Source: Roseibacillus sp.
Lineage (GTDB): Bacteria > Verrucomicrobiota > Verrucomicrobiia > Verrucomicrobiales > Akkermansiaceae
Assembly (NCBI GenBank): GCA_965242925.1
Contig: CBDEUM010000038.1
Span: 96,001-160,000, forward strand
Length of the DNA stretch: 64,000 nucleotides
Reading direction: 5' to 3'
Part shown: positions 1-64,000 of the stretch, piece after piece
How positions within the stretch are numbered: position 1 is the stretch's first letter
Layout: every line of letters starts with the position of its first letter
The notes under the pieces: model-generated
The model's database searches: none
What the model saw: only the letters and a program-made list of their open reading frames with translations
What the model was told of the DNA's origin: nothing
Made by a program: the position numbers and the translations under genes

Positions 1-1
1 C

Positions 2-292
2 AATTTTACCCCGGTCTGGAACAACCTTGTTGTCGCTGACGGGGAGGAAGTTCCTGTCCCTTGTACGCTTGAGCAACTGCAAATACTCGCTGCTGGGGAC
101 CCGGTCCTCAGGAAGGATCCAGATGGGTCTTTCCGGCTAAGTTTTGGCCTGCAGAAATCCACAGATTTGGAGACCTTTGTTCCATTAGATCTCTCCGGGC
201 TTAACCCGACGATCAACGAGCAGGGGAAAATAGAGTTGCGGCTCATTTCCATAGAAGACACAGCCTTTTTCCGACTCCAATTTGGGAACTGA
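2..292 (+). CDS. 3' end of a gene entering from the left edge, ending in a Verrucomicrobia-type C-terminal beta domain
   Basis: Not in the ORF track. Frame 2 is open from base 2 to TGA at 290-292 and reads ...DPDGSFRLSFGLQKSTDLETFVPLDLSGLNPTINEQGKIELRLISIEDTAFFRLQFGN*. Confidence 0.75.
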   Translation, partial: NFTPVWNNLVVADGEEVPVPCTLEQLQILAAGDPVLRKDPDGSFRLSFGLQKSTDLETFVPLDLSGLNPTINEQGKIELRLISIEDTAFFRLQFGN

Positions 293-569
293 TCTGCCGT
301 CTTGCCTGCTCCAGGTGACTAGCAGGCACAAAAAGTCACCGGAACGCAGGTGGAAGAAATCCACGTGGTATCCCAGCCTGCCGACCCGTTCCGATGCCTT
401 GGCCGAAAACCAATTTCCCTTCCGCAACTATCCGGAGGACTTCAGTAAAAGGAGGTCGTCCGCAAATTCATTGGGAATGAGCATGAGGCAGAAAGTCCTC
501 TCTTGACCAGAGAGTAAAACAGTTTCCCCTGTCCGGTCAGGAACCCGCTTTATCGACAGGACAATCGCC

Positions 570-2942
570 ATGAAAAATTACGTCGTATCATTCCGCAGTT
601 TCGCCCCAGCCGCCCTCTTCACCATCATTGGTGGGGGGCTTCTCCTCAATTCAGCTGGAGCAGAGACCGTGTTCAGCCAGGACTTTGAAAACGGACTCGG
701 ACCGGATGAGTCGGTGAGCGGATCGTTCAGCATCAACGACAGCCTGGCCTCCATCAACAACGGAACCCTCGTGATGGGGCACTCCGTTCCCTACGGAGCT
801 CTGGGAGGGGCTGCAACTCCGCTGCCCGCCTACTCCTACTACGAACTGACGCTGGACTTGCGCGCCTTCACCGATGTCGAAATGCGCTTCGATTTCAGTG
901 GAGCGATTGAAAAGGACTACGACGGATTCAATCTCATCGCGACGACCGAGCCCCAGGTATCGCCACCGACGGGACTGCTCACCCCGGCGGCCGGGTCTGC
1001 TTTCCAGTATGACGCGGATGCTCTGGTCCAGCATGGCGCTTCATCTCCAGAACTCGGAGCGATCGCCTGGTCCTCCCCTGCAGATCCGTCTATCGTGGTG
1101 AAGGACCTCGCCGCCGTCTTCGATCTCTCTGCCTTCAATGAGGAGAAGGTCATCATTCGCTTTCAGTTCGGCACCGATGCCTTCGAAGGCGGGGAAGGAG
1201 CCAATTTCGATAACATCGTGGTGGAAGGAACCTCTCTACCGGATACCGACAGCGACGGCATGCCGGATTCCTACGAGGACCGGCACGGCCTCGACCCGGC
1301 CACTGACGATGGCATGGAAGACCTGGACATGGACGGTGTCGCTAATCTGGAGGAGTACAACAACTTCACCGACCCCAATGATCCCGACACCGACGGTGAC
1401 GGACTTGATGATGGTGCCGAAACCAACACCGGTGAATTCGTCTCTCCCACCAACACGGGAACGGATCCCAGGAATCCGGACAGCGATGGCGACGGACTGG
1501 AGGACGGTGACGAAATGAACAACATCGGAACCGACCCCAATAAGGCAGACACCGACGGAGACGGATTTGAAGACAAGACGGAAATCGATCTCGGCGGGGA
1601 CCCGAGGGATCCGAGCGTCAAGCCGCCCGTATGGGTGATCGAAGATCTGGGTACCGGGACAGCAGCCCTCATCGGTGGCGACCTGACCGATCCTGAGGAC
1701 GACGGGGTGGAAGGAAACGTTCCGGGGGACGGGGATTGGACTTCGCTCAACTGGAACTGGATCAGCATCGAAGCCAGTAGCGAGAATTACTTCGGCAACT
1801 TCGGTGGTGGCGAAGGAGCATACGATGTCTTTGATAATACGATCGGTCCGGGCCAGGCAAAATGGTGCTGTGACGGCGCTCCGCAGTGGATTACGGTGGA
1901 GTTTGAGATTCCGATCTCGCTGGAATCCTTCACCCTTGCTTCGGGCAATGACGTTCCCGGCCGCGATCCGGTCAAGTGGGGGATCTATGGATCCAATGAC
2001 AACGAGACCTTCGATCCCATCTTCGAACAAGACGATCCGGGGTCTCTCTGGCCACAGCGCTTGCAAGTCCTGCACTTCATCAATCCACGGCGCGCCAAGC
2101 CTTACAAGTTCATCAAGTACCAGGTGGACACCCAGGCTTCTGGCGGCAATCACCAAATCAACGAGATCGAGTATTTCGGTACCACGACGGTGGAAAAGGT
2201 CTTCTTAAGCGTCGACCGTTCCCCCGTAGATTCAGGCATGCTCCGCCTCGGTTGGAACGGTCAATCGGGGAAGGTATACGACGTTCTCGCCAATCCCGAT
2301 CTCTCCTCGCCGGTCGAAACCTGGACCAGGCTGGACGGTGCGCAGGACATCCCCTCTGATCCTTCCGGCGACAACGTCCTGGACATTGCGTTCCCCTTTC
2401 CGGGAACGGGCTATCTGGCGATCCGTGAGAAGGATGCTCCGCCGCTCTTCTATGACGACCTCGAATCAGGAGCAGGTGATTGGACGGCTCGTGTCAACGA
2501 CGACAACAACAACACCCAGTGGGAACTGGGCGCCCCGAACGGAACAAGCGGCCCGCTCACCGGCGCCGATGACTCTGCCACGGCCTGGAGCACCAACCAG
2601 GGAGACTATGGTCCGGACTCCGATATATCTCTCCGTTCACCGTCGATCGACTTGAGTGGACTGGATGCGGCTGTTCTCAAGTTCGATCAGTATCGGGACG
2701 CTGACGGATTTTCCGATACAGCCACCATCCGCTTCCTGCGCGCCAGCGACCAGACTCAACTTGGCGCGGATATTTCCATCGACATGACGGCCCTGGACAC
2801 CGGTTGGAATCCAGCTTCCGTTGCGGTCCCGGCGGCGGCTCTGGGCGAGTCGGTTCTGGTTGAGTTCCAGTTTGTCAGTGATGGCAGTGCGGACGCCTTC
2901 AGTGGGTTGTCCCTCGACAATTTCGAGCTGAGCGCAAACTGA
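570..2942 (+). CDS. Secreted multidomain surface protein (jelly-roll, Ca-binding DxDxDG/TSP3-like repeats, discoidin F5/8-like domain, second jelly-roll)
   Basis: 790 aa ORF with signal peptide (AGA-E), repeats DTDSDG, DLDMDG, DTDGDG, DSDGDG, discoidin-like KWCC...YGSND...QINEIEY; very acidic. Confidence 0.8.
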   Translation: MKNYVVSFRSFAPAALFTIIGGGLLLNSAGAETVFSQDFENGLGPDESVSGSFSINDSLASINNGTLVMGHSVPYGALGGAATPLPAYSYYELTLDLRAFTDVEMRFDFSGAIEKDYDGFNLIATTEPQVSPPTGLLTPAAGSAFQYDADALVQHGASSPELGAIAWSSPADPSIVVKDLAAVFDLSAFNEEKVIIRFQFGTDAFEGGEGANFDNIVVEGTSLPDTDSDGMPDSYEDRHGLDPATDDGMEDLDMDGVANLEEYNNFTDPNDPDTDGDGLDDGAETNTGEFVSPTNTGTDPRNPDSDGDGLEDGDEMNNIGTDPNKADTDGDGFEDKTEIDLGGDPRDPSVKPPVWVIEDLGTGTAALIGGDLTDPEDDGVEGNVPGDGDWTSLNWNWISIEASSENYFGNFGGGEGAYDVFDNTIGPGQAKWCCDGAPQWITVEFEIPISLESFTLASGNDVPGRDPVKWGIYGSNDNETFDPIFEQDDPGSLWPQRLQVLHFINPRRAKPYKFIKYQVDTQASGGNHQINEIEYFGTTTVEKVFLSVDRSPVDSGMLRLGWNGQSGKVYDVLANPDLSSPVETWTRLDGAQDIPSDPSGDNVLDIAFPFPGTGYLAIREKDAPPLFYDDLESGAGDWTARVNDDNNNTQWELGAPNGTSGPLTGADDSATAWSTNQGDYGPDSDISLRSPSIDLSGLDAAVLKFDQYRDADGFSDTATIRFLRASDQTQLGADISIDMTALDTGWNPASVAVPAAALGESVLVEFQFVSDGSADAFSGLSLDNFELSAN

Positions 2943-3069
2943 GGCGTCAGTTCTGATTGTTTCAAGGTGGTGGGGGCGTCGCCGTCTTTCTTGTCAGATG
3001 GAAAGGTGCGATGGGATTGGTCTTGCCAATGACCCCGGGCAACGGACTAACTAGTGTCCCTGTCTATCC

Positions 3070-4134
3070 ATGGAGGCCATTCGCGCAGATTCGATCTCAA
3101 AAGACTTTGGCGAAATTCGGGCCTTGAATGAGGTCAGCATCGGGATTGAGCCCGGCGAGTTGTTCTTTCTCCTCGGGGGGAGCGGTTGTGGAAAGACAAC
3201 CCTGCTCCGCTGCATCGCGGGCCTGGAGCAACCCTCCTCGGGGCGTGTCCTCTTTGAGGGGGAGGACGTCACCGACCTTCCCACCCACAAGCGGGAGGCT
3301 GCGATGGTGTTTCAGAGCTACGCTCTCTGGCCTCATATGACGGTGGGACAGAACATCGCCTTCGGGCTGGAGGAACGGAAGGTCCCCCGCGACGAGATTG
3401 CCGATCGTGTGGGCGAGGCGCTTGAGATGGTGCGGATGCCGGGATTCCAGGAACGCGGGATCGATCAGATGTCCGGTGGCCAGCAGCAGCGGGTCTCGCT
3501 GGCCCGCGCCCTGGTGGTGAAGCCCAAGTGCCTTCTGCTGGACGAGCCGCTCTCTAATCTCGACGCACAATTGCGACTGGAAATGCGTTCGGAGATCCGC
3601 CGTATTGTAAAGGAGAACGGACTTACCGGGGTTTACGTCACCCACGACCAGGCCGAGGCGCTTTCCATGGCTGATCGCCTGGCGGTGATGGATCGGGGCC
3701 GGGTTCAACAGATTGGATGCCCGGAGGATGTTTACCGTAATCCGGCCACCTCCTGTGTGGCCTCCTTTATCGGGGAGACCAATCTCCTGGACGCAACGGT
3801 GAAGGGGCAGGGGGAAGGAGGATCGGTCGTGGTCGAAACCGAGGCAGGGGAGTATGCGGGCCGCCCTGCGGCAGAAGACTGGAGGCCGGGAGAGGGAGAC
3901 AAGGTCTTCGTTTCGGTGCGGCCGGAGGCGATCAGAATTGCTGAAACGGAGGATGGTTCCCTGGGGGAGATCATGGAGACCACCTACCTCGGGGATATCA
4001 TTCAATACCGGGTCAGGATGCATGCCGGGGTGGAGATCCAGGTCTCCGAGATGAATCCCCGGTTGGTCCTGGCCAAGGGAGTGGGGGTGACGCTGGAGGT
4101 GCATCCGGAGAATGTGGTGGTCCTGCGGGAGTGA
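3070..4134 (+). CDS. ABC transporter ATP-binding protein (FbpC/PotA-like, C-terminal TOBE domain)
   Basis: Walker A GGSGCGKTT, signature MSGGQQQR, Walker B LLLDEP, VTHDQ. Confidence 0.93.
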   Translation: MEAIRADSISKDFGEIRALNEVSIGIEPGELFFLLGGSGCGKTTLLRCIAGLEQPSSGRVLFEGEDVTDLPTHKREAAMVFQSYALWPHMTVGQNIAFGLEERKVPRDEIADRVGEALEMVRMPGFQERGIDQMSGGQQQRVSLARALVVKPKCLLLDEPLSNLDAQLRLEMRSEIRRIVKENGLTGVYVTHDQAEALSMADRLAVMDRGRVQQIGCPEDVYRNPATSCVASFIGETNLLDATVKGQGEGGSVVVETEAGEYAGRPAAEDWRPGEGDKVFVSVRPEAIRIAETEDGSLGEIMETTYLGDIIQYRVRMHAGVEIQVSEMNPRLVLAKGVGVTLEVHPENVVVLRE

Positions 4135-4160
4135 CGATCCCGGGTTCCGTTTGAGAAGGC

Positions 4161-5528
4161 ATGAACAGTTGGAAGAAGATCCTCCTCATCCTCGCGCTCC
4201 TCACGGTGGTGGTTGCCGCGCCGCTGGTGTTGCGCGACAGTGGAAGGGAGGGATCTGACCAGGCGGACCTGCGGCTCGACGTCATCACTCCGCACACCGA
4301 GACGCTGCGCCGCGAATTCGGTGAGGCTTTTGCCGACTACTGGCAGAAGAAAACGGGAGAGAGTGTCTATGTGAACTTCCTCGTCCCGGGCGGAACGTCG
4401 GAATGCGTGCGCGTAATCGGGAACGGCTTCGAAGCAGCCCGGGACCGGGGAGTAACCGGGTGCAATATCGATGTTTTCTTCGGAGGGGGCGCCTACGACT
4501 TTGCCATTCAGGCCAAGCTGGACCGTTTTGAGAAACTACGGATCTTCGATACCCATCCCGGACTGTTCGAGGAAAATGGTATTCCCGCCACTCTGGGTGG
4601 AGAGACTTTCTACGATCCTGATCACGCTTGGATCGGATCGGTGCTGTCCAGCTTCGGGATCTGTTACAATACCGATCTGCTTGTGGAGCGTGGTCTTTCC
4701 CCTCCCACCAGCTGGGATGACCTGGGGGATCCCGGTTATGTGCGCGGGATCGCACTGGCCGATACCACCAAGAGTTCCTCGGTGACCAAGTCGTTTGAAA
4801 TGCTGGTCCAGCAGAAGATCCAGAACGAACTGGCCCAGGGCAGCTCCGGGGAGGAGCGCGCTGCCGTGGTTGCACGCGGTTGGGAGGCCAGCATGCACCT
4901 CATCCAGCGCATCGGCGCCAACGCACGCTATTTCACCGACAGTTCAGCCAAGATCCCGCGCGACGTGGCGCAGGGGAATGCGGTGGCCGGGATGTGTATC
5001 GATTTCTACGGCCGAACCACCAGCGAGACGCTGAAGAAGGAAGATGGATCGTCCCGCCTGAAATACATCATGCCCTCGGGTGGCAGCTCCATCAGCGTGG
5101 ACCCGGTGGCGGTCCTGAGGGGGGCTCCCCATCCCGAGCTGGCGCAGGGTTTCGTGGAATTCGTCCTTTCGAGGGAGGGTCAGATGCTCTGGGCGGCTGC
5201 CCCGGGGAGCAGCCCCGGGCCCAGATACCGGGCCCTGCGTCGTCTTCCCATCCGTCCTGATCTCTATGAGGGCGAAACCCTGGCCGCCATGATCGACGGG
5301 GAGGCCCTGCCCTTTGAGCAGGCCCGGAAGTTCACTTACGACCGAAAACTGACCGGTCACCTGTTCTCTCCGCTCAGGACCATTATCCGGGTGATGTGCA
5401 TCGATCCCCATGACGAGATGAAAGCGGCCTGGGACGCCCTGATCGAGGCAGGATTTCCGCCCCAGGCGACGGCCAGGTTTCATGACGTCAGTGCGGTGTC
5501 CTACGAGCAGGCCGGGGAGCCTGATTAA
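4161..5528 (+). CDS. ABC transporter substrate-binding protein (Fe3+/thiamine-type); true end probably 5640 via a frameshift
   Basis: N-terminal hydrophobic helix, ITPH, DVFFGGG, GICYN, DPVAVLRGAP; lies between ATPase and permease. Confidence 0.85.
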   Translation: MNSWKKILLILALLTVVVAAPLVLRDSGREGSDQADLRLDVITPHTETLRREFGEAFADYWQKKTGESVYVNFLVPGGTSECVRVIGNGFEAARDRGVTGCNIDVFFGGGAYDFAIQAKLDRFEKLRIFDTHPGLFEENGIPATLGGETFYDPDHAWIGSVLSSFGICYNTDLLVERGLSPPTSWDDLGDPGYVRGIALADTTKSSSVTKSFEMLVQQKIQNELAQGSSGEERAAVVARGWEASMHLIQRIGANARYFTDSSAKIPRDVAQGNAVAGMCIDFYGRTTSETLKKEDGSSRLKYIMPSGGSSISVDPVAVLRGAPHPELAQGFVEFVLSREGQMLWAAAPGSSPGPRYRALRRLPIRPDLYEGETLAAMIDGEALPFEQARKFTYDRKLTGHLFSPLRTIIRVMCIDPHDEMKAAWDALIEAGFPPQATARFHDVSAVSYEQAGEPD

Positions 5529-5636
5529 ATCGACCCTGAAGAAGAGCAAGGTTGATGCGGTCAGGCTCATGAACGAACTCGGCAGTGTCTTCCGGGCAAA
5601 TTACCGGGAGGCGCAGCGCCTGGCAGAGGAAGGGAA

Positions 5637-7331
5637 ATGAGAGCGAGAAAGGCCATTATTCTTACAACGGCGGTGGCCCTCTTCTTCGGGGTCTTCTTCC
5701 TCTTTCCGGTCGTGATGGTGATCGGCGAGGCCTTCGTGGACAAGGAAGGCGGTTTCACGAGTGCTTACGTGGTCCAGGTTTTTGCCAACCCGGTCTATCT
5801 TGAGGGGCTCTGGAATGCGCTGCTCCTCGGGGTGATCAGCACCATTGCGGCACTGCTGATCGCCTTTCCGCTCGCCCTCTTCACACACCGCTACCGCTTT
5901 CCGCTGAAGGGCCCGCTCTCGGCTCTCATCCTCGTCCCGCTTGTCCTGCCTCCCTTCGTGGGGGCCGTGGGAGTCAAACAGATGCTCGGGGTGAAGGGGG
6001 CGCTTAACGCCTTCCTTGAGAAAATCGGGATGATGGATCCGGCCGCGCCCATCGACTGGCTGGGGGAGGGACGCTTCTGGGGTATCGTGATCATGAATGC
6101 CCTGCACCTTTATCCAATCCTCTACATGAATATCGCGGCGTCGCTCGCGCATCTTGACCCTGCCATGGAAGAGGCCGCACAAAATCTCGGCTGCTCGCCA
6201 TGGAGGCGACTGAGGCGTATCACCATGCCCCTCACCATGCCCGGAATCTTTGCGGGAGGTGCGATCGTCTTTATCTGGTCCTTCACTGAACTGGGTGTGC
6301 CATTGGTCTTCGACTACTCGCGGGTGGCCCCGGTGCAGATTTACGACGGGCTCAAGGATCTGGAGAGTAATCCGTTTCCCTACGCCCTGGTGGCGGTCAT
6401 GCTGGTCATTTCCTCGGCAGTATTTCTGCTCTCCAAGGCCTTCCTCGGGCGTTCGAGGCTGGGGACTGCCCCGCGCCCCAAGGGGCGGCAGGCGGAAAAG
6501 GTGCTGCGGGGCGGGAAAGGCTGGTTGCTCACCGCTCTCTTCCTGGGGATCTTTCTTTTCGCCTCCCTGCCGCACCTGGGCGTGATCCTGCTCTCGGTGG
6601 CCACCGACTGGTACGGTACGATCCTTCCGGAGCAGCTCACCGGGGCGCACTATGACGAGGCTCTGGGACATCCTCTGGTGGTGCCTTCCATCCAGAACAG
6701 TCTCCTTTATGCCTCGGGGGCGATGCTGGTGGACCTACTGCTGGGACTTGCTATTGCCTGGGTGATTGTAAGAAGCACCATTCGTGGTCGGGCCCTTCTC
6801 GACGCACTCGTGATGCTGCCCCTGGCGGTGCCCGGACTGGTCCTGGCCTTTGGATATCTCGCTCTGGCACAAGAAGGCCGGGCCTTCTCCTTTCTGGTCG
6901 GAGCCAACGGGAATCCCGTCATCCTGCTTGTGCTTGCCTACGCGGTGCGCCGGCTCCCCTATGTCGTGCGGGCAGCGGTGGCCGGGTTGCAGCAGAGTAA
7001 TGTCACCCTGGAGGAGGCGGCGCTCAGCCTCGGGGCCACTCCGATGCGCATGATGCGGCGGATTGCACTGCCCCTCCTCTCCGCCAATCTACTGGCTGGC
7101 GGCATTCTGGCCTTCGCCTTCGCCATGCTGGAGGTGAGTGACAGCCTGATCCTGGCCCAGCAGGCCGAGCACTTCCCGATAACGAAGGCTATTTACACGC
7201 TGCTCAACACGTTGGGGAACGGGTATGAACTGGCCTCCGCTCTCGGGGTGTGGGCCATGATTTTTCTGGGGATTTCGATCGTGGGGGCGGTTTTGCTGGC
7301 CGGGAAACGTGGGGGTCTCTTCCGCATGTAG
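5637..7331 (+). CDS. ABC transporter permease (FbpB-like, duplicated TM domain)
   Basis: Two EAA loops (EEAAQNLG, EEAALSLGA) and many TM helices. Confidence 0.92.
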   Translation: MRARKAIILTTAVALFFGVFFLFPVVMVIGEAFVDKEGGFTSAYVVQVFANPVYLEGLWNALLLGVISTIAALLIAFPLALFTHRYRFPLKGPLSALILVPLVLPPFVGAVGVKQMLGVKGALNAFLEKIGMMDPAAPIDWLGEGRFWGIVIMNALHLYPILYMNIAASLAHLDPAMEEAAQNLGCSPWRRLRRITMPLTMPGIFAGGAIVFIWSFTELGVPLVFDYSRVAPVQIYDGLKDLESNPFPYALVAVMLVISSAVFLLSKAFLGRSRLGTAPRPKGRQAEKVLRGGKGWLLTALFLGIFLFASLPHLGVILLSVATDWYGTILPEQLTGAHYDEALGHPLVVPSIQNSLLYASGAMLVDLLLGLAIAWVIVRSTIRGRALLDALVMLPLAVPGLVLAFGYLALAQEGRAFSFLVGANGNPVILLVLAYAVRRLPYVVRAAVAGLQQSNVTLEEAALSLGATPMRMMRRIALPLLSANLLAGGILAFAFAMLEVSDSLILAQQAEHFPITKAIYTLLNTLGNGYELASALGVWAMIFLGISIVGAVLLAGKRGGLFRM

Positions 7332-7337
7332 GGGGGG

Positions 7338-8240
7338 TCAATTCCGGTTTTCGGCAGGGTCAGTTGCTGCCGGAGAAGATCTGTGCCGTGCTTTGAGCCA
7401 TGGATCGAGGAAGTTGGCGATGATGATGAGGACAGTGCCGAGGTAGAAGGCAGGATGCAGTTGCTCGTACTCGTGGAAGAGGATGGCCCCGAGGAGAATG
7501 CCCCAGACGGGCTCGAAGTTCATGGTGAGATTGGCCGTGTAGGCGGTCAACCGGCGAAGGAGGTGAATGTTCCAGGTGTGAGCCACGGTGGTGCAGAGCA
7601 GGGCGAGGGTGAGAAGCGGCAACCAGTCGCGCCCGGTCGGGATCTGGAAGTGATGAGGGGAGATGAGGGGGAGAACGAGGGCTGCCATGAGGCATGCCCC
7701 GGCCATCTCGTAGAGGAGCATGCTGCGGGAAGGGGTTCCCCGGGCCACCAGTTGCCGGTTGAGGACGGGAAAGATGGAGTGAAGCAGGGCTCCCATCAGG
7801 CCCACCAGGAGGCCGAGGCGGTGGTCGTTGCCAAGGTTTCCAGCGATAAACAGAATTCCTGCAATGACGATTCCCCCGCAGAGCAACTCGCCCGGGTGGA
7901 TGGGTCTTCGTTCGATGAGGGGTTCGGTGATGGCCGTGAAGAGGGAGATGGTGGCAAAGGCAGCAAGGGCCACGGACACGTTGGAGAGGGAGATCGACCA
8001 GAAAAAGCAGACCCAATGAGCCCCTTGGAGTAATCCAAGTCCGAGGACGGCCAGCAACCGGCGGCGGGGGAGACGAAGGAGGGCAGGATTGATAGCCGCC
8101 AGCCAGAGTGCCATGGCAAGTCCCGCAATGAAGACGCGCCAGAAAACGAGGGAGGGTGCCTCGATCGAGATGATGCGTCCCAGCACCGCGGTGAGGGCGA
8201 GAATGAAAACGAGGAAATGATATTGGAGTAACGGTTTTAT
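7338..8240 (-). CDS. DMT/EamA family transporter
   Basis: About 10 TM helices, VFWRV and NFEPVWGILL motifs. The ORF track starts at 8186, but the first helix continues in frame to an ATA codon at 8240. Confidence 0.85.
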   Translation of the reverse strand: MKPLLQYHFLVFILALTAVLGRIISIEAPSLVFWRVFIAGLAMALWLAAINPALLRLPRRRLLAVLGLGLLQGAHWVCFFWSISLSNVSVALAAFATISLFTAITEPLIERRPIHPGELLCGGIVIAGILFIAGNLGNDHRLGLLVGLMGALLHSIFPVLNRQLVARGTPSRSMLLYEMAGACLMAALVLPLISPHHFQIPTGRDWLPLLTLALLCTTVAHTWNIHLLRRLTAYTANLTMNFEPVWGILLGAILFHEYEQLHPAFYLGTVLIIIANFLDPWLKARHRSSPAATDPAENRN

Positions 8241-8397
8241 GAGGAGCGGGGGTGAGGCTTTGTTCCGGAATGAAAGGGTGGATCGTGAAGGCAGTTCAGA
8301 TTGCGCGCCGCATGTCCACTGTCCACTGAATACTGGATGGACTGGTCCAGGTTACGGACCGCTTGATCTCTCTGCTCTTTCGCCATACAGTGAGGCA

Positions 8398-9999
8398 GTG
8401 ACTCCCCCCAGTATCTTCAACGATGTGCTCGGTCCCGTGATGCGGGGTCCTTCGAGTTCGCACAGCGCGGCCTCGTTGCGAATCGGGCGACTGGCGCGTG
8501 ATCTGATGGGAGGTGATGTGAAGGAGGTGGTGGTGGAGTATGATCCCAACGGCGCACTGGTCACCACGCATGAGTCGCAGGGATCGGACCTGGGGCTCTT
8601 TGGTGGTTTGATGGGATGGCAAACGGATGACGAGCGTCTCCCGGATTTCCGCGAGGAGATCGAGGAGGCAGGAATCAAGGTGGAGATCCGGTACGTGAGC
8701 TATGGGGCGGAGCACCCCAATACCTACAAACTGACCCTTCGCAACCGGGATGAGGAGCGGACCATGCAGGCGATCTCGACCGGGGGTGGCATGATCGTCG
8801 TGCAGAAAATCGAGGGTGCCGGGGTTGAAATAGAGGGCGATTACTACGAGACGCTCGTTTTTCTTTCCGATGCCGGAGCGGCTGATGGACTGGTTGGTTG
8901 GCTCTCGAGCAGCTTTTCCTTCGAAGAGGTTCAGGTCCGACCGGGGGGCAAGGAGATGTTGATTGAGATCAGGAGCCGTAGTGCGCTCGACGAGGAACTG
9001 CTGGCGGAACTCAGGGGCAATCCGGCGGTCTCGGTGGTGCGCGTGCTCCATCCGGTCCTCCCGGTGCTGTCCCGCCGGGATCTCTCCGTTCCCTGGTTGC
9101 GCTGCGCGGAGATGGAATCCTACCGGGAATGCAGGGGCGGTGAGACCGGTCTGGGCGAGCTGGGCGCGATTTACGAAGGTGAGCGCGGTGGTATTTCGGT
9201 GGAGGAGGTCAGGGAGCGTATGGGCAGGCTGGTTGAGACGATGGAGGGTTCGATCCAGACCGGGTTGCAGGGAACCAGTTTCGCTGACCGGATTCTTCCG
9301 GCGCAGTCACCGCGTTTTGCCGAAAGGATGAAGGGGGGGGAGCTGGTGCCGGGTGATGTGCTTAACCGGATGATCATGTATGTCTCTTCCCTGATGGAAG
9401 TGAAGAGCTCCATGGGGGTCATCGTGGCAGCTCCGACGGCGGGAAGTTGTGGTGCCCTTCCGGGGGCTGTTCTCGGGGTGGCCGATGCCCTGGGCAAGAG
9501 CCGCGAGGAACGGATCGAGGCGATGCTGGCGGCGGGCATGATCGGGGTGTTCATTGCAGCCCACTCGACTTTTGCGGCGGAAGAGGCGGGTTGCATGGCG
9601 GAGTGCGGATCGGGCGCGGCCATGGCAGCGGCAGGAATCGTCCTCTTGATGGAAGGGAGCTTCGAACAACAGATGGGGGCCGCGTCCATGGCCCTGCAGA
9701 ACTCCCTGGGGATGACCTGTGATACGCTCGCCAACCGGGTGGAAGCTCCCTGTCTCGGTCGCAATGTGACCGCAGCTTCCAATGCGCTTTCCTCTGCCAA
9801 CATGGCACTGGCGGACTATCAGCACCTTGTCCCCTTTGACGAGGTCGTAGACGCCATGAAACAGGTGGGCGATCTCATGCCGCGCGAGATCTGCTGCACA
9901 GGACTCGGTGGATTGGCCATCACGCCGACATCGAAAGCCTGGGAAGAACAACTGGCCCGCGGGTGTGGAACCTGCGGGAAGGTGGAGGTGGAATCCTAA
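8398..9999 (+). CDS. Fe-S-dependent L-serine dehydratase, fused beta-ACT-alpha form
   Basis: GPVMRGPSSSH (beta), IVAAPTAGSCG, AGCMAECG, LGMTCD (alpha). Start placed at GTG 8398. Confidence 0.9.
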   Translation: MTPPSIFNDVLGPVMRGPSSSHSAASLRIGRLARDLMGGDVKEVVVEYDPNGALVTTHESQGSDLGLFGGLMGWQTDDERLPDFREEIEEAGIKVEIRYVSYGAEHPNTYKLTLRNRDEERTMQAISTGGGMIVVQKIEGAGVEIEGDYYETLVFLSDAGAADGLVGWLSSSFSFEEVQVRPGGKEMLIEIRSRSALDEELLAELRGNPAVSVVRVLHPVLPVLSRRDLSVPWLRCAEMESYRECRGGETGLGELGAIYEGERGGISVEEVRERMGRLVETMEGSIQTGLQGTSFADRILPAQSPRFAERMKGGELVPGDVLNRMIMYVSSLMEVKSSMGVIVAAPTAGSCGALPGAVLGVADALGKSREERIEAMLAAGMIGVFIAAHSTFAAEEAGCMAECGSGAAMAAAGIVLLMEGSFEQQMGAASMALQNSLGMTCDTLANRVEAPCLGRNVTAASNALSSANMALADYQHLVPFDEVVDAMKQVGDLMPREICCTGLGGLAITPTSKAWEEQLARGCGTCGKVEVES

Positions 10000-10023
10000 C
10001 TTCCGGGAGCGGGGTAGGTCACA

Positions 10024-11304
10024 CTACGGCTCAGGGGCGATGAGGTCGTCCCAGGATTGACGGTGGCGTGCAATCCTGGCCTGTGCGCCCTCGACAAGGA
10101 TCTCGGCAGGCATGGGGCGGGAATTGTAGTTGGAGGCCATGGTGAAGCTGTAGGCTCCCGCACTCATGAGGGCGATGATGTCGTTGGCCTTGAAGTCGGT
10201 GATTTCGCGATCCTGGCAGAAGAAATCGCCACTTTCGCAGATGGGGCCCACCACGTCGGCGGTGACGCGGGTGTTGGTGTCGTCTTCCCGGAGGGGAACA
10301 ATCTCGTGGTGTCCCTGGTAGAGGGCCGGGCGGATAAGATCATTCATCCCGGCATCGACAACCTTGAAGGTCTTCGCATGGCCCTTCTTCTCATGGAGGC
10401 AGGTGGTGAGAAGGACACCGGCATTCCCCGAGATGTAACGACCGGGTTCGAGAAGGATCCTGAGGTCGAGGGATTGCAGGCGGGGTGCCAGTTCGTTGGC
10501 GTAGGCCACGGGCGATAGTGGAGGGTCATCGTGCTGATCCCACCAATCCTGCTGACCGGAGGCGAGGGCGCCATCGTAGATGATGCCGATTCCTCCGCCG
10601 ATGGAGAAGAACTCAATATCGTGGGCGGACTTCAACTCGGCCACGAGAGGGATGACCCGCTCGACTGCTTCCACGAACGGGGCGACACTGGTGAGCTGGG
10701 ATCCAATGTGCATTTGCACGCCCTTGATCTGGATATGAGGGAGGTTTGCGGCGTGCTGGTAGATTTCGCTGGCGGCAGCATAGTCGATTCCAAACTTGTT
10801 CTCGGCCTTGCCGGTGGAGATGTAATCGTGGGTGCCGGCGTCCACGTTGGGGTTGATGCGCACCGCAATGGGAGCAGTTGCGCTCACACCCCCGGCTACT
10901 GTGTTGATCAGTTCGAGTTCGGCCGGCGACTCGATGTTGAAGCAGTGGATTTCGTGCTCCAGGGCATAGCGGATCTCCTCCGCAGTTTTGCCCACCCCGG
11001 CGAAGGAGCAGAGTTTTGGATCTCCGCCGGCCTTGATCACGCGGAAGAGTTCACCTCCGGAGACAATGTCGAATCCGCTGCCGAGTTCAGCGAGCAGGCC
11101 GAGGACGGAGAGATTGGAATTTGCTTTGACGGCGTAGGCGATGTGGTGATCGAGACCCTCCAGAGCCTGAGTGAGTCGATGGTAGTTGTCGCGGAAAGTC
11201 TGGGCGGAATAGACGTAGAGGGGGGTGCCGTGTTCCTCGGCCAGAGCCTGCAGGTTCACCTCCTCACAGTGGAGGATGCCTTTGCGGTAGTGGAACTGGT
11301 GCAT
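10024..11304 (-). CDS. lysA: Diaminopimelate decarboxylase
   Basis: YAVKAN PLP lysine, HIGSQ, EPGR, GPICESGD, MASNYNSR. Confidence 0.96.
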   Translation of the reverse strand: MHQFHYRKGILHCEEVNLQALAEEHGTPLYVYSAQTFRDNYHRLTQALEGLDHHIAYAVKANSNLSVLGLLAELGSGFDIVSGGELFRVIKAGGDPKLCSFAGVGKTAEEIRYALEHEIHCFNIESPAELELINTVAGGVSATAPIAVRINPNVDAGTHDYISTGKAENKFGIDYAAASEIYQHAANLPHIQIKGVQMHIGSQLTSVAPFVEAVERVIPLVAELKSAHDIEFFSIGGGIGIIYDGALASGQQDWWDQHDDPPLSPVAYANELAPRLQSLDLRILLEPGRYISGNAGVLLTTCLHEKKGHAKTFKVVDAGMNDLIRPALYQGHHEIVPLREDDTNTRVTADVVGPICESGDFFCQDREITDFKANDIIALMSAGAYSFTMASNYNSRPMPAEILVEGAQARIARHRQSWDDLIAPEP

Positions 11305-11404
11305 GAGTGGGGACGGGGAGTGGCAGGTGCGGGGGACCAATACGCCAGAATTCCGGGACTCCAACACTCCAAAAGCGAGGAAATGTTCTTAAAGGTGGAA
11401 CGGG

Positions 11405-12655
11405 CTACTCGACCCGGAAAGAACGGGTCCGGCGGCCGAAGAAATCCTCAGCCACGGCTTTGCTTCTGATGTTGAGGAGTTTGGTTTCGAAGCCGGAGGT
11501 GAGCCAGACGTGAGCGAAGTGGCCGGATTGTGATTCTTTCCCGGGGGGGAGGACCACGGCGGAGGTCACCCGCCTTCCCAGAGTGATCCGGTAGACGCGG
11601 TTGGGTGGAAGGGTGATACGGGTGTGCACATTGAGTTTGGTGAAGTAACCGCTGCGGCGGTGAGCCACCTCGCTTCCATCCTCGACGAAGATACGCTTGT
11701 TCTGCAGTCGGGTCCCGGGGAATCCGATTCCACGGGACTCCGTTTCGAGAAGGAGGTTGTCGCCCCCGGCGAGTTCAAGGGATCCTTCGAGGTCAAGGGT
11801 GATATGGATGGTGTCGGGCAGGCGTTTCACTTCTTCCCTGATCAGGGTGGTGGTGTTGTCCCTCGCATAGGGAAAAGACAGGCAGGTTGTGCCGATCACG
11901 GCGAAAAGGGCCACCAGGATGCCGAAGGGAGCCCAGGCCGGAATGTGTTCTCCAACCGGTGTCTTTGGTTCGTAGAGAGCCTTGCGGTGCAGTCCGAAGA
12001 CATGGAACAGGGCAGCCGAGGCGAACCAGACTACAGCCGCGGACCAGAGGATATCGCTGGCGAAGTGCAGGCCCTGTGCCAGGCATGCCACCCCGATACA
12101 GGTGCCGTAGGTCCCGGCCGCCACGATGACCAGGATGCCTGTCTTTCGTCGCCGACAGGCGAGCAGGGCAAGGCCGGCGGCAAAGAAGTAGAACCCCATG
12201 GAGGCGGGGACGCTGACGAAGGAATGGCCTTCGGTAGCGGGATCGATTGCCAGGAGCCGTTCGAATGGATCCGCTCCGCCCAGACCCTCGGTTTCATTTG
12301 GTCGGGGACGACCCCAGTGTTCCTTGAGAAGGAAATTGGCGACGAGGCCGGGCCCGGCGAGGAGGGTGAGAACGAGGAAAGCAGAGAGTTTCCGGGAGGA
12401 GGCAAGTCGGTGTCGTCCCATGCCGAGCACGAGGACAGAGAGGGCTACCGCAGCCACGACAAGGGCCGGAATGGCGCCAAGGCGGTAGAACTGAAGCCAG
12501 GGAGGTTTGCCGGAGTAGGTCCAGAGATTGGCTTTCTCATTGTAGAACTGCCGGGCGATCTCCATGTCGAGTTCGCCGGACAGAAAGGGCAGGGACCCTC
12601 CTGCGAGGAGCACCGCAGGGATGAGATAGAGAACGAGGATCCAGCGCCTGGTCAC
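11405..12655 (-). CDS. PAP2-family membrane phosphatase (LpxF-like) with C-terminal extension
   Basis: KEHWGRPRP, HFASD, several TM helices; the usual PSGH motif reads VSVP here. Start placed at GTG 12655 because a terminator overlaps the longer ORF start. Confidence 0.78.
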   Translation of the reverse strand: MTRRWILVLYLIPAVLLAGGSLPFLSGELDMEIARQFYNEKANLWTYSGKPPWLQFYRLGAIPALVVAAVALSVLVLGMGRHRLASSRKLSAFLVLTLLAGPGLVANFLLKEHWGRPRPNETEGLGGADPFERLLAIDPATEGHSFVSVPASMGFYFFAAGLALLACRRRKTGILVIVAAGTYGTCIGVACLAQGLHFASDILWSAAVVWFASAALFHVFGLHRKALYEPKTPVGEHIPAWAPFGILVALFAVIGTTCLSFPYARDNTTTLIREEVKRLPDTIHITLDLEGSLELAGGDNLLLETESRGIGFPGTRLQNKRIFVEDGSEVAHRRSGYFTKLNVHTRITLPPNRVYRITLGRRVTSAVVLPPGKESQSGHFAHVWLTSGFETKLLNIRSKAVAEDFFGRRTRSFRVE

Positions 12656-12791
12656 GGGAGGGAGGATGGTGGGGTTGAGTATCCAGTGTCCAGTTTTCAG
12701 TATGGCCGGACGGGCTCCGGGCGGGGAGGGTTGCCGGTCCGGGTCACGGACCTGATCGTGGTCAGATCCCGCAAAGGTCCGAGTCGGCCCC

Positions 12792-12822
12792 AAAAAACCG
12801 GGAACCTGGCGGTTCCCGGTTC
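12792..12822 (-). terminator. Rho-independent terminator after the downstream glnII
   Basis: Minus strand AACCGGGAACC-GCCA-GGTTCCCGGTT-TTTT. Confidence 0.85.
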
Positions 12823-12863
12823 TGTATCAGTGCTGAGATTGATTTCAGTTCTTCCGGGTGCTG

Positions 12864-13865
12864 CTAGCCGTTAACAGTCTGGCAGATCCGCTGCGCCACG
12901 CGGTAGGGGTCCGCATTGGAGGCCGGGCGGCGATCTTCAAGATAGCCCTTCCAGCCGTCCTGCACGGTGCCCACCGGAATCCGGACGGATGCTCCCCGGT
13001 CAGAGACGGCATAGCTGAATTTGTCAATGGCCTGCGTCTCGTGAAGTCCGGTGAGTCGAAGTTCGTTGCACGATCCGTAAACCGCGATGTGCTCGTCATG
13101 CACCGGCGCAAACTTGTCGAGGAGAGCCCGGATGCCCTCCTCGCCGCCTTCCTCGCGGATGAAGGTGTTGGAGAAGTTGGTGTGCATGCCGGAGCCGTTC
13201 CAGTCACCGAGCACCGGCTTGGGATGAAGTTCGACGGTCACACCATACTTTTCCGCAGTGCGATAGAGGAGGTAGCGGGCGAGCCAGGCATCATCTGCCG
13301 CACGCTTGGCTCCCTCGCCGATGAGTTGGTACTCCCACTGTCCGATCATGACCTCGGCGTTGATGCCGGTGATTCCCAGGCCAGCTTCGAGGCAGAGGTC
13401 CAGGTGTTCCTCCACGATATCCCGGCCGTCCACGTTGCCGGCACCGACCGCGCAGTAGTAGGGACCCTGCGGGCCGGGATAACCCTTGGCCGGAAAGCCG
13501 AGGGGGAAGCCGTTCCTGCTCAGGACGTATTCCTGCTCGAATCCGAACCACATGTCCCCGTCGTCATCCCATCCCCCTCGAGTGTTGGAGGGATGCACGC
13601 TCCCATCGGCAGCCAGGACCTCACACATGACGAGGTAGGCATCGAGGCGATCGGGATCGGGGACCACCCGCACGGGTTTGAGGAGACAGTCGGACGAATG
13701 TCCTTCCGCCTGCTCGGTGGAGGATCCGTCGAAGGACCAGCCGGGAAGTGCCTCGGGGGCTGGAACCTCTTCCCCGTCGTAGTTCCAGATCTTGGTTTTG
13801 CTGCGAATGCTGGGCTCCGGGGTGTAGCCGTCCAGCCAGATGTATTCGAGTTTTGCTGCTGCCAT
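12864..13865 (-). CDS. glnII: Glutamine synthetase type II (copy A)
   Basis: 333 aa; EYIWLDG, FDGSST, GFEQEY, GINAEV..GQWE, DWNGSGMH, RLTGLHET, YLEDRRPASNADPY. Confidence 0.93.
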   Translation of the reverse strand: MAAAKLEYIWLDGYTPEPSIRSKTKIWNYDGEEVPAPEALPGWSFDGSSTEQAEGHSSDCLLKPVRVVPDPDRLDAYLVMCEVLAADGSVHPSNTRGGWDDDGDMWFGFEQEYVLSRNGFPLGFPAKGYPGPQGPYYCAVGAGNVDGRDIVEEHLDLCLEAGLGITGINAEVMIGQWEYQLIGEGAKRAADDAWLARYLLYRTAEKYGVTVELHPKPVLGDWNGSGMHTNFSNTFIREEGGEEGIRALLDKFAPVHDEHIAVYGSCNELRLTGLHETQAIDKFSYAVSDRGASVRIPVGTVQDGWKGYLEDRRPASNADPYRVAQRICQTVNG

Positions 13866-13874
13866 GGCGCGCGG

Positions 13875-13902
13875 AGTTTGATTCGGCCAAAAACGCTGTC
13901 AA
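13875..13902 (-). promoter_or_regulatory. Putative sigma70 promoter of glnII copy A
   Basis: TTGACA-16 bp-CAAACT, 9 nt upstream of the ATG and just downstream of a terminator. Confidence 0.55.
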
Positions 13903-13918
13903 GTGCACAGGATACACG

Positions 13919-13953
13919 AAAAACGGCCAACCCCGCTGGAGGATTGGCCGTTT
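13919..13953 (-). terminator. Rho-independent terminator between the two glnII genes
   Basis: Minus strand AAACGGCCAA...TTGGCCGTTT-TT. Confidence 0.75.
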
Positions 13954-13981
13954 GGGAATGTCAGGATATCCGTTTTTCTTT

Positions 13982-14998
13982 TCAGCTCCCGGTGGACACG
14001 GAGGCGATGGTCTGGAGAATCCGGCTCGCGATGGCGTAGGGATCGCCCTGTGAGTTCGGTCGACGGTCTTCCAGGTAGCCCTTGTAGTCGTCCCCGACGA
14101 AGGCGTGGGGGACGCGGACGGAGGCACCACGGTCAGCCACGCCGTAGGAGAACTTGTCGATCGACTGAGTCTCGTGCAGGCCGGTGAGTCGCAGGTGGTT
14201 GTCAGGACCGTAGACTGCGATGTGCTCTTCCTGGTTGGCCTCGAAGGCTCCCATGAGAGCTTCGAAGTAGTCCTTGCCTCCGGTCTCGCGTAAGTAAGTG
14301 GTGGAGAAGTTGGAGTGCATGCCGGATCCATTCCAGTCCCCCGCGAGAGGCTTGCAGTGCCAATCAATATCGACACCATATTGTTCGCAGAGGCGTAGAA
14401 GGAGGAAGCGGGCGACCCAGACATCGTCGGCGGCTTTCTTGGAGCCCTTGCCAAAGACCTGGAATTCCCACTGCCCCTTGGCCACTTCGGCATTGATGCC
14501 TTCGTGGGTGATGCCGGCGTGAAGGCACTGCCAGAGATGCTCCTCGGTGATCTTGCGGCCGAGGGCGCCGATGTTCTTGAATCCAACGCCGCAGTAATAC
14601 TCGCCCTGGGGTTCGGGGTAGCCTTCCTTGGGGAATCCGAGGGGCAGCCCATCCTGGGTGAGGAAGTATTCCTGTTCGAAGCCGAACCAGGCACCCTCGT
14701 CGTCAAGGATGGTGGCGCGCATGTTGGAGGGGTGCGGGTCGCCGTTAGGCAACATGACCTCACACATCACCAGCGCCTGTTGTTCGTTGGTCTTGTCCGG
14801 ATAAACGGCGACGGGTTTGAGGGTGCAGTCGGAATCGCTGCCGTCGGCCTGCTCGGTGGAGCTGCCGTCAAAGCCCCAGAGGGGTAGTTCAGAGAGTTCC
14901 GGAAAGGAGGCGTATTCCTTTACGCAGCACTTGGTCCGCAGGTTCGGGACGGGGGTATATCCATCCAGCCAGATGTAATCCAATTTATATTTGGGCAT
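13982..14998 (-). CDS. glnII: Glutamine synthetase type II (copy B, rhizobial-like signatures)
   Basis: 338 aa; same GSII motifs, with HEGINAEVAKGQWEFQ and EDRRPNSQGDPY. Confidence 0.94.
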   Translation of the reverse strand: MPKYKLDYIWLDGYTPVPNLRTKCCVKEYASFPELSELPLWGFDGSSTEQADGSDSDCTLKPVAVYPDKTNEQQALVMCEVMLPNGDPHPSNMRATILDDEGAWFGFEQEYFLTQDGLPLGFPKEGYPEPQGEYYCGVGFKNIGALGRKITEEHLWQCLHAGITHEGINAEVAKGQWEFQVFGKGSKKAADDVWVARFLLLRLCEQYGVDIDWHCKPLAGDWNGSGMHSNFSTTYLRETGGKDYFEALMGAFEANQEEHIAVYGPDNHLRLTGLHETQSIDKFSYGVADRGASVRVPHAFVGDDYKGYLEDRRPNSQGDPYAIASRILQTIASVSTGS

Positions 14999-15095
14999 GT
15001 CGTGTTCTAGTCGGGTTGCGATTACCGCGGCACATCACACGGCACGGATCCGGAAAGCGGAGCCATGTCGCGGGGCCTTGGAGGCACTCATATGA

Positions 15096-15112
15096 AGCAG
15101 TGGCCGTGCCAA
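15096..15112 (-). promoter_or_regulatory. Sigma54 (-24/-12) promoter upstream of glnII copy B
   Basis: Minus strand TTGGCACGGCCACTGCT matches TGGCAC-N5-TTGC with one mismatch and correct GG-N10-GC spacing. Confidence 0.8.
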
Positions 15113-15140
15113 ACTGCGTAAAAAACGCGAGCCGAAAAGC

Positions 15141-16355
15141 TCAAAGTTGGGCAATCTGGGCCACGATAAGGGTTGCATCGTCGTCGCGGCTGTTTTCCCG
15201 TGCCCGGGTGAGGATCCTGTGGGCCAGGTCTGTGGGTTCACCGTGGCGGGCCAGTTCCGTTGCCAGTCCACGCTCCCAGAGCCCGTCGATGAGACCGTCG
15301 GTGCAGAGAAGAAGGCGGTCATCGTTCTGGAGGGGATGAGATTCGATTTGCGGGTGAATGCCGGAGTGACCGCCCCCGAGGGCGTCATAGAGGGCGCTGC
15401 GACGTGGATGGGCGCGGTAGGCGAACTCATTGATTTCTCCACGGTTCCACTGTCCCCAGGCCCGGGTGTGATCAGCTGTGAGCTGGGTGGTTTTCTCCGC
15501 CCGGTGGAGATAGAGACGGGAGTCGCCGAGGTGGGCGAAATGCAGGTGTCCGGGGCTGAGCCAGACGAGGGTGAGAGTGGCGCCCATCCCGTGCAGATTG
15601 GACTCCTCCGCGGCGAGGGCGTTTAATCCCTCATGGGCGTTTTGCATGAGTTGGCGCAGCACGGATGAGGCTTCTTCCTCTCCATGGCAGTGAAGGGCCT
15701 CGTATAGATCTCCGGCCTTTCGCTTGACTGCGGCGAGGATCAGGCGGGAGGCGAGTTCGCCCGCGGAGCCCCCTCCCATGCCATCGGAGACGGCGAGGAC
15801 GAGATGCGACGGTTCAAGGAGGGCTTCGCCCTGGGCCTCGAACCGGCGTGCGCCTCCCGGACTGACTTCGAGGGCGAGGTAGGCGTCATCGTTGGAGTCG
15901 CGCATGGTTCCGCCTTCTGAGAGGGAGCACCAGGTCACCTTCCAGATCCCGCTGTTCTCTCGTTCGATGCCGCCGCGTTCGGGAAGGATTTCCGCAAGTT
16001 CAAAGTCAATGAGGCAGAAACGCCCGAGGCGGGGGCAGTAGGTGACATTGCGGGGTTCGGGATCATCGTGGCGCAAGCCGTAGTCCCGCTCAAGGTCGGC
16101 GAAAAGGGCATCGGACTTGGTGCGTGAGATCTCGGGAGCGGGTTGTCCGCAGTTGGTGGTGACGATGTAGTGCTCTTCCGGTCGGTGTTCCAGAAGTCGG
16201 GGAACGTAGGGGCAGCCACGCTCTTCGAGAGCCTTGAGGATACGCGCCTCATTCTCACAGCGTTCACCCTTTTGGTGACCCTTGAACTTTTTGTGCACCT
16301 GCCCCTTGAAGTCGATGCGGACGTGGGAGCGGATGCCATCCTTGAGGTCCTTCAC
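15141..16355 (-). CDS. Fusion of a minimal protein-kinase-like domain and a PP2C/PPM Ser/Thr phosphatase
   Basis: First ~125 aa: HKKF, ENEARIL, HDDPEPRNV, IDFELA. C-terminal part: NDDA, VSDGMGG, MGATLT, HLGDSRLY, LLCTDGL, DDAT. Confidence 0.85.
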   Translation of the reverse strand: MKDLKDGIRSHVRIDFKGQVHKKFKGHQKGERCENEARILKALEERGCPYVPRLLEHRPEEHYIVTTNCGQPAPEISRTKSDALFADLERDYGLRHDDPEPRNVTYCPRLGRFCLIDFELAEILPERGGIERENSGIWKVTWCSLSEGGTMRDSNDDAYLALEVSPGGARRFEAQGEALLEPSHLVLAVSDGMGGGSAGELASRLILAAVKRKAGDLYEALHCHGEEEASSVLRQLMQNAHEGLNALAAEESNLHGMGATLTLVWLSPGHLHFAHLGDSRLYLHRAEKTTQLTADHTRAWGQWNRGEINEFAYRAHPRRSALYDALGGGHSGIHPQIESHPLQNDDRLLLCTDGLIDGLWERGLATELARHGEPTDLAHRILTRARENSRDDDATLIVAQIAQL

Positions 16356-16541
16356 GTAAGCCCAGTGAAGAGGCAGCAGGGAAGAAGGGGAAGATGAAAG
16401 TATGAGGAGAGGGAAGATGGGTAATCGGTGCGACCGGATGGGATCGGGTTGAGCCGGAACGGTGTTGTCTCGGTTGGAGCTCAGGGAGGTTTTCTATCCT
16501 TTCCTTGACCTTTAGGGGCAAGAAAGAGATTGTGGAGGAGC

Positions 16542-17174
16542 GTGGAAAAGGTCGAGATTCCAAAGAAGGCGATCTACCGTCTTTCGATATACCAGCGCGG
16601 CCTCAGCAAGTTGCAGGAGAACGGGAAGGAGACGGTGAGCTCTTCCGCACTTGCAGGAGCGGCCGGGGTGAAGCCCGCGCAGCTGCGCAAGGATCTGGCC
16701 TACTTCGGCCAGTTCGGAAAGCGTGGGCTGGGCTATTCCGTATCGGAGCTGCGGGATGCGATCCTGGAGGTACTGGGGCGGGAGCAACTGCAGCCCGTGG
16801 TCATGGTGGGGGCCGGAAACCTGGGAGTGGCCCTGCTGCGCTATCGTGGATTTGAGAAGGGGGGGTTTGAAGTGGTGGCGGCCTTTGACGCCGTGCCGGA
16901 GACGGTAATTGCACGGGGAATTTCTGTTCCGGTCTACGGGCAGGATGAGGTGGCTCGCTTCGTGCGGGAGAACGAGGTGAAGCTGGCTATTCTCTGTGTT
17001 CCGGGTGGAGTGGCCCAGGAAGCCGCCAACGAACTGGTGGATGCAGGGGTGCAGGGAATTCTTAATTTTTCTCCTACCCTGCTGCAGGTCCCCGAAGCAG
17101 TCACTGTCAACAACGTGGATCTCGCCCTGGAGTTGGAGAATCTCTCCTATTTCGTGAGCAAGGGAGAGGAATGA
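16542..17174 (+). CDS. rex: Redox-sensing transcriptional repressor Rex
   Basis: RLSIY, LRKDLAYFGQFGKRGLGY, VGAGNLG, GILNF; GGAGG RBS before GTG 16542. Confidence 0.95.
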   Translation: MEKVEIPKKAIYRLSIYQRGLSKLQENGKETVSSSALAGAAGVKPAQLRKDLAYFGQFGKRGLGYSVSELRDAILEVLGREQLQPVVMVGAGNLGVALLRYRGFEKGGFEVVAAFDAVPETVIARGISVPVYGQDEVARFVRENEVKLAILCVPGGVAQEAANELVDAGVQGILNFSPTLLQVPEAVTVNNVDLALELENLSYFVSKGEE

Positions 17175-17301
17175 GGTTGAGGAGAGCCTTGGCTTCCCGC
17201 GTTGGCGGTAGATTCCCCGGGTGCCGATAAAGGTGCGGATATTTCGCAAATAGGCCTAAGAATCTCTTTGCCAACGCGTTTCTGATGTAGTTTGAGCCCT
17301 G

Positions 17302-17841
17302 ATGGGCCGGTATGAGAACATGGTTGAGACTCACGAGCAATTCGTGGAGCAGGCCCTTGCCCAGTACGAGGGACCGCTTATCGGATACGCTTTGGGGATT
17401 GTGCATGACCTCGATCGGGCTCGCGACGTTGTCCAGGACACCTTCATCCGGCTCTACCAGCAGGATCGGGAGAAAGTGCAGCGGGGGCTCAAGGCATGGC
17501 TCTTCACGGTCTGCCGGAACCGGGCTCTCGACATCCTCCGCAAGGAGAAGCGGATGGTGGCTCTGGTTGACGAGAAGGCCGAGCGCCTGGAGGGAACCAC
17601 TGCAACTCCGGATCGCGTTGCGGACTGGGACGAGCGGGTGGCCCAGGTAATGAATGCCCTGGATCGGCTCTCCGACAACCAGAGGGAGGTTATCAGACTG
17701 AAATTCCAGCAAGAACTCAGCTATAAGGAAATCAGCGAAGCGACCGGCCTTGCGCCGGGCAATGTCGGCTTTCTGCTGCACACCGGATTGAAACGTTTGC
17801 GGGCCCTCCTTCCGGAAGACCTGCTGGAAAATTCCATGTGA
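17302..17841 (+). CDS. ECF sigma factor
   Basis: DVVQDTF, AWLFTVCRN (region 2); LSDNQREV...LSYKEIS (region 4). Confidence 0.93.
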   Translation: MGRYENMVETHEQFVEQALAQYEGPLIGYALGIVHDLDRARDVVQDTFIRLYQQDREKVQRGLKAWLFTVCRNRALDILRKEKRMVALVDEKAERLEGTTATPDRVADWDERVAQVMNALDRLSDNQREVIRLKFQQELSYKEISEATGLAPGNVGFLLHTGLKRLRALLPEDLLENSM

Positions 17842-19286
17842 AAACAATGAAGCGTATTGATTCTGAAGATCCCCGCGTGACGGCTTATGCCCTGGGTGAG
17901 TTACCTGAACATGAGGAGGCTGAACTGCGCCGTGTCGCGGAGGAGCATCCCGCCGTGCAGGCTGCTCTGGACGAGACTCGTGCGCTTGCCGGGTTGATCC
18001 GGGGTGGTTTCAGGGGGGAGAGTCTGGAACTGGGGGAGGCTCGGCGGGAAGCGATCCGCCGGGCCGGGCGCAGTCCGGTCCCCGAGAACCTGGTTTCCAT
18101 CCAATCCCGCCGGTGTGACTGGTTCCGTCCCGCGGTAGTTGCGGCGGTGGCGGCGGCGTTGGTGGTCTGCGTGCTCTGGATGATGCAGCAGATCCCCGTA
18201 GGTGAGAACGAACTTGTGCGGGAGGCGACCAAAGCCGAGCAGCGGCAAGCGGTCCGGATGCAGATTCTCCTCAGCCCCACGCCCCGGTCGGCGCGACCCA
18301 TCGCGGGGGGCGCGCCTCTTCCCCGGGCGTCCGGGGAGGAGGCCTACCCCATTCTGCCGGAAGTCCCGTCCGAGGTTGTGGACGAAGAGTATCTCGCCCT
18401 GCGCGGGCTCTGGCAGAAGGATCCCGACGCATTTTTCGAGAGAGTGCGCAGCGCAGCGCGGGAGATAAACCTTCCGGTCCTGAGTCGCATGGCGTTCCTG
18501 ACGGACAATCCCTTCATCTCCACGCGGGAAGAGGCGAGCTCGATCATTCCCATCGTTTCCGGAACTGCCAGCTATCACCTGGTAGAGCGGTTTATCCGTA
18601 ACGAAAAAAGGTTGCCGCCGCCGAACAGCGTGCGCACGGAGGAGTTGATCAATCAGGTGTCCTACCCTGGCGATGGAGATGCGGACCTGGATGGGATCAA
18701 GCTGGGAGTTGAGATTGTGCGCTGTCCCTGGGACCGGGAATTGGCCCTCCTGGGGGTGCTCCTCCGTAATGAGTCCGGGAGAGTGATCGCTGAGGACGCA
18801 GTGTTGCAGGTTGAGGCGGATCCTGAGTTCGTCGGGAGCTACCGCCTGATTGGCTACGCTGGCCGGTCGGATCCGGAGGGAGAGGGCGGAGTTTCGGGAG
18901 GGCTCTTCCCGGGGAAATCAAACTATGTGCTCTATCAGTTCCGACCATCCGCTCCGGAAATCTTCAACGCCCACCGGGTGGTGGCGAGAGTGAGTTTGGG
19001 TGTCGGAGCGGAGGGCAGTGAGCTGATTGTGCCGGTGACCACCCCGCCCCGGGAGTGGGAGCTGTCCAGCAACAACCTCCAGACGGCGGTGGCTCTGGCT
19101 ACGTGGGGGATGGTCTTGCGGCAGTCTCCCTTCGGCGGGCCTCTTACCCACCTGCATATCAGGGAATTCGCAGAGAATGCCCTCCATGGTAGTGATTCGT
19201 CCGATCTCAGACGACGGGAGGCCCTGCAACTGATCCTCGATTCGTTGCCCTTCTTCGAGATTGAGCCGGAAGAGAATGAGAACTGA
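17838..19286 (+). CDS. Membrane anti-sigma-like protein with YfbK-type flanking domains but no VWA core
   Basis: N-terminal TAYALGEL, one TM helix, DNPF...TASY...LPP...VRTEELIN, then YRLIGY; start overlaps the sigma stop. Confidence 0.72.
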   Translation: MKTMKRIDSEDPRVTAYALGELPEHEEAELRRVAEEHPAVQAALDETRALAGLIRGGFRGESLELGEARREAIRRAGRSPVPENLVSIQSRRCDWFRPAVVAAVAAALVVCVLWMMQQIPVGENELVREATKAEQRQAVRMQILLSPTPRSARPIAGGAPLPRASGEEAYPILPEVPSEVVDEEYLALRGLWQKDPDAFFERVRSAAREINLPVLSRMAFLTDNPFISTREEASSIIPIVSGTASYHLVERFIRNEKRLPPPNSVRTEELINQVSYPGDGDADLDGIKLGVEIVRCPWDRELALLGVLLRNESGRVIAEDAVLQVEADPEFVGSYRLIGYAGRSDPEGEGGVSGGLFPGKSNYVLYQFRPSAPEIFNAHRVVARVSLGVGAEGSELIVPVTTPPREWELSSNNLQTAVALATWGMVLRQSPFGGPLTHLHIREFAENALHGSDSSDLRRREALQLILDSLPFFEIEPEENEN

Positions 19287-19358
19287 CGGGGTGCCGGCTG
19301 GCAGGAGGGAGTTTGTGGATTGCGGGAGGCGGGGTGGAGGTTAGGCTATTACAGAGTG

Positions 19359-19760
19359 ATGAATGGTCGTAGACGCGTATTCGTGATCCTGGGCGTGACC
19401 ATGGTGGTGGCTCTTGGATTGGGGTTTGGAGTCTGGAAGTGGGTGACGCGGGAAAAGCCGAGCTACGAGTCGGCCTTCGTGGAATATGTATGGATAGACT
19501 ACCCAGCCGGCAGCATGCTGGAAGTGTCTGATTTTGGTGGCGACCGGATGGACTCGATTCTGCGGGAGCGAAAGGCAGGCTATCTTGCCGGGGTGACCAG
19601 CAGGGGCGATCCTCCCGAAGTGGTGGAAGTGGAACTGGCAGTTGATCTGGATGCTCTGGAAACCAAGGTGCTGGTTGAGGAATTCAAGGGAATGGGTCTT
19701 GTTCCAAAGGAGGCGACCTTCGAGTCCGGAACCTATCCGCGGTCCGGGCTCCTCGACTAG
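19359..19760 (+). CDS. Hypothetical membrane-anchored protein
   Basis: N-terminal TM helix; fills the gap in a co-directional run. Confidence 0.65.
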   Translation: MNGRRRVFVILGVTMVVALGLGFGVWKWVTREKPSYESAFVEYVWIDYPAGSMLEVSDFGGDRMDSILRERKAGYLAGVTSRGDPPEVVEVELAVDLDALETKVLVEEFKGMGLVPKEATFESGTYPRSGLLD

Positions 19761-19891
19761 GAGAGTCTGCCGAAAGACCCGCCTGGCGGAATGGCGTACG
19801 GGAGGGCCGGGTTCCTCGCTGAGGTCGCCGTATTCCCTTCCTTCCAATCCCCCGGTGATGACGTTTGGACATCGGGGGATGACACGATAGA

Positions 19892-20773
19892 GTGGGGCCA
19901 GTGAACGATCCTCCCTGCATTCTCCTGGTGGACAACGGTTCCCACCGTGCCGAGTCGACCCTGAGCCTGCGCCACATGGCGGAAGCCCTGGGCGGTCATG
20001 TTGGAGCAGATGTCCATCCGGTTTCGCTTCTGCATTCTACCAAGGTGGATCCTGCCGAACTGGGAGGCGCTCCGGCCCAAATTTTTGAGCCGTTCCTCCG
20101 GGCCCGGCAGGAAGAAGACAGGCATTCCTTTGTGGTGGTGCCCTTCTTCTTCGGGCACAGCGCGGCGATTTACGAGTATCTCCCCCAACGAGTCCAGGAG
20201 ATGAAGGGGAGTTGGCCGGAACTTGAAGTGCGGGTGGCGTCCTCCATGGTGAAACTGGATGAATCGGACGACACGCGGGTGGCCCGTATTCTGGGGGACC
20301 TGGTTGTGAGGAAAACGAAGGAGGAAGATCTCGAGAAACCAGCGGTGATCCTGGTGGATCATGGGACGCCACGGGTGGCGGTCAACCGGGTGCGCAATCA
20401 CATCGCGGCCCAGCTTCGCGCCGTCCTGGGTGATCGGGTGGCGACGGTGGAGGCTTCCTCCATGGAGCGCCGGGCAGGGGCGGAGTACGATTTCAACGAG
20501 CCCCTGCTGGAGGATTTGCTCGGCCGGGAGGGCTTTGACCGGGAAGTCGTCCTGGCCATGCTGTTCATTTCGCCCGGGCGTCATGCGGGACCGGGTGGGG
20601 ATATTGCCCGGATCTGTGAAGCGGCGGAAGTTCGCTGTCCCGGGTTGCGGACGCATGGAAGCGATCTCTTCGCGACACACCCCGGGGTGATCGACCTTTT
20701 GGCCCAACGCTGCGAAGAGGGGTTGGCAAGCGAACCGGTTCAAGGGGAAATCGCCGCTCCGGGGGTGGAGTGA
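19892..20773 (+). CDS. CbiX/SirB-family sirohydrochlorin chelatase-like protein (two domains)
   Basis: LLVDNGS, VVPFFFG, ILVDHGT, LFISPGRHAG. Confidence 0.82.
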   Translation: MGPVNDPPCILLVDNGSHRAESTLSLRHMAEALGGHVGADVHPVSLLHSTKVDPAELGGAPAQIFEPFLRARQEEDRHSFVVVPFFFGHSAAIYEYLPQRVQEMKGSWPELEVRVASSMVKLDESDDTRVARILGDLVVRKTKEEDLEKPAVILVDHGTPRVAVNRVRNHIAAQLRAVLGDRVATVEASSMERRAGAEYDFNEPLLEDLLGREGFDREVVLAMLFISPGRHAGPGGDIARICEAAEVRCPGLRTHGSDLFATHPGVIDLLAQRCEEGLASEPVQGEIAAPGVE

Positions 20774-20779
20774 TCCGGC

Positions 20780-21448
20780 ATGTCTGAAGTCGCCACCATT
20801 AAATTCTGGAGGGATCAGGTGGTCCGTTCGGGGCCGGAGAATATGGCAGTGGACAGTTGGCTCCTTGAACGGGAGGGGGAGCCTATCCTGCGCGTATACG
20901 ACTGGCAGGGAGAGTGGGGCAGCCTGGGCTACTTCGGGGCAGCGGCGGAAGCGCGGGCCACGATGCCCAAGGTCTCGCTGGTGCGTCGTGCCACGGGAGG
21001 GGGGTTTGTGGATCACCGTCATGACCAGACCTATACCCTCGTGCTGCCGAGGGGTTGCGGACTGGCGGGACGGAAGGGGGACGAGAGCTATCGCGTGATT
21101 CACTCAGCGCTGGCGGAAGTATTGCGGGAGGCCGGGGCAGAGGTGCGCTTGGTTCAGGAGGATGCCCGGGTGGAATCTCCGGCCTGTTTTGAAAAGCCAG
21201 TGGCGTGGGATCTCGTAGACGGGCGGGGATGCAAGGTGGCAGGAGCGGGGCAGCGGCGCAGCCGTAAGGGCTTGCTGCATCAGGGCAGCGTGATGCTCGA
21301 AGAGGGACTGGACGGGGATTCCGTGTTTAGCTCTCTGGCCGGTAGGTTGGCGAAGAAGGTGAAACGAGTTCGCCGCGAGCCCTCAGGGGAGGAACTCGCG
21401 GCGTTGATTGACCGTTTTTCCAGCCAGTCATGGGGGGAACGACGGTAG
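20780..21448 (+). CDS. Lipoate-protein ligase family protein (catalytic domain only)
   Basis: NMAVD, SLGYF, VRRATGGG.VDH, CF, KVAGAGQRR, LHQGS. Confidence 0.88.
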   Translation: MSEVATIKFWRDQVVRSGPENMAVDSWLLEREGEPILRVYDWQGEWGSLGYFGAAAEARATMPKVSLVRRATGGGFVDHRHDQTYTLVLPRGCGLAGRKGDESYRVIHSALAEVLREAGAEVRLVQEDARVESPACFEKPVAWDLVDGRGCKVAGAGQRRSRKGLLHQGSVMLEEGLDGDSVFSSLAGRLAKKVKRVRREPSGEELAALIDRFSSQSWGERR

Positions 21449-21464
21449 GGCCTGGCAGATGCGT

Positions 21465-22484
21465 TTACTTGCCCTTGGGGAGCTCCTTGTCGAGGTGCTC
21501 TTTCAGGACATCGCGGCCGAAGTCTTTATCGAAGAGGCGCCAGACGGCGTGAGCATGATTGGCTCCGTTCTGGGTGTTGGCATACTCCACCATGAATACG
21601 CCCTCATCCGTTACGCGGAAGTAGTGTGGATCGCCCTTGGTGAGGCCCCCGGCCCAGGTGAACTGCAGTGTGTCGACGGACTCGGCGATCTCATTCATGG
21701 CCGGCCTGGCAAGTTCGGACCGGGTATTACTGGCGAACTCCCGCAGGATGGCGAGGAGGAGTTTCTTCTGCTCCGCGGTCATGTCCCCACCCTTCACGCC
21801 CTGTGATTTTGGCTTGGCAGCGACCCGGTCCTGACTGGAGAGAATATCGCGCGGCGCCTTATCGGAAAACACGACCGGTTTACCGGCCTCCTTGAGAGAT
21901 TTCATGAGCGCCCGGGCCTGATCCTCCATGCGGCCCAGGGGACGGGTGCCTTTGCGGGGGCCCTTCTTCACAATAGCAGGGTTGGTGCCGAAGAAGGCCG
22001 GGGTGGCTACCACATTGCCATTGATGATGGTGTAGTTGAGGGAAAGGTGGTGTCCCTCAAATCGCCATCCCCAGACCCCGGTCTTCTGCTTGCTGGAGGG
22101 TTCCCCGAAGATTGCGATGTAGTACTTCTGGGTGTCGCGTTTGACCGGATCGTTTTCCATTTCGGCCAGGACGGCTTCCAGGCTCATGATGGTGGTAGCG
22201 TTCAGGACCCCCTTCTGGCTGAGACCACTGGCGAGGAGGGCGTAAGCATAGTGGGTCTGAGAGGGATTCAGTTCACTCAACTTGATCCCCTTGCGGTCGA
22301 GGGGGATGAAGTGCCAGTTTTCGCGCTCCTCATCGGTGAATTTGAAGGAGGCGCTGGCCTTCTGTTTGGCATCGAGGCCCTTCAGGAAATCGCGGGCAGC
22401 CCGACCCATGTCCAAAGCAGGGCTTCCAGCGTGGGCGACCGGGACGGCCAGGAGAACAGCGGCTAGTGCTAGATGTTTCTTCAT
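21465..22484 (-). CDS. DUF3500-family exported protein
   Basis: Signal peptide, WHFIP, WGWRFEGHHLSLN, ANHAHAVWR...DFG. Confidence 0.85.
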   Translation of the reverse strand: MKKHLALAAVLLAVPVAHAGSPALDMGRAARDFLKGLDAKQKASASFKFTDEERENWHFIPLDRKGIKLSELNPSQTHYAYALLASGLSQKGVLNATTIMSLEAVLAEMENDPVKRDTQKYYIAIFGEPSSKQKTGVWGWRFEGHHLSLNYTIINGNVVATPAFFGTNPAIVKKGPRKGTRPLGRMEDQARALMKSLKEAGKPVVFSDKAPRDILSSQDRVAAKPKSQGVKGGDMTAEQKKLLLAILREFASNTRSELARPAMNEIAESVDTLQFTWAGGLTKGDPHYFRVTDEGVFMVEYANTQNGANHAHAVWRLFDKDFGRDVLKEHLDKELPKGK

Positions 22485-22600
22485 AATCAACGGGAGTCTG
22501 CGATGGCAATCCCGGAATGGAAGCAGGAATATTCTGCCGGGAGATTGGCCATTGCAGGTGGCCTGAAGAAGCGAACGGAGGCGGCGGACTGATAGCTGGT

Positions 22601-24004
22601 TCAGGGGGTCACCCCCAGCATGCTCGTGGCCACCAGCAGGTAGATGAGCATTCCGGAGACGTCTACCACGGTGGTGACGGCCGGGGCGGCGATAACGGCG
22701 GGATCGAGATGGATGGCGCGGGCGCCGAGGGGAAGCAGGGCACCGATCAAAGTGGAGGCGGTCACCTGCACGGTGAGAGCCACGGCCACCGCTGAACCAA
22801 AGCGCAGGAAACTGATACCGGGCGAGACTTCGGGATGGAAAAGCGGGAGAATGAAGATTGCCACCATCGCAATGGTGAGGCCGAGGATGAGTCCCAGCAT
22901 GGCTCCGAGGCGCAGTTCCTTCCAGGCCACCCGGAAGGCATCGCGGGCATCCAGTTCGTTCAGAGCCATGGCGCGGATGGCCACGGAGGAGGCCTGTCCT
23001 CCCGAGTTGCCGCCTGCGGCAATGATCATGGGAAGGAAGAGCATGAGGAGGGGGATGCCCTCCAGGGTTTTCTCGAAGCGGAACATGATCGCGCCAGCCG
23101 CGATGGAGAGGAGGGCCAGGCCCACCAACCAGATCACGCGGCGACTGAAGTGCGTGGTCACGCGGGTGTTGAGATAACTTTCTTCCGTTTGCTCCCCCGT
23201 CAATCCCGCCTGCTTTTCGATATCCTCGGTGGATTCCTCGCTCAGGATCTCCATTGCATCATCGGAAGTGATCACCCCGAGGAGACGGTTCTCTTTGTCC
23301 ACCACCGGAAGGGCCAGCATGTCGTACTTCAGAACGGCGGTTGAGGCCTCCTCCTGATCGGTGTCAGCCAGCACGGTGTGCTCGACCGGTTGCATGATAT
23401 CGCTCACCGGGGTCTGCCAGACATTGAAGGTGAGGTCTCGCAGCCGGATTTTGCCCGCCAGGTGATCCTGTTCGTCCAGGACAAAGATCCGGCTCAGGGT
23501 CTCGGTGTCTTCGAGATCAGGGCGGAGGTGATCAAGGGCTTCCTTCACGGTCATCCCGATGGAGATGTTGCCGATCTGAGTGGTCATGCGTCCACCCGCG
23601 GTGTCTTCGGCATACTCAAGCAGGGTGCGGGTGAGTTCGCGTTCTTCCTGCTCTTCGAGGAGTCCGATCAGTTTTTCACGCTTTTGATCATCCTCCACAT
23701 CCTGGAGCACATCCACCCGATCGTCGTCGGGAAGTTCTTCCAGAACCTCGCGTTGCTGGCTGGGCTTGAGGTGGTCAAGCGCCTCCTCCACCAGTGGGTC
23801 TGGAATTTCGGCCAGGACCTCGGAAAAGGCCTCGGAGGGAAGAGTGCGGGCAAACCACGCCTGGCCCTTGCGGGGGAGATCCTCGTAGACCGCGGCCAGG
23901 TCGGCGTGGTGAACCTCTTCGGCCGCTGACAGGAAGGCGCTCCCGTCGCGGGCCGCGATGGCTTGTCTCAAATCCCCGAGAATTTGTGGGTCCTCCTCCG
24001 GCAC
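22601..24004 (-). CDS. mgtE: Magnesium transporter MgtE
   Basis: TAGGRMT, CBS pair, GGNSGGQ, DPAVIAAP..TTVVD. Confidence 0.93.
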   Translation of the reverse strand: MPEEDPQILGDLRQAIAARDGSAFLSAAEEVHHADLAAVYEDLPRKGQAWFARTLPSEAFSEVLAEIPDPLVEEALDHLKPSQQREVLEELPDDDRVDVLQDVEDDQKREKLIGLLEEQEERELTRTLLEYAEDTAGGRMTTQIGNISIGMTVKEALDHLRPDLEDTETLSRIFVLDEQDHLAGKIRLRDLTFNVWQTPVSDIMQPVEHTVLADTDQEEASTAVLKYDMLALPVVDKENRLLGVITSDDAMEILSEESTEDIEKQAGLTGEQTEESYLNTRVTTHFSRRVIWLVGLALLSIAAGAIMFRFEKTLEGIPLLMLFLPMIIAAGGNSGGQASSVAIRAMALNELDARDAFRVAWKELRLGAMLGLILGLTIAMVAIFILPLFHPEVSPGISFLRFGSAVAVALTVQVTASTLIGALLPLGARAIHLDPAVIAAPAVTTVVDVSGMLIYLLVATSMLGVTP

Positions 24005-24143
24005 CGGGGCAGATTAGGAAGCGCTTCCAATTTGAGAAGTCCAAACAGAGAGGCGAGGCGGGGACGGAGTTTTTCTTTGCGGGGCACTGCTATAGGTTGT
24101 GTATATTACTCCCGACCTCCCTCACCCCCCCCTTCCTTCCCGT

Positions 24144-27100
24144 ATGAGGTTTCCTTGGCGTCCTGCTGCCCTGCTTCTCCTGACCGTATCCCTGGTCCGG
24201 GGAGAAGCCATGCTGCAGTATTTCAACACGAGTTGGCGGGAAATCCGGCAGAAAGTCCCTGAAATAGCGGAAGCAGGGTATGAGTCGCTCTGGCTTCCTC
24301 CCCCCACCAAGGCCGGCGGAGGCTTCTCGGTGGGATACGATCTCTTTGACCGTTTCGATCTGGGGTCAAAGGACCAGAAGGGATCAGTGGCCACCCGTTA
24401 TGGAACGGAGCAGGAGTTGCTCGATCTCATCCGGGTGGCACACCGCTTCGGAATCCGGGTTTATTTCGACAGTATCATGAACCACAACGGGTTTGATGTG
24501 CCTCGCTACAACGAATTCGTGGCGGAGGATGTCTACCCGGGATTCCGCCCTGGTGACTTCCACCTGCGCGAGACCGGCGATGGGTTCTACCAAAAATGGG
24601 ATAATACGAGGGACTGGGGCAGCACGTGGCAGGTGCAGAACCTGGGGCTTTCAGGACTCATCGACATCGCCAACGAACCTGGTCCGACCAATCGTAATCA
24701 TGGTCCCTTCGAGGGCGACACCCGGAGCAAGCCTCTCTTCCTCCGTCATCCCGACAATCCGGACTACTATTGCTATGTCCCGAGTGGACCGGGACAGACC
24801 CACGCGGCCAATGAAGGCACCTACGTGGGCTTCGGAACCAGCAACGGGATCACGCGTGCTTCCCTGCAGGCCAACGAATCATTTTACCAGGAGGTGGTGG
24901 AGGATATGTTGCACCGTTCCCTGCGTTGGCAGCTTGATCGAACCAATGTGGACGGGGCACGACTCGATGCAGTCAAGCACACGCCCGCGGACTTCTTTGG
25001 AGCCACCTTCGGGGCGGACAGAGACACCTCGGACTACGGCTACCTGGGGCAGGCCCAACGGCAATTCAACCTTTCGCGTGGTTATCTCGATGCGAATCAC
25101 CGGGACACCGTCTTCAGCATCGATGCGCCACGCGATGATGCCATGTTCTTTGGCGAACACCTGGGGGCGCCGCCCGCGTATGGACCCTATATTGACGCGG
25201 GGATGCGGCTCATAGACAACGACCTCCGCAACAACCTTAACGATATTCTCGGCAATCCCTCCGCCACCCTGGCTGGCTACGACCAGCCGGGAGCCGGAGG
25301 ATTCAGTCCAAGCGTCTCGGTCATGCACGCGCAGAGTCACGACAACGACTTTGCAGTGCGTCGTGAATTGCAGCACGCCTTCTACTTCACCCGCGACGGT
25401 CTGCCGCTGGTCTACACGGATGGAAACTATCATGCCGGAACACTGGAAGGCAGCGGGGGTGCCTTTCCACGGCATGCCAATACCTCCTTCCTCGGGCAGT
25501 TTGGCGACAACCGTCTGCCCAATCTGGCCTTCCTCCACCAGCACTTCGCACGCGGTTTCCAGCGTCCCCGCTGGGCCGACAACGATTTCGTGGCCTACGA
25601 GCGCATCGACAAGAGGGAAAATGGCGGAATGAGCGACGATGCGGGAGTGGTGGCCATCGTACTGGTGAACGACAACTATGCCAGCGGGAGCAGTCGTCAT
25701 ATCGGAACCACCTTTCCCTCCACCCCCTTCGTGGACGATGCCTATCTCTACCAGTATGCCCGTGGTTATGGGAGTCAGACGGGGTTCTTCAAGTATGCCT
25801 CACAGCTTGACGAGGTGGTGGTTGATCCGGGGAGTTACATGGTCTTTTCCTACCGCACTCCGGAGGAGTCGCGGGCCTGGAGCGAGATCGGCGGACGGGC
25901 CATTGAGATTTTCCAGGAGGGTGGGCGGGCGGACAGTATGACGGTGACGCGGCGAGATGGTCCGGATGGCGATGAAGGTTTCAGCGGACCTTTTGCCAAT
26001 CCGGGATTTCATCCCCGATCCTCTGATCTCGGCGGGGTCGGGGGTACTGATTTCGAGTATGAGGTCGAGATTCCACGGGTGACCGATGTGGGCAACCTGA
26101 AGTTCGTGTTCCGCGCTGACCGTTCGACGTCCAACATTCTCTGCAAACTGGACGGGGGTGTTGATCTCAACGGGAGGCGTCCCGCCGGGAATGGCGACCC
26201 GGGCTTCCGGGACAACCCACCGGCCCTGAGCACGGATGTCTTCCTCGGGTATGAACAACCCGATTTCGTGGAACGCATGGGACCGGAGAAGTTTGCGGCC
26301 AGGAACACTTCCCGTTGTGCCCTGGACGCGGCGGAGGCGGAAAACTGGGCGATCCGGATCGGTTCGGGGAGGTTTTCGCACGTCAACGGGGAGGGGAACA
26401 ACTCCACTCCGCCGGATACCGTGCAGTTCGTGTATCACGATCCCGAAGCAGCCCTGCCGGGATCGATCGGCAATGGGAACCACTACCGGGAGACTCCCAA
26501 CTCGATTGAGGTTCACGTGAAAACGAACTCCGGACTGGGAGGATACAGGGGAGCCCTCTACTACACCCTCGATCGCAGTGTTCCGCTCGGGGCAGGTGGG
26601 ATCGGGGCAAACGCATCCACCTTGACCGTTCCCATGAACTGGGTGGGTGATGCCGAGGGCGGTAGCTGGTGGAAGGGGACCATCACGCCGCGGCGGGTGG
26701 GAACGGTTCGCTACATGGCGGCCGTTCGCCGCGCTACCGTGAATCCGCTCTTCCCGAGGGGGGCAGACGAGGTCGCTGACAAGCGGCATGGGATGACCGT
26801 CTTCGAGATCGATGGCTTTAATGGTGAGACGGTGGAGTTTTTTCCTCATAACGACTACGCCAAGACTCCTGATCAGGACTCCTTCGTGATGGAGACCGGA
26901 TTGGATGAAGGGTTTCACATTCTGCGGGCCCGGGCTTTTCTGGAGCGCACCGGGAAGGCTTCGCTCTACAACACCTTCCAGCAGACATTCTACTATGATG
27001 CTGGCAGGCCGCAGGGAGAGATCGTCTTCCCGAGCGAGAACGACATCCTGAGCGATCAGAACTTCGAGGTGGTGGTCCGGGCCGATGCGAGTGTGGGGGA

Positions 27101-28574
27101 GGCGTGGTTTTATATCGAAGATGGAGTCGGTCCCAATGACGATGACCAGACCGGGGCGGGCAACGGCAATGGACCAGGAAAGTGGGTGCGGGCTTCGGAG
27201 ACGGGGGCTGATCCAAATCTGCCGACTACCTTCTCCCGGGAGTTTCGCTTCAACTATGCGAACATCCCGCCCGGAAACGTTCCAGCGGTCCTGCATGTTC
27301 GCCTGAGGGAAGCCACCTCAGGGGTCCCCTCTACCTGGACAGGCACGGTAGGGGCAGCAGATGATACCAGGGGCTGGTATACCACCCTTACACGTAACGT
27401 AACGGCCAACGGGCCCGACCGGCGACTCTTCGTGGCCTTTCCTTCCACCGACGGGGAGGTGGTGGGCGATGATTATGTGCTCAAGGCCTACTTCTCCAAG
27501 AATCTCGGGAACGGGATTTCTGACCAGCAGCTCATCGACGAGTTCTCCATTGCAATCGGAAGCCGATTGAGCGGATCCCCGGCTGGAGCGGTGGATCAGG
27601 ACAAGGATCTCATCAGCATCGTCCGTGATGAGACGGCCGACTACCACGCCCTGGCCTTTGACGTGCCCGAACTCTGGACTGGCGATCCCGGGTTCCTGCA
27701 TCATGTCCAAGTGAGTCATTCGCGGGGAGGGATTGAACTGCTGGGCACCCGGATTGTACGGGCTGCCGAGGTGGTGGAACCCTTCGTGAGCGTGGTGCAA
27801 CCTCCGGCCTTTGACGGGGGAGGGCAGCCCTGGGTGGAGGGTATCCCTGATGTGGCCAATCCGACCCCCTGGCAGAGGGAGATTCCCATCCGGATCGGGA
27901 CGGACGCCGACGCAGGGCATCTTACCATCACCTTCGAACAGGGCAGTGGAACGCTCGTCTTTGTGCAAGTTGTTCCGGTCGGAATCCAACAGTCCTGGGA
28001 CTATCGGTGGATCGGGGTTTCCCCCGGTTTCTACCGCATCCGGGTGGATGTGAGAGTCAGCCGGACCGGTCCGATTATGGCCACCACCACCCGTGATATC
28101 ACCGTGGTCCTGGAGCCCTCGGTTCCGCCCGGGCAGGACAACGATGCGGATAGCTTGCCCGACTGGTGGGAAATCGCGCACGGACTCAACATTGCGGACA
28201 ATGGGAGTGCACCAGAAAGTGCAGGGAACGGGCCGGAGGGAGATCCTGATGGCGACGGCATTCTGAATTTCACTGAATTTCTGGTGGGGCTGGATCCCAA
28301 GCAGGCGGATCGGGGTGTCTTTCCGAGTCTCCAGGTTGCTGCCAATCGGGATGGCAGTGTCCGCTTGAGGTTCCCGGGCATTCCGGACCGCTACTATACC
28401 GTTTCCTGGAGTTCTGACCTGAAGCACTGGACCACGCTGGGCGCAATCATTGACACGGGGGCGGAGGTCCTTCCCGCAACCTACGAGGTCACTGACGCCG
28501 GTCCACCGGGGTCTCCGAGTCATCCAGCCGTCATCGGGCGGCGGTTTTACCGGTTGGAGGTTGCGCTGCCCTGA
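24144..28574 (+). CDS. Large secreted GH13 (alpha-amylase family) multidomain protein
   Basis: Signal peptide; DSIMNH, RLDAVKH, FGEHL, SHDND conserved regions; DxDxD repeats and C-terminal SSDL..W...FYRL domain. Confidence 0.88.
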   Translation: MRFPWRPAALLLLTVSLVRGEAMLQYFNTSWREIRQKVPEIAEAGYESLWLPPPTKAGGGFSVGYDLFDRFDLGSKDQKGSVATRYGTEQELLDLIRVAHRFGIRVYFDSIMNHNGFDVPRYNEFVAEDVYPGFRPGDFHLRETGDGFYQKWDNTRDWGSTWQVQNLGLSGLIDIANEPGPTNRNHGPFEGDTRSKPLFLRHPDNPDYYCYVPSGPGQTHAANEGTYVGFGTSNGITRASLQANESFYQEVVEDMLHRSLRWQLDRTNVDGARLDAVKHTPADFFGATFGADRDTSDYGYLGQAQRQFNLSRGYLDANHRDTVFSIDAPRDDAMFFGEHLGAPPAYGPYIDAGMRLIDNDLRNNLNDILGNPSATLAGYDQPGAGGFSPSVSVMHAQSHDNDFAVRRELQHAFYFTRDGLPLVYTDGNYHAGTLEGSGGAFPRHANTSFLGQFGDNRLPNLAFLHQHFARGFQRPRWADNDFVAYERIDKRENGGMSDDAGVVAIVLVNDNYASGSSRHIGTTFPSTPFVDDAYLYQYARGYGSQTGFFKYASQLDEVVVDPGSYMVFSYRTPEESRAWSEIGGRAIEIFQEGGRADSMTVTRRDGPDGDEGFSGPFANPGFHPRSSDLGGVGGTDFEYEVEIPRVTDVGNLKFVFRADRSTSNILCKLDGGVDLNGRRPAGNGDPGFRDNPPALSTDVFLGYEQPDFVERMGPEKFAARNTSRCALDAAEAENWAIRIGSGRFSHVNGEGNNSTPPDTVQFVYHDPEAALPGSIGNGNHYRETPNSIEVHVKTNSGLGGYRGALYYTLDRSVPLGAGGIGANASTLTVPMNWVGDAEGGSWWKGTITPRRVGTVRYMAAVRRATVNPLFPRGADEVADKRHGMTVFEIDGFNGETVEFFPHNDYAKTPDQDSFVMETGLDEGFHILRARAFLERTGKASLYNTFQQTFYYDAGRPQGEIVFPSENDILSDQNFEVVVRADASVGEAWFYIEDGVGPNDDDQTGAGNGNGPGKWVRASETGADPNLPTTFSREFRFNYANIPPGNVPAVLHVRLREATSGVPSTWTGTVGAADDTRGWYTTLTRNVTANGPDRRLFVAFPSTDGEVVGDDYVLKAYFSKNLGNGISDQQLIDEFSIAIGSRLSGSPAGAVDQDKDLISIVRDETADYHALAFDVPELWTGDPGFLHHVQVSHSRGGIELLGTRIVRAAEVVEPFVSVVQPPAFDGGGQPWVEGIPDVANPTPWQREIPIRIGTDADAGHLTITFEQGSGTLVFVQVVPVGIQQSWDYRWIGVSPGFYRIRVDVRVSRTGPIMATTTRDITVVLEPSVPPGQDNDADSLPDWWEIAHGLNIADNGSAPESAGNGPEGDPDGDGILNFTEFLVGLDPKQADRGVFPSLQVAANRDGSVRLRFPGIPDRYYTVSWSSDLKHWTTLGAIIDTGAEVLPATYEVTDAGPPGSPSHPAVIGRRFYRLEVALP

Positions 28575-28635
28575 GGATCACTCCGCCCCCGGGCAGGGCT
28601 CCCGCAGAACAGGGAATTTCCGGGCCAACTCTTCC

Positions 28636-29487
28636 CTAGAGCACCTGTTCGACGAAGTCCGCACGGGAGAAGGCATCGAACTGGTCCGGTTCCTCACCGG
28701 TCCCGATGAAACGTGGGGGAATGTCCAGTTCCTGCTGGATGGCCACCGTCACCCCTCCCTTTCCTGATCCGTCGAGCTTGGTCACGATCACCCCATCGAG
28801 AGGGACGGCCTTGTTGAACTCGCGGGCCTGATTGAGGGCATTACTCCCCGTGGTGGCGTCGACCACCAGGAGGGTGTGGTGGGGGGCACTTTCGTCCTGC
28901 TTGCCCAGTGTGCGACGAATCTTGCCCAGCTCCTCCATCAGATTGTGACGAGTGTGAAGGCGTCCAGCCGTGTCACAGATGAGGACCTGGACACCGTCGG
29001 TGAGAGCTTTCTGGTGGGCGGTGTAACAGACCGAGGCCGGGTCGGCATTGGGGGAGCCCTTGACCAGCGGGATATCAAGGCGCTCCGCCCATCGCTCCAG
29101 CTGCTCCACTGCTGCGGCACGGAAGGTGTCCGCTGCACCGAGCAGCACCGAGATTCCCTGCTGCGCAAACAGATTGCCGAGCTTGGCTGCGGAAGTTGTC
29201 TTGCCCGTTCCGTTGACCCCTACCACCAGAATGACCAACGGGGAGCCGTCTTCAGGCAGTTCAAGGGTGTGATCGTCATCGGGAAATACCTGCAAGATAC
29301 GTTCGCGTGCGGCCTGCACCACGTCCTCGGCCGAGATCTTGCGACCCAGGTTGCGCAGATTCTCGACGATTTCCAGCGAGGTTCGCACCCCCAGGTCGGC
29401 CGCAATGAGATCGGCCTCAAGTTCGTCCCAGTCAACGTCCGCCCTGTTGGCGACCTTGTTGTAGAGGTTTTTGAAGAAGCCAGCCAT
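28636..29487 (-). CDS. ftsY: SRP receptor FtsY (short NG-only form)
   Basis: GVNGTGKTT, DTFRAAA, DTAGR, TKLDGSGKGG. Confidence 0.96.
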   Translation of the reverse strand: MAGFFKNLYNKVANRADVDWDELEADLIAADLGVRTSLEIVENLRNLGRKISAEDVVQAARERILQVFPDDDHTLELPEDGSPLVILVVGVNGTGKTTSAAKLGNLFAQQGISVLLGAADTFRAAAVEQLERWAERLDIPLVKGSPNADPASVCYTAHQKALTDGVQVLICDTAGRLHTRHNLMEELGKIRRTLGKQDESAPHHTLLVVDATTGSNALNQAREFNKAVPLDGVIVTKLDGSGKGGVTVAIQQELDIPPRFIGTGEEPDQFDAFSRADFVEQVL

Positions 29488-29636
29488 GCGGGGTTGTCAG
29501 TGGTCGATATTCGGCAGAAGGGGGGCTTGCTGCGGCGTAGCCCAGCGAAGACGGTCGGAGGTTCTCGTATTCTTCCCCTGAGGCAAGGATTTTGCTCTCG
29601 GCGAGATCGCAGGCCCTCCAGGTGTGCGGAGCGCTC

Positions 29637-30428
29637 CTACTTCTCCAGCGTCCTCCGCAGTCTGCCGGGGAAATCGGTGGTGATGGAGCGGGATCCCATC
29701 TTCAGGAAGCGCCGGGCGATGGCAGGGTCATTGACGGTCCAGACATGGTGCTGGAACCCGGCCTTTGACAGGGTGTCGAGGTGTTTCTTGCGGAGATCCG
29801 GATGAGTGCTGGAGCCGAGTCCGTCAGCCTTGATGGTCTTCAGGATGCCGAGCAGGCGCGGGAGCTCCTTGTCGGGGGCGTTGCGGGTGCGCTTGTCGAA
29901 GCCGTAGAGCCAGTTCACGCTCCAATCCGGTCGCTTCTCCTTGACGGATTTGACCACCTTCTCATCAAAGGAAATGATGACGATCTGCCCGTCGGCAAGG
30001 CCACTGGCCGTCACAACCTTCAGGAGAGGGGGCACGATTTCAGGACCGCTCTTGATTTCGATGTAGATCTTTTTCTCCGGAGGCACGGTGGCCAGGACTT
30101 CTTCCAGGGCAGGCATGCGAGTGCCGGAAAACTTCTCGTCCTTCCAGGAGCCGGCATCAAGGGTCTGAAGTTCGGCAAATGTGCTTTTTCTGAGGGTCAG
30201 ATTCCTGCCCGTCAGCTTCTTTGTGTTGGAATCGTGAAAGCACACGATCCTTCCGTCCCTGGTGAGGTGGAAGTCTCCCTCGATAGCGTCGGCTCTCTGC
30301 TGCCAGGCAAGTTTGAAAGCTGGCAGGGTGTTTTCCGGAGCCTCCCCGGATGCCCCCCGGTGTGCTACGATGAAGGGATCAGCGAAGGAACTCACGGTGA
30401 GCAGCAGCAGACAGGCAAGGGGTTTCAT
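29637..30428 (-). CDS. Glycerophosphodiester phosphodiesterase family protein
   Basis: AHRGAS..APENT, IEGD, HD, IEIK, WTVND, TTDFP; signal peptide. Confidence 0.92.
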   Translation of the reverse strand: MKPLACLLLLTVSSFADPFIVAHRGASGEAPENTLPAFKLAWQQRADAIEGDFHLTRDGRIVCFHDSNTKKLTGRNLTLRKSTFAELQTLDAGSWKDEKFSGTRMPALEEVLATVPPEKKIYIEIKSGPEIVPPLLKVVTASGLADGQIVIISFDEKVVKSVKEKRPDWSVNWLYGFDKRTRNAPDKELPRLLGILKTIKADGLGSSTHPDLRKKHLDTLSKAGFQHHVWTVNDPAIARRFLKMGSRSITTDFPGRLRRTLEK

Positions 30429-30785
30429 GATCGAAAGAGGGCCAAGGGAACACTCTTGGCCGGGCTTCTGCAACTGTCCAGCGCCTCCGCGTGTTCCTGC
30501 AGGAGGCAGGGAATGTCATAAGGTTGCATGCCTTTCATGCCCCAAGTCATGGGCCAGTTGAAGATCCTGGGCGTCGAGTCTCATTACGGCTCATACAGTC
30601 CCTATCCCAATGACGGTTCCTGTCGTGACACCCCCATGGAGCCGATCAGGTTTCCTTTCAGACCGAAATCCATGTCAAAGAAGCCGAAGTTATAAGGCAA
30701 AAAACAGAATGTTAGAGATTACACCGGCCATGCCGCCGCCGATTTTCCCCTTCATGATAAACAGTGCGAATTGTGAGGGATCACG

Positions 30786-31508
30786 TCACAGTTCCTTGAG
30801 ATAGAGTCGGCGCCACTTCACGTGGGCGGATTTTCCGCCGTGGACCTGCAGGGCGATGAACCCTTCCGGAGTGAAATTCTTTTCATCTGTATCCTCGAAG
30901 TCGGCGCGTGCCACTCCATTGAGCCAGGTCTGGATGCGTTTGCCGTGGCACTTGATGACGATAGTGTTCCAGTCATCCCACTTGAAACTTTCCTGGCCCC
31001 GGATGGTGAACTCCTTTCCGGCGTCCCTGTCACTCTCCCTGGAGAACTTCCCAGGATAGAGCCAGCCACGTCTGGCCTCGTCGTAGATGCCTGCCGTGTA
31101 GGAGCGGTTCCTGTTATTGTCGTGTTCGCACTGGTAGCCGAAGACCCGGCCGTTGCCGTTGCGCTGCTGGGAGCGGAACTGGCATCCTGAATTGCCGGAG
31201 GGATCAGCGAACCGGAACTGGAATACGAAGATGAAGTCCCGATAGCTCTTTTCACTGCAGAGGAAGGTGTTCCCCCGAATATTCTTCCCGTAGCCCACGA
31301 TGGCATCGTCCTCCACCTTGTATTTTCCGGTGCCCCCGGCCTTGCGCCAGCCCTTCAGCGTCTTTCCATCGAAGAGGGCAGTAAACCCGGCGTCGCTCAG
31401 GGCCTTGGGATTCGCCTTGGCCGGAAGGCCAGAATCCTTCTTCGGTTCACCATCCAGGGGAGTGGCCAGGAGCGGCAGGAGGACTGCCAGAGGGGACAGG
31501 GTCTTCAT
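30786..31508 (-). CDS. DUF1080 (3-keto-disaccharide hydrolase-like) exported protein
   Basis: LFDGKTLKGW, NSG.QFRS, GYQ, WNT, GFIALQVH. Confidence 0.88.
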   Translation of the reverse strand: MKTLSPLAVLLPLLATPLDGEPKKDSGLPAKANPKALSDAGFTALFDGKTLKGWRKAGGTGKYKVEDDAIVGYGKNIRGNTFLCSEKSYRDFIFVFQFRFADPSGNSGCQFRSQQRNGNGRVFGYQCEHDNNRNRSYTAGIYDEARRGWLYPGKFSRESDRDAGKEFTIRGQESFKWDDWNTIVIKCHGKRIQTWLNGVARADFEDTDEKNFTPEGFIALQVHGGKSAHVKWRRLYLKEL

Positions 31509-31555
31509 TCCCGTCATGGTCAGAGAGGAAATCAGTCGTGACGAGGACAAACCAG

Positions 31556-32704
31556 TCAGCTCAGTGTCAGTAAGTTTTTGTGCAAGCTCCTGACCTGCTC
31601 TTCCTCATGGGCAGCGGAGAGGGTGATCCGCAGCCGGGCAGAGCCCCGGGGAACAGTGGGAAAGCGCACGGCAGGTGCCAGATACCCGGCCCCCAGAAGC
31701 GAGCGAGCTGCTTGCAGGGCGGGTTCGTTTTCACCAAAAATCAGAGGAGCAATCGCACTCCGGGCTTCCGTTCCCCGCAGCTTTGAGAAAGTCGAGATGT
31801 TGGACCACAGACGCTCGCGCAGATTCCGGCCGCGTGCGGAAGCGATGACCCTGAGGCCGCGGCTTGAAGCCGCCACCTGGGCGGGAGGAGGAGCCGTTGA
31901 GTAGACGAACGGGCGCGCCTTGTTGAGAAGAAGGTCGATCCATCTGCGCTCGGCTGCCAGATAGCCTCCCGCAGAACCAACCGCTTTGCCCAGCGTGCCC
32001 ATCTGAAAGGTGATGCGCCCCTGCAGCCCCAGTTCCTCTGCCAGTCCCTGTCCGGTGGGTCCGAGCACACCCACCGCATGCGCTTCGTCAAGGAGGAGAA
32101 GGGCCCCGTGGCGCTCCGTCAATTCTACGATCTCCACGAGGGGAGCACGGTCACCATCCATGCTGAAGACCGACTCGGTGACGACCAGGAGGCGGGCCTC
32201 GGCAGGGAGTTTCGCCCGGTTATCGGCGAGGAGACGCTCGAGTTTCTGGAGGTTGTTGTGGGGGTAGACCCGCAGGCAGGCGCCGGACTGTCGGGCTCCA
32301 TCGATCAGGCTGGCGTGACAGAGTTTGTCGAGGATGATGACATCGCCCTTGCCCAGGAGCGCGCCGAGGCTCCCCACCGCGGTGGCGTAGCCGCTGCTGA
32401 AGCTGAGGGCTGCCTCTACGCCCTTCCACTCCGCAATGTGTTCCTCCAGGTCGAGATGGGGAGATAACGAGCCGGAGATGAGGCGCGAGGAGCCTGCGCC
32501 TGTTCCGTAGCGCGTGGTGGCCTCCCGGGCAGCTTCCATCAATTCCTCGTCGCAGGCGAGTCCGAGGTAGTCGTTGGAGGCAAAGTTGACGACTGGTCGA
32601 CCATTGATACGGAGGAGGGGAGGGCGGTCTTCTTCGACCGGCTGCAATTGTCGGAGAAGTCCAGCTTCCCGCAGAGCTGCCAGTTCGTCCTCCGCCTGGC
32701 GCAT
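31556..32704 (-). CDS. bioF: 8-amino-7-oxononanoate synthase
   Basis: NFASNDYLGL, HASLIDG, ESVFSMDGD, DEAH, GTLGKA, PTVP. Confidence 0.92.
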   Translation of the reverse strand: MRQAEDELAALREAGLLRQLQPVEEDRPPLLRINGRPVVNFASNDYLGLACDEELMEAAREATTRYGTGAGSSRLISGSLSPHLDLEEHIAEWKGVEAALSFSSGYATAVGSLGALLGKGDVIILDKLCHASLIDGARQSGACLRVYPHNNLQKLERLLADNRAKLPAEARLLVVTESVFSMDGDRAPLVEIVELTERHGALLLLDEAHAVGVLGPTGQGLAEELGLQGRITFQMGTLGKAVGSAGGYLAAERRWIDLLLNKARPFVYSTAPPPAQVAASSRGLRVIASARGRNLRERLWSNISTFSKLRGTEARSAIAPLIFGENEPALQAARSLLGAGYLAPAVRFPTVPRGSARLRITLSAAHEEEQVRSLHKNLLTLS

Positions 32705-32714
32705 GCCGTTTTGT

Positions 32715-33635
32715 TCAGTTGGTCACTGTAAACGCCATCACCGGGCGCACCAGCTGCGGCGACTCGAGCGCCCAGCGCAGCAGGGCCTCCGAGTCATTCC
32801 AGATCGACCTGGACGTGCTGCCCAGCACCACCGCGATCACTGTGCGACCATGCAGGCTGCCGCTTGCGACAAGGCATCTTCCCGAAGCTCTCGTGGTTCC
32901 CGTCTTCATGCCGGTGGCATAGGGCAGGCGTTTGAGCAGTCTGTTGGTGTTTGTGAGTTTGCTGACCTTCCCGTCGTTGTGCACGAAGTTGTACTCACGG
33001 ATGGTCATCGGTCTTCGGATGGACGCATGCTGGTAGACGTGGCGCGCAAGTTTTGCGATGTCACGGGCGGTGGAGAACTGACCCTCTCTGGTGAGGCCGT
33101 GGGGGTTCAGGAAGTTACTGTTGGACATTCCGAGTGATCGGGCCCGGAGATTCATCTGCTGTGCAAACCCCGCGACACTTCCGGCCACGTCCCGTGCAAG
33201 CGCAATGGAGGCGTCGTTGGCGCTACGCACGAGGATGGCCTTGAGCAATTGTCCGCGCGTGTAGGTGTGTCCCGTTTTGAGATAGAGTTTGCTCGGTTCC
33301 ACCGTGGTGTCAGTTGACTGGATCACGATGCGGTCGTTCAGGGAGCCCGCTTCCGTCACCACCAGGGCGGTCATGAGTTTTTGAGTGCTGGCCACTGCGC
33401 ACCGCTCGTCCGCATTCTTGGCCATCAGAACCCGTCCGGTAGCGACGTCGAGCACGATCGACCGCTTGGCGACGACCGAGGGCGGCGAGCCCTGGGGCGT
33501 GACCACGGACGGGGGAGGCGACGCCAGGGGCTTCTGCTGGACAGTCGGTTTCCCGGGAGGGGCCACGCAGGCAACCAGGGCCGCGGATAACACCAGACAG
33601 GCCAATGGAGGCCCAGAAGCGATAGACATCAACAT
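32715..33635 (-). CDS. Peptidase S11 D-Ala-D-Ala carboxypeptidase/endopeptidase, probable lipoprotein
   Basis: ASTQK (SxxK), SAN (SxN), KTG; lipobox-like LVAC. Confidence 0.9.
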   Translation of the reverse strand: MLMSIASGPPLACLVLSAALVACVAPPGKPTVQQKPLASPPPSVVTPQGSPPSVVAKRSIVLDVATGRVLMAKNADERCAVASTQKLMTALVVTEAGSLNDRIVIQSTDTTVEPSKLYLKTGHTYTRGQLLKAILVRSANDASIALARDVAGSVAGFAQQMNLRARSLGMSNSNFLNPHGLTREGQFSTARDIAKLARHVYQHASIRRPMTIREYNFVHNDGKVSKLTNTNRLLKRLPYATGMKTGTTRASGRCLVASGSLHGRTVIAVVLGSTSRSIWNDSEALLRWALESPQLVRPVMAFTVTN

Positions 33636-33738
33636 TGATAATCTCACTGGCTGAAGTATTCTCAAGAGCCAAATTCCCTTCTTTTGCAGGTAATCCTTTA
33701 AAGAAATACTTGCGTTTCACCTTCCTAGATCATAATAC

Positions 33739-33752
33739 TGTTCATGCAAACA
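33739..33752. promoter_or_regulatory. LexA operator (Verrucomicrobia type)
   Basis: TGTTC-ATGC-AAACA, one mismatch from TGTTC-N4-GAACA; second TGTTC half-site at 33758; CATAAT -10-like hexamer at 33731. Confidence 0.75.
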
Positions 33753-33764
33753 GGAACTGTTCAA

Positions 33765-34379
33765 ATGACTCATAAACTCACTGACAGGCAACAGGAGCTC
33801 CTCGATTTTCTCCGGCAATCTCACCGCGAAATGGGAGTCATGCCCTCCACTCGGGAGATTCAGGCCCATTTTGGATTCGCCAGTCAGACCGCGGCCATGA
33901 GCCATCTGCGCGCCCTCGAGCGGAAGGGAGTGATCAATCGTCTGCCGGGGAAGGCCCGTGCGGTGGTCCTGCCGGAGGATCTTGAGCGGGAAGAAATCAT
34001 GGATATTCCTGTTTATGGGGAAATTGCCGCGGGCATGGCACAGGATGTCGAACCCGAAAGGGACGGCTGTGTCTCCATCGATGTGACAAGCATCGGGCTT
34101 TCGAATTCAACCAAGGCCTTCGCCTTGAAGGTCCGCGGGGATTCGATGATCGATGCCCATATCTGTGATGGTGACACCGTGGTCCTGGAGATGCGTGAAC
34201 CGCGCAATGGCGATGTGGTGGCAGCCCTCATCGACGGTGAAACCACCCTCAAGCGCTACGTAGTCAATCGCGGCAGACCCTACCTGCAGGCCGAGAACGA
34301 GATGTATCCGGATCTCATTCCCCTCAGCGAACTGGTCATCCAGGGGGTGATGGTGGCCCTGCTGCGGAAAGCGGCCTGA
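33765..34379 (+). CDS. lexA: SOS repressor LexA
   Basis: LTDRQ, PSTREI, IAAG cleavage site, GDSM, TLK. Confidence 0.96.
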   Translation: MTHKLTDRQQELLDFLRQSHREMGVMPSTREIQAHFGFASQTAAMSHLRALERKGVINRLPGKARAVVLPEDLEREEIMDIPVYGEIAAGMAQDVEPERDGCVSIDVTSIGLSNSTKAFALKVRGDSMIDAHICDGDTVVLEMREPRNGDVVAALIDGETTLKRYVVNRGRPYLQAENEMYPDLIPLSELVIQGVMVALLRKAA

Positions 34380-34532
34380 AGCGGCTGGATTTCCCGGGAT
34401 ATCATCCCGGAGTAAGCAGATCTGCCCTGAGGGTGATACCGGGGGATCAGAAAGAGGGTTGTGTGAGGACGTGTAACTTGCAAGCTCCCATCGCCTGCCC
34501 TCAACAGGTGAAACCTTGGGAAATCCCTGACA

Positions 34533-36113
34533 ATGAAAAAGTATCAAGCCCGTTCTTTGTTCAGCATGGCGACGCCCCTCGCATCCCTCCTGACGTTCGC
34601 TTTGTTTGTGTCCAATGCTTCTGCCTTGCCCGGATCCCCCAATGTCATCCTCATCCTCGGTGATGACATGGGCATTGACTCGGTATCCGCATTCAACGCC
34701 AGGATGGGTTTGAAGACACCCTCCATCGATCAATTGGCCAGCGAGGGAATATCCTTCATGGATGCCCATTCCACCTCCGGTGTCTGCTCGCCGACACGCT
34801 ACAGTGTGCTCACCGGACGCTACAACTGGCGCAGTCGCCTCAAGCGCGGCATCGTCGGGCAGTGGGAACGACCGCTGATTGCCGATGCCCGCCAGACCCT
34901 GCCGGAAATGTTCCGCGCAAAGGGCTATGCGACCTGCATGATCGGCAAATGGCACCTCGGGTGGAATTGGCCCAAGAAGGGAGGTGGATTCACCGAGAAA
35001 TTGGCCGAAATCGACTTCACCAAGGCCATCAAGGGCGGGCCGAACAGTCATGGCTTTGATTACTACTTTGGCGATGATGTGCCCAACTGGCCTCCTTATG
35101 CCTGGCGTGAAAATGAACACCTGATTGGCAAGCTCACTTCCCGGATGAAACGGGGCACAATGGTTGGCGTATCCGCCGGGCCCGCTGTCGCCGACTGGGA
35201 CTTCTCCAAGGTCCTGCTGGAGTATGGCCGCCGCTGTGCCGAATACGTTCGCGAACGCAAGGGAAAGCAACAGCCCTTCTTCCTCTACTTCCCCATGCCC
35301 TCTCCGCATACACCCATTGCGCCGGGCGGAAAATTCAAGGGAATCAGCAAGATTACCCCATACGCGGATTTCATCGTGGAAACCGACTGGGCAGTCGGTG
35401 AAATCCTTAAGGCTCTGGAGGACACGGGGCAGGCTGAAAACACCATGGTTTTATTTACCTGTGACAACGGCACCTCACCCAGGGCGGAGTTTGCCCAACT
35501 GGAGGCCCGCAATGTGCGACTTAATGAAAACTGGCGCGGCTGGAAAGCCGACGCTTATGAAGGTGGTCATCGCGTGCCGTTCATCGTGCGCTTGCCCGGG
35601 CGCATCAGGAAAGGCACGCGCAGTGAACAGACAATCTCCCTTGCTGATATCATGGCGACCTGCGCCGATGTCATTGACGCCAAGCTCCCCCCCAACGCGG
35701 CCGAGGACAGCGTGAGTCTGATGCCCGTCCTTACCGGAAAAAAAGTGGACGGATCCCTGCATGACCTGGTCATCCATCATTCCGTCAGTGGCCATTTTGC
35801 CGTTCGCATGGGCAAGTGGAAACTGCTCCTCTGTCGCGGATCCGGCGGCTGGAGTCCCCCGCGCGAAAACGAGGCTGCCAGGAAAAATCTGCCGATGCTG
35901 CAACTCTACAATCTTGAAAACGATCCCCGGGAAACTGAAAACCTGTGTGATGAATACCCCGACAGGGTGGAAAAACTCGTTAATGCCCTGGCAAAAGCCA
36001 TTGATGAAGGGCGCACCACCCCCGGGCCGCGGCAGGCCAACCAAGGCTGGCCCAATACCATCCCCCAGCCGCTGCTGAAGAAATTTCCGCAACTCGCCGC
36101 CCGGGAAAAGTGA
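34533..36113 (+). CDS. Arylsulfatase (S1 family), exported
   Basis: ILGDDMG, CSPTRYSVLTG, GKWHLG, DNG, EGGHRVP. Confidence 0.93.
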   Translation: MKKYQARSLFSMATPLASLLTFALFVSNASALPGSPNVILILGDDMGIDSVSAFNARMGLKTPSIDQLASEGISFMDAHSTSGVCSPTRYSVLTGRYNWRSRLKRGIVGQWERPLIADARQTLPEMFRAKGYATCMIGKWHLGWNWPKKGGGFTEKLAEIDFTKAIKGGPNSHGFDYYFGDDVPNWPPYAWRENEHLIGKLTSRMKRGTMVGVSAGPAVADWDFSKVLLEYGRRCAEYVRERKGKQQPFFLYFPMPSPHTPIAPGGKFKGISKITPYADFIVETDWAVGEILKALEDTGQAENTMVLFTCDNGTSPRAEFAQLEARNVRLNENWRGWKADAYEGGHRVPFIVRLPGRIRKGTRSEQTISLADIMATCADVIDAKLPPNAAEDSVSLMPVLTGKKVDGSLHDLVIHHSVSGHFAVRMGKWKLLLCRGSGGWSPPRENEAARKNLPMLQLYNLENDPRETENLCDEYPDRVEKLVNALAKAIDEGRTTPGPRQANQGWPNTIPQPLLKKFPQLAAREK

Positions 36114-36135
36114 TGCAAACCGGGGAGATCAGGAA

Positions 36136-38085
36136 TTGAAGATACCCAGAACATTCCTGTGGTGTGCCGCCTTGGCTTGCGCCATGGCGGAGTCGGTCAA
36201 CGGGGAGCTTGTCGTCGCCGAGAGTTTGGCCGTTACACCGTTTGCGACCGAGGATCAATTGTCCAATCCCGCCAGTATTGATGTTGATGATCGCGGACGG
36301 GTCTGGGTGGGTGAAGCGGTCAACTACCGCAAGAAGGACCGCAAGGAAGGTGACCGGATATTGATCCTGGAGGATAGCAACGGTGATGGTCGGGCGGACA
36401 AGACCAAGGTGTTTTACCAGGACCCCGACATCGACGGCGTCCATGGGGTCTGTGTGCTGGGCAACAAGGTGATTGTCTCGGCCCCGGACAGAATTCTTTT
36501 GCTCACTGACGCGGATGGTGATGACAGGGCGGAGGCAAAAAAATTATTATTCAGGGGCAAGGTCTTGAATCCGGTCCAGGGTCAGCACGACCATGCGATC
36601 CATGCCGTCATGTTCGGGCCGGACGGGCGGCTTTACTTTAACTTCGGCAACTTCAACGCCGGCCTGTGGCGGGCGGACGGCACCCTGGTGAAGGACGTTT
36701 TCGGCAATCCCGTGGATAACAGCCGCAAGCCTTATCAGGAAGGCATGGTCATTCGCTGCGAGATGGATGGCAGCCAGGTAGAGGTGCTCGGCTACAACTT
36801 TCGCAACAACTGGGAGGTGACGGTCGATTCCTTCGGCTCCATGTGGCAGTCCGACAACGACAATGGATCCAGTTCCTGCCGCGTGAACTTCGTCATGGAA
36901 TATGGCAATTACGGATACCGGGAGGAAATGACAGGCCGGGGATACCAGAGCAAGCGCACCAACATGGAAGCCACCATGCAGCGCCGCATGTGGCACCAGA
37001 ACGATCCCGGGGTGGTGCCAAACCTGCTCATCACTGGCTCGGGCGCACCCACCGGTATCCTCGTTTATGAGGGCGACCTGCTGCCTGAACCCTTTCGCGG
37101 GCAAATGATTCACGCTGAGCCCGGGCGCAACGTGGTGTGGGCATTTCCCACCAAGCAGGTCGGGGCCGGCTACAAGGCGCGCATCACCAACCTGGTTCAC
37201 AGCCAAGGAGATCGCAACTATCGGCCCTCGGACGTCTCGGTGGCGCCGGATGGTTCGCTCATCATTGCCGACTGGTTCGATCCGGTGGATTGCTGCCACC
37301 GCACCGTCAACGATGCGGGCCGGATCTTCCGGGTGGCACCTCCGGGCCATGCCCATGTGGTGCCTGACTTTGATTTCAAGACGCCTGCAGGTGCCACCAA
37401 GGCACTGCGGAACTCCAACCTGTCCGTCCGCTACAAGGCATGGACCGCCTTGCACGCCATGCAGGAAAAGGCCCGTCCCGCCCTGGGGAAGATGGCGACC
37501 AATGAAAACCCGCGTTTCCGGGCCCGCGCCTTGTGGGTTTTGGCCGCGATCAAGGACGGTGCCCAGAAGGCCATTGAGATGACATTGCAGGACGAGGACG
37601 CCAACCTGCGGGCCCTCGCTCTCCGCATCGCCCGGCGACATGGTCTGCCTATCGAACCTTTGGTGAGTCGCATGGTTCGCGACGAGTCCGCCCTGGTACG
37701 ACGGGAATGCGCCGTGTCCCTGCATCGCGTAGCCACCCCGGGTGCCGCCCGGTTGTGGGCCGAGCTCGCCCTCCAGCACGATGGCAGGGACCGATGGTAC
37801 CTGGAGGCTCTCGGCATCGGAGAAAAAGGGAATGAAACGGCCTGCCTCAACGCATGGCTCAAGAAAATTGGCGAGGCCTGGAAGGCCCCACCGGGCCGCG
37901 ACATTGTGTGGAGATCGCGGGCCCCGGAAGCGGCCGGTTTGCTGGCCCAGTTGGTTCTGGATCCCAAGGTGCCGGAGTCCGAGCATCCCCGTCTCATGCG
38001 GGCTTTTGACTTTCATTCCGGCAAAGCCAAAGAAGATGCCCTCGCCACCCTGTTGCTGAACTTGGACGCGCCAGCCAAACCTTGA
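36136..38085 (+). CDS. PVC-type sugar-dehydrogenase-like beta-propeller + HEAT repeats, without cytochrome c domain
   Basis: GDRILILED..GDG.AD, FGPDG.LYF, NFRN, RPSDV.VAPDG; HEAT-like helices; no CxxCH. Confidence 0.8.
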   Translation: MKIPRTFLWCAALACAMAESVNGELVVAESLAVTPFATEDQLSNPASIDVDDRGRVWVGEAVNYRKKDRKEGDRILILEDSNGDGRADKTKVFYQDPDIDGVHGVCVLGNKVIVSAPDRILLLTDADGDDRAEAKKLLFRGKVLNPVQGQHDHAIHAVMFGPDGRLYFNFGNFNAGLWRADGTLVKDVFGNPVDNSRKPYQEGMVIRCEMDGSQVEVLGYNFRNNWEVTVDSFGSMWQSDNDNGSSSCRVNFVMEYGNYGYREEMTGRGYQSKRTNMEATMQRRMWHQNDPGVVPNLLITGSGAPTGILVYEGDLLPEPFRGQMIHAEPGRNVVWAFPTKQVGAGYKARITNLVHSQGDRNYRPSDVSVAPDGSLIIADWFDPVDCCHRTVNDAGRIFRVAPPGHAHVVPDFDFKTPAGATKALRNSNLSVRYKAWTALHAMQEKARPALGKMATNENPRFRARALWVLAAIKDGAQKAIEMTLQDEDANLRALALRIARRHGLPIEPLVSRMVRDESALVRRECAVSLHRVATPGAARLWAELALQHDGRDRWYLEALGIGEKGNETACLNAWLKKIGEAWKAPPGRDIVWRSRAPEAAGLLAQLVLDPKVPESEHPRLMRAFDFHSGKAKEDALATLLLNLDAPAKP

Positions 38086-38230
38086 AAGGAGCCCGGGTTT
38101 GGACTCCTTCGGAATTTCCCAGGTTGCTTCATGGTGTCCGTGACGGACACGGGCCATGAGGATTTCCGTGCGCTCCACTCGGAGCTGGACCGAAAGTGGT
38201 GTGAAATGAAATAGTCAGCCAGTCAGGCTC

Positions 38231-39907
38231 ATGAATAATTTTTCCCGACAGTTTCTTGTCTTCTTGGTTCTTTTTTCCTGTCCACTCAAGGCAGCGCCTG
38301 GAGGCGCGGTGGCCACGGTCGATCCGATCGCGACTGATGCGGCTGTTAAGGCCCTGAAAAACGGAGGCAATGCCTTTGATGCAGCGGTAGCCGCCGGTCT
38401 GACATTGGGTGTTGTCAATGGATACAATTCAGGGATTGGCGGTGGTTGCTTCGTGGTGGCGCGATCAGCTAATGGGAAGGTGATGACACTCAATGGTCGG
38501 GAACGGGCTCCGGCCAAGGCTCACCGGGACATGTATCTGCGCAATGGCAAGGCGGATACAAATCTAAGCCAAACCGGAGCTTTGGCCATCGGGGTTCCCG
38601 GGGCACTGAAGGCCTACTCTGAACTGAGTGAGAAACATGGCAAACTCCCCTTCAGTGAACATCTGAGGAATGCAGCTGCAATTGCCGAAAGGGGGTTTCC
38701 GATCCCCAGTGCCTACGCTGGGCGAATCCGGGCAAAGGTGAGCGATATAAAGAGGTTTCCCGCTGCTTCCAAAATACTAATGGATCAAACCGGGAGTCCC
38801 ATGGGGGTAGGACAAACTCTAAAGCAGCCGGATCTGGCCAATACCTATCGACAGGTGGCCAGACACGGGACTGATTGGTTTTACAAGGGGCCTTTTGCAG
38901 AGAAGACAGCCGCCTGGATGAAGAGTAATGGTGGCATTATAACCGCTGCCGATTTTGCCAGGTATCATACGACCGATTTGGATCCGGTGCGCACGGCTTA
39001 TCGGGGTTATACAATTCTGGGAATGCCCCCACCCAGTTCAGGCGGGATTCATGTGGCCCAGATCCTTAATATGCTGGAGGGATATGATCTGCAGAAAATC
39101 GGTCCCAATTCGGTAGACTTTTATCATATCATTGCCGAATCCATGAAACTGGCTTTTGCGGACCGGGCCCATTGGTTGGGCGATCCCGCCTTTGTCAGAG
39201 TGCCCAAGGGACTGGTGGATAAGGGATACGCCAGGGAGTTGGCTGGGAGGATTGATCTCAGGAAGGCTTCGGTCGTGAAAACCCATGGAACCCCGCTCCG
39301 AGCCAATGAGGATGTGTTCAACAAACACACCACCCACTTTTCCTGTGCCGACAGTGAAGGCAACTGGGTGGCAATTACCGCCACCATTAATACTTCCTTC
39401 GGGTCCAAGGTTGTTATTCCCGGCACCGGGGTGATCATGAATAATGAAATGGATGATTTTGCCGCGGCTCCCGGGGTGCCCAATGCCTTCGGGTTATTGG
39501 GGGCCGAGGCTAACTCGGTAGCCCCGGGTAAACGTCCTTTGTCGAGCATGAGCCCGACAATCGTAATGAAGAACAATAAACCCATTCTGGCAGTGGGTGC
39601 AGCGGGTGGGCCGACAATTATTACCCAGACTCTCCTGACCCTCATTCACACCCTGGACTATGGTTTGCCTGTCAAGGAGGCACTGGGGCAACCGCACTTC
39701 CACCATCAATGGAAGCCCGATTCAATTCGGATTGAAAGAAAAGCGGGCGAAGCTGTCTTGAAAGGCCTGAGGGAGCGGGGCCACCAGCTAAAGGTGTACA
39801 GCAGCATGGGAGCGACTCAGGCAGTGGGCTTTTTTGACGGTCAATTTCAGGCGGCTCATGATCCCCGGCTTAAAGGTAAGGCTGTCGTTCTCAGGCCCTC
39901 CAAATAG
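38231..39907 (+). CDS. ggt: Gamma-glutamyltransferase
   Basis: SGIGGG, HTTHFS autocleavage Thr, NNEMDDF, PLSSMSP, GAAGG. Confidence 0.95.
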   Translation: MNNFSRQFLVFLVLFSCPLKAAPGGAVATVDPIATDAAVKALKNGGNAFDAAVAAGLTLGVVNGYNSGIGGGCFVVARSANGKVMTLNGRERAPAKAHRDMYLRNGKADTNLSQTGALAIGVPGALKAYSELSEKHGKLPFSEHLRNAAAIAERGFPIPSAYAGRIRAKVSDIKRFPAASKILMDQTGSPMGVGQTLKQPDLANTYRQVARHGTDWFYKGPFAEKTAAWMKSNGGIITAADFARYHTTDLDPVRTAYRGYTILGMPPPSSGGIHVAQILNMLEGYDLQKIGPNSVDFYHIIAESMKLAFADRAHWLGDPAFVRVPKGLVDKGYARELAGRIDLRKASVVKTHGTPLRANEDVFNKHTTHFSCADSEGNWVAITATINTSFGSKVVIPGTGVIMNNEMDDFAAAPGVPNAFGLLGAEANSVAPGKRPLSSMSPTIVMKNNKPILAVGAAGGPTIITQTLLTLIHTLDYGLPVKEALGQPHFHHQWKPDSIRIERKAGEAVLKGLRERGHQLKVYSSMGATQAVGFFDGQFQAAHDPRLKGKAVVLRPSK

Positions 39908-39926
39908 GGTTGGTTTCACTGATTTT

Positions 39927-41117
39927 ATGAGGCGAAACACTACCCTGATCACAAGTTTCTGCGCGGGCGCCCTGCTTTTCACTGCTTTCCATGTGAGTGC
40001 GGCAGAGCACGGGTTGGATGAGAAGGTGCTATCTCAGATCCCCGAAAACCTTCAGGCCATCGTCGACCGCGCCCAGAGCACCGGCATGGTCACTTTGGTG
40101 GCCCGCAATGGGAAGATCGCGTCCATCGATGCGGTGGGCTGGCGGATCATGGACAAGGAGCCGCTGGAGACCACGGACGTTTTTTGGGCCGCCTCGATCA
40201 CCAAACCCTTCGTTGCGGTCGCCATCATGATGATGGTCGATGAAGGACATCTGCAGCTCGACGACCTGGTGGAGAAACACATTCCGGAATTCAAGGGGCA
40301 GAAAGTGAAGACTGGAAAGAGGAGTTCGGAAACGGCTGAACATCCATTGACCGTTCGTAATTTGCTCAATCACCTGGATGGTCTCCCGAAGAACTCGACC
40401 AGAAATCGGGCCACGAAATCCATCAAGGAGCGTGTGCTCAAATCCGCAAAGGATACGCTGATGTGGGAACCCGGAACGAAATGGATGTACGGGGGCGAGG
40501 GCCTTTACGTCGCAGCCTATCTCGTGGAAAAGTATTCCGACATGCCATACGCCGAGTTTCTGAAGACCCGAATGCTCGATCCTCTCGGCATGAAGAACAC
40601 CTACTTCAGCATCAAGAACGTGCCCGAGAACCGGGCGGCCCGGAAACATAGCAAGACAAAGAAAGGCAAATGGGAAGCGGAGAAAATGCGCGACTTCAAT
40701 TGGAGCACCGGCGGCAGCTATTTCGCGGTGGATGGCGGATTCTTCTCCACCGCCGAGGACCTGTTTCCCTGGTGCCAGATGCTTCTCAACGGCGGTGAAT
40801 ACGGCGGTGTCCGCTACCTCTCGGAGAAATCCGTTCGCGAGCTGACGCGCAAGCAAACCGGCGACGTGAAGCCTGCCGGGCACGGTCCCGGAAACTTTCA
40901 TGCCCTTGCCTTTCAGGAGGCCGTGGAACCGCAGGGCGTTACGGCGGCCCTGACCAAGGGGAGCTTCGGGAAAGGCGGATCCGGTGGATCGATGACCTGG
41001 GTCGATCCCAGCACCAAGACCATCTATATCATGCTGCAGAACGCAGGGGGTGGGGATAGAAATCTCACCCACTCCACCTTTCTTGATACGGCCGCCAAGG
41101 CGATACCTTCGAAATGA
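39927..41117 (+). CDS. Beta-lactamase-family serine hydrolase, exported
   Basis: ASITK (SxxK), LLNH, EPG..W.Y, PLGMKNT. Confidence 0.88.
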   Translation: MRRNTTLITSFCAGALLFTAFHVSAAEHGLDEKVLSQIPENLQAIVDRAQSTGMVTLVARNGKIASIDAVGWRIMDKEPLETTDVFWAASITKPFVAVAIMMMVDEGHLQLDDLVEKHIPEFKGQKVKTGKRSSETAEHPLTVRNLLNHLDGLPKNSTRNRATKSIKERVLKSAKDTLMWEPGTKWMYGGEGLYVAAYLVEKYSDMPYAEFLKTRMLDPLGMKNTYFSIKNVPENRAARKHSKTKKGKWEAEKMRDFNWSTGGSYFAVDGGFFSTAEDLFPWCQMLLNGGEYGGVRYLSEKSVRELTRKQTGDVKPAGHGPGNFHALAFQEAVEPQGVTAALTKGSFGKGGSGGSMTWVDPSTKTIYIMLQNAGGGDRNLTHSTFLDTAAKAIPSK

Positions 41118-41174
41118 AGTTTTTCCCCCCAAGGCCCAAAGGGAGAAGTTCCCAGAGGAAAGGATAAACCCACG

Positions 41175-42614
41175 ATGAAAATACGAATGCCCGTTGACCT
41201 CGGCCTGTTCGCCGCGCTGTTGTCCCTGGTGGGGGCGGGGGCGGCGGAGGCGGAGGCAAAAAATCTCAACGTCCTTTTCATCATCTCGGACGACCTCACC
41301 GCGACGGCCCTGGGCTGTTACGGCAATAGGATCTGCAGGACTCCCAATATCGACACGCTGGCCACCCAAGGCACCCGTTTCACCAGGGCCTATTGCCAGG
41401 CCACTTTCTGCGGGCCCTCGCGGGCTTCTCTCCTGTTCGGGTATTATCCCTATGCCACCAAGGCAAACGGCTATACCAGCGGGCGTGAGAAGGTTGGCCC
41501 CGACAAGGACAGTTGGCCGCAGTACTTCCGCAGGAACGGTTATCACAGTGCCCGGGTCTCGAAGGTGTTTCACATGGGGGTGCCGCCCGATATTGTCAAG
41601 GGAGGCGACGGTGCCGACGACCCCGCGTCCTGGGACGAGAAATTCAACAGCCGCGGACCCGAGACCTGGGCTCCGGGCAAAGGGGAAACCTTGCAGGACA
41701 ATCCCGACGGCACGAAGAAGCTGGCCGGGGGCAACCGCTTCGTGGTGGTGGAGGCGGAGGGTGACGACTTGGTCCACTCCGACGGCAAGACCGCCCAGAA
41801 GACGATCGAGTTGATTCACCGCTACAAGGACCTGGACAAACCGTTCTTTCTGGCCGTTGGGTTCGTGCGTCCGCACGTCCCCTTCGTGGCCCCGAAGAAG
41901 TACTTCGACCTCTACGACCCCGAGGACATGGTCCTCCCCCCGAAAATTCCCGGTGACCGGGACGACATACCACTCAACTCTGCAAATCGCAGGACCACCG
42001 CCAACTACAGGATGAACGTGCTCCAGCAAAAGAAACTGGTGGCCGGGTATTACGCATCGGTAACCTACATGGACGCGATGGTGGGCAAGGTGCTCGAGGC
42101 CTTGGACAAAAGTGGCCAACGTGACGACACCATCGTGATCTTTACCAGCGACCACGGCTATCACCTCGGCGAACACGACATGTGGTCCAAGGTGAGCGTG
42201 CACAGGGAGTCGGCCCAGGTGCCCTTGATCATTTGTGTGCCGGGCAAGAAACCGGCGGTCTGCCATTCCTTCGCCGAGTTGCTCGATCTCTACCCCACGG
42301 TGTCGAAGTTGTGCGGCTTGAAAATACCCGGCAACCTACAGGGCAAGGACATATCGTTCATGCTCGACGACCCGGCCGTCAAGGTGCGCGACGCCGTCCT
42401 CTGCAGTGGCAAAGGCAGACTGCTCCGCACAGAAAAATGGGCTTTGCTCGACTACGGAAAGGACGGGGAACTCTATGACATGGAGAAAGATCCCAGACAA
42501 TACGACAACCTCATCGACGACCCGGCATACGCCAAGACCCTCGCCGAGCTGCGGCAAAAACTGAAAGCCAAGCTAAGCGAAATAGGCAAGAACGACCTGA
42601 GCCCAGACCAGTAG
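41175..42614 (+). CDS. Sulfatase (iduronate-2-sulfatase-like S1)
   Basis: ISDDL, CGPSRAS, RPHVP, SDHGYHLGEH. Confidence 0.92.
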   Translation: MKIRMPVDLGLFAALLSLVGAGAAEAEAKNLNVLFIISDDLTATALGCYGNRICRTPNIDTLATQGTRFTRAYCQATFCGPSRASLLFGYYPYATKANGYTSGREKVGPDKDSWPQYFRRNGYHSARVSKVFHMGVPPDIVKGGDGADDPASWDEKFNSRGPETWAPGKGETLQDNPDGTKKLAGGNRFVVVEAEGDDLVHSDGKTAQKTIELIHRYKDLDKPFFLAVGFVRPHVPFVAPKKYFDLYDPEDMVLPPKIPGDRDDIPLNSANRRTTANYRMNVLQQKKLVAGYYASVTYMDAMVGKVLEALDKSGQRDDTIVIFTSDHGYHLGEHDMWSKVSVHRESAQVPLIICVPGKKPAVCHSFAELLDLYPTVSKLCGLKIPGNLQGKDISFMLDDPAVKVRDAVLCSGKGRLLRTEKWALLDYGKDGELYDMEKDPRQYDNLIDDPAYAKTLAELRQKLKAKLSEIGKNDLSPDQ

Positions 42615-42623
42615 AAAAAAGAG

Positions 42624-45023
42624 ATGAGCACACCTCACCTATTCCTACTTGCCTTCCTGCTCCCTCTTGCAGTTTGGGCCGAGCCAGAAAAGCCGAACAT
42701 TGTTTTGATCATGGCGGATGACCTCGGAGTGGAGGGGTTGGGGTGTTATGGCGGCACGAGTTATTCCACACCGCGACTGGATCGGATGGCGGCCGAGGGA
42801 ATCCGGTTCCGGCACGCGTATTCGCAGCCGCTTTGTACGAACACGCGCATCCAGCTCATGACCGGCCGGTACAATAACCGCAACTGGACATACTTTGGCA
42901 CGCTTGATCCCAAGGCAAAGACGATCGGCCACTACATGCAGGAGGCGGGCTATCACACCTGCATTGCGGGCAAGTGGCAGCTGCAGAGTTACGATCCGCC
43001 CAGCTATCCCGGCGCGCACCTGCGCCGCGGCAAGGGCATGAAGGTGACCGAAGCGGGTTTTGACGAGTACAGCCTGTTTCATTCCTGGCACACCGAGGAC
43101 AAGGGCCTGCGCTTTGCCCAGCCGACCACATTCGAGAACGGCAAGCTGCTGAAGGAGCTGAAGGGCAAGTATGGGCCGGATCATTGGGTGGATTTCATCA
43201 ACGACTTCATCAAACGCAGGAAGGGCAGCGACAAGCCGTTCTTTGTTTATTACGCGATGGCTCTGCCACATCGTCCGTTCGAGCCCACGCCGGACAGCGC
43301 TGACTGGAACGACGGCATCCCGTCGGCCACCGAAGACACCAAATATTTTTCGGGCATGGTCGAGTACATGGACAAATGCGTCGGCCGCGTGGTGCAGCAA
43401 ATCGATGATCTCGGTTTGAGCAAAAACACGCTCGTCATTTTTTACGGCGACAACGGCACCCACCGGAAGATCACCTCGCAAACCCGGCGCGGCCCCGTGG
43501 TTGGCGGAAAGGGACGCGCCACTGATGCAGGCACACACGTGCCCTTGATCGTATGCTGGCCCGGGCGGATTCAACCGGGCATCAATGACAACCTTGTGGA
43601 CTCCACTGATTTCCTGCCCACAATTATGGAGACCGCCCAGCGCCCCATTCCCGCCCGGGCCAAGCTCGACGGCATCAGCTTTTATCCGCAACTGCTTGGC
43701 CAACCCGTCCAGCCGCGCCCGTGGGTGTTTTGCCATTACGATCCGCGGCCGGGTTGGGATAAGGATCAGTTCCGCAAAATTCGCTTTGCCCGCGACAAAC
43801 GCTTCAAGCTCTACGGCAACGGCAAACTCTACGACGTGCCCAACGATAAACTCGAGCAGAGGCCGATCACCAGGGACACTCCAGAATCCAGCGCCGCCCG
43901 CCAACACCTCGCTGCCGTGTTGAAAGCACAACCCAATCCCGACCCCGCCCAGCGCGATGGTGATCCGCGCGACACCGAGCAGCGCCTGTACCTCGCCGCC
44001 GGCGGCCAGCTCAGTGTGTATGCCCTCAACAAGGGCACCGGCCGGCTGTCGCCCCTGCAGCAGCTCCCACTTCCCGGCGCCGGCCCGTTCACCTTTGCAC
44101 CCAACCGCAAGCTGATGTACGCCACTGCCACGGTGAACGCACAAAAGAAAGATCCTGCAATCACCACGTTGGCCATCGACAAGATCGGCAAACTCAAACT
44201 CCTCAACCGCGCCGCCGTCAACCTGCGTCCCGGATATTTGATGACCGATAACAACGGAGAATTTCTCGCCGGCAACCATTACGGCCCGGGCAAGGCGACC
44301 GTATGGGAAATCGACCCGATCTATCGCGGCACCACCATCAGCGAGCTCACGCTCGAACAACGAGCGCATAGTGCCGTGTTTTCGCCGGACAACCATTGGC
44401 TGCTCGTTCCCGCCACCGGCCCGAACAAGGTGTTCATCAACCAATTCACCGCGCAGGTCGGCACCACCCAGCCACACGTCCCTCCCTTTGCCATGGGGCC
44501 CGACGGCGAATACGAGGCGCGTCAACCCCGGCATCTCATTTTTCATCCAAACCTGTCCATCGCCTACACCACCAACGAGCGTGAGCAGCCTGGTGTCGGC
44601 GCGTGGCAATGGGACACCGAGAAAGGCCGACTGACACCCATGCAAAATATCGTTACGCAACCGAAAGGGTTCACCGGTAAAATCACGACTGCCGACCTGC
44701 ACCTGACGCCAGATGCAAAGTTTCTCTACCTATCCAACCGGGACATCACCGCTCGTCACGCGCCCACCGGAAAGGACAGCATCGTCGCCTTCAGTGTCGA
44801 CCCGCAAAACGGTCGTCTAAAAAAGATCGGCTACTATCCGTGCGAACGTGTGCCGCGATCGTTCACCATTGATAAGCTCGGCAAGTTCCTTTACGTCGCA
44901 GGCCAAACCGACGCGCGACTGGGCGCGTATCGGATTGAAAACACCGGCGCACTAAAAAAAATCACGCAATACAAAGTGGGCAAAGGCCCGATCTGGGTGG
45001 AAACACTTTCTCTCCCCGAATAA
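42624..45023 (+). CDS. Sulfatase fused to a lactonase-family 7-bladed beta-propeller
   Basis: N-terminal MADDLG, CTNTRIQLMTG, GKWQL, GDNGT; C-terminal NHYG.G, AHS..FSPD, PRHL.FHP, ADLHLTPD.KFLY.SNR, PRSF. Confidence 0.88.
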   Translation: MSTPHLFLLAFLLPLAVWAEPEKPNIVLIMADDLGVEGLGCYGGTSYSTPRLDRMAAEGIRFRHAYSQPLCTNTRIQLMTGRYNNRNWTYFGTLDPKAKTIGHYMQEAGYHTCIAGKWQLQSYDPPSYPGAHLRRGKGMKVTEAGFDEYSLFHSWHTEDKGLRFAQPTTFENGKLLKELKGKYGPDHWVDFINDFIKRRKGSDKPFFVYYAMALPHRPFEPTPDSADWNDGIPSATEDTKYFSGMVEYMDKCVGRVVQQIDDLGLSKNTLVIFYGDNGTHRKITSQTRRGPVVGGKGRATDAGTHVPLIVCWPGRIQPGINDNLVDSTDFLPTIMETAQRPIPARAKLDGISFYPQLLGQPVQPRPWVFCHYDPRPGWDKDQFRKIRFARDKRFKLYGNGKLYDVPNDKLEQRPITRDTPESSAARQHLAAVLKAQPNPDPAQRDGDPRDTEQRLYLAAGGQLSVYALNKGTGRLSPLQQLPLPGAGPFTFAPNRKLMYATATVNAQKKDPAITTLAIDKIGKLKLLNRAAVNLRPGYLMTDNNGEFLAGNHYGPGKATVWEIDPIYRGTTISELTLEQRAHSAVFSPDNHWLLVPATGPNKVFINQFTAQVGTTQPHVPPFAMGPDGEYEARQPRHLIFHPNLSIAYTTNEREQPGVGAWQWDTEKGRLTPMQNIVTQPKGFTGKITTADLHLTPDAKFLYLSNRDITARHAPTGKDSIVAFSVDPQNGRLKKIGYYPCERVPRSFTIDKLGKFLYVAGQTDARLGAYRIENTGALKKITQYKVGKGPIWVETLSLPE

Positions 45024-45060
45024 TCAGAACGTCATGATTCATTAGGATAAGAACACCTTT

Positions 45061-48000
45061 ATGAGTGCATCGCGGTCGTTCCTTGTTCCCGCCGTCGTAG
45101 TTATTACCGCGGCCTGCCCCCTTGTCCATGGGGAGAAGGAAGCTCCCTCCGCGGAACTTCATGAGGACTACGGTAAGGTGAAGGAGCTCCTCGCCGCGAA
45201 ATGCCATTCCTGTCACGGCGCGCTCAAGCAGAAGGCGAAGTTGCGACTGGAGACGCGCGACCTCATGCTGAAGGGCGAAGTCATCGTTCCCGGGCAGGCG
45301 GCGAAAAGCCTGCTCATTGAGCGCGTGGAGGACATGGGCGAAGACCGCATGCCACCTCCCGAGGAAGGAGCGGCCTTGAAATCCGGGGAAATCGCCCTCC
45401 TGCGCCGCTGGATTGACGGTGGGGCCAAGGCGCCAGCAGGGGAACCCGTTCCACAAGGCCCGGGCGAGCACTGGGCTTTCCAGGTGCCACGCCGCACGGC
45501 CTTGCCGGACGATGCGGGCAACCCCATCGACGCCCTGCTGCAAAAACGCCAGACAGCACTCGGGCTGAAGGCACAACCGGCGGCACAACGTACGATTCTC
45601 ATTCGTCGCCTCTACCTCGACCTTATCGGCCTGCCGCCTACGCGCGAGCAGTTACTCCGTGATGCCCGCCCATTGGAATCCATCGTGGACGAACTCCTCG
45701 CCAGTCCCCAGTACGGTGAGCGCTGGGCCCGGCACTGGATGGACGTTTGGCGCTACAGCGACTGGTACGGCCTCGGCAAGGAGATCCGCGACAGCCAGAA
45801 GCACATCTGGCGTTGGCGCGACTGGATCGTCAATTCACTCAACGAGAACAAAGGCTACGACCAGATGGTCCGCGAAATGCTCGCGGGCGATGAAATCGCG
45901 CCGAACGATCCGAAAGCACTTGCAGCCACCGGATTTCTCGCCAGGAGCTGGTTCAAATTCAACCGCACGAGCTGGCTTGACAACACGATTGAACACACGG
46001 GCAAAGCCTTCATGGGATTGACCATGAATTGCGCCAAATGCCACGATCACAAGTACGACCCCATCACTCATCTCGATTACTATAAGTTCCGGGCTATTTT
46101 TGAGCCTCACCAGGTCCGTGTTGATGCTGCCCCAGGGCAATTGGACCTGGCCGCGAACGGATTGACCCGGGTTTACGATGGCAATCCGGGGGCCGCGACC
46201 TACCTGCACAGGCGGGGAGAGGAAAGTAAGGAGGACAAGAGCAAAAAAATCAGTGCGGGCTCTCCTGCCTTCCTTGCAAGGGATGCGTGGCGAGCGCCGA
46301 AGTCGATCGAGCTTCCGATCGAAGCCCGGCGTCCCGACCTGCAAGGGTTTGTGCAGGAAGGTCTCCTTGCCCAGGCCCAGGCAAAGGTCACTCAGGCCGA
46401 AGCCCACCTGGAGAAGATGAAACTCCGGAGGGCGGCTGCAGACCGGAAAAAAGAGTTGGTGAAAAGCGAGGATGAAAAGCCTGTGCCGAAAACCGAAGAA
46501 AAAAAGCCAGCTGACGAACCTGCCGTGGGCGGACCAGTTCTCGTCGATGACTTCCGCAAAGCCCGGCCGGATCTATGGGAGCTCGTCGGCAATGACTGGC
46601 GCTACCAGGGTGGTCTGCTTTCCCTGACCAAACCATCCCTGGACACACACTGGTTACGTTCAAAAGCAACACACCCCCGGGACTTTGAAGTCAGCCTGAG
46701 GGCTCAAGCAACCGGTGGCCAGAGATGGAAATCGGTGGGCATCCGCTTTGACGTCGATCAGAGCGGGAACAATTCTCACTTTGTCTATACAAGCGTTGGT
46801 GGGACCAAGGTGCACCTGGCCCACACGATTGAAGGGAGAGATGTTTACACCAAGGCCGTCGCCAAGCGTCCGATCAAGTTGAATCAGGAGTACACGCTGA
46901 ACCTGAAAGTTCGCGGTCCGCTGATCAACGTCGCGCTGGATGGGGAATTCCTCTATGCCTACAACCTGCCGAGACGCCAGCCCGGCGCCGTTCAACTCCT
47001 CGCATATGACGCCACTGCTGACTTTTACAGTGTCGAGGTCCGGCATTTGCCTGCCGAGACGACCCTTGAGGAAGCCAGTGAAAAGGCGAAGCCGATCGTC
47101 GCCAGCGCGCCGGTGATCACGGAAAGTGTCGTCGAACTGGCAGAAGCCAAGCTGAAGCTGGCCGAGGCGGAATATGCTTTTACCAAAGCGCGAATCGATG
47201 CGGACAACGTCAATTACCGGAAAACGGGGAATGGGACGGTGGAGAATGCCCGACGCATGCTGCTTGAAATGAATCTGGCCAGTGCAAGAGTCGACTCGCT
47301 CGACTCGAAAAAAACGGCCAAAGCTTCGGAGACGATCAAGAACCTGGAAGCAGATCTCAAGGCTGGGAAATTCCCGGGCTACGAACCCCTGACCGTCAGC
47401 AAGGTGTCTCTTCTCAAGACGTCGAACAAGGACGCCCTGCCTGCGGGCGATGGTTATCCAAAGACCAGCAGCGGTCGAAGAACGGCGCTGGCGAACTGGT
47501 TGACGCACCGTGATCACCCCCTGACCGCCCGGGTGGCAGTCAACCACATCTGGCTGCGGCACTTTGGTTCTCCACTGGTCGAGTCCGTTGCTGACTTTGG
47601 CTTGAGGGCGCCGAAGCCAGTGCACCAGGACCTGTTGGATTGCCTGGCCGTCGAGTTGATCGAGTCGGGGTGGGACATGAAACGTCTTCATCGTTTGATG
47701 CTCTCATCTAGAACCTGGCAGCGTAGTTCCTCCAATCTGGCGGCGGACAAGAAGACTCTCGCCGGCGACAATAACAATCGCCACTACTGGCGCATGAACA
47801 GCCGGCGGATGGAGGCCCAGGTTCTTCGAGACAGCCTGTTGCACCTGGCCGACACGCTTGATCTAACCCGCGGCGGTCCCCCGGTCACGCCCTCACCCAA
47901 TGTGCGACGACGCAGTCTCTACTTCTTTCATTCACGAGACGGGCGTTCAAAGTTCTTGTCGGCCTTCGATGACGCCGATGTGTTTGCCTGCTACCGACGC

Positions 48001-48261
48001 AGTGAAAGCATTGTTCCGCAGCAGGCGTTGGCGATGATGAACAGTCAAACGGCGACCGCGTCAGCAAAACAGATCGCGGCAACATTCAATCCGGACATGA
48101 ATTCCGAGGATTTCGCCCGGGCTGCATTCATGAAGATTCTGGCCAGAGAACCGGCAGAGACCGAGTTGGCTGAAAGCCTGTCATATCTGCGGGATCAACC
48201 CCGGCGAGAGCATTTCATTCACGCTTTAATCAACCTCAATGACTTCCTGGTGATTCGATGA
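45061..48261 (+). CDS. Planctomycete cytochrome c / DUF1549 / DUF1553 (PSD1) protein
   Basis: CHSCH, HWAF, RRLYLDLIGLPPT, YGERWARHWMD, CAKCHDHKYDP, LTARVAVN, PQQAL. Confidence 0.9.
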   Translation: MSASRSFLVPAVVVITAACPLVHGEKEAPSAELHEDYGKVKELLAAKCHSCHGALKQKAKLRLETRDLMLKGEVIVPGQAAKSLLIERVEDMGEDRMPPPEEGAALKSGEIALLRRWIDGGAKAPAGEPVPQGPGEHWAFQVPRRTALPDDAGNPIDALLQKRQTALGLKAQPAAQRTILIRRLYLDLIGLPPTREQLLRDARPLESIVDELLASPQYGERWARHWMDVWRYSDWYGLGKEIRDSQKHIWRWRDWIVNSLNENKGYDQMVREMLAGDEIAPNDPKALAATGFLARSWFKFNRTSWLDNTIEHTGKAFMGLTMNCAKCHDHKYDPITHLDYYKFRAIFEPHQVRVDAAPGQLDLAANGLTRVYDGNPGAATYLHRRGEESKEDKSKKISAGSPAFLARDAWRAPKSIELPIEARRPDLQGFVQEGLLAQAQAKVTQAEAHLEKMKLRRAAADRKKELVKSEDEKPVPKTEEKKPADEPAVGGPVLVDDFRKARPDLWELVGNDWRYQGGLLSLTKPSLDTHWLRSKATHPRDFEVSLRAQATGGQRWKSVGIRFDVDQSGNNSHFVYTSVGGTKVHLAHTIEGRDVYTKAVAKRPIKLNQEYTLNLKVRGPLINVALDGEFLYAYNLPRRQPGAVQLLAYDATADFYSVEVRHLPAETTLEEASEKAKPIVASAPVITESVVELAEAKLKLAEAEYAFTKARIDADNVNYRKTGNGTVENARRMLLEMNLASARVDSLDSKKTAKASETIKNLEADLKAGKFPGYEPLTVSKVSLLKTSNKDALPAGDGYPKTSSGRRTALANWLTHRDHPLTARVAVNHIWLRHFGSPLVESVADFGLRAPKPVHQDLLDCLAVELIESGWDMKRLHRLMLSSRTWQRSSSNLAADKKTLAGDNNNRHYWRMNSRRMEAQVLRDSLLHLADTLDLTRGGPPVTPSPNVRRRSLYFFHSRDGRSKFLSAFDDADVFACYRRSESIVPQQALAMMNSQTATASAKQIAATFNPDMNSEDFARAAFMKILAREPAETELAESLSYLRDQPRREHFIHALINLNDFLVIR

Positions 48262-49685
48262 ACCTCGACAGCTCATATTCTGTTTCAAGAAGGAGTGTCC
48301 TGCGGTCAGGGCTTGGCTTTGGTGCGCTGGCACTCAACGGCATCATGGCTGCAGAACAACATGTCCTGCCGGACGGAAAGCCTCGTTTCAAGCCCAGGGC
48401 AAAACGGGTGATCTGGTTGTTCATGCGAGGCGGAGTGAGTCACATGGAGAGCTTTGATCCGAAGCCCGAGCTCAACAAATATGCCGGAAAAACAATTGGC
48501 GAAACTCCTTACAAGGCCGTCCTCGATCCGCATAAAATAAGAAAGCTGCGTATACCGATCAAAGGTGATGCCAACGGCCATACCCGCACCAAGATCTTTC
48601 CCCTGCAGACTGGCTTCAGGAAATACGGGCAGTCGGGAGTTGAAGTCAGTGACTGGTTTCCGCACATCGGATCCTGCGTCGACGATATCGCGTTCATCCG
48701 CTCCATGTGGACGAGCGACAACAATCATGGCGCGCAGGTTCAGTTCCATTCCGGGCGCCACTTTCTGGATCCGCGTGTCCCGACCATTGGGGCATGGATC
48801 AACTATGGCCTTGGTTCGCTCAGTGACGACCTGCCCCAGTTCATCAACATAGGCCCGCGTTTCTTCGACAAGAAGGATGCCCATTACCTGGGTCCGGCCT
48901 ACGAGGCGGTAAACATCAAGATCGATCCCGGTAATCCTCTCGACTATGCCAGGCCAAGCGGAGGCATGACTGCTGAAACCCAGTTGAAGAACCTCAGGTT
49001 GACCAACAAGCTCAACCGACTTGCGGCGGAACAATATCCGCTTGATCCGGTCATCGAAGCCCGGATGAAGTCCTATGAGCTGGCCTATCGCATGCAGACG
49101 GCTGTTCCGGACGCAATGAACTTCAAGGAGGAATCCGCTGAAACTCGGAAGCTCTATGGGATCGACCAACAGGAAACCAAGGCCTTTGGTCAGCAGTTGC
49201 TGGCAGCCCGGCGTTTTTCCGAGCGTGGGGTGCGGTTTATCCAGATCATGCACGGTGATGGTGCCGCAGGCGCGTGGGACAATCATTCGGGATTGAAGAA
49301 GGGCCACACAAAGCTCTCCAGGCAGGTTGACCTGCCTGCCGCGGGTCTGTTGAAGGACCTGAAGCAGCGGGGACTTCTCAAGGACACCATCGTGGTGTTC
49401 GCGACCGAGTTCGGTCGCACTCCGGGTTCCCAGGGCGCAGATGGTCGCGATCATCATTCGTTCGGGTTCAGTGTCTGGATGGCAGGCGGCGGCATCAAGG
49501 GTGGTGTGATCAACGGAGCAACTGATGAGCTGGGCTACCATGCCGTCGAAGACCCTCATTACGTGACCGATGTGCACGCCACGATCAATCAGCTCATGGG
49601 CATTGATCCCCACAAGCTGGAAGTCCCCGGCCATAAGCGCCTCGAAAAGGACTTTGGCCATCCTATCCAGGACATTATATCCTGA
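48258..49685 (+). CDS. DUF1501 family protein (probable Tat substrate)
   Basis: SRRSVL twin-arginine, GGVSHMESFDPKP, WDNH, TEFGRTP, GRDH; ATGA overlap with the upstream gene. Confidence 0.92.
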   Translation: MNLDSSYSVSRRSVLRSGLGFGALALNGIMAAEQHVLPDGKPRFKPRAKRVIWLFMRGGVSHMESFDPKPELNKYAGKTIGETPYKAVLDPHKIRKLRIPIKGDANGHTRTKIFPLQTGFRKYGQSGVEVSDWFPHIGSCVDDIAFIRSMWTSDNNHGAQVQFHSGRHFLDPRVPTIGAWINYGLGSLSDDLPQFINIGPRFFDKKDAHYLGPAYEAVNIKIDPGNPLDYARPSGGMTAETQLKNLRLTNKLNRLAAEQYPLDPVIEARMKSYELAYRMQTAVPDAMNFKEESAETRKLYGIDQQETKAFGQQLLAARRFSERGVRFIQIMHGDGAAGAWDNHSGLKKGHTKLSRQVDLPAAGLLKDLKQRGLLKDTIVVFATEFGRTPGSQGADGRDHHSFGFSVWMAGGGIKGGVINGATDELGYHAVEDPHYVTDVHATINQLMGIDPHKLEVPGHKRLEKDFGHPIQDIIS

Positions 49686-49714
49686 GTCCGAAAGACAATG
49701 AACCCTTCGATCCA

Positions 49715-50824
49715 GTGAGAAGATACTTGCACCTCCCTTGTTGCCTGCTGTGCGTCTGCTTGTGCATTCCGTCCTCATCGGATGCCCGGATCCAGCCCGC
49801 CGAAGATGCACCGCAGCCGCTTTCTCCCGGGGAGAGCGCCAAACGGATTCGACTACCGGAGGGTTTTCAGATTGATCTGGTTGCGAGCGAACCGGTGGTC
49901 AAGGAACCGTCCGGGATCGCCTTCGACGAAGACGGCCGGGTTTTTGTGTGTGAGCTTCATGGTTACAACGTCGAGGGGCACATCGACACGCAGGAACTCA
50001 ACAAGACTGGAGAACTCGATAAGACGGTGCGACGCATCCGATGGGAGTTCAAGGGAGGGAAAATCGCGGAGGAGGCAGCCAGACAGCAATATGGAGTGGT
50101 CAAGTTGCTGACGGATACGGACGGAGACGGCGTGATGGACAAGGCGGAGGTGTGGGCCGATGACCTCCCGCCATGTTATGGGATTGTCGCTGCGCGGGGC
50201 GGGGTCATTGTGGCCTGTGCCCCCCATATCATGTTCTTTGCCGACCGGGACGGCGATGGGAAGCCGGATGTCCGTGAAACCCTCTTCACGGGATTCAAGG
50301 TCAACACCATTGAGCGGGGAATCAACAACCCGATCTGGGGACTCGACGACTGGATTTACGTCGGAAGCGGATCGGGAGGCGGAACAATCACCGGGCCAAA
50401 ACTCAAGGGACCCTTCGGACTTGGTGGTTCGGACTTCCGGATCAAGGCGGACGGTTCGGCGATCGAGCATGTGAACGGGAGTGTCGGGACGTTTGGCCTG
50501 ACGATGAACGATATCGGGGATCGCTTTCCATCCTCCGGTGGCACACCCGCCCGGTATGCACTCCCGCTGCCACGCCACTATCTTGCCCGCAATCCGCACG
50601 TGGCAACTCCGGGCTCAACCCAGGCCGCTGCGAACTACGGTAATGGTTTTCGGCTCAGTGATCCGCACCCCTGGCGCGTTAAGCGGGGCAGGGATCCAGC
50701 CTGGGTGAAGTTCTATGGAAAGCGCGAAACCAACAGCAATTACTTTTCCGGGGGATGCAGCACGACGTTCTACGGAGGGACGGCTCTTCCCCGAGCAATA
50801 TCACGGCAATCTGTTTTACTGTGA
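49715..50824 (+). CDS. PVC-type heme-binding dehydrogenase-like protein, N-terminal half (frameshifted)
   Basis: LPEGFQIDLVASEP, DTDGDG propeller motifs; frame breaks near 50790. Confidence 0.8.
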   Translation: MRRYLHLPCCLLCVCLCIPSSSDARIQPAEDAPQPLSPGESAKRIRLPEGFQIDLVASEPVVKEPSGIAFDEDGRVFVCELHGYNVEGHIDTQELNKTGELDKTVRRIRWEFKGGKIAEEAARQQYGVVKLLTDTDGDGVMDKAEVWADDLPPCYGIVAARGGVIVACAPHIMFFADRDGDGKPDVRETLFTGFKVNTIERGINNPIWGLDDWIYVGSGSGGGTITGPKLKGPFGLGGSDFRIKADGSAIEHVNGSVGTFGLTMNDIGDRFPSSGGTPARYALPLPRHYLARNPHVATPGSTQAAANYGNGFRLSDPHPWRVKRGRDPAWVKFYGKRETNSNYFSGGCSTTFYGGTALPRAISRQSVLL

Positions 50825-52862
50825 GCCTTCGCTCAACATCGTGCATCGCACGGTTCTGACGCGGGATGGTGCCGGCTACCGGGCCCGGCGGGCACCGGGT
50901 GAGCAGGAATCCGAATTCCTTGCCTCAACCGATCAATGGTTCCGCCCAATGAATCTGAGGGTCGGTCCGGATGGAGCGCTCTACATCGTCGATATGTACC
51001 GTGAAATCATCGAGGACTATTCGGCGGTTCCCCGGTTTCTCCAGCAGCAATATGGGTTGAATAAGGGGAAGGAGCACGGTCGCATCTGGAGACTTAGCCC
51101 CAAGGGAAAAACCCCCGCTGCCAAGAACGACCTTGCCAAGGCCACTACCAGGGAACTGGCACAGGCCCTTGCGGATGACAATCCATGGCGGCGGTCCACT
51201 GCACAACGGATGCTCATTGAACGGGGGGGCCGTGGTGCACGTGATTCGCTTGTCAGGCTGATCCGGGTAGAGGGAACTGCCCCATCAGGCGTCATTCGTG
51301 CGCTGCAAACCCTGAAGACGTTGAAATCGCTGGAGTCCTCGGATGTCCTGGTTGCCCTCGCTCATGAAGACCATGGAGTGAGGGTGCATGGATTGCGCTT
51401 GGCTGGACCGTGGCTCGATTCGGACGAGGCCCTTCGTTCCCAGTTGATCAGGATGAACCAGGATCCGGATCCCCGGGTCCGTCTGCAACTCGCCATGACG
51501 CTTGGTGAATCCAAGGACACCTGGCCGGTCGAACCCTTGATGGACCTGGCGGGAAGTTATGGAGGCGATAGCTGGATGGCTACTGCCATCCTCAGTTCCG
51601 CGAACAACCGGAACGGGGGGCGCCTGCTCCTCGGCCTGCTGGGCAGCATTGAACTGGGCCCTGGTGCCCGGGCCTTGCTCGAGCCACTGGCAAAAACCGT
51701 GGGTGGACGAAGGGACGGGGAGCAAATGGCGGCCGCCCTGCGGTTGGTGTCATCGCTGGACACCGACCTCCAGAAAGCATGCCTGGCTGGTTTTGCAGGG
51801 AGTGTTTCACGCGGTGGGGCACCGGTTCCGGAGTCCGTCGATGGATGGGCCTCCCTGACACGTTTTCTCAGCAGCAGTGATGCACAGGTCAGGGAACTGG
51901 CAGCCAAGCTTTCAGCTGAACTCCCGGTCGCGGAAGGCGATCGTCTGGCCGCAATGTTTGCAGAGGCAGCGGAGAGTGCCCTGGAACCAGGGGGTGAGCT
52001 GGCAAAACGAAGGCAGGCCCTGCAAATCCTCGCCAGTGCGCCTTTTGAGGCCTTGTCACCAGTGGCCTCCAAGCTACTGGATTCAAGACAGCCGCCTTCT
52101 ATTCAGGTTTCAGCGATAGCAGCCCTTGGGACTTCGGGCGATGAGCGTGCCGCCGGGCTTCTGCTCAAGGGCTGGCCGGGATTCTCGCCAACATCCCGCA
52201 GTGCGGTCCTCCGCACGATCTTCTCCCGCAGAAACCGGCTTCCTGCATTAATTGAGGCCATCGAAAAGGGTGTCGTTCACCCCGGCGACATCTCCGGGGT
52301 GCAGAGGGAGCAATTGAAATCCATTCCAGACGCCAATCTGGCAACACGTGCAGGCAATAGGCTGTTCAAGGAATCCTCCACGGAAGCCGAACTGACGGCC
52401 CGCATTGCACGCTATCGTGGAGCGCTCAACAACAAGGCGGATCCTGCAAAGGGGAAGGTTGTTTACCAAAAGAACTGCATCGTATGCCACAAGCTCGGGG
52501 ACCAGGGCAACGAAGTCGGCCCTTCGCTCGGTAGTATCACCGGCAAGCCCGATGAATCCGTTCTCATGGATATCCTTGATCCAAACGGAAAAATTGAGCC
52601 GGAATACAAACTCTATCTGATCTCAGCGACCGGCGGGAAAGCCCATGCAGGGGTGCTCGCTTCCGAGTCGCCCACCAGTGTGATCCTTAAACGTGTCGAT
52701 GGCGGAGCCGATGTCATTCTTCGTAAGGACATCATCAAGATGACGGCTTCCGAGCTTTCCCTCATGCCCGCAAATCTTCACACGCAGATCAATCCACAGG
52801 ATGCCACCGACTTGATCGCGTTCCTGCGGATGACGTTCGCAGGGAAGCCGAAAAGCCAGTGA
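50715..52862 (+). CDS. PVC-type heme-binding dehydrogenase-like protein, C-terminal half (HEAT repeats + CxxCH cytochrome c)
   Basis: GNLFYCEP, WFRP...GPDGALY..DMYR, HEAT repeats, CIVCH, VGPSL, SLMP. Confidence 0.85.
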   Translation: MESAKPTAITFPGDAARRSTEGRLFPEQYHGNLFYCEPSLNIVHRTVLTRDGAGYRARRAPGEQESEFLASTDQWFRPMNLRVGPDGALYIVDMYREIIEDYSAVPRFLQQQYGLNKGKEHGRIWRLSPKGKTPAAKNDLAKATTRELAQALADDNPWRRSTAQRMLIERGGRGARDSLVRLIRVEGTAPSGVIRALQTLKTLKSLESSDVLVALAHEDHGVRVHGLRLAGPWLDSDEALRSQLIRMNQDPDPRVRLQLAMTLGESKDTWPVEPLMDLAGSYGGDSWMATAILSSANNRNGGRLLLGLLGSIELGPGARALLEPLAKTVGGRRDGEQMAAALRLVSSLDTDLQKACLAGFAGSVSRGGAPVPESVDGWASLTRFLSSSDAQVRELAAKLSAELPVAEGDRLAAMFAEAAESALEPGGELAKRRQALQILASAPFEALSPVASKLLDSRQPPSIQVSAIAALGTSGDERAAGLLLKGWPGFSPTSRSAVLRTIFSRRNRLPALIEAIEKGVVHPGDISGVQREQLKSIPDANLATRAGNRLFKESSTEAELTARIARYRGALNNKADPAKGKVVYQKNCIVCHKLGDQGNEVGPSLGSITGKPDESVLMDILDPNGKIEPEYKLYLISATGGKAHAGVLASESPTSVILKRVDGGADVILRKDIIKMTASELSLMPANLHTQINPQDATDLIAFLRMTFAGKPKSQ

Positions 52863-53163
52863 GCTCTTCACCAGAGTGCATCTGGACGCAAGGCATCAAG
52901 TCAGCTCTCCACTCAACCGCCAGGGCGGAGGTCGCGCTGACAAGGGCAAGTGCGAGGATGCGCTTCATCAATCCCCATATGTCTAGGGGCAACCCGCGGA
53001 GACAATCAATTCAAAAGGTATCGAAACAAGGCTATTCCCTGCGAAGGTTCTCGCTCGCCAATCTGACCGGCAACTCACAGCATCCAGTGATTGGTCATCG
53101 TTGCCGTTTCAACTGCATATCCCATGAGGTTCTATTGTTCACTCCTTTAACCTGAAACAAATA

Positions 53164-55593
53164 ATGAAATCCATTCTCCTATCCTTCGCGTTCTTTCTGG
53201 GAGCGACTTCGTCCTGGGCCAAGGCCCCCTTCAAGTACGTCTGGGGCACCGCCCACCACGTCCTGCCGGAAACTCATTCCGATGAATCGGGGTATTTCTC
53301 GCTCTGCGAAGGTAACGACGGACGCATGTACGTCGGGACTTCAAAATACGGCCACAACGCCTACATCGTGGAATTTGATCCGGTCACTGCAAAGCAGCGC
53401 ATCGTGGTGGATGCCCATAGCGTCTGTGGGCTAACGGCCAAAGGTTATGCTGCCCAGGCGAAGTTTCATACGCGCAACTATGTCGGACCCAGTGGAGTGA
53501 TTTATGCCGGGACCAAGCAGGGCTATCGAAAGAAGGGGGATACTTCCGAATACCCCGGAGGGTATTTCATTACATATGATCCGCGTAACGACACTGCCCG
53601 TAATCTTGGCATGCCCTATAAGAAACAGGGCATTGCCGATGTCGTGGCAGACGAGTCACGTGGCTTGGCCTACATCGTCACCTGCGAGGATCAGCATTGG
53701 ATGCGCTATGACTTTGCCGCCAAGAAATTCAGTGAACTGGGCCCCATGCTTACCCCTTATGCCACTACCTTGGTGGACGGCGAAGGAAATGCCCACTCCC
53801 TGACCAAGGATTTCCAGCTGGCAACCTACAATCCGAAAACCAGGAAAGTGATCCAACGTCCGATAGAGATCGGGGGGGAACTTTTTGTGCGTGAGAATCA
53901 ATCAGCGATTCCCACCTGGAACCTGTCTGCGGATGGCCGCACGGCCTGGCTGATCCTGATGAACAATGCCGGCCTGATTTCCATCGACCTCTCTTCCAAG
54001 GGAGGGAAGGTCAGGGGCGTCAACCACGGGCTCATGCTCAAGGGAGGAAATCCTGATTCGCGCAGTGCACTGACGATCGCTCCGGATGGGAAAATCTACA
54101 CGTTGATCAGCGTAAAAAACGCCACGGGATTTGGTCAGGGAAAACTGCACCATCTTTGCCGTTATGATCCTGAGAAAAAGCGCCACGAAGACCTTGGGGT
54201 GTTGGCGGTAAAAAACCCCGGGTTCTTTGATTTTAATCCGGCCAACGGCAAGAAGCCGCCCTGGAGTCATGGTTACCACACGCTGCCGGATGGAACCATG
54301 ACTCCCCTGCATAATCACATGGCATTGATTGCAACCCGCGATAACACTCTCTACGCCACGATCATCTATCCCTTTACCCTGCTCAAGATAGATGCCTTCC
54401 GCAAAGAGCCGGCGGCTGCCGGACCCGCCGAAAAATACCTGCGCTCGATTCACCAACACCTCGACCGGATCGAGAAAAATATTCCCCAGTTCACCAAGTT
54501 GGGTGAAATAACCGCGGAACGCTACGAGCGTGGAGGTTTGGTCGGTTTCCATTGGCTGGGGGCCACCTTGGAGCAGGAGTTGATCGGGCGCAGTGGCGGT
54601 CTCATGCACATTGGTTTCGATCGGCCCTGGAAGGACAAGAAACTTCGAACCGATTCCGAGAAGGTGCAGGACTTGGCGGTGGTGGCATGGGATGCCGACC
54701 CCAAGCCCAATGACTTGAAGCGCCTGCAACAATTCAAGGCCGCGGGCCAGTTCGTCCTCGGATTCGGATCCAGGAACAATCCCCGCCTGGCTGAACATGC
54801 CAGGGCCTGTGATGCCTGGGTCGACCTGGACACCGAGCCAAAGGATCTCGATCCCGGCAAATTAAACCACGTCGTCGGGGCCGTTTCGGGTTGGATTTGG
54901 ATGGCCGAAACCATTGCCGCCCACACCCGCAAGGGACGCATGCCCACAATGTGGAAGAGTTGGGCCATGGAGGACGGACGCGACTGGTCGGACCGCTTTT
55001 TCCGGAAGGTGAAATATCACAAGAACATGTCTGTTACTCCTATTCCCAAGGGGGTCTTGAGCAAGGCCTTCCTTAATCGGATTCGCTCCCAGTTGCTGGC
55101 CCTGGAAAACACCCAGTTGTCCGCTCTCCGCGGCTTCGCCGACTCCATTGCGAAGGAAACCAAAGCCGGCAGACGCACCGTGGTGGCTTCCAGCGGGCAC
55201 ATGGTGATGCATTACGTGGGAAAGTATTCCGACGCCGCGTGGGCCGACAACATCGAGGTGCATGAAAACGTGGATTCCCAACTGAACAACTTCAGGACGA
55301 AGGCGCCCCAAGACGGCCTCGTCCTCCGCCTCGGGTATTTTGGTCTCAGCCCCAAGATCGACGATCTATTCAAGTTGAAGAAGAGCCGGGTCCTTCTCAT
55401 GACCGCGGAAAACCCGAGGGCCGATTTCGCTTCTCATCTCGACTATCCAGGCCGCCTCGATCTCGGTGTGGCCTTTGGTGATGCCTGCGTTCCGATCGAG
55501 GGCTATCCCATACCCCTGTTCCCGCCAAGCGGCATCGTCAAGGCCGCTGCCTATGAATCCCTCAATGTGGAGATCCTGCACCGCTTGAAGTGA
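53164..55593 (+). CDS. Exported protein: beta-propeller fused to tandem SIS-like domains
   Basis: Signal peptide; propeller blades (DGRMYVGT, YDP); C-terminal GRSGGL and a second SSGHM alpha/beta repeat. Confidence 0.7.
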   Translation: MKSILLSFAFFLGATSSWAKAPFKYVWGTAHHVLPETHSDESGYFSLCEGNDGRMYVGTSKYGHNAYIVEFDPVTAKQRIVVDAHSVCGLTAKGYAAQAKFHTRNYVGPSGVIYAGTKQGYRKKGDTSEYPGGYFITYDPRNDTARNLGMPYKKQGIADVVADESRGLAYIVTCEDQHWMRYDFAAKKFSELGPMLTPYATTLVDGEGNAHSLTKDFQLATYNPKTRKVIQRPIEIGGELFVRENQSAIPTWNLSADGRTAWLILMNNAGLISIDLSSKGGKVRGVNHGLMLKGGNPDSRSALTIAPDGKIYTLISVKNATGFGQGKLHHLCRYDPEKKRHEDLGVLAVKNPGFFDFNPANGKKPPWSHGYHTLPDGTMTPLHNHMALIATRDNTLYATIIYPFTLLKIDAFRKEPAAAGPAEKYLRSIHQHLDRIEKNIPQFTKLGEITAERYERGGLVGFHWLGATLEQELIGRSGGLMHIGFDRPWKDKKLRTDSEKVQDLAVVAWDADPKPNDLKRLQQFKAAGQFVLGFGSRNNPRLAEHARACDAWVDLDTEPKDLDPGKLNHVVGAVSGWIWMAETIAAHTRKGRMPTMWKSWAMEDGRDWSDRFFRKVKYHKNMSVTPIPKGVLSKAFLNRIRSQLLALENTQLSALRGFADSIAKETKAGRRTVVASSGHMVMHYVGKYSDAAWADNIEVHENVDSQLNNFRTKAPQDGLVLRLGYFGLSPKIDDLFKLKKSRVLLMTAENPRADFASHLDYPGRLDLGVAFGDACVPIEGYPIPLFPPSGIVKAAAYESLNVEILHRLK

Positions 55594-55709
55594 GAGAGAA
55601 ATTTCCCTGTCTCCTCACTCTGCCGTAAATACTGATAAGGGGTAAGAGTTCATGAAACTCGCGCATTTTTTGCGCGCTACTATTGGCTGTCTTGGCGGTT
55701 CAATCCGGC

Positions 55710-56801
55710 ATGAAATCGTTCGTCCTTGTCGCAGTCATCGCTTTTCTTGCCCTTCCTGTCCACGCCGATCGTTTCAAGGAGTGGGACCGGAACAAGGATG
55801 GGAAGCTCCAGAAGGAAGAACTGCCAACCAATGCGCGACGCCATTTTGAGAGGGTTGACGCCAACGGGGACGGGGTCATTTCCCTGGAGGAGCATCTCGC
55901 GTTCCTGAATCGGCGAAGTGGAGGGGGAGGGAAACAGCAGGCTCATCCGGATTACCGTACGGTGCGGAACCAGGACTACGTGGGAGAGGGCAATCAACGG
56001 CAGATGCTCGACCTCTTTCTGCCCCGGGAAAAATCCGATAAGCCCCGTCCGCTCGTGGTCTACATTCATGGTGGGGGCTGGAGGGCCGGAAGCAAGGAGG
56101 GTGGTTTCGGCCGGTTGCGCCCGTTTCTTGAGGAGACTGGGTTTGTGGGTGCGGCAATCAATTACCGACTGACCAACGAAGCCAGTTGGCCAGCCCAGAT
56201 TCACGATTGCAAGGCGGCCATTCGCTGGCTCAAGGCCCACGCCAGGGAGTATGGCTACGATGCCAGCCGGGTCGCGGTGTGGGGGACCAGTGCGGGGGGG
56301 CATCTCGTGGGAATGCTCGGGGTGTCCGGGGATGTGCCCGGACTGGAGGGGAAGCTTGGAAAGCACCTTGAGCAGGATTCAGGAGTGACCTGCGTGGTAA
56401 ATTATTTCGGACCTTCGAACCTGCTGACCATGGACGATTATCCCAGTTCGATCAAACACAGCGCAGCGGACTCGCCGGAAGGGAAACTGGTGGGAGGAGT
56501 CCTGCAGGAGATGAAGAAGGTGACGGTCAACGCCTCCCCGGTCACTCACGTGAGCGCGGGAGATGCTCCCATGCTGCTCGCGCATGGAACGAGGGACAAA
56601 CTGGTTCCCTACCAGCAATCCGTGGAGTTCAGCGAGCGCCTCAGCAAAGAAGGGGTGGAGTTCGTATTCATCACCATGGATGGGGCGGGTCATGGCTTCC
56701 GCAGTGAGGAACTGACGAGGCGGGTGAGAGCCTTTCTCTCCATCCAGCTGATGGGGAAGCAAAGCAAGCTTTCCAGCGGGACGATTGCGGCCGGTAAGTG
56801 A
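55710..56801 (+). CDS. EF-hand-containing alpha/beta hydrolase (esterase/lipase)
   Basis: DRNKDG and DANGDG EF-hands; HGGGW, GTSAGG, HGTRD, GAGH. Confidence 0.9.
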   Translation: MKSFVLVAVIAFLALPVHADRFKEWDRNKDGKLQKEELPTNARRHFERVDANGDGVISLEEHLAFLNRRSGGGGKQQAHPDYRTVRNQDYVGEGNQRQMLDLFLPREKSDKPRPLVVYIHGGGWRAGSKEGGFGRLRPFLEETGFVGAAINYRLTNEASWPAQIHDCKAAIRWLKAHAREYGYDASRVAVWGTSAGGHLVGMLGVSGDVPGLEGKLGKHLEQDSGVTCVVNYFGPSNLLTMDDYPSSIKHSAADSPEGKLVGGVLQEMKKVTVNASPVTHVSAGDAPMLLAHGTRDKLVPYQQSVEFSERLSKEGVEFVFITMDGAGHGFRSEELTRRVRAFLSIQLMGKQSKLSSGTIAAGK

Positions 56802-56828
56802 AGAGAGGCTCACCCGGAAGCGGGGAGC

Positions 56829-57683
56829 CTACAGGTGGCCGAGCAGGGACTCGATCATGGCCTGAGCCTGGCGGGCATAACTGCCTCCGAAGAGGACGGC
56901 ATGATTGAGGACATGGTAGAGATTGTAGAGTTCCACCCGCACTTCGTGGCCGGGGGGGAGGGGCCACGCTTCCTGATAGGCCTGGTAGAACGACGGGGCA
57001 AAGCCACCGAAGAGCCTTGTCATGGCGAGATCAGCCTCCCGGTCTCCAAAGTAGACGGCGGGGTCGAAGATGACGGGATCTCCCTCCTCCAGGGTCCCGG
57101 CGTTGCCGCTCCAGAGGTCACCGTGCAGGAGGGATGGGGGAGGGGGCTCTTCGAAAAAGCGATCGAGATGATCGAGGAGGGTGTCGGCACCGTGAAAGGA
57201 GAATCCGCAGTCCCCGGCCAACCGGAGCATATGGCCGAGTCGTTGCTCCCGGAGAAAATCGACCCACGAATCCGTTGGCGCATTCGGTTGCCTGGTGGCG
57301 CCGATGAAGTTGTCCCGTTCCCAGCCGAAGTATTCTGCAGTTGTCCGGTGAAGCTCAGCCAGTTGCTGACCGAGCCTGGCCTGGGAGGAGGAGCAGGCTC
57401 TTCCGAATGGGAGGAACTCCAGGACGAGAAACGCCTGCCCCGGGGATGTCCCGGAACAGATCGGTTGCGGCACCCGGACGGTTCCAGTGGTGTGCAGGGC
57501 ATCGAGGCCGAGGCGTTCCACCTCGAACATGTCGAGGCGGTCGGGAGCATTGCTTTTGACGAAATAGTTCCCGAGTCGAAAAGTCTCGTTAATGCAACCT
57601 CCCCCGATTGCCTGTGGAGATTCCGTAGGTTCTTGTCCGGTCTCCTCCGCGATGGCCCTGCGGATTGCGTCGAGGTCGCTCAT
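56829..57683 (-). CDS. Fructosamine/ketosamine-3-kinase family protein
   Basis: GGGCIN, FVK, NFIGAT.QPN, LLHGDLWSGN, FDPA, EADLAM. Confidence 0.93.
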   Translation of the reverse strand: MSDLDAIRRAIAEETGQEPTESPQAIGGGCINETFRLGNYFVKSNAPDRLDMFEVERLGLDALHTTGTVRVPQPICSGTSPGQAFLVLEFLPFGRACSSSQARLGQQLAELHRTTAEYFGWERDNFIGATRQPNAPTDSWVDFLREQRLGHMLRLAGDCGFSFHGADTLLDHLDRFFEEPPPPSLLHGDLWSGNAGTLEEGDPVIFDPAVYFGDREADLAMTRLFGGFAPSFYQAYQEAWPLPPGHEVRVELYNLYHVLNHAVLFGGSYARQAQAMIESLLGHL

Positions 57684-57684
57684 C

Positions 57685-58185
57685 TCAGGAGAATTGGGCC
57701 TCGATATGAGCAAGCACTCCCTGGCAACCATCCTCGATGAGATCCGCCACCAGCTCGAATCCCGAGGAGCCCCCATAGTAGGGATCAGGAACTTCGCTCG
57801 CCTCGTGGTTCTCACAGAAGTCGGTGAAAGGCTTCACCTTTGCACGGGCCGACGCATCGGGAGCGACAGAGAGGACTTCCTGCCGGTTGAAGTCGTCCAT
57901 GGTGAGGATGAGATCGAAATCCCCGAAGTCCTCCCGGGTGATCTGCCGGGCCGCCCCCCGCACGGTGAGGCCACGCCGCTCGAGGGTGTCCCGCATGCGG
58001 GTGTCGGGTGATTTGCCGGCATGGGCATCGATGGTTCCGGCCGAGTCGCATTCGATCCGGTGAGACAGAGTGCTCTCGGCCATGAGGTGACGGAAGACGT
58101 TTTCTCCGGCAGGAGAGCGGCAGATATTTCCCCAGCAGACGAAGAGGACGCGGAAGGTTCGATCATTCGGCACGCCAGGGACCAT
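57685..58185 (-). CDS. Low-molecular-weight protein tyrosine phosphatase
   Basis: VCWGNICRSP, DSAGT, VPDPYYG. Confidence 0.94.
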   Translation of the reverse strand: MVPGVPNDRTFRVLFVCWGNICRSPAGENVFRHLMAESTLSHRIECDSAGTIDAHAGKSPDTRMRDTLERRGLTVRGAARQITREDFGDFDLILTMDDFNRQEVLSVAPDASARAKVKPFTDFCENHEASEVPDPYYGGSSGFELVADLIEDGCQGVLAHIEAQFS

Positions 58186-58333
58186 GGTGGGTGGTGGTTG
58201 AACTGACAAGAGTGGTGGGTTCTCTCCTCCGCATGGCCAGCGGGAGCCGGAATTCCATGGCAGAGACTGGTTCTCGGCACAACTTTGTAACTTTTTGTTC
58301 GTCATCGAGTTCTATTGGGCGCATTTATGGGCT

Positions 58334-59734
58334 ATGAAACCGAATATACTGATCGCGGTGGCAGCCCTTCTGATTGGTGGGGCCGGTGGATATATGATGG
58401 GAACCGGTGACGATAAGGGCAAGGGAACCGAATCCGGGCAGACCGGTGATCGCCCCTCTCGTTCCGCCGTCACGGGAAGATCCGGAGGAACCTCTGGATC
58501 GGCGGTGCCGGCGCCTTCGCGGGGTGGCAAGTCGTCGGGTGGACTGCGCGAGATTCTGGCCGAACCAGGCCAGACCAACCGCATTATGAGCCTGCTTGAG
58601 TACTACGCCGAGCTCGATCCGGATCAATTTGAGTCCGAGGTCCAGAAGTTGCAGGGGCTGCCCATGTCGCAGCGCATGCTGGCGATGAACCTGCTCTTCT
58701 CGCGCTGGGCGGAAACCGATCCCAAGGGAGCATTGGAGCAGAGCCGCCAGATGGGCTTCCCCGAAATGTTCATGGCGCGGGCCGGAGCGGTCTCCGGTTG
58801 GGCGGCTTCAAACCCGGAGGGACTGGCCCGGGAGTATACCAGTAATCCGGACGATTTCCGTATGGGCCCCGGCGGTCGCGGGAGCGGCGACACAGTGTCC
58901 ATGATTGCGGGCGAGTGGGCCAAGCAGAATCCTGAAGCCGCGCTCAAGTGGGTGCGAACCCTTGATGAGCGGGAGACTGCAGACGGTATTTCAGGAATTT
59001 TTAATGAGTTGTCACAGCAGGACCCCCAGGAAGCCCTGAGAATGGCGGCAACGCTTGGTGACAATGATAGAGGTGATGCGTATGAATCAATTGCAGAGTC
59101 GTGGGCCATTAGTGATTACGCCGCCGCAGACCGGTGGATCAATAGCTTGAGTAGCGAAGAGCAGGGGAAGGTCCGCTTCGCGGCCATTGAATCTCTGGCG
59201 AATGTCAGTCCTCCTCAGGCGGCTCGGGAAACCGCGAAACTTCCAGCGAGCGAAGAGCGTGATGAACTTGTAGCCGAAGTTAGCAGGGAGTGGGCCCGTC
59301 AGGATGCCCCGGCGGCTTTTGACTGGTTGACCGAATCAGGGAGCGACAGTGCGGTGGAAGAGGGTATTGGGCGCGTTGTTGGTGCCCTTGCCCGGGAAGA
59401 TCCCGAACGTGTCCTCGAGTATATCGATTCGCAGTCCGCCGGTGAAGTCCGGGACAATGCGGTGCAGGGATACGTCTATGGGAACCGGGATGCCCCGCCG
59501 GCGGAGACAATCAGACTGGCCGAAACCATTTCTGGAGAGGAGAGCCGACAGCGGGCGGTAACCAGGGTGGCGTATGAATGGGCCCGCGAGGATCCCCAGG
59601 CCACCCTGCAATATCTCGAGACCACCGAGGCCATCGGTGAGGAATCGCGGGAAAGAATCTCTGAAATGGCTGAACGGGCCGCGGCCGGGGAAGAGGTTGG
59701 CCGAGGCGGCTTCAGGGGTCCCGGTCGCCGGTAG
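58334..59734 (+). CDS. Membrane-anchored alpha-helical repeat protein
   Basis: N-terminal TM helix, G/S-rich linker, about 9 WAxxDPxxA-type repeats. Confidence 0.75.
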   Translation: MKPNILIAVAALLIGGAGGYMMGTGDDKGKGTESGQTGDRPSRSAVTGRSGGTSGSAVPAPSRGGKSSGGLREILAEPGQTNRIMSLLEYYAELDPDQFESEVQKLQGLPMSQRMLAMNLLFSRWAETDPKGALEQSRQMGFPEMFMARAGAVSGWAASNPEGLAREYTSNPDDFRMGPGGRGSGDTVSMIAGEWAKQNPEAALKWVRTLDERETADGISGIFNELSQQDPQEALRMAATLGDNDRGDAYESIAESWAISDYAAADRWINSLSSEEQGKVRFAAIESLANVSPPQAARETAKLPASEERDELVAEVSREWARQDAPAAFDWLTESGSDSAVEEGIGRVVGALAREDPERVLEYIDSQSAGEVRDNAVQGYVYGNRDAPPAETIRLAETISGEESRQRAVTRVAYEWAREDPQATLQYLETTEAIGEESRERISEMAERAAAGEEVGRGGFRGPGRR

Positions 59735-59805
59735 AATCCCCGGGAGAGAATGCGATAAAGTTTCTTCCGCTCTGGCAGGGTCTTGTTAGGATCAGCAGGT
59801 AACAG

Positions 59806-60288
59806 ATGACCAGCGCGAACAATCTTTCTGAGGAACAGATCACGGCCATCAGGCAATGGGCCGAAGAGGGTTCCGAGCTTGCCGATATCCAGAAAAGTCT
59901 CAAGGGGCAGTTCGGGGTGAACGTGACCTATATGGATACCCGGATGATCGTTCTTGATCTCGGCATCGAGCTCAAGTCTGAATCCGTTGAGGAGGAAGCG
60001 CCTTCCGAACCGGAGGGGAATGAGCCCGTTGCCGATGAGGAGGTCGAGATTATCGATCCGGGACAGGCGGAATCTCCGGCTGGTCCGGTCCAGGTGGCCA
60101 CCGATGAAATCCCGCGCCCGGGTGCAGTCATCAGCGGTAGCGTCACTTTCAGCGATGGCGAGAAGGCGAGCTGGATGATTGATGAATTAGGGCGCCCCGG
60201 GATCGAGCCTGAAACCTCCGGCTACCAGCCGACGGAAGCGGATCTCAGCGAGTTCGAGAAGCATCTCCGGGCCCTGCTGGAAGGCTAG
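59806..60288 (+). CDS. Hypothetical protein (HTH-like N-terminus, acidic linker)
   Basis: 160 aa ORF in a co-directional run; no family recognised. Confidence 0.7.
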   Translation: MTSANNLSEEQITAIRQWAEEGSELADIQKSLKGQFGVNVTYMDTRMIVLDLGIELKSESVEEEAPSEPEGNEPVADEEVEIIDPGQAESPAGPVQVATDEIPRPGAVISGSVTFSDGEKASWMIDELGRPGIEPETSGYQPTEADLSEFEKHLRALLEG

Positions 60289-60297
60289 AGTGAGAGG

Positions 60298-60849
60298 GTG
60301 ATCCCATGGCGGCGAAGGTGCTTTGTAATCCTGGTTGACGGGGTGGAGGAGATCGAGCTGGTCACTCCGGTTGATATCCTGCGACGGGCTGGTGCAGAGG
60401 TCGTGATGGCCACTTCAGGTACCGGGGGAGAGGTAGTGGGGAAAATGGGGATCAGGATCAGAGCCGATGCGTTTCTTTCCGGTATCGATCCCTCGGCGTT
60501 TGATGCCCTCCTTCTGCCGGGTGGTCCGGCAGTGGCCGTGCTCAGGAAAGAGGAGGGGATGGTGTCCCTGGTCCGTTCCTTCGGAGACGCGGGCAAGGTG
60601 GTAGCCGGAATCTGCGCCGCTCCTCTGCTCCTGCACGATGCAGGTCTCCTGGAGGGCAGGCGTTATACCGCTCACTTCACCACTCACAAGGAACTCAAGG
60701 CCGCGGAGGGGGAGGAACGGGTCATCGTCGACGGTTCACTGGTGACTTCCCGGGGAGCGGGAACGGCCGTCGAATTTGGTCTCGCCCTGGCGGCGCTCCT
60801 GGAGGGGAAGGAGGCTGTGAAGGAAGTGGCCGAAGCCATCATGGCCTAG
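60298..60849 (+). CDS. DJ-1/PfpI (YajL/ThiJ-like) protein
   Basis: GVEEIE, LPGG, ICAAP nucleophile, TSRGAGT. True start probably ATG 60306 (see findings). Confidence 0.9.
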   Translation: MIPWRRRCFVILVDGVEEIELVTPVDILRRAGAEVVMATSGTGGEVVGKMGIRIRADAFLSGIDPSAFDALLLPGGPAVAVLRKEEGMVSLVRSFGDAGKVVAGICAAPLLLHDAGLLEGRRYTAHFTTHKELKAAEGEERVIVDGSLVTSRGAGTAVEFGLALAALLEGKEAVKEVAEAIMA

Positions 60850-60891
60850 GGCTTCGGATGGATGGTGCGGCGGCCGGGGCCGGCCTGTTCC

Positions 60892-64000
<3,109 letters not shown>

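Follow-up and report, generated by a model that had tools for sequence, protein, structure and literature searches.

The window analysed here, a stretch of 64,000 nucleotides from a Roseibacillus sp. contig, carries a single open reading frame in which a minimal kinase domain is joined to a PP2C/PPM phosphatase domain (Table 1). Two genes for type II glutamine synthetase (GSII, encoded by glnII) follow on the same strand, after gaps of 142 and 116 bases. A first-pass annotation, made from the letters of the DNA, had read the locus as a kinase-like domain with its catalytic elements but without the substrate-binding part of the C-lobe, joined to a PPM phosphatase and adjacent to two co-oriented GSII genes. 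Each of these features was recovered: K22 (in VHKKF), E36 (NEARIL), H96, D98 and N103 (HDDPEPRN) and D117-F118-E119 could be located; the AlphaFold2 model of the kinase part ends a few residues past the DFE; residues 138–403 are a PP2C domain; and both GSII genes lie downstream of the fusion. Homologous fusions share the start residue of the window's protein and a length of about 401–410 residues, and most of the best 120 of 5199 matches obtained with the complete protein are themselves full-length fusions, the named ones from Verrucomicrobia. The closest genome loci belong to Akkermansiaceae/Roseibacillus. Sequencing run X19, possibly the source of this DNA, has the reading frame's stretch unbroken with 0 differences.

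Table 1. Features at the fusion locus, in window positions
Feature	Position	Strand	Description
Mini-kinase/PP2C fusion gene	15141..16355	-	GTG start, stop included, 404 aa; AlphaFold2 pLDDT 92.0, pTM 0.90
Mini-kinase domain, aa 1-127	15975..16355	-	K22, E36, H96, D98, N103, D117-F-E; stops past the metal-binding loop
PP2C/PPM phosphatase domain, aa 138-404	15144..15944	-	Metal-ligand D157, D191, D353, D392 kept
glnII type A, rhizobial-type GSII, 338 aa	13982..14998	-	Conserved partner, likely substrate; flap T272-S279
Second glnII, type B, 333 aa	12864..13865	-	~59% identity with the type-A gene; scattered occurrence in close relatives
Sigma-54-type -24/-12 site of first glnII	15096..15111	-	Predicted start near 15085
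Terminator-like hairpin, 3' of first glnII	13922..13939	-	Weak: 5 such sites in 4 kb against 3.0 expected
Rex repressor gene, divergent	16530..17174	+	Neighbour in just 11/80 loci; outside the module

The surroundings of these genes hold several other features. Rex, an ECF-type sigma factor and a vWF/YfbK-domain protein (16530–19286) are transcribed away from the fusion and linked to it in close relatives only. Downstream of the second glnII lies a PAP2/LpxF-like membrane phosphatase (11405–12793) with a long C-terminal extension that has no Pfam match, and at 8239–9999 the beta and alpha chains of serine dehydratase are fused in one 586-residue frame.

The first-pass reading had been staked on a kinase fold, and AlphaFold2 prediction together with fold comparison returns one. 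Predicted alone (pLDDT 90.8), the domain holds an N-lobe, helix alpha-C, a single C-lobe helix, the catalytic loop and the metal-binding loop, and thus the features of the protein-kinase-like superfamily: a bilobal fold, the beta3 Lys, the alpha-C Glu, HxDxxxxN and the metal-binding Asp. K22, E36, H96, D98, N103, D117, F118 and E119 are invariant in 170/170 kinase copies from all fetched loci. The Hanks-type activation segment and subdomains VIII–XI are absent, the domain stopping at about residue 125; stand-alone homologues have 125–150 residues. Sequence profiles place the domain loosely: residues 1–127 match APH (E 4.1e-5) and Bud32 (E 1.7e-4) weakly, a PDB sequence search gave weak kinase matches only, and a Pfam search of the domain and its divergent members gave no Pkinase match. 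The domain falls outside the Bud32/PRPK family, scoring 21.2 bits against a cut-off of 125 for TIGR03724 and having PP2C and glnII as neighbours rather than a KEOPS context.

The closest structure to the predicted domain is the RNA kinase Ark1 of G. acetivorans (Foldseek E 1.7e-7; VIA Z 12.2, rmsd 2.6, 112 residues aligned, 24% identity), followed by Rio2 (Z 11.5), Bud32 (Z 11.4) and Rio1 (Z 10.7). Going by the model, the nearest folds are thus an RNA kinase and RIO/Bud32 enzymes and not classical protein kinases, which speaks against a switch acting on GSII. Could the protein be a kinase of RNA, like ArkI, or of small molecules, its linkage to PP2C and glnII being incidental? The rank of Ark1 and a weak APH match in 23/26 divergent members point that way. 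However, the Z values of Ark1, Rio2 and Bud32 lie within 1 of each other and are tied, with Foldseek concordant, and the core has a median net charge of about -2. In ArkI, a C-lobe helix with a YKR motif binds tRNA (PMC9095486); this basic alpha-7 helix and subdomains IX and XI have no counterpart in a model that stops after the DFE. The eraser of ArkI is KptA, whereas the phosphatase linked here is a PP2C. Taken with these points, we regard an RNA or small-molecule kinase as very improbable. OspG and NleH are absent from the fold matches listed for the kinase core, and a likeness to them is possible.

The phosphatase half is assigned more directly, with 63.8 bits to PF13672 against a cut-off of 24 (E 2e-17) and fold matches to PstP, Stp1 and tPphA (TM 0.87–0.89 to PstP by target length). 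Its metal ligands D157, D191, D353 and D392 are invariant in 135/135 copies. The domain lies outside the Stp1/IreP equivalog NF033484, at 144.4 bits against a cut-off of 230. Neither half of the fusion is a relic. A conserved beta-hairpin insert of this PP2C family, at residues ~165–180 (window 15815–15860) between the first two motifs, might offer the kinase or GSII a place to dock. One 381-residue fusion (P0276) combines an intact kinase half with a PP2C half that apparently lacks the catalytic motifs. A defence role for the module was considered and dropped: a PADLOC search gave no match for the kinase and a single weak one (2.4e-5) for PP2C.

The kinase family is small. A profile search of 1.84 billion representatives yielded 326 proteins at E <=0.001; stand-alone kinases of ~130–150 residues do exist, among 3336 matches of 69–223 residues that include fragments. 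Named members outside Verrucomicrobiota are from Planctomycetota, and the Atlas adds Planctomycetota members and one putative viral cluster (Uroviricota by features, rank 18). Six distant stand-alone relatives (P0343, P0346, P0347, P0354, P0362 and P0369) have 120–150 residues, P0354 being a tandem duplicate. A search of annotated phages for the module gave no match; viral contigs gave one full copy beside glnII and PP2C and otherwise weak partial matches. That copy, L192 (2377–5260 of a contig filed as viral), consists of glnII followed by a 420-residue kinase–PP2C fusion, and may stem from a host or represent an auxiliary metabolic cassette. The fused architecture stands for the window but does not hold as a rule: among 171 kinase cores from the loci, 54 are fused to PP2C, 114 are split from it and 3 run off their contig. 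A fast tree implies 7 changes between the two states, of which strongly supported branches force just 2.

The suggestion that the kinase belongs with nitrogen genes held up well, with homologues tied to glnII both by neighbourhood and by presence and absence. In a survey of 301 genomes drawn across Verrucomicrobiota, the kinase occurs in 56, the cognate PP2C in the identical 56, and GSII in 62 that include all 56. The 6 remaining GSII genomes belong to other classes, and their GSII is a separate type at 56–60% identity. Losses within families coincide for all three genes (f5, 20/21; f6, 20/26; f10, 4/5), and genus g2 has 0/22 for each. Among 101 close relatives, 84 carry kinase and GSII and 13 carry neither; 2 have the kinase only, in genomes that are 84–85% complete, and 2 have GSII only, at 59% identity. 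Fisher tests on the 301 genomes overstate the association because kin are not independent.

Physical linkage is similarly strong. The kinase lies <=2 kb from glnII in 50/56 genomes (49 divergent, 1 co-oriented), and it adjoins or is fused with PP2C in 53/56. Of 541 genome loci, the best 80 were examined, a set weighted towards close kin; at a distance of up to 8 kb, GSII is present in 50/80 and PP2C in 65/80; the gene order is mostly that of the window, with 14 loci having the kinase alone and 1 cut. Five of the genomes with a lone kinase were tested, and all three genes are kept in 5/5, with PP2C adjoining glnII in 4/5. Of 81 metagenome and viral loci (the best 80 of 519 plus one viral contig), 74 have PP2C and 45 have GSII, the latter rising to 26/37 where flanks are long. 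Five of these loci show a third gene order, glnII then kinase, and include 2 GSII clusters named Planctomycetaceae/Pirellulales. In one genome (L090, G081:C1:70583-72535), PP2C adjoins a GSII that groups with rhizobial GlnII and has a different flap sequence; the native GSII and kinase of that genome are on other contigs.

Might the genes simply have hitch-hiked with glnII in one old transfer, with no functional tie? All carriers are related, coming from one class plus Planctomycetota, and the pairwise distances of kinase and GSII correlate to the degree expected from kinship alone; a mirror-tree value (rho 0.52) lacked a neutral control and was left out of the evidence. The linkage nevertheless persists although gene order takes three forms and the genes have fused or split repeatedly, the genes are lost together exactly inside families, and they are retained together where they have separated. 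We therefore consider passive hitch-hiking extremely improbable: a minimal kinase and a PP2C locked to GSII are a real and conserved module.

The module's distribution complements that of GlnE, the adenylyltransferase of type I glutamine synthetase (GSI). Counting GlnE as a two-domain protein (E <1e-25) and canonical GSI at E <1e-150, in genomes that are related and hence not independent, GlnE occurs in 26/301 genomes and in 2/56 kinase carriers; these two, G001 and G246, have both systems. Another 47 genomes with weak single PF03710 matches (E 1e-8 to 1e-4, frames of ~940 residues) were dropped as probable cross-hits to GlnD, a check made in the window's own, GlnD-bearing genome. Within the class, taken as families f1–f18 (101 genomes, with f11 and f15 placed by assumption from the ordering), 12/14 GlnE genomes are without the trio. 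Canonical GSI is found in the 26 GlnE genomes and one more (G297), and so in 3/56 carriers; some carriers, and also the window's genome, have GSI-like paralogues below the canonical mark. No PF03710 match was found in the fusion protein or in the window's genome, which is 89.9% complete, and so GlnE was not found there; nor was GSIII in a search of the same genome. This near-exclusion matches the pattern expected of a replacement switch, but it may also be a simple mirror of the exchange of GSI for GSII.

The window's genome does have PII and GlnD, and PII offers an alternative target. On that account the pair would act on Ser49 of PII, as do cyanobacterial PphA and its kinase, and its tie to glnII would reflect no more than a common nitrogen control. 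In cyanobacteria, PphA is the phosphatase that acts as the eraser of Ser49, while its kinase is described as still unidentified (PMC4285133). The PII of the window's genome (L110, G000:C14:391119-391436) has a cyanobacterial-type T-loop with S49 and Y51, a combination nearly invariant across the class; S49 is present in 33/33 T-loop matches from kinase-bearing genomes (a few loci overlap), and tPphA is among the fold matches of the PP2C. Ser49, however, occurs with and without the kinase, including in 23/27 T-loop matches from kinase-less genomes, and does not follow it. PII itself is present in 23/25 kinase-less genomes, so that its distribution, unlike that of GSII, is not that of the pair; a reading by eye of the 45 largest neighbour clusters recognised no PII gene, and GlnD is retained in the window's genome. 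A PII-directed pair is on balance unlikely.

Using a sigma-54 consensus and a search pattern drawn up after the window's copy had been seen, we found a sigma-54-type motif upstream of 94/110 type-A glnII genes, six rhizobial ones included, where shuffles predict 0.3, and upstream of 1/164 kinase genes. The second glnII of the window is without such a site. RNA contigs from 6/7 marine runs, each from another study, end at 15062–15084 and one reaches 15152; their ends near the predicted glnII start at 15085 are a weak hint. RNA contigs cover the kinase–PP2C gene piecewise in 2/7 runs, and expression cannot be ranked from them. Induction of glnII is therefore probably independent, with separate expression of the switch gene. 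A single operon of kinase–PP2C and both glnII genes is doubtful, given the sigma-54 site of glnII itself and the hairpin between the two glnII genes.

The same promoter evidence, with a divergent promoter region common to glnII and the kinase in 49/56 genomes, would suit a pair that targets another protein of the nitrogen regulon, such as a sigma-54 activator, AmtB or glutamate synthase, and affects glnII expression or flux indirectly. That reading seems quite unlikely, as no other gene co-clusters with the module, the next commonest true neighbours each being found in <=16/80 loci.

GSII is the likely substrate. The first-pass annotation had set the fusion beside both glnII genes; the partner is the first, rhizobial-type gene, the second being a local extra. 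Both have GlnII (NF041605) as their best NCBIfam match, at 366 and 396 bits, and both miss its cut-off of 500; their best PDB matches are GSII throughout (E 1e-88), and the window's GSII is 74% identical to Sinorhizobium (rhizobial) GlnII. In rhizobia, control of GSII is said to be mainly transcriptional (PMC5127829). A second, type-B GSII lies 3' of the first in some close relatives (L004, L007–L009, L011, L012 and L018); it is the sole GSII behind the fusion in L011 and L012, the L011 copy having a sigma-54 site, and in L018 it stands directly behind a stand-alone kinase. Type-B GSII may serve as a substrate, or else be an isoform that escapes regulation.

We modelled the kinase in complex with a pair of GSII chains, with ATP and Mg added, together with three controls. 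The kinase–GSII score was 0.57 (runs of 0.57, 0.55 and 0.60), against 0.02 for the best control; runs share >=97% of contacts and the partner pLDDT is >=89. The score mark was reached by 116/157 solved complexes and 2/215 mismatched pairs, but with a score of <=0.60 it was reached by just 18/157 solved complexes and by both of those mismatches. The predicted complex thus lends weak support to kinase–GSII binding, and, as such binding was likely beforehand, it raises the odds only a little.

Which residue might be modified was approached by contrasting 57 type-A, 14 type-B and 6 rhizobial GSII rows. No Ser, Thr or Tyr proved both invariant in and special to the kinase-linked GSII. S279 and T70 had looked promising against the six rhizobial sequences and were both rejected as markers: S279 is Ala in 5/57 type-A rows and present in 6/6 kinase-less GSII, and in the end no residue, T70 included, is unique to kinase-linked GSII. 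T272, which mammalian T301 matches in the alignment, is invariant in 57/57 type-A rows; neither it nor T277 varies anywhere, rhizobial GlnII included. T272, T277 and S279 are candidate phospho-sites. Phosphorylation of the glutamate-flap residue Thr301 by PKA is reported to lower mammalian GS activity by ~40% (PMC6536897), and by analogy Thr272 of the glutamate flap is a candidate site.

Bud32 and RIO enzymes act as ATPases or as assembly or activation factors, and they are the matches next to Ark1 (Z 11.5–10.7), so the mini-kinase could bind GSII in such a capacity, with PP2C resetting the kinase and not GSII. Without the C-lobe there is no groove to hold a peptide, the complex model is compatible with any kind of binding, and the residue contrast found no co-evolved phospho-acceptor in GSII. 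Against this, a strictly co-inherited and catalytically complete PP2C implies a stable phospho-Ser/Thr, and the 74% identical rhizobial GlnII is not known to need an ATPase or assembly factor of this kind. We hold this alternative to be improbable.

Several known systems resemble the module in part. First, GlnE is likewise a single bifunctional writer and eraser polypeptide for glutamine synthetase, acting on GSI (PMC9397018), and its genome set is complementary to that of the module. It differs in being built from nucleotidyltransferase folds, not a kinase and a PP2C, and in transferring AMP, where phosphoryl transfer is inferred here; the partner here is GSII, the genes are split in 114/168 copies and there is no evident sensor region. 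Second, ArkI/Ark1 (PDB 8yv4, 8yv5 and 7vnx), RIO1/RIO2 and Bud32/PRPK share a reduced kinase fold without an activation segment (Z 12.2–10.7). Unlike them, the module has a PP2C partner; identity is 15–24% and the Bud32 score 21 of 125 bits. The Ark1 chain has 173 residues against 127 here, where the domain ends after the DFE without the basic tRNA-binding helix. Third, PknB/PstP, Stk1/Stp1 and PrkC/PrpC also place a kinase beside a PPM phosphatase, and the phosphatase fold is that of PstP and Stp1. By contrast with these Hanks-type pairs, the module lacks subdomains VIII–XI and a membrane or PASTA sensor, its PP2C scores too low for Stp1 (144 bits, cut-off 230), and it has a fixed tie to one metabolic enzyme.

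Two further parallels concern the mode of action. PKA phosphorylates the glutamate flap of a type II GS and inhibits it (PMC6536897), at a residue kept here as T272; PKA is a general animal kinase, whereas the bacterial pair is dedicated and its site a candidate only. OspG and NleH are limited to approximately subdomains I–VII and need a bound partner for activity (PMC7943720), but they are secreted, host-directed effectors, whereas the module sits in a chromosomal housekeeping context. Among the papers listed from open PubMed Central and bioRxiv texts, none, judged by title and abstract, dealt with the kinase family or with a kinase or phosphatase of bacterial GSII. The module is apparently undescribed in print.

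Taken together, a role of some kind in nitrogen control is very probable for the module, and we favour, with moderate confidence, the reading of the fusion as a phospho-switch that acts on GSII in place of GlnE. The pair would switch GSII off by Ser/Thr phosphorylation and on again by dephosphorylation, filling for GSII the role that GlnE adenylylation has for type I enzymes. With its substrate-binding C-lobe absent, the kinase core would bind ATP-Mg and dock straight on the GSII ring, phosphorylating a residue at the entrance of the active site. The best candidate is the flap T272–S279, given that mammalian GS loses activity when its equivalent Thr301 is phosphorylated. Phosphorylated GSII would be the 'off' state, set on ammonium excess and sparing ATP and glutamate. 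As neither domain has a sensor module and the genomes keep PII and GlnD, the balance is probably set by PII/GlnD, or by direct binding of glutamine or 2-oxoglutarate. Transcription through sigma-54 would then be the slow control and the kinase/PP2C pair the fast one. Against a GSII switch, the enzyme functions without the pair in 6/62 genomes of the phylum and in 2 close relatives, and the same holds for rhizobia according to published descriptions. The absence of an acceptor residue special to kinase-linked GSII, the two systems side by side in G001 and G246, and the rhizobial-like GSII beside PP2C in G081 also count against it.

A bolder form of the same proposal would make the module a second, independently evolved master switch of bacterial nitrogen assimilation, in which a kinase of ~125 residues is completed by the GSII ring, phosphorylates the flap on ammonium excess, is reversed by its own PP2C under control of PII, and replaces GSI–GlnE across most free-living Verrucomicrobiae and part of Planctomycetota. 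This extended version is tentative, possible though less than probable. No kinase as small as this is known to have been characterised.

Control of bacterial GSII is described as mainly transcriptional, with fast covalent control reserved for GSI and GlnE (PMC5127829). With 53/56 sampled carriers having GSII and no canonical GSI, these bacteria need another way of shutting GSII down. The carriers are widespread in soil, freshwater and the sea, and the module provides a concrete and testable three-protein candidate for the shut-off, and the fused form in the window puts two of them into one polypeptide convenient for biochemical and structural work. If the switch is real, it would define a minimal protein-kinase family and give the flap phosphorylation known from mammalian GS a counterpart in bacteria.
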